Source: Arcobacteraceae bacterium (GTDB taxonomy: Bacteria; Campylobacterota; Campylobacteria; Campylobacterales; Arcobacteraceae). From it: a stretch of DNA of 30,351 nucleotides. The notes under the pieces were generated by a model. The model saw only the letters and a program-made list of their open reading frames with translations. It did no database searches and had not been told where the DNA came from. This document shows positions 1-30,351 of this stretch, piece after piece (the first letter of the stretch is position 1; each line of letters opens with the position of its first letter). Location: assembly GCA_048268245.1 (NCBI GenBank), contig JBLWVX010000018.1, positions 1 through 30,351 on the forward strand. Reading direction: 5' to 3'. A program made the translations under genes and the position numbers.

Positions 1-81
1 GTCTATCAGAAATATAAGAATCAGCTTCGAATGAGTTCAACTCCCCTCTCCAAAGTGTAAACATAATTTCTGTTGAGTCTC
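1..81 (+). mobile_element. Possible right end of an insertion sequence (IS256-like terminus), partial
   Basis: Bases 1-60 are 23/60 GC, higher than the flanks, and read open in frame 1 (VYQKYKNQLRMSSTPLSKV*). They end in GTGTAAACATAATTTCTGTTGAGTCTC (55-81), which from memory resembles IS256-type terminal inverted repeats. Only one end is visible, so this cannot be confirmed. Confidence 0.35.
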
Positions 82-483
82 TTTTGCTTTTTTCTCTTCA
101 AGCTTTTTATACTCTAAAATAGCTTTTTGTTTTATAGTCTCGTCAACTGATTTTGATTCATATTCTCTTAAAATATTTGTTAAAACCATTGTATAAGCTA
201 TTGTATTTAGTTTTAATGACTCTTCATTTCTCATAAGTTTATCTAAGTCTATTGCATATACTGCTTCTTGAAAAGTATAATATAACCTTTGTGAGACATC
301 CTCTAATCTATATGTATATCCCAAAATTACTAAAAAATTTTTCTCATATTCCTCAAGAGAAAATAGCTCTTCAAGTTCTCTCTCAAAGCCTATTATATCA
401 TCATTACATTTTCCATATATTTCATCTGCCTCTAAAAGTTTATTTTTAAAAGCATGAAAATAATTAGATATTTTACTAGTCAT
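37..483 (-). CDS. Hypothetical protein; the C-terminal ~15 aa may derive from the putative IS end
   Basis: 148-aa ORF with host-like composition. The tail TQQKLCLHFGEGS is encoded by the GC-richer 37-81 segment. Confidence 0.7.
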   Translation of the reverse strand: MTSKISNYFHAFKNKLLEADEIYGKCNDDIIGFERELEELFSLEEYEKNFLVILGYTYRLEDVSQRLYYTFQEAVYAIDLDKLMRNEESLKLNTIAYTMVLTNILREYESKSVDETIKQKAILEYKKLEEKKAKETQQKLCLHFGEGS

Positions 484-560
484 TTTTTTAATTATCCTTT
501 TTCACAATTAATATATTATATAATACTATTATAAAAGAAAAATTTATTATAGGAATAAAA

Positions 561-1376
561 ATGAAAAAAACAACAATACTTGCTTCACTTATACTAAGTT
601 CAAGTTTATCTTTTGCATTTGACTTAAATGCTTTAACAAAAGATGTAATAGATATAGTTACAAAACCAACTACAACAAGTGAACAAACAAGCATTAAAGA
701 ACAATCTTCCCTTGATAGTTCAACAGTTTCAAGTGGATTAAAAGAAGCACTTAAAAAAGGTGTAAGTTATGCAGTTTCAACACTAGGAAAAGAGAATGGT
801 TACTTAAATAACAATGATGTTAAAATTCCTTTACCTGAAAATTTAGAAAAAGTAGAAACACTTATAAGAAAAGCAGGTGGAAATCAAATTGCTGATAATT
901 TAATAAATTCTATGAACAAAGCAGCAACAACAGCAGCTCCCCAGACAGCTAATATCTTTATGAAAAGCATTGAAAGTATGTCAATAGAAGATGCTAAAAA
1001 AATACTTGCAGGAAATAATGAAGCAGCAACAAACTATTTTAAATCAAATACTTCTGATTCTTTAAGAAATATGATAAAACCTATCATTCAAGAAGCTATG
1101 AAAGACAATCAAGTAGCAACATATTATGATATGGCAAATAATTTTTACAAAACAAATGTAAAATCAATGGTAGATGAAAGCTCAGTTATGGGTTTAGCTA
1201 AAAACTTTGGGGTTGATTCATATCTTCCAGGAAGTAGTGATAAAAACTTAGATGAGTATGTAACTGATAAAGCAATTGATGGTTTATTTAAAATGATTGC
1301 TCAAAAAGAAGCACAAATTAGAACTAATCCAGTGGCACAAACTACATCTATTTTACAAAAAGTATTTGGAAACTAA
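561..1376 (+). CDS. DUF4197 family exported protein
   Basis: Signal peptide (MKKTTILASLILSSSLSFA). Motifs GLKEAL..G...AV..LG..NGY, VKIPLP, SMNKAA..AAP, AIDGLFKMIA..E..IR.NP, and terminal LQKVFG. RBS AGGA upstream. Confidence 0.85.
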   Translation: MKKTTILASLILSSSLSFAFDLNALTKDVIDIVTKPTTTSEQTSIKEQSSLDSSTVSSGLKEALKKGVSYAVSTLGKENGYLNNNDVKIPLPENLEKVETLIRKAGGNQIADNLINSMNKAATTAAPQTANIFMKSIESMSIEDAKKILAGNNEAATNYFKSNTSDSLRNMIKPIIQEAMKDNQVATYYDMANNFYKTNVKSMVDESSVMGLAKNFGVDSYLPGSSDKNLDEYVTDKAIDGLFKMIAQKEAQIRTNPVAQTTSILQKVFGN

Positions 1377-1396
1377 GAAGGTTACAACCTTTTTAG
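1373..1396. terminator. Probable bidirectional intrinsic terminator
   Basis: CTAAGAAGGT-TACA-ACCTTTTTAG inverted repeat between the convergent stops at 1376 and 1393. Confidence 0.55.
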
Positions 1397-1956
1397 TTAT
1401 CAAGTCTAAAGTATCCATAAATAGCATTTTGTTTCACTAGGCTTATATCTAAACTTAAGCCCTCTTCACTATTCTTTTCATAACTATATTCATAAGAATT
1501 ATCAAAACTTTTTAATAACTTAGTATAAAGGTTAGATTTTACATCTAAAATAAAAGTGTCTTTATTTATTTCATAAATGTATATAAAGTTTAAAATAAAA
1601 TAATTGTCGATTTTATAAGTAATAAAATCAAAACCATCATATTCAAATTTTTCAAGAACTTCCATATTTTTGAATTTTAATTGCTCTTTTAAAAATGATG
1701 TATAAACAGAACTAGGTAAACCTTCCCAATCCACATCATTATCTACATGGATATGTTCTAAAAAGATTTCATCAGTTTTTAAAGTATAGGCATCTAATAC
1801 ATAAGAATCATGTCTTGTTTTTGTCTCATAATTTTCTATTTCATATTCATAAAAATGGTCTGAGTTTATTTTGAAAATAAGTTTATTATCTGTAAAAGTA
1901 AAACGTGGACGAGATAGTTTTATGAAGCTTTTTAGAAAGTTTTTTATGATTCCCAT
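1393..1956 (-). CDS. Hypothetical protein
   Basis: 187-aa ORF with ATG start and host-like codon usage; no recognisable motif. Confidence 0.75.
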   Translation of the reverse strand: MGIIKNFLKSFIKLSRPRFTFTDNKLIFKINSDHFYEYEIENYETKTRHDSYVLDAYTLKTDEIFLEHIHVDNDVDWEGLPSSVYTSFLKEQLKFKNMEVLEKFEYDGFDFITYKIDNYFILNFIYIYEINKDTFILDVKSNLYTKLLKSFDNSYEYSYEKNSEEGLSLDISLVKQNAIYGYFRLDN

Positions 1957-2042
1957 TTAAGTGCCTTAATTTAATATAAAGAAATGTACTTTATCATATT
2001 TAAATGTGAAATTCAAGGTTTTAATGGCTAGTTTTTAGTTTT

Positions 2043-2072
2043 TTAAGAGATTCACTAAAGTGAATCCCTTAA
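2043..2072 (-). terminator. Stem-loop downstream of the MCP gene (probable terminator)
   Basis: TTAAGAGATTCAC-TAAA-GTGAATCCCTTAA, 6 nt after the stop at 2079. The U-tract is weak. Confidence 0.5.
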
Positions 2073-2078
2073 CTTATA

Positions 2079-4517
2079 TTAAAAGCTTTCCCACTCATCA
2101 TCTGATGAAGTATCATTGAAAGTTTTAGGTTCATATTTTGCTTGAGTTTGTGGTCTTGAAACTGTGTTTGATTGAGTGTTTGAACTAACACTATCATTTG
2201 TACTATTTATTGCTTTGATATCTTTTGAAATATCAATATTATCTTTTCCAGCAAACTCTTTTTCATTAGCTTTTGAAACAATATCTTTTGCTAATTCTGC
2301 TGTATTTAATGCAATATTTTTAGTCTCACCTGCAACTGTTGCATTTTTTTGAGTTTGTTGGTCTAATGAGTTAATAGCATCATTAATTTGTACAATTCCT
2401 GCTTCTTGTTCTTTTGAAGCACTTGAAACATCAGAAATAAGCTCAATTGTTTTATCAATATTTGAGTTTAATCCCTCGTAACCTTTAATCATCTCAGCTG
2501 CAATATTTTTACCTTCATTAGCTTTAATATTTGCACTCTCAACTAAATCTTTAATCTCTTTTGCTGCTTCTGCACTTCTTGAAGCTAGGTTTCTTACTTC
2601 TTGAGCAACAACTGCGAAACCTTTACCTGCTTCTCCAGCTGTTGCAGCTTCTACTGCTGCATTTAGTGATAATATATTTGTTTGAAAAGCAATTTGGTCA
2701 ATTACTGTAATTGCTTCATTAATAGAACTTACTTGATCATTAATTTCATCCATAGCTAATGTAGTTCTTGAAGCTAACTCTTCACCTTTATTTGCTGATT
2801 GTGTAACTTCATTTGCTAAAACAGACATTTCTGAAATTTTTTGTGTCGTAGAAGATACATTTCCAGTAATCTCTTCAAGTGCTGCCGCTGTTTCTTCAAG
2901 TGAAGCTGCTGCTTCATTTGAAGCCTGATTTAATGTATCAACATTTGATAATAAGTGTTCAGATGAATTATCTACAATAAGACCATTTTTCTTATTGTCA
3001 ATTAACATTTCAGTAATAGAAACACCTAAAGAGTTAACTCCATTTGCAAGTCTTTCTAAATGTTCTTTTATCCCATTTGTATCAACTTTACTTAAATAGT
3101 TGTAGTTTGAGAACTTTTCTAAAACATCTAAAATATTATCAATGTTATTCTCTAAATTATCACCCATTTTATTTAAAACATCTCTTAGTTCATTTAATGC
3201 AGGATTATTAACTGATGTTGTTATTCTTTGAGTTAAATCACCTTTTTCAAACTCATTTAAAACAGTAATTGTTTCATCAATAATAGCTCTATCTTCTTCT
3301 ATACCTTTTTTAGCTTTTTTGATATTTTCATTAACAACTTGTGCCATTAAACCAATCTCATCAAAACTATCTGTTTCAAGCTCTTTTACATCAGAAGACT
3401 TTCTATTTACATAATCAAAGAAACCTTCTAAACCATCTTGAAATTTAACTAATCTTTTTACAACAATATTATTAATTATAATGACAGCACCTGCGATTAC
3501 AAAAATAAGTAAAACTAAAGCAATAATCAAAATTAAGTTTCTAATAGCATTTGGTGTTTTTAAAACTTCTGATTCATCTATTTCAGATAAAATCGCCCAT
3601 TTAATATCAGAACCAATATTTAAAGGCGCATATGCTGATAATACTGGATTTCCATTATAGTCATCAATAATTTCAGTATTTGATTGACCATTTAATGCAT
3701 TTTGACTTCCTTTAGTTTTTACTTGCGTATTATTTGAGAAAGAAGTAATTAAACTATACTCTTTAGGATTAAGATAACTATCACTTCTCATAAGCTTATC
3801 AGAACCTACTAAATAGTCTTCTTGTGATTTTCCATAACCTTCTCTAAACTGCATAATTTTATTAATTGATTTATCACTTATTTGGAAAACTAAAACTGCT
3901 TCAACATTACCATCTTTAAAAATAGGTGTTCCTAAAAACATTGCTGGAGCATTGTTACTTGGTGCATAAGGTTTCATATCTTGGAATGTTGGTTCATTTG
4001 AGTTAAGTGTATTTGCAAAAACCATTCCTAAACCACTATCTTTTAATGAGCCATACTTTAAGTTTGCTCCATAATCAGACTCTTTTGCAGCTGTATATAT
4101 TACATGACCTGTTTGAGCATTTATTAAGAAAATATCATAATACCCATACTCTTGCATATAGCTTTGGAAATACTCTTCATATTTGTTTGTTATGTTTTTT
4201 ACAAGTTGATTTTTTACATCATATGTAGATTTTTCATTTAATTCAACCATATCAAAAGTTTTTTCAAGAGAATTGTAAAGTTCTAAAATATCTTTACTTT
4301 TAGATAAAACCTTAATATCTCCAACTCTCTCATTAAAAAAGTTTTTTATTTGATTTGCTTTTGAATCTCTAGCAGATGTTAGCATAGCGTAGTTCTGAGC
4401 TAAAATACCCTCTTTTGCTTTGCTTACTGAAAAACCAGCTATTATAATAGCAAGTAAACTTAATGACACTACAATAAGCCCTATTACTTTAGCTTTTATT
4501 GTCATTTTTTTTAACAT
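2079..4517 (-). CDS. Methyl-accepting chemotaxis protein with a periplasmic Cache-type sensor domain
   Basis: Two TM segments flank a periplasmic region containing YGYYDIFLI and [19 protein letters not shown]-like DEIGLMA follows. The canonical signalling hairpin [37 protein letters not shown] is present. Confidence 0.95.
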
Positions 4518-4788
4518 TTGCTTTCCTTATGTATAATTTTTAAACATTATAGAGAAAAAAGCTTTCAATCTTTATAAAAAATATAAAATAATATTTTTAA
4601 ATAACCATGACTTTAAAAATAAAAGTACTTTTCTAGGTATTTTTAGTATATTTAGTAATGAACATAAGCTTTTAATACTAAATAGTAACCCTTAAGATAA
4701 CTCAAAAATATGTATTTTTTACAACTCTTTATTATTAATCTTATTTTTTATTTTTTTTGATAAAATCAAAATAAAAAAATGGACTCTT

Positions 4789-5253
4789 ATGAATATTGAA
4801 AACTATTTTGAAAAAAATAAAATCACACAAAATTTAGCAGATTATGAGATTTTTTATCAAGTGTCACTTGGAAAGCTATGTTCTCTTACAAATAATACAG
4901 ATATAAACTATGATATTGAACTTCAATATGCTCTTGGTTCTATATATGAATTACTAAAAGATTTAAACACAATTGATAATATTGATGAAATATTTCAAGA
5001 TGAGTTAAAGAAACAAGCAGCAATGGATGCTCTGCAAAAATTTGCAAATGATAACTTAGATGATATAAAAACAGAAAAAATAGAAATAGAACATATGGTT
5101 CATGAAATAAACGATAATAGATTTTTCAATGAAACTATGATTAAAGTTTATGAAGAACACAAAGAAGAGCAAAAAAAGAAATGGCAAGAGATAATCACAG
5201 GTGACTTATCACAAGCAATTATTTTATCTTTAAAACAATTAGAAGAGAAGTAA
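4789..5253 (+). CDS. Hypothetical acidic protein
   Basis: 154-aa ORF with RBS GGA upstream and a terminator downstream. Confidence 0.75.
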   Translation: MNIENYFEKNKITQNLADYEIFYQVSLGKLCSLTNNTDINYDIELQYALGSIYELLKDLNTIDNIDEIFQDELKKQAAMDALQKFANDNLDDIKTEKIEIEHMVHEINDNRFFNETMIKVYEEHKEEQKKKWQEIITGDLSQAIILSLKQLEEK

Positions 5254-5266
5254 AACTTCTCTTTTT
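5243..5266. terminator. Bidirectional intrinsic terminator
   Basis: AAGAGAAGT-AAA-ACTTCTCTT followed by TTT, between convergent genes. Confidence 0.65.
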
Positions 5267-6222
5267 CAAAAAGAGTGGTTAAACTTCTCTTTATTTTTAA
5301 CTACCTCAGCAGATGATACTATATTCATAATCATTTCATCTTTACTATCTGAGAATTTTTCTATAATAATATCACAAACTTCTAATAGCTCTTTTTCATT
5401 GCTTAATTGACTTAAAATAATAGACTTATTATATAAAGCTAGTGCTACTTGCTTTAGAAGTACACCTTTTTCATTTTCATATTTTTCTATAACTTTATCA
5501 TAAGTTTCAATTGCTTTTCCAATATAGTTTTGTTCTCTATATCTACCAGCTTTATTTACATAAGCTTTTGCTACAAGTTCTTTGATATTCTTTTCTTCAT
5601 ATGTATTAAAATTATCAATTAAAAAATCATAAGCTTTAATAGCCTCTTCATTTTCATCTTCTTTTGCATACAATAAAGCTACATTAAATGAAGCATATGC
5701 AAGATTATCAATGACTTCTGGGTTTAGAGAGTCTTTAAAGTTTGCAATTAATTCTTTATATACTTCAATAGAGTCTTTTCTTTGCTTAAGTTGACTTATA
5801 CAAACTGCTTTATTTAAATAAGTCTTTACTAAAACAATTTCAAGTTGAGAAGAAGTGTCTTCAATAAACTTCTCTAAAAGTCTATCATAGCACTCTAACT
5901 CTTTTTGATAATCTTTTAATTTAGCATAGATTAAAGCCTTGTTGTAAAAACTATATGCCAAATATCTAAAAATTGTTTCATTTTTCGTATCTGCAAATTT
6001 TTCAATTATTTCATCATATGTTTCAATTACATCTTGATCTTCATTTAGATTTGTAAGTGCTGAGGCTTTTCCCATGAGTGTATAAAATACATCAAGGTCA
6101 TTGTCTTGAGCTACAGTTAGTAGCTCTGGGACTAAGAATAAAGCATCTTCAAACTCTTTATTTTGCATCTTTTGATTAAATTGGCTGTATAAATATTCAA
6201 AGTTTTCTTGATTCAATTTCAT
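5266..6222 (-). CDS. Soluble TPR-like repeat protein (diverged ~43-aa repeats)
   Basis: Recurrent pattern NKA..(L)..L....E.IE.YD..IEKF. The spacing from YDEIIEKF to YDRLLEKF is 43 aa, with about 6 units. RBS AAGGA. Confidence 0.85.
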   Translation of the reverse strand: MKLNQENFEYLYSQFNQKMQNKEFEDALFLVPELLTVAQDNDLDVFYTLMGKASALTNLNEDQDVIETYDEIIEKFADTKNETIFRYLAYSFYNKALIYAKLKDYQKELECYDRLLEKFIEDTSSQLEIVLVKTYLNKAVCISQLKQRKDSIEVYKELIANFKDSLNPEVIDNLAYASFNVALLYAKEDENEEAIKAYDFLIDNFNTYEEKNIKELVAKAYVNKAGRYREQNYIGKAIETYDKVIEKYENEKGVLLKQVALALYNKSIILSQLSNEKELLEVCDIIIEKFSDSKDEMIMNIVSSAEVVKNKEKFNHSF

Positions 6223-6275
6223 CCTTTTAATATTTGATAATAATTATTTTTAACAAAAGTATACTTGATTTATTA

Positions 6276-6755
6276 TTAACTTTTTGCAAAATCTTCTAAA
6301 GTTTTACCTTCTAGTCTATATCCTATCCATTCATCTTGGCTTTTTGCACCAAGACTTTCATAAAACTCTCTTGATGGAGTATTCCAATCTAAACATGACC
6401 ATTCAAATCTTCCACACTTTTCATCAAGTGCTTTTTTAGCAAGATGTTTTAACATCTTCTTACCTGCACCATTTCCTCTTTTAGACTCAGTAACATATAA
6501 ATCTTCTAAATAAATACCTTTTTTACCAAGCCAAGTTGAGTAATTGTAAAAATATACAGCATAACCAATAGCAACGCCATCTTCTTCACAAATCAAAGCT
6601 TTTACAGTAGAATCATTACCAAAAATTGCTTCTCTTGTTTGTTCTACATTTGTTTTTACTTCATGTTCTGCTTTTTCATAAACTGCTAATTCAATGATAA
6701 AATCTAATATTGTTTGAGCATCATTAGATACTGCATCTCTTATAACTAAAGACAT
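6276..6755 (-). CDS. GNAT family N-acetyltransferase (SSAT/diamine acetyltransferase-like)
   Basis: Motifs ELAVYEK, YSTWLGKKGIYLEDLYV, acetyl-CoA loop KRGNGAG, and LDWNTPSREFYESLGA. Confidence 0.92.
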   Translation of the reverse strand: MSLVIRDAVSNDAQTILDFIIELAVYEKAEHEVKTNVEQTREAIFGNDSTVKALICEEDGVAIGYAVYFYNYSTWLGKKGIYLEDLYVTESKRGNGAGKKMLKHLAKKALDEKCGRFEWSCLDWNTPSREFYESLGAKSQDEWIGYRLEGKTLEDFAKS

Positions 6756-6763
6756 TTTCTTCC

Positions 6764-7402
6764 TTAATTTAATTTTTCTATTTTTTCTTCAAAGTTTTCA
6801 TAATAACTGATAAATAAGTCATTATTCAACTCATCTTTAAACTCATTTATATAAGCTATGATATTCTCTTTTGTAGTAAACTCTTTTGCAAACTCATCTT
6901 TTAATTTGATATAAATAACAGTTCCTGAACCCTCATCATTTATACAAGGAGCTAAAGTATAAGTAGATAAATCTTTTGTGTTAAATTTATAAGCTGTTTC
7001 ATCTCCTACTTTTTTTGAAATTATATTCACACTTTTTGCGATTAAAAACAGAAAATACAATCCTACTTCTTTTAAAGATATTTCTTTATTTTCTATAGAG
7101 CTTTCTATCTTTTTTGAAGCTTGCTCTTCAACAAAAAAGTTTAACTCTTCTTTATTCATACCAATACCATTATCAACAATAGTAATAGAGTTATCAGATG
7201 GTTCAAAATAGACTTCCATCATACCTTCCCACTCTTTTAACTCTTTTTCAAACTCTGAATTATCTTTTAATTTTTTTAGTTTATTTACTGCTTCATTTGC
7301 ATTTGATAATAAAGCCTTTAAAAAAAGCCCTTTTTTTAGTTCATTGTTTTGAAATACTTGTTTATACTTATTTATATTAGTTAAATTTTTAAAATTATTC
7401 AT
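6764..7402 (-). CDS. Stand-alone HtpG/Hsp90 N-terminal (GHKL) domain paralog, predicted ATPase-dead
   Basis: Colinear with the N-domain of the htpG at 11992-13902: LLSNA, ITIVDNGIGMN.EEL, V.IISKK.G.E.AYK, L.PC...SGTVIYIKLKDE. Intact ORF with RBS AAGGA. Confidence 0.85.
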   Translation of the reverse strand: MNNFKNLTNINKYKQVFQNNELKKGLFLKALLSNANEAVNKLKKLKDNSEFEKELKEWEGMMEVYFEPSDNSITIVDNGIGMNKEELNFFVEEQASKKIESSIENKEISLKEVGLYFLFLIAKSVNIISKKVGDETAYKFNTKDLSTYTLAPCINDEGSGTVIYIKLKDEFAKEFTTKENIIAYINEFKDELNNDLFISYYENFEEKIEKLN

Positions 7403-7481
7403 ATTAAGTTCCTTTCATTTTGAATGATGAAACTTTATCTAAAGATTCTGAAAATAAACTAATTTATACAATATAAAATTA

Positions 7482-8297
7482 TTATAATTCATTTCTTAAA
7501 TAATTTTCTATCATAGGACGATAATCCTTTCTACATACTAAGTGTGTATCTAAACTTAATTCAACTTTTGTAAGCTTTAGTTTATCTGTGTAGCCAAACT
7601 TATCTATAATACTTTTTGAAAGTAGTGTTACTCCAAAACCAGCTTTTGTAAGTCCAAGCATCAACTCATAGTTTTGTAAAGCCATTGTTTTATAATCTAT
7701 ATCACTGTTTTGTTTCACATACTCTTGTAAGCAAATACAATAAGCACAAGTATCTCTATAAACTAGAAGATTATCTTTAGCTTCTTTATCTTTGGGTTCT
7801 ATAAAATATATATCATCTTTGAAGGTATTTAAAGTCTCTAAATCTTTATGATTTGGGTTTCCATTTATAAAAGCTATATCTATTTGATACTCTAAAAGTT
7901 GTTCTATTAAGTTTAGGCTACTATCTATGTTAAACTCTATTTTCATATCTTGAAAGTCTTTGTTTAATTGCTCGATTATAGGGATAAGTCTTATGGTTGC
8001 ATTTGATTGGGTTGTTCCCATCTTTAGAACTTCTTGATGATTGATATTTCTCATTTGAGAAGTGGCTTCTTCTACTTTTTTTACAATATCAACAGCAAAA
8101 GGGTATAATTTTTCGCCCTCATTTGTAAGTACAACACCTCGGTTTGTTCTATGAAATAGATTATAACCTAAAGTTTTTTCAAGCTGTTTGATTCTTGAAG
8201 TTATGTTTGACTGAGTATAGCCCAACTTTTTAGCTGCATTTGATATGCTTTTTTCATTTTTAACAGTGATAAATGCTTTTAATAAATTTGAGTCCAT
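7482..8297 (-). CDS. LysR family transcriptional regulator
   Basis: N-terminal HTH SISNAAKKLGYTQSNITSRIKQLEKTLGYNLFHRTNRGVVLTNEG, followed by a substrate-binding domain. Confidence 0.95.
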   Translation of the reverse strand: MDSNLLKAFITVKNEKSISNAAKKLGYTQSNITSRIKQLEKTLGYNLFHRTNRGVVLTNEGEKLYPFAVDIVKKVEEATSQMRNINHQEVLKMGTTQSNATIRLIPIIEQLNKDFQDMKIEFNIDSSLNLIEQLLEYQIDIAFINGNPNHKDLETLNTFKDDIYFIEPKDKEAKDNLLVYRDTCAYCICLQEYVKQNSDIDYKTMALQNYELMLGLTKAGFGVTLLSKSIIDKFGYTDKLKLTKVELSLDTHLVCRKDYRPMIENYLRNEL

Positions 8298-8322
8298 AAA
8301 ACTTCCTATAATCTTTTGTGTT

Positions 8323-9066
8323 TTAAATAGCTATAGTTTGAACTACTAAACCAACAGCTATGATAAACAGTAATACTTTTAAAATCTTAGCATAGAACTT
8401 TGCATCGATTTTTTTCTTTATTTTTATACCAAAATATAAACCAATAGCAACTAAAAACATACTAGTAAATGATATTTCAACAGCTGTACTACTAAATGCT
8501 CCAAAATAAACAAAAGTTGCTATCTGCCCTACTTTTGTAAATAAAAAACATAAATTTGATAGCTGAATCGTATCTTTTTTAGAGTACTTAAGCTCTAAAG
8601 TATACATGATAGTCAAAGGAGCTACAACATTTGTAAGACCTGATACAACACCACCAATCAAACCTAATCCATAAGTAGAAGACTTAGGATAAGAAGAGAT
8701 AAAAGTAGCTCTAACTTTTATAGCTGATTGAATCAAATAAGCAAAGATGATAAAAGCTAATAGCAACTTAAAATACTCAGAATTAAAATAAACAAGTATA
8801 TAAGTTCCAACACAAGAGCCAAGCACCATAAGAAGTATAATAAACCAAAACTTTTTCAAAGCCTCAAAAAACTTCCCTTCACTTAAAATACTAACCAAAT
8901 TCACAATCATAGTAGGAACAATAATATAAGTAATAGTAGTTTGAATATCAGTAAAAAGAGCAACAACAGGCGTAGAGATAAGCCCAAATCCAAAACCAAT
9001 ACTTCCATGAATAAAAGAAGAAATCAGTATAACAAAAGTAAAAACAATAAGAAATTCAGTTTCCAT
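8323..9066 (-). CDS. Sulfite exporter TauE/SafE (TSUP) family membrane protein
   Basis: About 8 hydrophobic segments with motifs HGSIGFGFGLISTP and GLIGGVVSGLT. Start moved from 9108 to the ATG at 9066, which has an AAAGG RBS. Confidence 0.85.
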   Translation of the reverse strand: METEFLIVFTFVILISSFIHGSIGFGFGLISTPVVALFTDIQTTITYIIVPTMIVNLVSILSEGKFFEALKKFWFIILLMVLGSCVGTYILVYFNSEYFKLLLAFIIFAYLIQSAIKVRATFISSYPKSSTYGLGLIGGVVSGLTNVVAPLTIMYTLELKYSKKDTIQLSNLCFLFTKVGQIATFVYFGAFSSTAVEISFTSMFLVAIGLYFGIKIKKKIDAKFYAKILKVLLFIIAVGLVVQTIAI

Positions 9067-9162
9067 ATCATTACCTTTAATATTACATATAACTATGTGT
9101 AATACCAAATAGTATTACTAATCATTATATCAGAAGTTTATTAAAGGGGTTTGAATTTGTTT

Positions 9163-9492
9163 TTATTTAGTAAGTATTTTTTTGATAGTATTTTCAAGTT
9201 TTGGTAGATGAGTTCTTATAATATCTTCAATAAGCATTTTATTTACACCTTCATAATCATGTGCAATAAAGTTTCGTACATCATAAGTACCTTTTATTGG
9301 TAAACTTGAAGCAAAATCTTCATTTCTTAGTTTATGTAAGGTTTCACCTATTTGAAGCAAACACATTAATGTGGCATCATATCCCATAGTATCTGTAAGA
9401 AGTTCTTCAATACTTTTAAATCTTTGACGAAAGGAATTAATATCTTCTATTTTTTCTAAAATAAAATGTAGCTTTTCATAAGAACTAGACAT
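9163..9492 (-). CDS. hepT: HEPN (DUF86/HepT-like) RNase toxin
   Basis: RX4HXY motif RNFIAHDY and LLQIGE; overlaps the upstream MNT gene by 8 nt. Confidence 0.88.
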   Translation of the reverse strand: MSSSYEKLHFILEKIEDINSFRQRFKSIEELLTDTMGYDATLMCLLQIGETLHKLRNEDFASSLPIKGTYDVRNFIAHDYEGVNKMLIEDIIRTHLPKLENTIKKILTK

Positions 9493-9793
9493 ATAAAATA
9501 TCTTTTAAAGCATATTTTTTAAATGTACGGCTATTGTTGTCAATAGTAGCAATATCAACTTTTAGATTGAGTGACTTTTGTAAATCTTCTTTGATTTGTG
9601 AAAGTTTTGAAAAGGCTTCAAAACCTGAGTATTTTTCAACAAAAGTAGGTTCTATATCATAAAGTAAATCTATATCACTATCTTTTGTCTGTGTATTTTT
9701 AGCATAAGAGCCAAATACTCCTACAATTTTAAATCCATCTTTTAAAAGTTTTTGTTTTTCTATTTTGATTTTATCTAATAACTCTTTTTCCAT
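9485..9793 (-). CDS. mntA: Minimal nucleotidyltransferase (MNT/MntA-like) antitoxin
   Basis: GSX10DXD motif FGSYAKNTQTKDSDIDL plus KVDI; 102 aa, directly upstream of the HEPN gene. Confidence 0.88.
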   Translation of the reverse strand: MEKELLDKIKIEKQKLLKDGFKIVGVFGSYAKNTQTKDSDIDLLYDIEPTFVEKYSGFEAFSKLSQIKEDLQKSLNLKVDIATIDNNSRTFKKYALKDILYV

Positions 9794-9851
9794 AATATGC
9801 CTTTTTAGATATGTAATTATATCATATAAAATTAAACATACTCAACTTCTT

Positions 9852-11783
9852 TTATTTCTTATTATGATTTTCAAAAATATCTATATATCTTAATAATCTT
9901 TCTTTTAGTTCTTTATCTTCAAAAGAGTTAGCCCAATCTTTTAGTTCAGAAAAAGACCAGTTTTTAAGAGATGTACCTTTAAACTCTTCTTTCCACTCTT
10001 CTATTCTATTATCAATATTAGAATCTTTTGCTTTTTCTAAAAGAGTTAACATTTTGTATTGAATAAGCTCACTTTTATCATCTTTTACAAGCTTAGAATA
10101 TAAATTTAAATCTTTTTGTGAATTTAATTTATTTAATATTAAATTTGTTTCTATTTTATTTATTAAAGCTCTCGCAATTTGTTCTAAAATACTATTATCT
10201 TTTGAATATTCAAATCTTTTTACTACTTCATCATACACTTCAATCGATTCTTCACTTCTGTTTAAGTGTCCAAGTGTTATACCCTTATTATGTAAAGCAC
10301 TTGAAACTTTTTCTAATATACTATTATTTTTTGAATCTTCAAATCTTTTTACTACTTTATCATATACTTCTATCGCTTCTTCACTTCTGTTTAAGTGTCC
10401 CAGTGTTACACCCTTATTATGTAAAGCACTTGCAACTTTTTCTAATATACTATTATCTTTTGAATCTTCAAATCTTTTTACTACTTCATCATATACTTCT
10501 ATCGATTCTTCGATTCTGTTTAAGTGTCCAAGTCTTACACCTTTATTATGTAAAGCACTTGCAACATTCTTTAAAATGCTATTATCTTTTGAATCTTCAA
10601 ATCTTTTTACTACTTCATCATATACTTCTATCTCTTCTTTACTTTTGTTTAATTGTCCAAGTCTTACCCCCTTGTTAAATAAAGCTTTTACAACATTCTT
10701 TAAAATACTATTATCTTTTGAATCTTCAAATCTTTTTACTACTTCATCATATACTTCTATCGCTTCTTCACTTCTGTTTAATTGTCCAAGTGTTACACCC
10801 TTACTAACTAAAGCACTTGAAACTTTCTCTAATATATTATTATCTTTTGAATCTTCAAGTCTTTTTACTACTTCATCATATACTTCTATTGCCTTTTCAT
10901 CTTTATCAAGTTTTAAAAACTCTGAACCCTTATTAACTAAAGCTTTTGCAACTTCTTCCAAGATATTATTATCTTTTGAATCTTCAAATCTTTTTACTAT
11001 TTCATCATATACTTCTATTGCTTCTTCACTTCTGTTTAATTGTCCTAAAAGTAATGCATGAGTAAATAATGCTTGTATTTTATTTTTATCATTTTCAGCT
11101 AATTGAATTGCATCTTTAATGTTTGTAATTGCTTTTTCTATATTATTATTTTTATAATTTTCTATAACTATTTTAAATATATCTTTATAATCTTTTTCTT
11201 TCCTTTTTAAATCACTTCTATCATTTAAGCCATCAATAAATTCATCAATTTTGTCACTTGTTTCATTTTTTATATTTGATAGTTCTTTCTCTGCTTTTTC
11301 TTCTAATTCTTTTTTTGACTCTTCAACTATATTATTAAAAACTTTCTGAGCTTTTTCATCAATCCAACTTTTAACTTCTTCTTCCGCTTTAAATTTAGCA
11401 ATCCTTTCAAATTTAAAAGCAAAGAAAATAACTACAGCTGTAATCAATACTCCAAATAAACCTATTGAAGCAGATACTATTACAGACAATTTATCTACAC
11501 TAGAATTAATATCCTCAATTCTATTATTCTGATAAGTTATCTCTTTTTGCAAATCTTCTTTATTTACATACTCGTTTAACTCTTTTTCTAACTCTTTTAT
11601 CTCATTTTCTTTTTGAATTATCTGTCCCATGATAAGAGTGACTTTTTCATCGTTAATCTTTTGAGCATACTCTTGTGAAGTTTTGAGTTCAAATAGTTTT
11701 TGATTTATTTCTTCATTTGAAGCGAAAAGAGAAGATATAAATATAAAAGTTAAAATTATAGATTTAAAAAAAGAGTTGTTCAT
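9852..11783 (-). CDS. Membrane-anchored TPR-like repeat protein (signal peptide, coiled coil, one TM helix, 7 x 43-aa repeats)
   Basis: Signal peptide MNNSFFKSIILTFIFISSLFA; the ATG at 11783 has a GGGA RBS (the ORF track starts at GTG 11810). TM segment LSVIVSASIGLFGVLITAVVIFFAF, then a tandem repeat array. Confidence 0.88.
   Translation of the reverse strand: MNNSFFKSIILTFIFISSLFASNEEINQKLFELKTSQEYAQKINDEKVTLIMGQIIQKENEIKELEKELNEYVNKEDLQKEITYQNNRIEDINSSVDKLSVIVSASIGLFGVLITAVVIFFAFKFERIAKFKAEEEVKSWIDEKAQKVFNNIVEESKKELEEKAEKELSNIKNETSDKIDEFIDGLNDRSDLKRKEKDYKDIFKIVIENYKNNNIEKAITNIKDAIQLAENDKNKIQALFTHALLLGQLNRSEEAIEVYDEIVKRFEDSKDNNILEEVAKALVNKGSEFLKLDKDEKAIEVYDEVVKRLEDSKDNNILEKVSSALVSKGVTLGQLNRSEEAIEVYDEVVKRFEDSKDNSILKNVVKALFNKGVRLGQLNKSKEEIEVYDEVVKRFEDSKDNSILKNVASALHNKGVRLGHLNRIEESIEVYDEVVKRFEDSKDNSILEKVASALHNKGVTLGHLNRSEEAIEVYDKVVKRFEDSKNNSILEKVSSALHNKGITLGHLNRSEESIEVYDEVVKRFEYSKDNSILEQIARALINKIETNLILNKLNSQKDLNLYSKLVKDDKSELIQYKMLTLLEKAKDSNIDNRIEEWKEEFKGTSLKNWSFSELKDWANSFEDKELKERLLRYIDIFENHNKK
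10146..11048 (-). repeat. Intragenic tandem array, 7 x 129 bp
   Basis: The anchor TTATCTTTTGAATCTTCAAATC (with minor variants) recurs at 10195, 10324, 10453, 10582, 10711, 10840 and 10969, an exact 129-bp period. Confidence 0.95.
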
Positions 11784-11855
11784 AAAATTGTCCCATAAAT
11801 TTTTGAACACATTTTATTATTTTGTAGCTATATGTGAGGTTAATGATACTAACTT

Positions 11856-11996
11856 TATACCCAAATAAATAACTAGTTGTATGTAGATTCAAGGCGTAAA
11901 TATTTTTTCTTGATTGAGCCTACATTTAGTAGGTGATTGAAAGAAAAACTATTTGCAACGCTGAAGATGCGTGCAAATAGTTGATTTATTTTTATA
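11856..11996 (+). repeat. ERIC-like palindromic miniature element (141 bp)
   Basis: Bounded by TATA at both ends and begins TATACCCAAATAAAT. Contains CAAGGCG, a central GAGCCTACATTTAGTAGGTGATTG and CAACGC, matching the order of ERIC consensus blocks. Folds into one long bulged hairpin. Confidence 0.7.
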
Positions 11997-13902
11997 GAGC
12001 TTTTGCTGTGATTCTTGATAATCTTTGCGCAAACGCTACTGCGTCTGTGATATCCATACCCTCAGATAATTTTGCTTGGTCTAATAGTACCCATGATACA
12101 TCTTCTACCATTTTATCATCTGCTAAACCGTTTAATTTTGTTACGATTTCGTGGTCTGGGTTGATTTCTAGAATTGGTGCTGATTCTGGCATTTCTTGTC
12201 CCATTGCTCTCATCATTTGAGCCATTTGTGCCATTTGAGCATCACCTGCATCTTTTACTACACAAGATGGTGACTCACTTAGTCTGTTTGTTACTCTTAC
12301 ATCAGAAACTGACTCACCTAAAATATCTTTGATTTTTTTAGTGATGTCTTCAAATTTCTCTTCAACTTCTTTTTTCTCTTCTTCTGATTGCTCTACTTTT
12401 GGAGCTTCACAAGCTGTGATGTCTTTGAATTCCCACTCTTTATATGCACCATACATTGGAGTTACGATTTCATCGATCTCTTTGTCATCTAAGATTAAAA
12501 CTTCGATGTCATTTTTCTTATATGCTTCTAATAATGGAGAGTTTCTTAATACTTTTTCATTTTCACCTACGATAAAGTAGATAGCTTTTTGTTCACTATC
12601 AGCAGCTTCTTTATAAGCTTCTAATGAAGTCATTTTTCCAGCTTCTGTTTTTGTAGATTTAAATCTGATTAGTTCTAATAACTTATCTTTATTTGTGAAG
12701 TCTTGGTAAGCACCCTCTTTAAGTGGTCTATTGTATTGCTCAATAAATTCAGCATATTTTTCTTCATCTTTAGAAAGTTTTTTGATTTCAGATAAAATCT
12801 TTTTAACAGATGATTGTTTGATGTTTGCTAAAATTCTGTTTTCTTGTAAGATTTCTCTTGATACATTTAGTGGTAAATCTTCACTATCGATAATACCTCT
12901 AACAAATCTTAAGTAAGTTGGTAATAACTCTTTTTCATCATCAGTAATAAATACTCTTTTAACATAAAGCTTAACACCTGGTTGATAATCAGCTCTGTAC
13001 ATATCCATAGGTGCAGTTTTTGGGATATAGAAAAGTGTAGTGTACTCATTTACACCCTCAGCTTTTGTATGAATAGTAGCCATTGGGTCTTGTGAATCAT
13101 GAGAGATTGACTTATAGAAGTCGTTGTACTCTTCTTCTTTTACTTTTGATTTTGGTTGAGTCCATAAAGCTGTTGCTTCATTGATTTTTTCATGTCTTTT
13201 TTCAACTGTTTTTTTAGCTTCTTTTCCAGCTTTTTTATCTTCTTCGCTTAACTCTTCTTCTACTTCTTCACTATAGTTTAAGAAAATTGGGTAAGCGATG
13301 TGGTTTGAGTATTTACCAATAATATTTTCAATTCTTGGCTTACTTGCAAACTCTTCGGCTTCTTCATCTTTAAGTTTGATATAAATTACAGTTCCTGAAG
13401 ACTCTTTTGTACAAGGTGATAAATCAAACTCACCAGTACCATCAGAAGACCACTTATAAGCTTGCTCTTCACCTGCTTTTTTAGAGATAACATCTACTTT
13501 TGAAGCTACCATAAATACTGAATAGAATCCAACACCAAACTGTCCAATTAAGTTTGAGTCTTTTTTCGCATCACCTGTTAGGGCTTCAACAAATGATTTA
13601 GTTCCTGATTTTGCAATAGTACCAATAGAAGCAATTAAATCTTCTTCATTCATACCAATACCATTATCAATAATAGTTAAAGACTTATCTTCTTCATCAA
13701 AAGCGATATTAATCTCACCTGACCAATCTGCATATTGTTCTTTTAATTTGTCATCAGTTAATTTTAAATAGTTTAACTTATCAATTGCATCACTTGCATT
13801 TGATACTAATTCTCTTATAAAAATCTCTTTATTTGAGTATAAAGAGTGTGTCATTAAATGTAATAGTTGTCCTACTTCTGTCTGAAATTGATGTTTTGCC
13901 AT
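11992..13902 (-). CDS. htpG: Molecular chaperone HtpG (Hsp90)
   Basis: Motifs HSLYSNKEIFIRELVSNASDA, DNGIGM, GTIAKSGT, IGQFGVGFYS, LYVKRVFI, LRFVRGIIDSEDLPLNVSREILQ and LEINPDH. RBS AGGAG. Confidence 0.99.
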   Translation of the reverse strand: MAKHQFQTEVGQLLHLMTHSLYSNKEIFIRELVSNASDAIDKLNYLKLTDDKLKEQYADWSGEINIAFDEEDKSLTIIDNGIGMNEEDLIASIGTIAKSGTKSFVEALTGDAKKDSNLIGQFGVGFYSVFMVASKVDVISKKAGEEQAYKWSSDGTGEFDLSPCTKESSGTVIYIKLKDEEAEEFASKPRIENIIGKYSNHIAYPIFLNYSEEVEEELSEEDKKAGKEAKKTVEKRHEKINEATALWTQPKSKVKEEEYNDFYKSISHDSQDPMATIHTKAEGVNEYTTLFYIPKTAPMDMYRADYQPGVKLYVKRVFITDDEKELLPTYLRFVRGIIDSEDLPLNVSREILQENRILANIKQSSVKKILSEIKKLSKDEEKYAEFIEQYNRPLKEGAYQDFTNKDKLLELIRFKSTKTEAGKMTSLEAYKEAADSEQKAIYFIVGENEKVLRNSPLLEAYKKNDIEVLILDDKEIDEIVTPMYGAYKEWEFKDITACEAPKVEQSEEEKKEVEEKFEDITKKIKDILGESVSDVRVTNRLSESPSCVVKDAGDAQMAQMAQMMRAMGQEMPESAPILEINPDHEIVTKLNGLADDKMVEDVSWVLLDQAKLSEGMDITDAVAFAQRLSRITAKAL

Positions 13903-13985
13903 TCTAATTTCTCCTATAATTTTTAAATTTTATTTTGATAATTTTAACAAAACTTTATAAAAGAAAGCTAAAGTTTTAATAAATT

Positions 13986-14012
13986 TTAGCACTTTTATCA
14001 ATCAAGTGCTAA
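13986..14012. promoter_or_regulatory. CIRCE-like HrcA operator upstream of htpG
   Basis: TTAGCACTT-N9-AAGTGCTAA, a perfect inverted repeat with a 9-nt spacer. Canonical CIRCE is TTAGCACTC-N9-GAGTGCTAA. It overlaps a minus-strand extended -10 element TGCTAAAAT (13983-13991). Confidence 0.8.
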
Positions 14013-14091
14013 TTTTATATACTTTTTCAACTTTACATTTGTTAAACAAAATTAAAATATAATTATTTATTAATTATAAAAAGGACTCAAG

Positions 14092-14466
14092 ATGTTAAAA
14101 AATATTATAAATAAAAAAAGTATTTATTATGTGACAACTTTGTTTATTGCTTTAATCGTTGGTTTTTATGGTGGAATAGTAGATATACTTCAAACAAATG
14201 CAGTTCTTGAAGTAAATAAAACCTTACAATATCCACTATACTTTTTCCCTATGCTTGGAGTATTCAAAATCTTAGGAGCTATTGCTTTACTTTTACCCAG
14301 AAATTTTTCTACTATAAAACAGTGGGCTTATGCAGGTTTTACTTTTGATTTTATTGCTGCTTCATATTCACATTTTGCTATTGGGGATTCAGTTGACAAA
14401 ATTATTACACCTTTAGTGATACTTGGAATTCTTTCTATATCTTATTTTTTAAAAAATAAATTTTAA
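14092..14466 (+). CDS. DoxX-like family membrane protein
   Basis: Motifs LQYPLYF..MLGVFKILGAIALL.P and KQWAYAGFTFDFIAASYSH; four hydrophobic segments. Confidence 0.85.
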   Translation: MLKNIINKKSIYYVTTLFIALIVGFYGGIVDILQTNAVLEVNKTLQYPLYFFPMLGVFKILGAIALLLPRNFSTIKQWAYAGFTFDFIAASYSHFAIGDSVDKIITPLVILGILSISYFLKNKF

Positions 14467-14532
14467 TTTATTATATAAAAAAAAGATATAACTAGATAGA
14501 CTTACAAAATAGATAAACTAAAGGATAAAACT

Positions 14533-16410
14533 TTGGATAAAAACAAATTTTTAGAAGATTTAAACGAAGTATATGAGTACTTAGATGCTCAAAAAACAAA
14601 TACAAATAAACTAATATCTCACTTAGAAAATAAAGAGTATGAGAAATTAACTATCATTGATGAGTTTGCAAAAAAACTAGACTTAGAAATGAGAGATGAT
14701 TTAAGATTTGCCCTGCTAACTAGACTTGTAAGCCTTAGAGATGACTCACTTGTACAAGTACTTAAAAAGTATGAGAAAAGTGAAGAAGAGATAGTAGAAC
14801 TTCAAGAGAAAGCATACTGCTTTGTAAGAGACTTTTGGCATGAAAAGCATAAGAACACAATCGATTATATAAAAAACAACAATTTACTAACTCCTTTTTA
14901 CCAAGAGATTTTCCAAGGTGTTTATAATGTAGGTCTTAAAATGTCTTCATGGCAGAGTGCATGGACTGCACATATTATAAATGGTATAAACAAAGAGTTA
15001 TTAGCCAAATTTGATGGTGATGAGTCAAAAGTATATGAATACTTAGAAAACAATCACTTATATGATTTAGGTCACAATGATATGATAGCAGATAGATCAT
15101 ACTCAGCACTTGTAAAACAAAAAGAGGATTACAAATCTCAAGCATATATCAAAGCTTTCAAAGAGCAAACAACAGCTGTAGTAGATGAATTAGAAGAGTT
15201 TGAAGAAAGACTTATTGAACTTGAAGATGAAGTATATGGTGAAAAATGGAACTATATTTTATATATCCAAACACTAATCAAAGCTTTTAGTGAAGACAAA
15301 GAGCATAAACTAGTTGAGAAATGGGCAGATGTAGATAGAGCTTGGATGAAAATAAAAGCCCCTATTCAAATAGGTCACCCTTTAGAGTACTATGAAGATC
15401 ACTTTAGAAAAGCAGTTGCTCTTGAATGGGATATAAGACTTTCAAATCCACAGTTTGCACAAAATGACCACAGAGTAAACAAAATCAAATCAGCTTTTGC
15501 AAAAGTATTTAATAGAATTGAGCAAACACAAGAATACAAAAGTATTTATGATTTTTCACTAAAATCACTTGATAAGGTACAACTTTATATAGGAAGACCT
15601 GCTGTATTTTTTGGAGCTGAGTTCAATGGACTATTTTCAGCCCAAGTTGTACCAAATGATGAGATAGTTTCAAAAGAAGAAGGTAAAAAAATCTTTGCAT
15701 TTAGTGATGAAATTCTTCAAAGCAGTCGTGCAAAGCCATTTTTAAAGATTTCAAAAGAGACTTTTGGACAAGAGCTACTTACAGAAGATAGAACTTTCCT
15801 TTTCAATGAAACTTCAAAATGGCACCAAGTTTATGATATCACTACTATTGGACATGAGTTTGGTCATATTTTATGGTGTGATGATGAAACAGAATCAGCT
15901 ATGAATAAAACAGGAAACTTCAAAAACATAGAAGAGTTCAAAGCTACAACAGGTGGATTAGTTTCATTTTTCCTAGATGAAGAAGATGATGAAAAAGAAC
16001 TAGAAAGACAAGTACTAATAGATACAGTAAAAAGAGCCGTAGGACTTATGGGATGGATGGAAGTAGATGAAGTTCAACCTTACTATTGTGAAGGTCTTAT
16101 TCACTTAGATGGACTTTTTGATAGTGGTATTTTAGATTGGGATGAGAAAAACCTAATCGTTGATATGAGTGATGAAAAACATGAAGCACTTAAAAAGTGG
16201 TATGTTCAAACTTACACAGATTTAGCAAAACACTACCTTGATAAAAAAGACGCAACACAGTTCTTAAATCAGTATGCTGTAAAAGAAGAGAAATACTTCA
16301 TGCCAGTAAACAAAAAAATAAACTCATTTGTAAAATACTACTTTAAAAGATACCAAGAAATTGGTCAAGAGTTAGATACAGAAGATAAGAAAGATAACTA
16401 CATAAACTAA
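14533..16410 (+). CDS. ciaB: Invasion antigen CiaB family protein
   Basis: 625 aa with motifs QIGHPLEYYEDHFRKAVALEWDIR, GLFSAQVVPNDE.VS...GKKIFAF, TIGHEFGH and FKNIEEFKATTGGL. TTG start with AAGGA RBS. Confidence 0.92.
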   Translation: MDKNKFLEDLNEVYEYLDAQKTNTNKLISHLENKEYEKLTIIDEFAKKLDLEMRDDLRFALLTRLVSLRDDSLVQVLKKYEKSEEEIVELQEKAYCFVRDFWHEKHKNTIDYIKNNNLLTPFYQEIFQGVYNVGLKMSSWQSAWTAHIINGINKELLAKFDGDESKVYEYLENNHLYDLGHNDMIADRSYSALVKQKEDYKSQAYIKAFKEQTTAVVDELEEFEERLIELEDEVYGEKWNYILYIQTLIKAFSEDKEHKLVEKWADVDRAWMKIKAPIQIGHPLEYYEDHFRKAVALEWDIRLSNPQFAQNDHRVNKIKSAFAKVFNRIEQTQEYKSIYDFSLKSLDKVQLYIGRPAVFFGAEFNGLFSAQVVPNDEIVSKEEGKKIFAFSDEILQSSRAKPFLKISKETFGQELLTEDRTFLFNETSKWHQVYDITTIGHEFGHILWCDDETESAMNKTGNFKNIEEFKATTGGLVSFFLDEEDDEKELERQVLIDTVKRAVGLMGWMEVDEVQPYYCEGLIHLDGLFDSGILDWDEKNLIVDMSDEKHEALKKWYVQTYTDLAKHYLDKKDATQFLNQYAVKEEKYFMPVNKKINSFVKYYFKRYQEIGQELDTEDKKDNYIN

Positions 16411-16432
16411 GGGCTAAAAGCCCTTAGTTTAT
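16402..16432 (+). terminator. Intrinsic terminator after ciaB
   Basis: Perfect 14-bp inverted repeat ATAAACTAAGGGCT-AAA-AGCCCTTAGTTTAT. Confidence 0.75.
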
Positions 16433-16505
16433 ATAACTACAAAATAACTCTATGTAAACACAAAATAACATGCTAAAATAAAATAAACTGTTAGAAGGAT
16501 ATATT

Positions 16506-17933
16506 ATGAAAGTATTATTAACAGGCTCAACAGGATATATCGGTAGAAGATTAAAACAAAAACTACTAGCAGATGAAAACATAAATCTAAGACTTTTTGT
16601 AAGAAACAAAAAAAGTCTATCATCAAATATGAAAAAAGATGTAGAAGTTGTAGAAGGTGATACATTTAATAAAGGAAGCCTTAGAAAAGCACTTGAAGGT
16701 GTTGATGTAGCTTACTATCTTATTCACTCACTAAATAGAAGTGATTATAAAAATCTTGATAAAATCTCAGCAAAAAACTTTGTAGAAATCGCCAAAGAGT
16801 GTGGTGTGAAAAAAATCATCTACTTAGGTGGTCTTGGTGTAAAAAATGATGACACAAGTGAACACCTACTAAGTAGACTTGAAACGGGAGAAGTTTTATG
16901 TCAAGAAGAAGGTATTCAAACTATTTGGATTAGAGCTGGAGTTATTATAGGTTCAGGTAGTACTAGTTTTGAGATTATTAGAAACCTAACTGAGAAACTT
17001 CCTGTAATGACCACACCAAAATGGGTATTTACAAAAGCTCAGCCAATTGCTGTTGATGATGTTCTTGCATATTTACAAGAATCAATTCACTTAGAAACAA
17101 AAGAGAATTTAATAGTTGATATAGGTACACAACAACTAACTTATAAAGACATGATGATTCAAACAGGTAAAGCTTTAGGCTTAAAAAGAGTTATTATTCC
17201 TCTTCCTTTCTTATCAATCACACTATCTTCTTATTGGCTAAATCTCTTTACACCTGTACCTTTTCAAGTTGCAAAAGCATTGATTGAAGGGCTTAAATCA
17301 GAAGTAGTTATTCAAAATAACAATGCTTCTAAATATTTCCCAAATATCAAACCAATGCCTTTTATTCAAGCAGTTGAAAAAGCAGTAGAAGAGATTGAAA
17401 CAAATCAAGTTATAAGTAGATGGAGTGACAATGCAGGTAAAATCTGGGAAACAGACCACTCAAAAGAAATAGCTGATGCTATTTTTATTGATAGAAAAGA
17501 GATAGATATATCTCATTTAGATAAAGAGAAAGTATATAAAAGTTTTATCAATATTGGAGGTAAACATGGTTGGTTTGACTATGATTTTCTTTGGGAACTT
17601 AGAGGAATACTTGACAAACTAATAGGTGGAGTTGGACTTAAAAGAGGAAGAAGAAGCCAAGATGATTTAAGAGTTGGAGAGAGCTTAGACTTCTGGAAAG
17701 TTGTAGATATAAAAGAAAATGAAAGACTTTTACTTTTTGCGCAAATGAAAGTACCAGGAAGTGCATGGCTAGAATTTAAAATAAAAGATGACAAACTAAT
17801 TCAATCAGCCTACTTCTATCCAAAAGGAGTTTTTGGTAGATTATACTGGTATGCACTTGTACCACTTCACTATTTTGTATTTACAAATATGATAGAAAGT
17901 ATTATCAAAAAAGCTCAAAAGAAAGAAAAGTAA
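16506..17933 (+). CDS. Atypical SDR NAD(P)-binding oxidoreductase with a C-terminal DUF2867 domain (YbjT-like)
   Basis: Rossmann motif TGSTGYIG, YYLIHSL, IIYLGGLG, SEHLLSR and RAGVIIGSGS.SFE. C-terminal LDFWKV, LLLFAQMKVPG.AWLEF and GRLYWY. Confidence 0.9.
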   Translation: MKVLLTGSTGYIGRRLKQKLLADENINLRLFVRNKKSLSSNMKKDVEVVEGDTFNKGSLRKALEGVDVAYYLIHSLNRSDYKNLDKISAKNFVEIAKECGVKKIIYLGGLGVKNDDTSEHLLSRLETGEVLCQEEGIQTIWIRAGVIIGSGSTSFEIIRNLTEKLPVMTTPKWVFTKAQPIAVDDVLAYLQESIHLETKENLIVDIGTQQLTYKDMMIQTGKALGLKRVIIPLPFLSITLSSYWLNLFTPVPFQVAKALIEGLKSEVVIQNNNASKYFPNIKPMPFIQAVEKAVEEIETNQVISRWSDNAGKIWETDHSKEIADAIFIDRKEIDISHLDKEKVYKSFINIGGKHGWFDYDFLWELRGILDKLIGGVGLKRGRRSQDDLRVGESLDFWKVVDIKENERLLLFAQMKVPGSAWLEFKIKDDKLIQSAYFYPKGVFGRLYWYALVPLHYFVFTNMIESIIKKAQKKEK

Positions 17934-18157
17934 TGAGTACAAATAAAAAACTATGTCCTTTTTGTAAAAGAAACAATTCATGTCAAGCAAATATAAAAAA
18001 TACTAAATGTTGGTGTTTTAAAGTAAAAATACCAAAAGATTTAATAGCTCTAATTCCCAAAGAGCTACAAATGAAATCATGTATTTGTCAAAACTGCATA
18101 GAAGCTTATAAAGAAGATAAAGAGAAATTTTTAAAAGAGATAAATCCATTTAAATAG
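17933..18157 (+). CDS. Cysteine-rich CWC family protein
   Basis: CPFC...N.C, CWC and CICQNC motifs; TAATG stop/start overlap with the upstream gene. Confidence 0.88.
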   Translation: MSTNKKLCPFCKRNNSCQANIKNTKCWCFKVKIPKDLIALIPKELQMKSCICQNCIEAYKEDKEKFLKEINPFK

Positions 18158-18172
18158 ATTTATCTACTTTTA

Positions 18173-20833
18173 TTACTTTATATTTGGAGTTATCTTATCC
18201 CATCCATCAGGTAGCTCTTCGATTAAATCAAACTCATCATTACTACTTGCTTTTTGAGTATACTCTTTCGGTGTTACTAAAACTAAACCACCTTTTAAAA
18301 TACTTGTAAATGTATTTGATTCTACTTTTGAACCAGAGAAAATTGAGAACTTAACATTAAACCCACTTATATCATAGAACTTTGAGTTTTTTCTAACAAG
18401 GTTTGCATATTTATTCTCTATTTGACAGTGCATGATTACTTTAGATCCATCACTTGAAAGCTCTTTTTTATGTATCTTTCCTATTTGAACAAACTTATAA
18501 TAAATAGGTGCATTTACATCAGCTTTTGATGCATGAATAGAGTTTACTTTAAAAGTAGTTCCCTCATGGGTTTTATCAATAGCAGGTAATTCATCAAAAC
18601 CTACGAAACTATTTGCAAAAACATCTTTTGCTTTTGAAGTTACAACCCCAATATTTACAGCCATAACTGTTGAGCCTACATCAGATACTTGCTGTAGTGA
18701 AATAACTGGTTTTTTAAGATAATAAATCACACCTTTTTTTGCAAACTTCTCATAGTCATCATAGATTTGTGCTTTTACAACTGCTTTTTGCTCTTTGTTT
18801 AAAGAGATATTTGTAACCTTACCAATTTTCACACCTTTATATGTAAGTTGTGAAAACTCTTCATGTAAACCTTCAACATCATCGAAAACTATACTTATAC
18901 TATTTGAAATATTTTTTAGTTCATCATATGAAGAATAAACTCTTTTTTTCTCATAAGTTTTATCTGTTTTACTCATTAGATGAATTGAGCCTTCTAAGAA
19001 AGATGTGAAGTTATCAATATTTAGATTCATACCATTTAAACTGGCTTTAAAATCTAACTTTGATTTTTTATAAAAAGCACTTGTATTGTTTATGTATTTT
19101 TTAAAACCTTTATAAATAAATAGTTTTACTTTTGAGTCTTTTTCATCAAAAGAGATTGATTTTATAAAACCTATTTCTTTATTTTTATAAACTACAGACA
19201 TTCCTTCTTCTAAAATAAAACTGTTATCAAAATATGCTGTATATAAATCTCCTTGATTATATACTCTTTTTAAATCTCTAACATCTTTGTATTTCTCATA
19301 AAGTTTGAAACTTTTCTTTGAGAGTTTTGAGGCTCGTTTTTCAGTAAGAATTCCAATAGCACCGTTTAATAAAGGCTCAAAACCATTGTAGTTTATATCT
19401 ACATTTAAAGCTTTCATATCTACAAGTTTTGAACTTAAATCATAAAATAGAGTATGGTCATTTACTAAATCCTCATATTTTTTATCAATAGATACTTTTA
19501 TCTTAACCTTTGAGAAGTTCTTAGTAAAATCATAATCTAAAACCTTACCTATTTCTATATTTTTATAATAAAGTTTTGATTTTTTAGTAATAGAGTTTAA
19601 ATCATCTGCATATAAAGTTATGATTGTATTATCTGAACTTTTTTTCATGTCTTGATAATCTTTTGCTACAAAAATATCTTTTACTTCTCCTTTTTCATAA
19701 TCAAGAGAAATATAATCACCCTTTACAACATTTCCAAGATCTTCTACTCCATCAATACTAACTTTAGGTCTTTTTATAAAAAAGTCTGTATTTGAAGTAA
19801 GAAGATATTTATATTTATCATAAACAAAAGCTTTTGTTGATACATCCTCAGGTGTAAGTGAAAGCTCTGTTATTTTACCAACAGTGATACCTTTATAAAT
19901 AATAGGAGTATTCTCTCCTATTCCACTTGCATTTGCAAATTTTATATGAAAATACTTTTTCTTTTTTAGGTCATCTTTACTAGCATAAAGAATATGAATC
20001 TCATCCCTTTTTATTTTTTCATCATCTTTTTTTGGAGTTACAACTGTTATTCCTCCAACTATTGCTGAGTATAATGAACCTAACTCTATATTTAAACCAC
20101 TTGGTCCATAGTTAACTTTTAAAGCACTATTGATTACAAACTTTGAACTATTATTTACAAGATAGTTAAACTTATCATAAATGTAGGCATTTAAAAAAGC
20201 TTTTTCTGCTTTAAACTCTTTAGATACAACCTCACCTATTTGAAATTGGTTGTAAAAGATTGGTGTTCCTACTTCTAAACTTTCTTTATCATTTGCAAGT
20301 AAAGTTATATAATACCCTTCTGCTGATAACTCATCATCTGGACTACTGTCAAGCCCTTCAAAGATATACTTTTCCTTTCCTGTTTCAAACTCTTCTTTTA
20401 TCCTAAACTTAGGAGAAATCTCAATTTTAAATCCACTAATTAAAGTACTTAACCCTGATACTTTAGTAAGGGAAATTGTAGGTCTTTTTATATAAAACCT
20501 TGAACTTTCACTTGCTACATATTTTGCTACTTCATTTTTTACAAGGATATTTACTTTTACACTTTTTAAATCATCATGAAGCTTAATATTGGTTACTTTT
20601 CCAAGTTGTAGACCTTTATACTCTAAAGGAGTAACATTTTCTTTAAGTCCTTCTGCACTTTTAAATATAACTTCAATATTTGTGCCTTTTTTCATATATG
20701 ACTCATAAGCAATCCAAGATAAAATACCTAAAATAATCAAAGGTAAAACCCATATAAAAGATACAGCTTTTTTATTTTTTCTCTCTTTTGCTTTATAAAC
20801 AACTTCTTCTATATTTCCATCTTGATTACTCAT
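18173..20833 (-). CDS. letB: LetB/YebT-type multi-MCE intermembrane lipid transport protein (PqiB/MlaD family)
   Basis: N-terminal TM segment (WVLPLIILGILSWIAY) and seven MCE starts: YKGLQLGKV, YNQFQIGEV, YKGITVGKI, YKNIEIGKV, YKNKEIGFI, YKGVKIGKV, YKFVQIGKI. Seven domains fit LetB rather than the three-domain PqiB. Confidence 0.85.
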   Translation of the reverse strand: MSNQDGNIEEVVYKAKERKNKKAVSFIWVLPLIILGILSWIAYESYMKKGTNIEVIFKSAEGLKENVTPLEYKGLQLGKVTNIKLHDDLKSVKVNILVKNEVAKYVASESSRFYIKRPTISLTKVSGLSTLISGFKIEISPKFRIKEEFETGKEKYIFEGLDSSPDDELSAEGYYITLLANDKESLEVGTPIFYNQFQIGEVVSKEFKAEKAFLNAYIYDKFNYLVNNSSKFVINSALKVNYGPSGLNIELGSLYSAIVGGITVVTPKKDDEKIKRDEIHILYASKDDLKKKKYFHIKFANASGIGENTPIIYKGITVGKITELSLTPEDVSTKAFVYDKYKYLLTSNTDFFIKRPKVSIDGVEDLGNVVKGDYISLDYEKGEVKDIFVAKDYQDMKKSSDNTIITLYADDLNSITKKSKLYYKNIEIGKVLDYDFTKNFSKVKIKVSIDKKYEDLVNDHTLFYDLSSKLVDMKALNVDINYNGFEPLLNGAIGILTEKRASKLSKKSFKLYEKYKDVRDLKRVYNQGDLYTAYFDNSFILEEGMSVVYKNKEIGFIKSISFDEKDSKVKLFIYKGFKKYINNTSAFYKKSKLDFKASLNGMNLNIDNFTSFLEGSIHLMSKTDKTYEKKRVYSSYDELKNISNSISIVFDDVEGLHEEFSQLTYKGVKIGKVTNISLNKEQKAVVKAQIYDDYEKFAKKGVIYYLKKPVISLQQVSDVGSTVMAVNIGVVTSKAKDVFANSFVGFDELPAIDKTHEGTTFKVNSIHASKADVNAPIYYKFVQIGKIHKKELSSDGSKVIMHCQIENKYANLVRKNSKFYDISGFNVKFSIFSGSKVESNTFTSILKGGLVLVTPKEYTQKASSNDEFDLIEELPDGWDKITPNIK

Positions 20834-21407
20834 CCCAAATTATCCTTGTATCAAATCTATATGCAGCTATCATTGTAATAACTACTACTAATGCAAAAGA
20901 GGTTGCAGCAATTCCTCCTTTGATATTAAAAAGTTCATCTAGTTGAACTATTGAAGCCATGATAGCCACAACATATATATCAATCATTGACCACTTTCCA
21001 ATCATATCAATAAACTTAAAAACAACTAGTTTTGTTTTATTACTCATTTTTATATGCATTTTTAAGCTTACAAAAATCAATAATAAACCTATAAGTTTTA
21101 TAACAGGAATTACAATACTTGCTATAAAAACAACAGCGGCTATAAAATAGTTTTCATACTCTAAAAAACTAATAACCCCTTCTAAAATAGTACTTTGAGT
21201 TGTAACACCAAATTTAGTTATTTCCATCATTGGATAAACCATTGCTGGTATATACAAAAGCATCGCACTTATTACTAAAGCTAAAGAGACTTGTAAAGAG
21301 TGATGTATTCTTCTTCTAACCACATGATTACATCTATCACATACAAAGTTATCATAGTTTGGCTTTTTAAAAACCTTATGGCAGTTTTTACATGAAATCA
21401 AATGCAT
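20826..21407 (-). CDS. pqiA: Paraquat-inducible protein A / LetA family, C-terminal half
   Basis: Zn-ribbon CKNC...CDRC, LLYIPA..YPMM, STILEGV, VFIASIVIP and IGKWSMIDIYVVA. Confidence 0.92.
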   Translation of the reverse strand: MHLISCKNCHKVFKKPNYDNFVCDRCNHVVRRRIHHSLQVSLALVISAMLLYIPAMVYPMMEITKFGVTTQSTILEGVISFLEYENYFIAAVVFIASIVIPVIKLIGLLLIFVSLKMHIKMSNKTKLVVFKFIDMIGKWSMIDIYVVAIMASIVQLDELFNIKGGIAATSFALVVVITMIAAYRFDTRIIWDE

Positions 21408-22007
21408 CTACTCTCCAAAAACATTCTTACCCTCAAATTTTATATTAGACATATATAAACAGAACAAATATACTAACATAAGATAAAAGCCTATATCAAA
21501 TCTAGTACTATCTGACATACCAACAAGTTTTATATATGTTACTATTACACTTATTATAAATACTTCAATAAAGCCCCAATGTTTAAAAAACACTAAACTA
21601 TCATGAAGTAAAGTATTTGTAAAAAACTTTATATTTGTATGCATTTGAATAAAAGAAAAAATGATAATTAGTGAATTTAAAACAGGAGCTAAAAAAATAG
21701 TAAAAAAAACTATTAAAGCCACAAAAAACAGGTTTTGCTCTAATAAAATCAAAATAGTATCGTATAAAGTAGTTTTTAAATGAGCATTATTTACATCTAA
21801 ACTTATTAAAGGATAGATATTTAAAAGTACGAAAAGTAAAAGTGCAGAAATTGCATAATATAGTGAATCAAAACTATGATTATTTTCTAACAATAATCTA
21901 GTATTACACCTAGGGCATTTAAACTTTTTACCCTTTTTCTTTTCTTGTTTTGATATAAAAAGTCCACAACCATAACACTCAATTACTTTATTTGTATCTA
22001 TTGACAT
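21408..22007 (-). CDS. pqiA: Paraquat-inducible protein A / LetA family, N-terminal half
   Basis: Zn-ribbon CYGC...CPRC, YPLISL and WGFIEVFIISVIVTYIKL. Confidence 0.88.
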   Translation of the reverse strand: MSIDTNKVIECYGCGLFISKQEKKKGKKFKCPRCNTRLLLENNHSFDSLYYAISALLLFVLLNIYPLISLDVNNAHLKTTLYDTILILLEQNLFFVALIVFFTIFLAPVLNSLIIIFSFIQMHTNIKFFTNTLLHDSLVFFKHWGFIEVFIISVIVTYIKLVGMSDSTRFDIGFYLMLVYLFCLYMSNIKFEGKNVFGE

Positions 22008-22158
22008 TATTTCCCTATTTTTAATATCTTATAATTTTATCATAATTATCTTTTTTATGCTTTAATACTTTTAAGTGAGTATTTTACTTTACCATAGTAT
22101 TATTACCTTGCTATAAAGCATAAATATAAACAATTTTAAATTTTTAAAGGTTCATAAA

Positions 22159-22593
22159 ATGGAATTTAATATAACACCAGCACAAGTTGGTACTAGACCT
22201 CCTGTAGAAAAACCAAGCCATGCGGTATTAGAGTATCTTGGAGAAGAAGGTATGAGAAAACTTGTATCAGATCATTATGATTTATTAAGACAAAGTAATA
22301 TCAAAGGTCTTTTCCCTCCAACTGATGAAGGATTTGCAAAAGCAAAAGAACACTCAGCTGATTTCTTTATTCAAATTTGTGGTGGACCTCAATACTTTAA
22401 TCAAAAAAGAGGAAAACCAATGATGGCAGCTAGACATGCACCATTTAAAATTAATCCAGAAGCTAGAAGAGTTTGGCTTGAATCATATGCTATGGTTTTA
22501 GCACAACACGATATGCCAGAAGAGTTAAAAAAATCTTTTTGGAATTATATTGACATCTTTTCTATTTGGATGATGAATACAACTGAAGATTAA
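22159..22593 (+). CDS. Truncated (2/2) hemoglobin, group II-like
   Basis: Motifs LGEEGMRKLV..HY, LFP, FFIQICGGP.YF...RG.P.M.ARH.PF.I and RRVWL. Confidence 0.88.
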   Translation: MEFNITPAQVGTRPPVEKPSHAVLEYLGEEGMRKLVSDHYDLLRQSNIKGLFPPTDEGFAKAKEHSADFFIQICGGPQYFNQKRGKPMMAARHAPFKINPEARRVWLESYAMVLAQHDMPEELKKSFWNYIDIFSIWMMNTTED

Positions 22594-22594
22594 A

Positions 22595-22626
22595 AAATAA
22601 AAGAGTAAAAAACTACTCTTTTATTT
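22595..22626. terminator. Bidirectional intrinsic terminator
   Basis: AAATAAAAGAGTA-AAAAAC-TACTCTTTTATTT between convergent genes. Confidence 0.65.
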
Positions 22627-23292
22627 AATATAAATACCAACTCCCTTTTCAGAGGCAATATCTATTTTTTCTAGTTTTGATTTTAGTCTATGAATTAATT
22701 GTCTTCTAGCAACATCAGAACCTTTTTTATCTTTCCAAATAGCAGTATTTACTGCATCATAAGATAAAATATCTCCCATTGAGTTAACTAATAAAGAAAG
22801 TAAAATGCTCTCATTTCTTGTAAGTAAAATCTCTTTATCACCTTCAAAAATCTTTTTGTTAGTGAAGTCATACTTATAAACATCATTGATGTTTTTCATT
22901 TTTCTTTTTTCTAATATTTGATATTTTGAAATAGCTATTTTAATCATAGTATCAAGTTCATCAATTCTAATAGGTTTAACTAAATATCCAACCATATTTA
23001 CTACATCAGAAGCTCTTTTGATTTTTTCTTCATCATTATAAGCTGTTGTAAAAATAATTGGTAAATTATAAGTATTTTGTAGTATCTTAGAAACTTCGAT
23101 ACCATCTGTAAGACCTCTAATTTCAATATCTGAAACTACAATATCAATACTTGTATCAAAAGCCACTTCTAAAGCATCTTCTGCTGTATCAACAATATCA
23201 ACAACTTCATATCCAAAGTTCTCAATAACAGATTTTAGATTTTCTGCAATCATTTTTTCATCTTCGATTAAAAGTATTCTAATCTTATCCAT
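22621..23292 (-). CDS. Response regulator (REC plus OmpR-type winged helix)
   Basis: ILLIEDE, phosphoacceptor in VVSDIEI, FTTAY and YLVKP; C-terminal LTRNE..LL and EKGVGIYI. Start moved to the ATG at 23292, which has an AGGGG RBS. Confidence 0.9.
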   Translation of the reverse strand: MDKIRILLIEDEKMIAENLKSVIENFGYEVVDIVDTAEDALEVAFDTSIDIVVSDIEIRGLTDGIEVSKILQNTYNLPIIFTTAYNDEEKIKRASDVVNMVGYLVKPIRIDELDTMIKIAISKYQILEKRKMKNINDVYKYDFTNKKIFEGDKEILLTRNESILLSLLVNSMGDILSYDAVNTAIWKDKKGSDVARRQLIHRLKSKLEKIDIASEKGVGIYIK

Positions 23293-23303
23293 TTTACCCC
23301 TTT

Positions 23304-24614
23304 TTAATTTCCTATTGCTAGTGAGTATAAAACCATACAATACTCATCAATAAATTCACAAACTTCATCATCATAGTAAGCACCTATTCCACTACACCCT
23401 ATTTTCATATAGTTACTAGCAAGATATAATCTATGTCCTATGATTCCAGCTTTTTGATATAAAGCTTGGTAGTTTTTATCCTTTGAAGTTAAATAAAAAG
23501 TTATAGCACTACTTGAACCTAAATCTTGCTCCAAGCACAAGTAACCAGCCTTTGATTTAAAGTCACCTTTTTTAATCAACTTACCATTTTTATATAAACC
23601 TATAGGCATACTCTCAACTCTATTTACAACATAATAAATATCAATTTGCTCATCACAATCAGAAGTAATTGCTTGGTTTAAAATATTTAATATTGATTCA
23701 TACTGAACTTTTGAAATAGATTTATTAGAAAAACCTCGAATAGACCTTCTTTTAAAAATTGTTTCTTTAAAAAGTTCTTTATTATAAACAAAGTTTGCTT
23801 TATGTAATTGTACTATTTTATTATTTATTTTAGATGAGAGGAGATATGCCTTTTCAATTAAATCATTTTTTTCAAAAATCTCTTCTTTACTGCTTTGCCC
23901 AACTTTTAAACCATCAATTGTAGGCAAGTCTAATAATATAGGACTCTTGCATATATCTGTCTTTTTAGCACAGACAACTAATGAGTTAAAAAACTCTTTT
24001 TCATCAAAAGCAAAAAGTCTATTCATTTTTTTTCTATCAAAATCATAAATTATTGAAAACTCTTTATCAAAGAGATATGAAGAAGCCTCAATTGAACCTA
24101 ATATATGTCCTGCATCTAATAAACAATATCTAAATGCTCTATTTTTATATTTCCACGAAGACCTATAGTAAACAGATGAAACAAAGAAAAGAAAACCATC
24201 ATAACTTTCATCAATTTCTAAGTTTCCTTCAATACCTTCACCTTCTTTTAGTTTATATAATAGTGTAGCACTTGACAAGCTAATTTCAAAATGATAAATA
24301 CCATCTTCAAAGCCATTTTCATTTCTTACTTGAAAATATATCTCATTTGGATAAAGAGCTCCAGCACTTGGATTTACTCTTAAGTAATATTCAACTCCTG
24401 GATAGACTTTTTTTGCATTCACTCCTGCAATTAAATATAAAAAGTTATGGTTATCTAAATTTGTATTTAAATCTACTCGTTTATAGCTTTGAGGATAGTT
24501 CTTAAAAGTACTTGGTTGATTGTTCCAATCTAATCTGTTAGGGAAAGCCCTAACAGAATGATATGAATGTTTTGTTTCTTGGTGATATTTAAAAAAATCA
24601 TAAAATTGTTTCAT
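23304..24614 (-). CDS. SagB/ThcOx-like FMN-dependent dehydrogenase (two nitroreductase-fold domains)
   Basis: Motifs YHQETKH, LRVNPSAGALYPNE, RSSWKY..RAFRYCLLDAGH, RRSIRGF and GCSGIGAYYDDE. Confidence 0.88.
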   Translation of the reverse strand: MKQFYDFFKYHQETKHSYHSVRAFPNRLDWNNQPSTFKNYPQSYKRVDLNTNLDNHNFLYLIAGVNAKKVYPGVEYYLRVNPSAGALYPNEIYFQVRNENGFEDGIYHFEISLSSATLLYKLKEGEGIEGNLEIDESYDGFLFFVSSVYYRSSWKYKNRAFRYCLLDAGHILGSIEASSYLFDKEFSIIYDFDRKKMNRLFAFDEKEFFNSLVVCAKKTDICKSPILLDLPTIDGLKVGQSSKEEIFEKNDLIEKAYLLSSKINNKIVQLHKANFVYNKELFKETIFKRRSIRGFSNKSISKVQYESILNILNQAITSDCDEQIDIYYVVNRVESMPIGLYKNGKLIKKGDFKSKAGYLCLEQDLGSSSAITFYLTSKDKNYQALYQKAGIIGHRLYLASNYMKIGCSGIGAYYDDEVCEFIDEYCMVLYSLAIGN

Positions 24615-24621
24615 TTTTTTC

Positions 24622-24834
24622 TTAATGCTTAGTAGCAGTAATTCCTGGTTTTTCAGGAGTACCTATATAGTCATCAGGAGTTGATGTTGCTTTAAAATAA
24701 GCAAAAACTGCTCCTACTATTAATAATACTACTATTACCTTCCTTACTGTTTTTTTCTTTTGTAAAGACTCATTTCCATTATAGTCTTCTATTTTATCCA
24801 TACTTAATTCATCGTCAAAATCTTTATTTTTCAT
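24622..24834 (-). CDS. Small single-TM hypothetical protein
   Basis: 70 aa with one hydrophobic helix (VIVVLLIVGAVFAYF); RBS AAGGA. Confidence 0.75.
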   Translation of the reverse strand: MKNKDFDDELSMDKIEDYNGNESLQKKKTVRKVIVVLLIVGAVFAYFKATSTPDDYIGTPEKPGITATKH

Positions 24835-24912
24835 AGTTATATCCTTTCATGTTATCAACTATAAGTATAACTAATTTAATTTTAACAATCAAATATTAAT
24901 TATAAGTTAATA

Positions 24913-27900
24913 TTATATTAACGAAACCATTAATTGATTAACTGTTATAGTAATTTCTTTAATATCTTTTGTCTCTTTTGCCATAAATGTATCTAAGTGT
25001 GATCTAACTTTGTAAAAAACCTCTTTTTCATTTGTAACAAAATTTGCAAATGCTACATCTGGTTCTTCATTTACCCTTTTAAACTCTAAAACTTTCTTTG
25101 TATAGTGTACAACAATAAAGTCAATGAACTGTAATACTTGATTTCTTAAAGTCATATCACTTTGATTTGAAATTTTAACTCTATTTAATGCAATTACTAT
25201 TTCTAAGATATTAAACTCATGGATTAATGAATAGAATAAAATTATCACATCTTTAAATGAATGATGAGTATCCTCTTTTATCATGATAGCTGCAATTGCA
25301 AATCTTAGATAATCAATAACTGAATAGAATTGATTAAAGTCTGCATCCTCTTCAATTAAAACCTCTACTTTTTGATTGTGTACTTCTGATAAAAGTTGGA
25401 ATAACTCTTCTTTGTGGTCTAAAATATGAGAAGAATCTAACTGATTTTTCTTTAAATATTTAAGCATCCATCTAGTACTTGCATATAATGTATATTCTAG
25501 TTTATTTATAAGTTTATACTGTTTTTCTATATTCATAGTATAATCTTGGTCATAAATTTTTTGTCTAATATTTCTTGCACCAAATAACTGTTTGATGATT
25601 AAATAAGATTTGATTTTTAATAAAAATCTATCTTTACCTAACTTTTCATAATCACTTACAAAAGTACATCCTTGAGAGTTTATAATTATATCTGCCATCA
25701 TAGTAGCAATTATTTCTCTTTTTAATGGATGGTTAAAAATATCATGTTCGTAAGCACCAACAAAAGATTTTGGAAAGTATCTATATAAATACTGCTGTGC
25801 AAACTGTTCATCAATTAGATTAGATTCAAGTAATACTTTTTTTACAAATATTTTACTATATGATAAAAGTGAACCTAAAACAGGTCTTACTATTGAACCA
25901 TGTATATCTATTATTTCATTTATATTTTCATTTTTTGGTATATAAAAGTCTCTTCTATTAAATGCTTCTACATTATTTTCTAACACTTCTATTGTTCTAA
26001 TAAAATCATTTACATACTTTCTTGAGAATTGCTCATCAATTGAAATTACAAAAGCTTGGTCATAGTTACTTTGTAAAACCATATCAACAACTTGATCAGT
26101 AAGAGAGTAAAGAGTATCTTGAACTTGTTTTTCAGTTAGAACTCCTTGAGATTTAATACTGTTTAACAAAATTTTTAAGTTAACTTCATGGTCTGAAGTA
26201 TTTACTCCTGCAGCATTATCAATAGCATCTTGGTGAATTCTTCCACCATTTAAAGCATATTCAATTCTTGCTCTTTGAGTAAAACCTAAGTTACCACCTT
26301 CACAAACTACTTTTGCTTTAATTTCATTAGCATCAACTCTTACAGCTTCATTTTGTTTATCACCTAAATCTAAGTTGTTTTCATCACTAGCTTTAACATA
26401 AGTTCCTACACCACCATTAAACAGCATATCAACTTCTAAAGTAAGTAAACTTCTAGATAATTCTTCACCTGAGATTACTTTTTTTGTAGTATTTAATAGT
26501 TTTTTAATTTCAGGTGTAAGAGTTATCTCTTTATCACTTCTTTTAAAGATACCTCCACCTTTTGAAATAAGTTTTGTATTATAGTTTTTCCAGCCACCAT
26601 TTTTAGATTCAAAAAGTCTTTTTCTTTCTTTATAAGAAACTTTTAAATCAGGATTAGGGTCTACAAAAATATCACTATGAGAAATTGCTGCAAGTAATTT
26701 GAACTTTTCAGACTCAATCATACCATTTCCAAAAACATCTCCACTCATAGAACCAATACCTACAACTGTTACTTCATCTTTGTAAATATCTATTTCTTCT
26801 TCAATAAAGAATCTTTTTGTTGACATAAGAGAACCTCGAGCAGTAATACCTAAATCTTTATGCCCATATCCATTACTTCCACCACTTGCAAAAGCATCAC
26901 CAAGCCAGTAACCTCTACTAATTGCAATATCATTTGCAACATCACTCATAGCAGCAGTTCCTTTATCAGCAGCTACTACAAAATATGGGTCATCTCCATC
27001 ATAAGCTACGATATTTTTATCTCTTACAACTTCCTCATTAACCATGTTATCTACGAGGTCTAAATTTGCATTAATAAATTCTGAGTAAACATCTGTAAAA
27101 AACTCTTTTGTTACATCTTCAATACTCTTATTAATTACAAAACCACCCTTTGAACCATCAGGAATAATAATAGAATTTTTACCCTCTTGTGTAATCATCA
27201 ATGATTTTACTTCTTGTCTGTAATCATCATGTCTATCAGACCATCTAAGACCACCTCTTGATACTTTTGACATTCTTAAGTGAACCCCATAAAAGTCTTG
27301 GTGATAAATAAAGTTTTCAAAGTTTGGTTGTAAACCTCTTAAATCTTTACCAAAAGTTTTTGTATCTATCTTAAAAGCTATAGTCTCTTTATTTAAAAAA
27401 TAATTAGTTCTTAAAAGAGATTTTAAAAACATAAACGTAATATTTAAAACCTTGTCATCAATAATTTGAGGAATTGCTTTAATTTCATCTTTTATTTTCT
27501 CTTCAATTTCAGTTAATATTTTTTTTCTATCTTTTAATTCTGGTTTAAATTTAGTAATAAAATATTTTACAAACATACAGGCTAATTTATCATGTTTTGT
27601 AAGTGTGTTTAAAATTGTTGCAGAGTTTATAGTCAAAACTGCTTGGTCTATATACTCAATAAAAGCTCTTAGAAGTTTGATTTTTCTAATAGATAAGTTT
27701 TGTTTATAAACTAAACTAAATGCCTTTGAATGCTTAATATTTGAATCTTTTAAGCTATTTGCTATTATAAACTCTAAATTTTCTTTTGCTTCCTCAAGCT
27801 TTTCTACATCTGTAACATTTAAATTAAATCTAGAGATATAAATCTCTTTACTTTTGTGAGAAATATTATAAGTAACCTCATCAATAATTTCAAAACCAAT

Positions 27901-28098
27901 ATTATGTAATAAAGGTGTTATATGAGATAGAAAAAGTTTTTTTGTTGAAAAAATCTTTACATATTTTGTATCTTTTCCATCTAATATTTTAGAAACAATG
28001 CCTTCTTTTAAAACCTCTTCAAAAAGCTCATTGCTTACAGCTAAGTCATCAGGTGTTAAAAGTTGAGAACATATTGCGTGCATATCTGAATTAGCCAC
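24913..28098 (-). CDS. gdhB: NAD-specific glutamate dehydrogenase, large type
   Basis: Motifs GVHLR...VSRGGLRWSDR, KNSIIIP.GSKGGF, DDPYFVVAADKGTA, WLGDAFASGGS.GY.HK.LGITARG, GIGSMSGDVFGNG, EGGNLGFTQ.ARIE and DAIDNAAGV.TSDHEVNLKI. GTG start with GAAGGA RBS. Confidence 0.93.
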   Translation of the reverse strand: MANSDMHAICSQLLTPDDLAVSNELFEEVLKEGIVSKILDGKDTKYVKIFSTKKLFLSHITPLLHNIGFEIIDEVTYNISHKSKEIYISRFNLNVTDVEKLEEAKENLEFIIANSLKDSNIKHSKAFSLVYKQNLSIRKIKLLRAFIEYIDQAVLTINSATILNTLTKHDKLACMFVKYFITKFKPELKDRKKILTEIEEKIKDEIKAIPQIIDDKVLNITFMFLKSLLRTNYFLNKETIAFKIDTKTFGKDLRGLQPNFENFIYHQDFYGVHLRMSKVSRGGLRWSDRHDDYRQEVKSLMITQEGKNSIIIPDGSKGGFVINKSIEDVTKEFFTDVYSEFINANLDLVDNMVNEEVVRDKNIVAYDGDDPYFVVAADKGTAAMSDVANDIAISRGYWLGDAFASGGSNGYGHKDLGITARGSLMSTKRFFIEEEIDIYKDEVTVVGIGSMSGDVFGNGMIESEKFKLLAAISHSDIFVDPNPDLKVSYKERKRLFESKNGGWKNYNTKLISKGGGIFKRSDKEITLTPEIKKLLNTTKKVISGEELSRSLLTLEVDMLFNGGVGTYVKASDENNLDLGDKQNEAVRVDANEIKAKVVCEGGNLGFTQRARIEYALNGGRIHQDAIDNAAGVNTSDHEVNLKILLNSIKSQGVLTEKQVQDTLYSLTDQVVDMVLQSNYDQAFVISIDEQFSRKYVNDFIRTIEVLENNVEAFNRRDFYIPKNENINEIIDIHGSIVRPVLGSLLSYSKIFVKKVLLESNLIDEQFAQQYLYRYFPKSFVGAYEHDIFNHPLKREIIATMMADIIINSQGCTFVSDYEKLGKDRFLLKIKSYLIIKQLFGARNIRQKIYDQDYTMNIEKQYKLINKLEYTLYASTRWMLKYLKKNQLDSSHILDHKEELFQLLSEVHNQKVEVLIEEDADFNQFYSVIDYLRFAIAAIMIKEDTHHSFKDVIILFYSLIHEFNILEIVIALNRVKISNQSDMTLRNQVLQFIDFIVVHYTKKVLEFKRVNEEPDVAFANFVTNEKEVFYKVRSHLDTFMAKETKDIKEITITVNQLMVSLI

Positions 28099-28202
28099 TA
28101 TTTTTCCTTCTTTTTATAGATTATTTTTCCATATCTTACTCTTTATAAGTTAAGAAATCATTAAAAGTTAAAAGATTTTATAAGTTAATAATATATTTGT
28201 TA

Positions 28203-28670
28203 CTAGGCAGTAACCTTATAGTAACTTGAATTTAAAAGTTTTATTAAATCTTGGGGTTTCACTTCTATATCTAAACCTCTTTTTCCACCACTTACAAAAA
28301 TAGTATCATAACTTTTAGCACTCTCATCAAGAACAGTTTTTAATCTTTTTTTCTGACCTAAAGGAGAAATTCCTCCAAGTAAATATCCTGTTACTTTTTG
28401 AGCTTCTTGCTTGTTTGCCATAACAGCTTTTTTAGCTTTAAAAGCATTTGCAACCTCTTTTAAATTTAGCTGCTTTGATACAGGAAGAACTGCAACAGTT
28501 AACTCTTTGGGAAAAAGTTCAACTAAAAGTGTTTTATAAACTTGGTTTTCATTAAAACCTAGTTTTTGGGCTGCTTCTTCTCCATAGTTTTCACAAGCTG
28601 GGTCGTGGTCGTACTTATGTATTTTAAATTCACATTTATTCTTTTTTAATAAATTAATTGCTGGTGTCAT
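28203..28670 (-). CDS. ybaK: Cys-tRNA(Pro) deacylase YbaK
   Basis: Motifs MTPAINLL, VYKTLL, TGYLLGGISPLGQKKRL and VSGGKRGLDIE. Confidence 0.95.
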   Translation of the reverse strand: MTPAINLLKKNKCEFKIHKYDHDPACENYGEEAAQKLGFNENQVYKTLLVELFPKELTVAVLPVSKQLNLKEVANAFKAKKAVMANKQEAQKVTGYLLGGISPLGQKKRLKTVLDESAKSYDTIFVSGGKRGLDIEVKPQDLIKLLNSSYYKVTA

Positions 28671-29739
28671 TTAAAACAAAACTCCTTTTTATTTTTTCTT
28701 CACCATTTAAAAGTATAGAGATAAAATGCTCTCCTAAATAGTGTTTTCTTGTAGTCAAATCTTTAAAACTTAGTTTTTTTGTAAAGCTTTTATTTCTCAC
28801 TTTATATTCATTTTGACTTATCATAAATACTTTTTTAGAACAAATACCATTTGCTTTTTTATAATATATAGCATATTCAATTCTTAAGTTTCCTAAAAAA
28901 TCATTACTTTCAAGTTTAAAAGAAAAATTAAATATACCTTCTTTTTTTACATAAGAATCATAATTAAAATCTGTTATGTTTATATGAGAAGATACTTCAT
29001 ATCCAAAAAGTTTTAGTATTTTAATATCACCTTTTTTAAGTAGTGTTCTACTTGCATGTTTACATATCCAATCTAAAGTTTTTGAAAATCCAAGATTTTT
29101 AGAAACAAACTCTATTACCATTTCTGGATTATCTTTTGATATATCATTTAAATTATTTGCAACACTTTTTTGAACATATTTACTTTTATCATTTTTAAGA
29201 AGCTCAATTATTTCTAAAACTTTTGAAGGATCATTTTTAAATCTAGGTAAAGCTACTGCCCATGGTAATCTAGGACGACACCCTTCACAAGAAAGCCTTC
29301 TTAAATGTTCATTTTCACTCTTTGCCCAAAGTCTCATTTGCTTTAAAGTTTCTTCTTCATATTTTAAAATAAATGCTCTTATAGCAAATTCACTACTACT
29401 ATCAATTGTAAAAACTTCTAAAGCCATCAAAGAGTTTTCCAAATCCTCTAAGCCAAAAACTTCCACAAAGTCTTGAAAAAACATAGCTTCAAAACCAGCA
29501 AAACTACGTGATGTTTGTTTTAAAACCTCTAATTGTTTTTCATAAGAGAAAGGCAAATGCTTATTTAAAGAAATAGCTATATGTCTCATTCTCTGTTTTA
29601 ATTCTAAGTTTTTCCAAGTTTGATTAAAAATAGAAGTTTCAAAAGCCTGTTTATCAAAATCTTTATAAAAAACTTCAATCTCTTTTGCTAAATTTTGTAT
29701 GTACTTATTAGTATATACATTTTTTAAAAGTTCTGCCAA
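28654..29739 (-). CDS. DNA alkylation repair protein (AlkD/YhaZ-like HEAT repeat)
   Basis: Motifs LELKQRMRHI, SSEFAIR.F, EHLRRLSCEGCRPRLPWA, YVQKSVANNLNDISKD.P and TTRKHY.GEH. TTG start. Confidence 0.88.
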   Translation of the reverse strand: MAELLKNVYTNKYIQNLAKEIEVFYKDFDKQAFETSIFNQTWKNLELKQRMRHIAISLNKHLPFSYEKQLEVLKQTSRSFAGFEAMFFQDFVEVFGLEDLENSLMALEVFTIDSSSEFAIRAFILKYEEETLKQMRLWAKSENEHLRRLSCEGCRPRLPWAVALPRFKNDPSKVLEIIELLKNDKSKYVQKSVANNLNDISKDNPEMVIEFVSKNLGFSKTLDWICKHASRTLLKKGDIKILKLFGYEVSSHINITDFNYDSYVKKEGIFNFSFKLESNDFLGNLRIEYAIYYKKANGICSKKVFMISQNEYKVRNKSFTKKLSFKDLTTRKHYLGEHFISILLNGEEKIKRSFVLNDTSN

Positions 29740-29749
29740 AATTTACTCT

Positions 29750-30055
29750 TTATTCACTAATTAAGATTAACTTTCCTGTTTTAGGGTCTTTATAAACTTG
29801 TCCTAAGGACTCATATCCCTTACTTGAGTTTTGATTGTTTTTTAAATCTTTTGGAATATTAGCTAACTCTTTGCCTTGTTTTATTTCTTGTTTTTGATCT
29901 ACATTAAAATGATCTTGTAAATTTGGATTTATAGCTACAAAGGCTGCTATTAAACCACAAGCAAAAACTAAAATAATATCAACTAAGTTTGCCAAAGGCC
30001 CTAAAGGTTCATCATCTTCTTTAGAAAAATGCTCACTTGAAAATCTACTTCTCAT
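29750..30055 (-). CDS. DUF2149 domain protein
   Basis: EPLGPLANLVDIILVFACGLI at the N-terminus and LGQVYKDPKTGKLI at the C-terminus. Confidence 0.88.
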   Translation of the reverse strand: MRSRFSSEHFSKEDDEPLGPLANLVDIILVFACGLIAAFVAINPNLQDHFNVDQKQEIKQGKELANIPKDLKNNQNSSKGYESLGQVYKDPKTGKLILISE

Positions 30056-30149
30056 TTTGGTTTTCCATAAGATTTAAAACATTATCATACCATCTTCTTC
30101 TTAGTCTTGCTATTACAAAACCAATCATTCCAGCTAATAAACCTAAAAC
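30045..30149 (-). pseudogene. 3' remnant of a MotA/TolQ/ExbB proton-channel family gene
   Basis: The minus strand reads VLGLLAGMIGFVIARLRRRWYDNVLNLMENQNEK*, with the stop overlapping the DUF2149 start. Upstream the frame runs into IS3 sequence. Not in the ORF track. Confidence 0.7.
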
Positions 30150-30351
30150 ATTGGAAGATATCAAACTCAATGGACACAATTTTAGTAACAGATGTTTTAA
30201 AAGATGCAATCTCTATATATGGTACTCCAGAGATTTTTAATTCAGACCAAGGTAGTCAATATACAAGCTATTATCATACTGATATTTTAAAGTAGAATAA
30301 TATAAAATGTCAATGAATAGAAAGAGCAGATCAATAGATTATATTACGATA
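30150..30351 (+). mobile_element. Degenerate IS3-family transposase (integrase core) fragment
   Basis: Reads WKISNSMDTILVTDVLKDAISIYGTPEIFNSDQGSQYTS, then an in-frame TAG at 30293-30295. After a frameshift near 30306 it continues MSMNRKSRSIDYITI, a decayed form of ISMxGKGRxxDN. Confidence 0.88.

Follow-up and report, generated by a model that had tools for sequence, protein, structure and literature searches.

The htpG neighbourhood of an Arcobacteraceae bacterium: a stand-alone Hsp90 N-domain and two TPR proteins in what are probably separate units

Introduction

The TPR co-chaperones of eukaryotic Hsp90 (Hop/Sti1, PP5, FKBP51/52) dock on the MEEVD tail of the chaperone. According to one account (PMC3708813), bacterial Hsp90 has no obligate co-chaperone described so far. 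Here we analyse a 30,351-nucleotide stretch of an Arcobacteraceae genome (GCA_048268245.1, contig JBLWVX010000018.1; the whole stretch is referred to as the window), in which the genes of full-length HtpG and of an isolated HtpG N-domain (mini-HtpG) are found near two genes for proteins with 43-residue TPR repeats (TPR43), here called TPRmem and TPRsol. An earlier note on this DNA had proposed that these genes, together with a GNAT acetyltransferase, form a lineage-specific HtpG module. The proposal is partly supported, but the CIRCE operator, the terminator, the varied gene combinations among relatives, and the type of the GNAT speak against it. We rather think that the 8.6-kb span is probably not one system but a vertically inherited, insertion-prone neighbourhood 3' of htpG, composed of separate units.

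Results

The open reading frames between positions 13902 and 5266 comprise nine genes, all on the minus strand as previously noted, in the order htpG, TPRmem, MntA, HepT, TauE, LysR, mini-HtpG, GNAT, and TPRsol (Table 1). The gaps of 8 bp between mini-HtpG and GNAT and of 53 bp between GNAT and TPRsol were also found at the values given before. The pairing of an HtpG domain with a TPR43 gene does occur twice in the window, but four genes (the MntA/HepT pair, the TauE exporter, and the LysR regulator) lie between the two pairs, and only 4 of the 43 tabulated htpG loci carry both pairings together. Likewise, TPRmem directly adjoins htpG, but the 181-bp gap between them holds a strong terminator-like hairpin. 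Searches of the entire 2.68-Mb assembly returned only two TPR43 genes, TPRmem and TPRsol, and only two genes with an Hsp90 N-domain, htpG and mini-HtpG.

Table 1. Positions of genes and sequence elements at the locus, in window coordinates
Feature	Position	Strand	Basis
CIRCE-type inverted repeat (HrcA operator) 5' of htpG	13986..14012	.	TTAGCACTT-N9-AAGTGCTAA
htpG, full-length bacterial Hsp90, 636 aa	11992..13902	-	NCBIfam HtpG equivalog, 728 bits vs cutoff 371
Conserved structured element directly 3' of the htpG stop codon	11870..11983	-	Fold, conservation, covariation
TPRmem, 652 aa	9852..11810	-	Pfam TPR families, hydropathy, repeat register
MntA-like nucleotidyltransferase, antitoxin of type VII toxin-antitoxin pair	9485..9793	-	Pfam NTP_transf_2, E 1.4e-11
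HepT-like (HEPN) RNase toxin	9163..9492	-	Pfam HepT-like, E 1.3e-15
TauE/SafE-family membrane exporter	8323..9108	-	Pfam TauE, E 7.6e-26
LysR-family regulator	7482..8297	-	Pfam HTH_1 and LysR_substrate
mini-HtpG, stand-alone Hsp90 N-domain paralogue, 212 aa	6764..7402	-	Sequence comparison, AF2 model, tree, dN/dS
GNAT, thialysine/SSAT (small-molecule) type, 159 aa	6276..6755	-	PDB 12jc alignment
TPRsol, soluble all-helical TPR superhelix, 318 aa	5266..6222	-	Pfam TPR, AF2 model, orthologue alignment
Terminator-like hairpin 3' of TPRsol	5243..5263	-	Sole terminator-like site in 4500-14600 by consensus scan

The MntA-like protein scores 42.5 bits against NCBIfam MntA, under the cutoff of 60, and matches PADLOC family PDC-S09; its reading frame shares 8 bp with that of HepT. 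PADLOC matched only these two proteins, giving no family match for TPRmem, TPRsol, mini-HtpG, or GNAT. The MntA/HepT pair has no bearing on the Hsp90 question. For the LysR-family gene, the top NCBIfam match is PtrR, under PtrR's own cutoff.

The product of htpG matches Pfam HSP90 (E 9.5e-119), and its C-terminus, reading ...FAQRLSRITAKAL (...RITAKAL), lacks a MEEVD tail, a caveat that had been raised before and that holds. The CIRCE match upstream of htpG is the only one in the window, where 0.02 would be expected by chance; genome-wide, there are seven sites against none for a control pattern, and groES-groEL and an hsp20 gene are among the genes that they precede. Exactly one CIRCE site is present in each of 43 htpG-bearing stretches (43/43), and in all 23 stretches compared by coordinates it is located just upstream of htpG, with none before TPR, mini-HtpG, or GNAT genes. 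Downstream of htpG, the structured element includes a terminator-like hairpin followed by a U-run (11947-11982; -16.8 kcal/mol, z -6.6 by folding), which lies between htpG and TPRmem. The hairpin is kept in relatives, including two genomes (G005 and G113) where the next gene is TPRsol. The element has a 33-pair consensus with compensatory changes in 10 pairs, and dozens of htpG loci gave a match to its covariance model 3' of the gene. The same model also matched two other places in the window's own genome. We thus found no signals of shared heat-shock regulation or co-transcription with htpG, as CIRCE occurs solely at htpG and a terminator follows it; htpG would be a monocistronic heat-shock gene, preceded by the operator and followed by a terminator of its own.

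As for mini-HtpG, the reported HtpG N-domain copy is well borne out: the protein is 37% identical to residues 25-210 of HtpG from the same genome (E 9e-37). The NCBIfam HtpG model covers only positions 24-207 with 80 bits (cutoff 371), and Pfam HSP90 (PF00183) gave no match in this protein. The chain stops at residue 212, without the middle domain bearing the catalytic Arg and without the C-terminal dimerisation domain. The AF2 model (pLDDT 91.2) superimposes on Grp94 and HtpG N-domains with TM 0.73-0.80 (Foldseek, E 3e-15). The lid is 9-22 residues shorter than that of HtpG, KEVGLYFLF replaces GQFGVGFYS so that one of the three lid glycines is left, and residues 1-22 bear no relation to the conserved strand and helix 1 of Hsp90, leaving a diverged N-terminal strap. 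N34, D77, G79, G81, and T161 are invariant across the members and G114 nearly so; by numbering read from the alignment, they correspond to N37, D79, G81/G83, T171, and G123 of yeast Hsp82, which we take to be adenine-binding residues. Where Hsp90 has its catalytic Glu in helix 2 (E33 in yeast), the window protein has an alanine, A30, as do P0003, P0007, and P0010; most other family members have Glu there.

The mini-HtpG family comprises about 23 protein clusters of 189-213 residues, which group together on a single tree branch (SH-aLRT 100). Mini-HtpG is a single-origin paralogue under purifying selection and, by the source names given, all of which are Arcobacteraceae, confined to this family. 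Its dN/dS of 0.10-0.11 against two relatives (G002 and G003) is similar to that of htpG itself, where a dS above about 0.7 is near saturation in the AT-rich DNA of these genomes. A single partial duplication of htpG would have given rise to the gene, which selection then kept; it would have retained the adenine-binding Bergerat core and lost most of the ATP lid as well as the conserved strand and helix through which Hsp90 N-termini dimerise. Because most of the lid, the N-terminal strand and helix, the middle and C-terminal domains, and here also the catalytic Glu are lost, mini-HtpG most likely holds a nucleotide or a similar ligand without hydrolysing it, and is most likely unable to work as a chaperone clamp. 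The suggested pseudo-ATPase thus survives as a selected, probably non-hydrolysing N-domain.

Could mini-HtpG simply be left over from a partial htpG duplication, functionless and decaying? Most family genomes lack it, and one of them (G001) shows a clean deletion of about 625 bp that leaves the final 18 nt. The reading frame, however, is unbroken in 11 of 11 carriers, the gene has a good Shine-Dalgarno site, and 36 columns are invariant among members only about 50% identical, which together with the low dN/dS between close relatives makes this disfavoured explanation very improbable.

Both TPR43 proteins match Pfam TPR families and align with each other (31% identity, E 1e-42), which, together with a 129-bp unit detected by Tandem Repeats Finder (6.9 copies, 86% matches, 10160-11045 in TPRmem), confirms the 43-residue period. 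TPRmem combines seven clean 43-residue TPR units with a hydrophobic segment at the N-terminus, a coiled coil, a single transmembrane segment, and a conserved cap domain at the C-terminus; hydropathy places hydrophobic stretches at 13-31 and about 108-133, in agreement with the predicted membrane tethering. It is only 65% identical to its G002 counterpart (dN/dS 0.54-0.67), against 98-99% for the neighbouring genes (HtpG 98%). The cap domain occurs in 166 protein clusters, where it usually closes a TPR array; arrays with a fused SMEK_N or trypsin-like domain are among those it closes. TPRsol carries a repeated invariant N-K-A motif in an alignment of 13 orthologues, evolves under purifying selection (dN/dS 0.07-0.12), and has an AF2 model with pLDDT 93.9; in Foldseek, this model is closest to consensus TPR, kinesin light chain, and LGN TPR domains. 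The two proteins would be local paralogues serving as generic peptide-binding scaffolds.

The GNAT aligns over residues 1-157 without gaps with PDB 12jc, annotated as 'Thialysine Acetyltransferase' (E 6.8e-58); further matches are 2fe7 and human diamine acetyltransferase 2 (E 8.4e-26). Judged by these alignments, it is closely related to a small-molecule (thialysine) acetyltransferase of solved structure, in agreement with the earlier caveat about its substrate type. In two genomes (G021 and G142), GNAT stands beside TauE-LysR, with TPR and mini-HtpG both absent. It is tightly spaced with a TPR43 gene in several arrangements, down to a 2-bp gap after TPRmem in G084. TauE, LysR, (mini-HtpG), GNAT, and TPRsol would form a conserved co-oriented block, in which the predicted exporter, regulator, and thialysine-type GNAT suggest that a small amine or sulfur compound may be exported or detoxified.

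Among 184 family genomes, 39 had TPR43 matches, and in 37 of them the gene lies at most 12 kb from htpG; the linkage is thus conserved rather than scattered. DUF7897, an unrelated flanking gene that served as a control, is equally often linked (at most 7 kb from htpG in 37/39 of the same genomes) and is also htpG-linked in many genomes without TPR43. We therefore regard the TPR43-htpG linkage as ordinary synteny, the proximity arising from common descent. The remaining 145 genomes encode near-identical HtpG and have no TPR43 match, and in G172 TPRmem is located 337 kb away from htpG. In the 43 htpG loci, the four components of the proposed module occur in many combinations and orders: TPRmem directly follows htpG in nine loci of four genera, and TPRsol is present in 34, its upstream neighbour being GNAT (18), LysR (8), mini-HtpG (2), htpG (2), DctM (2), or YitT (2). 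In one locus (L050), mini-HtpG and TPRsol are neighbours 23 bp apart, and in an Aliarcobacter vitoriensis record mini-HtpG adjoins Mla genes, with TauE, LysR, and GNAT absent. All 10 genomes with mini-HtpG in the 184-genome set also have TPRsol, against 0 of the 145 without any TPR43 match, although the 10 represent three related genera and are not independent cases. In G001, which has lost mini-HtpG, GNAT and TPRsol are still constrained (dN/dS 0.12 and 0.10). The components are gained and lost independently of each other.

Discussion

The reading that we favour as probable thus divides the span into htpG with its own control elements, a variable slot after it, and the TauE-to-TPRsol block. 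The slot would be occupied here by TPRmem and MntA/HepT and in relatives by defence-type or toxin-antitoxin cargo; in other genomes, it holds Septu PtuAB, Fic, DUF2971, DUF6602, RelA_SpoT-like, FRG, DUF4145, or HD-CE with HATPase genes. Several observations do not sit easily with separate units: the sole two TPR43 genes of this genome are beside its sole two Hsp90-domain genes, mini-HtpG and TPRsol co-occur in 10 of 10 cases (three related genera) and are adjacent in L050, TPRmem directly follows htpG in four genera, and GNAT and TPR43 genes are tightly spaced.

TPRmem, and possibly mini-HtpG with TPRsol, might instead belong to the cargo of a hotspot for defence or conflict and be unrelated to chaperones. 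The slot's other occupants elsewhere, including Septu, Fic (PDC-S04), DUF2971 (PDC-S31), MntA/HepT, and other defence-type genes, agree with such a hotspot, as do the mosaic, fast-evolving sequence of TPRmem and the sharing of its cap domain with arrays that carry SMEK_N or trypsin-like fusions. We nevertheless consider it unlikely, given the negative PADLOC results for all four proteins, the absence of an effector domain, and the ordinary purifying selection on TPRsol and mini-HtpG.

The accessory module of the earlier note, with TPR43 proteins as adaptors or co-chaperones (one membrane-tethered), mini-HtpG as a pseudo-ATPase regulator, and GNAT acetylating HtpG, appears quite unlikely. It would account for TPR43 genes being near htpG in 37/39 genomes, for TPRmem following htpG in nine loci, and for mini-HtpG never occurring without TPRsol in the 184-genome set; the invariant Asn-Lys ladder of TPRsol is typical of peptide-binding TPR grooves, and the lack of a described obligate co-chaperone (PMC3708813) would leave room for one. 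However, the equal linkage of DUF7897, the 145 genomes with near-identical HtpG and no TPR43 match, and the distant TPRmem of G172 weaken the genomic association, while CIRCE is confined to htpG and the conserved terminator parts it from whatever comes next. A thialysine-type GNAT, an HtpG without MEEVD, and the poor ranking of Hop/Sti1 in the TPRsol fold search (27 and 45, TM 0.37) also argue against it.

Mini-HtpG might also act as a target mimic, a sponge or decoy for a compound directed at the Hsp90 ATP pocket or for another adenine-like ligand, within a tolerance block of exporter (TauE), regulator (LysR), and detoxifying acetyltransferase (GNAT). Keeping the adenine-binding residues while losing the lid, the strap, and the catalytic machinery would suit such a role, and so would the position of mini-HtpG flanking TauE-LysR in 10 of 10 family genomes and the FusC-type efflux pump with MarR, or the TAXI-TRAP transporter, that relatives carry at the same place. 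Yet the 10 cases reduce to two independent positions of the gene, a single one in each clade; the Aliarcobacter vitoriensis gene lacks the block, and neither a biosynthetic cluster nor a known ligand accompanies it, leaving the idea distinctly improbable.

Compared with the described systems, the MntA-like (NTP_transf_2) and HepT-like genes overlap as in the MntA/HepT type VII toxin-antitoxin, but both proteins score under the NCBIfam equivalog cutoffs. The GNAT resembles the thialysine N-epsilon-acetyltransferase/SSAT2 family (12jc, 2fe7, 2bei), with 157 of its 159 residues aligned without gaps, and differs in its occasional tight spacing with a TPR43 gene, which to our knowledge has not been reported for that family. 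Long-helix TPR arrays such as kinesin light chain, LGN/Pins, and designed consensus TPR are the top structural matches of TPRsol (8chy, 6swu, 6ejn, 3sf4; TM 0.5-0.62), and Pfam gave matches of the TPR_12 type; with 11-19% identity, this likeness implies no common partner or function. With the Hsp90 co-chaperones, the window proteins share the TPR superhelix, the conserved Asn-Lys ladder in the TPRsol repeats, and a gene near that of an Hsp90. They differ in a repeat period of 43 rather than 34 residues, in facing an HtpG without the docking tail, in a Foldseek likeness of TPRsol to Hop/Sti1 no better than to generic TPRs, and in the absence of co-regulation signals at the window locus. Finally, mini-HtpG shares the Bergerat alpha/beta fold with the N-domains of Borrelia burgdorferi HtpG (7u4c) and Grp94 (1u0z), with the equivalents of the Hsp82 pocket residues in place. 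Unlike them, it stands alone, with a short lid lacking two of the three glycines and with the catalytic Glu changed to Ala in the window genome and its two closest relatives, and this lidless Hsp90 ATP-binding head, kept by selection, is the real novelty at the locus.

Gene content of the htpG region

The minus strand from position 13902 to 5266 carries nine co-oriented ORFs, beginning with htpG and ending with the gene of a soluble TPR protein, TPRsol. The earlier note had described htpG followed by a membrane TPR protein (TPRmem), and a stand-alone copy of the HtpG N-domain (mini-HtpG) followed by an acetyltransferase (GNAT) and TPRsol. ORFs and alignments confirmed this arrangement, and the gaps of 8 bp before GNAT and 53 bp after it are exact. 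The 43-residue period reported for the TPR proteins corresponds to a 129-bp unit in 6.9 copies (86% matches), from which seven clean units can be written. The four genes intervening between the two "pairs", which had been left unnamed, encode a MntA-like nucleotidyltransferase, a HepT-like RNase, a TauE/SafE exporter and a LysR regulator. Contigs of related strains, one of them covering 5225-9822, show the same gene order. The whole 2.68-Mb assembly contains only these two genes with 43-residue TPR units (TPR43 genes) and only these two genes with an Hsp90 N-domain.

Coordinates of genes and sequence elements around htpG
Feature	Position	Strand	Description
TPRsol	5266-6222	-	318 aa
GNAT	6276-6755	-	159 aa
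mini-HtpG	6764-7402	-	212 aa; N-domain copy
LysR regulator	7482-8297	-	
TauE/SafE exporter	8323-9108	-	
HepT-like RNase	9163-9492	-	small ORF; type VII toxin-antitoxin pair with the MntA-like gene
MntA-like nucleotidyltransferase	9485-9793	-	small ORF overlapping the HepT-like ORF
TPRmem	9852-11810	-	652-aa repeat protein
TPRmem C-terminal domain	9855-10178	-	residues 545-652
htpG 3' element	11870-11983	-	directly 3' of the htpG stop
htpG	11992-13902	-	636 aa
CIRCE-type perfect inverted repeat	13986-14012		TTAGCACTT-N9-AAGTGCTAA; upstream of htpG
DUF7897 protein	14533-16410	+	625 aa; Pfam E 2.5e-247

Conservation of the htpG neighbourhood

A word-index search with TPRsol gave only six proteins, and the distribution within the family was taken from whole-genome searches. 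A TPR43 match (E ≤ 1e-8) was found in 39 of 184 family genomes, nearly all in three genera (6 of 6 including the own genome, 22 of 25, and 7 of 7); these and the other family counts describe genomes that are kin and non-independent, and are not statistical tests.

The earlier note had taken the repeated pairing of an HtpG domain with a TPR43 protein as a possible Hsp90 accessory system, with synteny across Arcobacteraceae as its check. The linkage itself stood: 37 of the 39 genomes have a TPR43 match at most 12 kb from htpG (the position in G132 was taken from its extracted locus, L118), the two exceptions being G172, with 337 kb between the genes, and G145, where they reside on different contigs of a 370-contig assembly. 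However, the control gene DUF7897, which flanks htpG on its other side and is unrelated, is found no more than 7 kb from htpG in 37 of these 39 genomes as well; those not counted are G172, where it is unlinked, and G134, whose positions are absent from the listing. DUF7897 also adjoins htpG in many genomes without TPR43. Because this linkage is equal and extends to such genomes, the whole neighbourhood has been inherited vertically, and the linkage of TPR43 to htpG adds nothing on function. Moreover, both proposed pairings occur together in only four of 43 loci (G002, G004, G132 and the own genome, G000).

These 43 htpG neighbourhoods, including the window, were compared after labelling ORFs by BLASTP against the window proteins. 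They share a backbone of DUF7897< DoxX< HtpG> [variable slot] TauE> LysR> [variable] GNAT> TPRsol>, and beyond TPRsol come further conserved genes. Thirty-four loci contain TPRsol, and the gene immediately 5' of it is GNAT (18), LysR (8), mini-HtpG (2), htpG (2), DctM (2) or YitT (2). The interval between LysR and GNAT holds a TAXI-TRAP transporter in some genomes, or a MarR-OMP-FusC-MFP efflux block on the opposite strand. TPRsol keeps its place at the distal end of the islet despite unrelated cargo inserted between it and htpG, which argues against a need for co-transcription with htpG. TPRmem directly follows htpG in nine of the 43 loci, from four genera.

In other genomes the slot after htpG is occupied by Septu PtuA/PtuB with a Fic protein, DUF2971 (PADLOC PDC-S31), MntA/HepT, DUF6602 with DUF6172, a RelA_SpoT-like protein, an FRG-domain protein, DUF4160 with DUF4145, or an HD-CE+HATPase_c_3 protein. 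The slot acts as an integration hotspot for defence and toxin-antitoxin genes (loci L050, L036/L038, L119, L124, L135, L116 and L121). As for DUF7897, the gene stands divergently beside htpG across most of the family, with a linkage at least as conserved as that of TPR43.

Transcription signals and the 3' element of htpG

The sole match in the window to the CIRCE consensus is the perfect inverted repeat upstream of htpG (0.02 matches expected by chance). Genome-wide, seven CIRCE-type sites were found as opposed to none for a control pattern, and they include sites 5' of groES-groEL and of an hsp20 gene; the repeat is therefore the heat-shock operator of this organism. Among 45 stretches of 11-30 kb (the window and stretches from related genomes), each of the 43 containing htpG has one CIRCE site, and both stretches without htpG have none. 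In the 23 stretches with coordinates compared, the site lies just 5' of the htpG start, at most about 165 bp away, and none precedes TPRmem, mini-HtpG, GNAT or TPRsol. The HspR-type HAIR motif had no matches. A promoter scan returned 74 sites against 63 expected in this AT-rich DNA.

Directly 3' of the htpG stop, a hairpin followed by a U-run (-16.8 kcal/mol, z -6.6 against shuffles) is kept in relatives, including G005 (L040) and G113 (L114), in which TPRsol is the next gene. htpG is probably a transcription unit of its own.

In many Arcobacteraceae, the region 3' of htpG also makes up a conserved structured element about 115 nt long. Of the 33 pairs in its consensus, 10 show compensatory changes; paired cells make up 95.4%. 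Covariation scored 0.285, compared with 0.099 in shuffles (0 of 500 reached 0.285) and at most 0.09 in slid controls. The 5' half can alternatively form the simple terminator hairpin described above. A covariance model found the element after htpG in dozens of loci and detected two weaker copies in the own genome (L144:1501-1633 and L145:1501-1620), directly after amtB and after fabI; the element is thus dispersed and sits at the 3' end of genes. In the window, Rfam gave no match at the gathering score, and for the element itself only chance-level miRNA matches. The element marks the left boundary of the variable cargo slot.

TPR43 proteins and the acetyltransferase

TPRsol and TPRmem are paralogues (31% identity, E 1e-42). 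The model of TPRsol (pLDDT 93.9, pTM 0.87, 13-sequence alignment) is an all-helical TPR superhelix, closest to designed consensus TPRs and to the TPR domains of kinesin light chain and LGN (TM 0.5-0.62), whereas the TPR domains of the Hsp90 co-chaperones Sti1 and Hop rank only 27 and 45 (TM 0.37). In TPRsol orthologues, each repeat contains an invariant N-K-A motif, and the C-terminal tail is conserved.

TPRmem begins with a hydrophobic segment (residues 13-31), a coiled coil and one transmembrane segment (residues ~108-133) followed by a Lys/Arg-rich sequence; by the positive-inside rule, its repeats are probably cytoplasmic. Seven 43-residue units come next, and a conserved C-terminal domain of about 105 residues ends the protein. 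This domain, for which Pfam has no model, was found in 166 representative clusters, mostly capping TPR arrays, and two of 42 scanned proteins carrying it have a SMEK_N or trypsin-like N-terminal domain. Members of the TPRmem family have 393-732 residues and are named only "tetratricopeptide repeat protein", "hypothetical protein" or "membrane protein" in their sources. Comparison of TPRmem in G000 with that in G002 (L037:8636-10657) revealed a mosaic: residues 1 to ~75 are nearly identical and residues ~85-240 are replaced, with 65% identity and a dN/dS of 0.62 overall (0.54-0.67), whereas HtpG and MntA, which flank it, show 98-99% identity. The mosaicism points to an exchange of cassettes or to diversifying selection.

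PDB 12jc, "Thialysine Acetyltransferase", matches 157 of the 159 residues of GNAT in a gap-free alignment (E 6.8e-58), as does 2fe7, and human diamine acetyltransferases rank behind them; these matches point to a small-molecule enzyme. GNAT accompanies TauE-LysR in two genomes without any TPR43 or mini-HtpG (G021 and G142). GNAT and a TPR43 gene often lie tightly together, in differing orders: as GNAT>TPRsol in 18 loci, and as TPRmem>GNAT, separated by 2 bp, in G084 (L112:5286-7090). Shared descent is the only account that we offer for this spacing.

Distribution and selection of mini-HtpG

mini-HtpG aligns with residues 25-210 of HtpG at 37% identity (E 9e-37). A length-restricted search returned 31 proteins, of which 23 belong to the mini-HtpG family (189-213 residues, 48-100% identity) and the rest are HtpG fragments; named records come from Arcobacter, Malaciobacter, Halarcobacter and Aliarcobacter. 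Ten of the 184 family genomes encode mini-HtpG, after LysR in six and before TauE in four, and all ten also encode TPRsol. The gene directly follows htpG in G150, as a tandem partial duplication would give. In an Aliarcobacter vitoriensis record, it resides beside Mla genes with no htpG within 10 kb, and that genome has no TPRsol match. The eight mini-HtpG rows in a quick maximum-likelihood tree built from 79 N-domains group on one branch with a long stem (SH-aLRT 100); the tree shows this single branch but does not place its origin among HtpG lineages. ESM Atlas holds clusters of HATPase_c_3-only proteins of 209-247 residues from other phyla, some labelled as fragments. The titles and abstracts covered by our literature search described neither an HtpG paralogue reduced to the N-domain nor a TPR partner for Arcobacteraceae.

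The dN/dS of mini-HtpG against G002 and G003 is 0.10-0.11, compared with 0.09-0.10 for htpG (Nei-Gojobori, custom script; dS above ~0.7 is near saturation in this AT-rich DNA), and 36 columns are invariant among members only about 50% identical. The dN/dS values and the intact reading frame led us to reject a pseudogene. In G001, the closest relative lacking mini-HtpG, a clean deletion has taken out ~625 bp of the gene (L036:12059-12156); the intergenic sequence upstream of it and the final 18 nt of the ORF remain, fused before the GNAT ribosome-binding site. GNAT and TPRsol remain intact there (dN/dS 0.12 and 0.10), and neither therefore depends on mini-HtpG.

A probable mosaic of neighbouring units

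We consider it reasonably probable that the span is a mosaic of separate units and not one chaperone system. The first unit would be the CIRCE-controlled, monocistronic htpG, the second the variable slot with defence-type cargo, here TPRmem with MntA/HepT, and the third a conserved TauE-LysR-(mini-HtpG)-GNAT-TPRsol block, whose predicted enzymes and transporter suggest that it handles a small amine or sulfur compound. The recurrence of an Hsp90 domain beside a TPR43 protein would then result from both gene types having been duplicated locally, inside a single syntenic neighbourhood.

That the genes form an HtpG accessory module appears unlikely. The restriction of mini-HtpG to genomes with TPRsol in the 184-genome set and the recurrent position of TPRmem after htpG speak for it, but the supporting cases are phylogenetically clustered, no regulatory or sequence feature links the genes to HtpG, and the linkage to htpG, the main argument for a module, is equalled by that of DUF7897. 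We hold equally doubtful its fuller form, in which a canonical bacterial HtpG would for the first time have dedicated TPR partners, namely TPRsol and TPRmem, and mini-HtpG would be an N-domain mimic competing for those partners or for an ATP-pocket ligand, tuning or protecting HtpG in a subset of Arcobacteraceae. A decoy and defence cargo are two other rival readings; PADLOC profiles gave no match for TPRmem, TPRsol, mini-HtpG or GNAT.

Comparison with canonical Hsp90

According to PMC3708813, bacterial Hsp90 had no described obligate co-chaperone, and it is portrayed there as acting without dedicated ones. A genuine TPR partner would matter for this reason, if true; the evidence argues against this locus being such a case.

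The AlphaFold2 model of mini-HtpG (pLDDT 91.2, pTM 0.89, 17-sequence alignment) has the Hsp90 N-domain fold, and Foldseek matched it to Grp94-N and the Borrelia burgdorferi HtpG N-domain (E 3e-15, TM 0.73-0.80). Mapped by alignment to yeast Hsp82, N34 (yeast N37), D77 (D79), G79/G81 and T161 (T171) are shared by all members, and G114 (G123) by nearly all. The position of the catalytic Glu is Ala in the window protein and its two closest relatives and Glu in most other members; we take the functional roles of these residues, including that of the catalytic Glu, to be those of their Hsp82 equivalents. With the core residues kept and the lid, N-terminal strap and catalytic residue lost, mini-HtpG could plausibly bind an adenine nucleotide or a similar ligand, judging from sequence and model, and would lack the features on which Hsp90 relies for hydrolysis, for dimerisation through its N-terminal part and for clamping clients. 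Small, predicted to be soluble and easy to express, it represents a natural, selection-maintained Hsp90 N-domain and a minimal Bergerat module for asking what a lone Hsp90 head can do. Compared with Hsp90, it has a lid shortened by 9-22 residues and only one of three hinge glycines, and its residues 1-22 bear no resemblance to the conserved strand and helix 1.

Follow-up and report, generated by a model that had tools for sequence, protein, structure and literature searches.

A natural, conserved lidless Hsp90 N-domain in the Arcobacteraceae

Introduction

The Hsp90 ATPase cycle has so far been dissected with engineered lidless, linker-deleted, and isolated N-domain constructs. Nucleotide handling in this domain depends on the catalytic Glu (E33 in yeast), the Mg-binding Asn, the adenine-binding Asp, the pocket Thr, and the GxxGxG phosphate loop. 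By convention, the Asn belongs to the N box and the DxGxG motif forms the G1 box. The HtpG N-domains of B. burgdorferi (7U4C) and E. coli (2IOP) represent the intact bacterial domain, while Grp94 N-domains lacking the charged domain (1U0Z, 1U2O) bind ATP and inhibitors. Engineered lidless yeast Hsp82 is reported to be ATPase-inactive itself (PMC5018835). A natural family of stand-alone lidless HtpG N-domains is not described in the titles and abstracts found in the literature. In an Hsp90 family survey (PMC1525184), the word “truncated” is absent, and truncated Hsp90 ORFs are reported for Trichomonas (PMC5973626).

Here, we describe a short gene in a 30,351-nucleotide stretch of an Arcobacteraceae genome (the window). 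It encodes a natural lidless Hsp90 N-domain and is a real, lasting gene conserved in one bacterial family. Its product has a predicted Bergerat fold like that of the HtpG and Hsp90 N-domains, retains the Asn of the N box, DxGxG, and the Thr of the pocket, and descends from htpG. Unlike these relatives, it lacks the lid, the GxxGxG box, the charged linker, and both the middle and the C-terminal domain, and in the clade of the window Ala replaces the catalytic Glu. Its gene also differs from htpG in having no CIRCE-like operator. The lid segment is removed both here and in lidless Hsp82, yet the latter is a full-length dimer acting on its partner subunit, whereas the short protein is a free N-domain that has also lost the G2 box. 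As in the Grp94 constructs, the post-linker strand follows straight on from the N-domain; those, however, are laboratory products with an intact lid, whereas the short protein comes from a natural gene and is lidless. Evolution has made, and under purifying selection long kept, an object very similar to these constructs in one bacterial family, repeatedly discarding the catalytic Glu during that maintenance.

A stand-alone HtpG N-domain gene

The features of the locus are compiled in Table 1. The reading frame is present on the reverse strand with AAGGA 7 nt 5′ of its ATG, in agreement with an earlier sequence-only reading that had described an intact ORF with a ribosome binding site; orthologues carry AGGAGG or AGGAG at the same site. 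BLASTP aligns residues 24–200 of the short protein with residues 25–210 of the local HtpG (636 aa) at 70/187 identities (37%, E 9e-37). In Pfam, HATPase_c_3 matches with 30.6 bits (cutoff 25, E 4e-7), HATPase_c stays below its cutoff (19.2 vs 26.4), and PF00183, which comprises the HSP90 middle and C-terminal dimerisation domains, has no match in the short protein, which ends at residue 212. The HtpG equivalog model (NCBIfam NF003555) fails, with 80.2 bits against a cutoff of 371. The earlier view of a free-standing Hsp90 N-domain paralogue that ends cleanly at the domain border is borne out. Within the window's own genome, the short gene and htpG are the only matches.

By its HATPase_c_3 match, N box, and G1 box, the short protein belongs to the GHKL/HATPase_c superfamily (Bergerat fold), with the G2 box not found. 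Its clusters carry the public annotation “ATP-binding protein” and no other name. Look-alikes of similar size and Pfam content occur in the ESM Atlas, where HATPase_c_3-only clusters of 209–247 aa from Bacillota and Pseudomonadota reach feature scores of 0.96–0.97; these are superfamily-level leads, obtained by feature score without alignment.

Table 1. Coordinates of features in the window
Feature	Position	Strand	Details
Terminator-like hairpin	5243..5263		After the gene for the 318-aa TPR protein
318-aa TPR protein gene	5266..6222	-	Conserved in the htpG neighbourhood
GNAT acetyltransferase gene	6276..6755	-	Pfam Acetyltransf_1 4.4e-18; starts 8 nt after the short-gene stop
Short HtpG-N paralogue gene	6764..7402	-	ATG start, 212 codons + stop (ORF list)
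C-terminal strand EEKIEKLN	6767..6790	-	Equivalent to the post-linker strand of full-length Hsp90s (model alignments)
SGT 159–161 with pocket Thr161	6920..6928	-	T161 invariant in 17 aligned members; Thr in 24/24 representatives
Residues 83–113, replacing ATP lid and G2 box	7064..7156	-	Shortened, variable within the family
DNGIGM 77–82, G1 box with adenine-binding Asp77	7157..7174	-	D77, G79, G81 invariant
Codon 34 (Asn), Mg-binding Asn of the N box	7301..7303	-	Invariant in 17 aligned members; 23/24 representatives
Codon 30 GCT (Ala), Hsp90 catalytic-Glu position	7313..7315	-	Alignments: FLKALLSNA vs FIRELVSNA
AAGGA, RBS-like	7410..7414	-	7 nt before the ATG of the short gene, read from the sequence
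LysR regulator and TauE-family membrane protein genes	7482..9108	-	LysR 7482–8297, TauE 8323–9108 (Pfam)
MNT nucleotidyltransferase and HepT/HEPN genes	9163..9793	-	Overlapping; toxin–antitoxin-like module
652-aa membrane-anchored TPR protein gene	9852..11810	-	Directly downstream of htpG
Repeats in the 652-aa TPR protein gene	10160..11045		6.9 tandem copies of a 129-nt (43-aa) unit, 86% identity
htpG, full length, parent-type paralogue	11992..13902	-	636 aa; Pfam HSP90 9.5e-119; 4.6 kb upstream of the short gene
CIRCE-like inverted repeat	13986..14012	+	TTAGCACTT-N9-AAGTGCTAA; ~85 nt upstream of the htpG start
DUF7897 protein gene	14533..16410	+	625 aa; Pfam 2.5e-247; HEFGH metalloprotease-like motif; divergent from htpG

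Predicted fold

The AF2 model, built ligand-free from a family alignment of 17 related sequences, reaches a pLDDT of 91.4 and a pTM of 0.89. The best Foldseek matches are the N-domains of B. burgdorferi HtpG and of Grp94, the latter “lacking the charged domain” (E ~1e-15, TMq 0.73–0.80), and VIA-align gives Z scores of 22–23 with an rmsd of 2.3–2.5 over 194–202 residues against many Hsp90, HtpG, and Grp94 N-domains. The best PDB match of the short protein by sequence is likewise 7u4c (E 1e-23). The model thus confidently predicts an Hsp90-type Bergerat-fold N-domain, as the domain assignment of the sequence-only reading implied.

In place of the helix-loop-helix lid of Hsp90, the model has a single helix (residues 84–105), and strands 195–202 and 205–210 form a hairpin. 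Alignments extend through residue 212 only with chains that include the post-linker strand, namely E. coli HtpG (6..228), Grp94 (75..337), and human Hsp90 (19..291), whereas classical N-domain constructs align to about residue 200–204 only. For Grp94 without the charged domain, model residues 1..212 match chain residues 75..337 with Z 22–22.5 and a Foldseek TMq of 0.80. By this alignment, the closing EKLN is the counterpart of the EKIN strand that follows the linker in HtpG, as had been proposed from the letters; MAFFT alone placed EKLN elsewhere. At the opposite end, the first residue of the model falls on the N-terminal strand region when solved Hsp90 N-domains are aligned with it. The N-terminal segment, from which the FQTEV strand had been considered missing, equals that of HtpG in length and is diverged in sequence rather than deleted.

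Motifs kept and lost

Alignments with HtpG confirm the exchange of the catalytic Glu for Ala30, the retention of the Mg-binding Asn34, DNGIGM, and SGT, and the absence of the charged linker. N34, D77, G79, G81, and T161 are invariant among 17 aligned family members, and DxGxG recurs in all 24 full-length cluster representatives, with the counts for Asn and Thr given in Table 1. The ATP lid (GTIAKSGT … GQFGVGF) is replaced and shortened in all 17 aligned members, with gaps of 9 to 23 columns relative to HtpG; the stretch is 9 residues shorter in the window protein, from which both lid motifs noted earlier are indeed gone. Length and sequence of the replacement vary within the family, several members being shorter still. 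The GxxGxG signature of the G2 box is not found: GQFGVGF has become KEVGLYF, which leaves a single Gly in the window protein, and the last G2-box Gly is missing in the members P0022, P0023, and P0032.

The position of the catalytic Glu is less uniform. Of the 24 representatives, 10 have Glu there, 10 Ala, 2 Tyr, 1 Asn, and 1 Thr. All 10 Ala representatives fall within the window's clade (87–100% identity), Tyr and Asn occur in three closely related clusters, and Thr marks a further lineage. Such changes in several lineages would be anticipated for a protein that can do without hydrolysis. P0032, the most divergent member, has neither Glu nor the Mg-binding Asn. Hence, the hallmark of the whole family is that ATP lid, GxxGxG box, and charged linker are gone. 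The Glu was given up afterwards, by more than a single lineage, and selection did not relax in the Ala clade. The emphasis that the sequence-only reading had placed on Glu→Ala as the key change does not hold for the family, since 10/24 representatives keep Glu and the loss of lid and G2 box is universal.

Distribution and selection

The family is tiny (188–213 aa). A word-indexed search returned 23 short clusters of 189–213 aa, and when 1.84 billion representatives were searched with a family profile, 4 proteins (212, 199, 129, and 188 aa) reached E ≤ 1e-30, after which the score drops from 164.6 to 101 bits, where ordinary Hsp90s start. The lid motifs are kept in all 8 other short hits inspected, which thus look like HtpG fragments. 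By profile search, the gene occurs in 11/184 Arcobacteraceae species genomes, distributed over genera g1 (4/6, G000 counted), g13 (2/7), g20 (4/25), and g10 (1/44), with 0 in the other 18 genera; a single-sequence search of 151 genomes had found 9 and missed the g10 member. Carriers include Arcobacter sp. YIC-310 and YIC-464, Malaciobacter halophilus, Halarcobacter ebronensis, Aliarcobacter vitoriensis, Halarcobacter sp. MAGs, and one Arcobacteraceae MAG. A second HtpG-N-like hit was found in 0/57 genomes from nine other families of the order.

All 11 genomic copies, from four genera, are open frames of 205–223 aa with zero internal stops. We estimated dN/dS by NG86 with bootstrap 95% intervals. 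For seven close pairs the values are 0.10 (G000–G044; 12 amino-acid-changing and 23 silent-only codon differences), 0.11 (G000–G024), 0.15 (G096–G089), 0.22 (G091–G071), 0.14 (G091–G128), 0.21 (G071–G128), and 0.26 (G044–G024, where just 11 codons differ). The intervals exclude 1 in 6/7 pairs, all six lying below 0.4, with G044–G024 as the exception. Distant pairs give 0.27–0.8, with dS saturated. In most of the same genome pairs, the dN of the short gene is ~2–6 times that of the HtpG N-domain. Purifying selection is similar in the Ala clade (0.10–0.11) and the Glu clades (0.14–0.22), which points to a selected function that does not need the Glu. Orthologues are thus present and stop-free, and the earlier preference for selection over decay is upheld.

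The gene is nevertheless dispensable, being absent from 173/184 family genomes and cleanly deleted in genome G002. There, the LysR–GNAT spacer (L030 8059–8156) consists of the short-gene upstream region fused to the last ~27 nt of the gene (…EKIEKLN, stop) and is a clean internal deletion scar.

A weak additional hit in genome G037, considered as a decayed family member on account of 2 in-frame TAG codons, was rejected as a eukaryote-type Hsp90. It lies at ~3340–4290 (reverse strand) of L125 (G037:C3) and encodes a eukaryote-type cytosolic protein with a long KKEGEE-rich charged linker. This contig is probably contamination of the bacterial assembly, from a donor that reads TAG as sense.

Origin from htpG

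A quick ML tree was computed from 18 short proteins and 51 HtpG N-domains. It unites the short proteins in a single clade (SH-aLRT 100), whose stem measures 1.23 changes per site. This clade is nested among Arcobacteraceae HtpGs (SH-aLRT 86–88) in a tree that carries a long-branch warning, and an AU test does not reject Arcobacteraceae HtpG as a clade without the short proteins (p 0.289). The tree thus agrees with an HtpG N-domain ancestry beside the family's own HtpGs; a duplication inside Arcobacteraceae HtpG, as the nesting would have it, is one of the placements compatible with the AU test. Judging from these comparisons, the duplication is old, at or within the base of the Arcobacteraceae, and no recent copy.

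Derivation from the neighbouring htpG as a recent local copy, as the wording of the sequence-only reading implies, is at odds with the long stem, the spread over four genera, and a nucleotide identity to the own htpG that is not raised: over the whole length the short gene is 56.7% identical to its own htpG and 55–58% to those of other genomes. The reported 29/30-nt match stands as a count and is the best 30-nt window, at DNGIGM, but it is not specific to the neighbouring htpG. In a 42-nt window, the own htpG scores 37/42 and the htpG genes of eight other genomes score 33–37/42. The match merely reflects the invariant DNGIGM motif, spelled in preferred AT-rich codons. Recent gene conversion from the neighbouring htpG was likewise considered and discarded, there being no excess identity to the own-genome htpG.

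In 9/9 genomes examined, the short gene lies 0.2–5.5 kb downstream of htpG on the same strand, and in G128 it follows directly after a 219-nt gap. This synteny supports a tandem origin. The g10 copy (A. vitoriensis type) lies away from htpG, which is on another contig; it has no internal stop and speaks for independence from htpG.

Expression and regulation

The CIRCE-like repeat upstream of htpG is the sole match in the window at ≤3 mismatches (0.02 expected) and suggests that htpG may be under HrcA control. A scan of the window at the same threshold found no such repeat upstream of the short gene, a search for the HAIR (HspR) operator gave 0 matches, and a cross-genus alignment of upstream regions revealed no conserved operator. 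A promoter scan returned 22 sites vs 20.7 expected.

The GNAT gene, found in the same arrangement with the short gene in G044, G024, and G073, is probably co-transcribed with it. Together with the hairpin behind the TPR gene, this suggests that short gene, GNAT, and TPR form one transcription unit in this genus. In other genera the downstream neighbour differs, which excludes a constant operon partner. On the upstream side, the TauE–LysR pair flanks the short gene in 9/9 genomes examined.

Four RNA-labelled runs were compared with region 5266–8297. For the true metatranscriptomes X19 and X20, the listed pieces on the short ORF measure only 36–46 nt and cover the DNGIGM and SGTVIYIK motifs. A number of their loose ends run on into ordinary htpG-type sequence, and these two runs yield no evidence that the short gene is transcribed. 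Contigs from X15 and X16, whose RNA status is guessed and which may be DNA, span the short ORF (e.g. 6357–7174) with nearly every bin covered.

Possible functions

For a protein devoid of lid, phosphate loop, and the catalytic loop of the middle domain, and in this clade of the Glu as well, ATP hydrolysis is very unlikely, and we infer that the short protein very probably has no ATPase activity; the earlier prediction of a catalytically dead domain was sound in this regard. The conserved pocket residues, which also have structural roles, suggest that a ligand site may be retained. The absence of both Glu and Mg-binding Asn from P0032 weakens the case for a Mg-nucleotide as ligand of the whole family. 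Overall, the observation of a lidless N-domain ORF is confirmed, and the interpretation first attached to it is partly supported.

As the best explanation, at a probability of roughly 0.55, we regard the short protein as a selected, non-hydrolysing stand-alone N-domain that serves as an open-pocket binding module or a passive surface. In this reading, a single ancient duplication of part of htpG in the Arcobacteraceae lineage gave rise to a stand-alone domain that kept the core of the Bergerat fold and, in the pocket, the adenine half (Asn34, Asp77-x-Gly-x-Gly, Thr161). The lid and the phosphate-binding box were lost, along with the middle and C-terminal domains, sources of the catalytic Arg loop and of dimerisation, and, in the window's sub-clade, the catalytic Glu. 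The product may offer an open pocket to an adenine-type or other small ligand, or a passive N-domain surface, and would work apart from the ATPase cycle of HtpG and free of the presumed CIRCE heat-shock control of htpG.

Modulation of HtpG in trans, by a free lidless N-domain that docks on the N-domain or the N–M interface and stimulates or blocks the ATPase cycle, appears unlikely. Within yeast heterodimers, lidless Hsp82 is reported to stimulate ATP hydrolysis by the wild-type subunit (PMC5018835), but the C-terminal dimerisation domain that holds such heterodimers is missing from the short protein, and the N-terminal strand and helix 1, which form the N–N contact, have diverged. The position behind htpG on the same strand in 9/9 genomes, directly so in G128, would fit a joint function, yet tandem-duplicate origin accounts for this proximity as well, one family member resides on a different contig from htpG, and the CIRCE-like operator is not common to both genes. 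A decoy or sponge, whose open pocket sequesters Hsp90-pocket inhibitors or whose domain absorbs a phage or competitor protein and so protects HtpG, is quite unlikely. It would agree with conserved pocket residues and dispensable catalysis, with a patchy distribution and repeated loss as in accessory genes, and with the surroundings, namely the variable stretch with the MNT/HEPN pair and the GNAT gene 8 nt downstream. However, no PADLOC-DB model of known anti-phage defence matches the short protein or any of three neighbours, signs of a mobile element or defence island are absent beside the short gene, the GNAT, LysR, and TauE genes also occur in G002, which has no short gene, and no inhibitor producer or phage link is known. 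Taken as one proposal, a natural lidless N-domain acting in trans on HtpG, either as a co-factor that tunes its ATPase or client cycle or as a shield from pocket-directed inhibitors, is decidedly improbable; if true, Hsp90 would have given rise to a co-factor of its own in bacteria. We know of no dedicated HtpG co-chaperone.

The Glu-bearing members could also be weak ATPases or ATP-binding switches, leaving just the Ala clade of the window dead. Glu is retained in 10/24 and the Mg-binding Asn in 23/24 representatives, but lid, GxxGxG box, and the catalytic loop of the middle domain are missing throughout the family, and purifying selection acts on the Ala clade just as on the Glu clades (0.10–0.11 vs 0.14–0.22), which renders such a division very improbable. 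Decay of a functionless remnant of the partial htpG duplication is disfavoured and, in our estimate, extremely improbable: although the gene is lost across most of the family and has left a deletion scar in G002, the 11 copies in four genera have zero internal stops, dN/dS is 0.10–0.26 with intervals excluding 1 in 6/7 close pairs, the domain ends at a conserved boundary, and the fold prediction is of high confidence.

The family constitutes a natural test case for the capacities of an Hsp90 N-domain in the absence of hydrolysis, such as ligand binding, decoy action, or regulation, and the short protein should be convenient material, being small, predicted to fold well, and easy to express and crystallise. 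Its narrow taxonomic range and dispensability limit its general importance unless a link to HtpG is shown.

Neighbouring genes

The gene for the 318-aa TPR protein follows directly after htpG in G060 and directly after the short paralogue in genus g13. A TPR protein beside a bacterial Hsp90 may recall, by analogy, the TPR co-chaperones of eukaryotes. The 652-aa TPR protein varies among relatives, with 673 aa in G024, 399 aa in G071, a split gene in G073, and no counterpart in G044. Between htpG and the TauE gene, the MNT/HEPN pair lies in a variable stretch and recurs in some relatives only (G024, G073). In a Halarcobacter MAG (L065 5148–7150), htpG reads as two ORFs of 424 and 213 aa, through a frameshift or an assembly error. 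The DUF7897 gene, finally, lies beside htpG in 8/10 relatives (not in G096 and G089) and in two of the three genera sampled.
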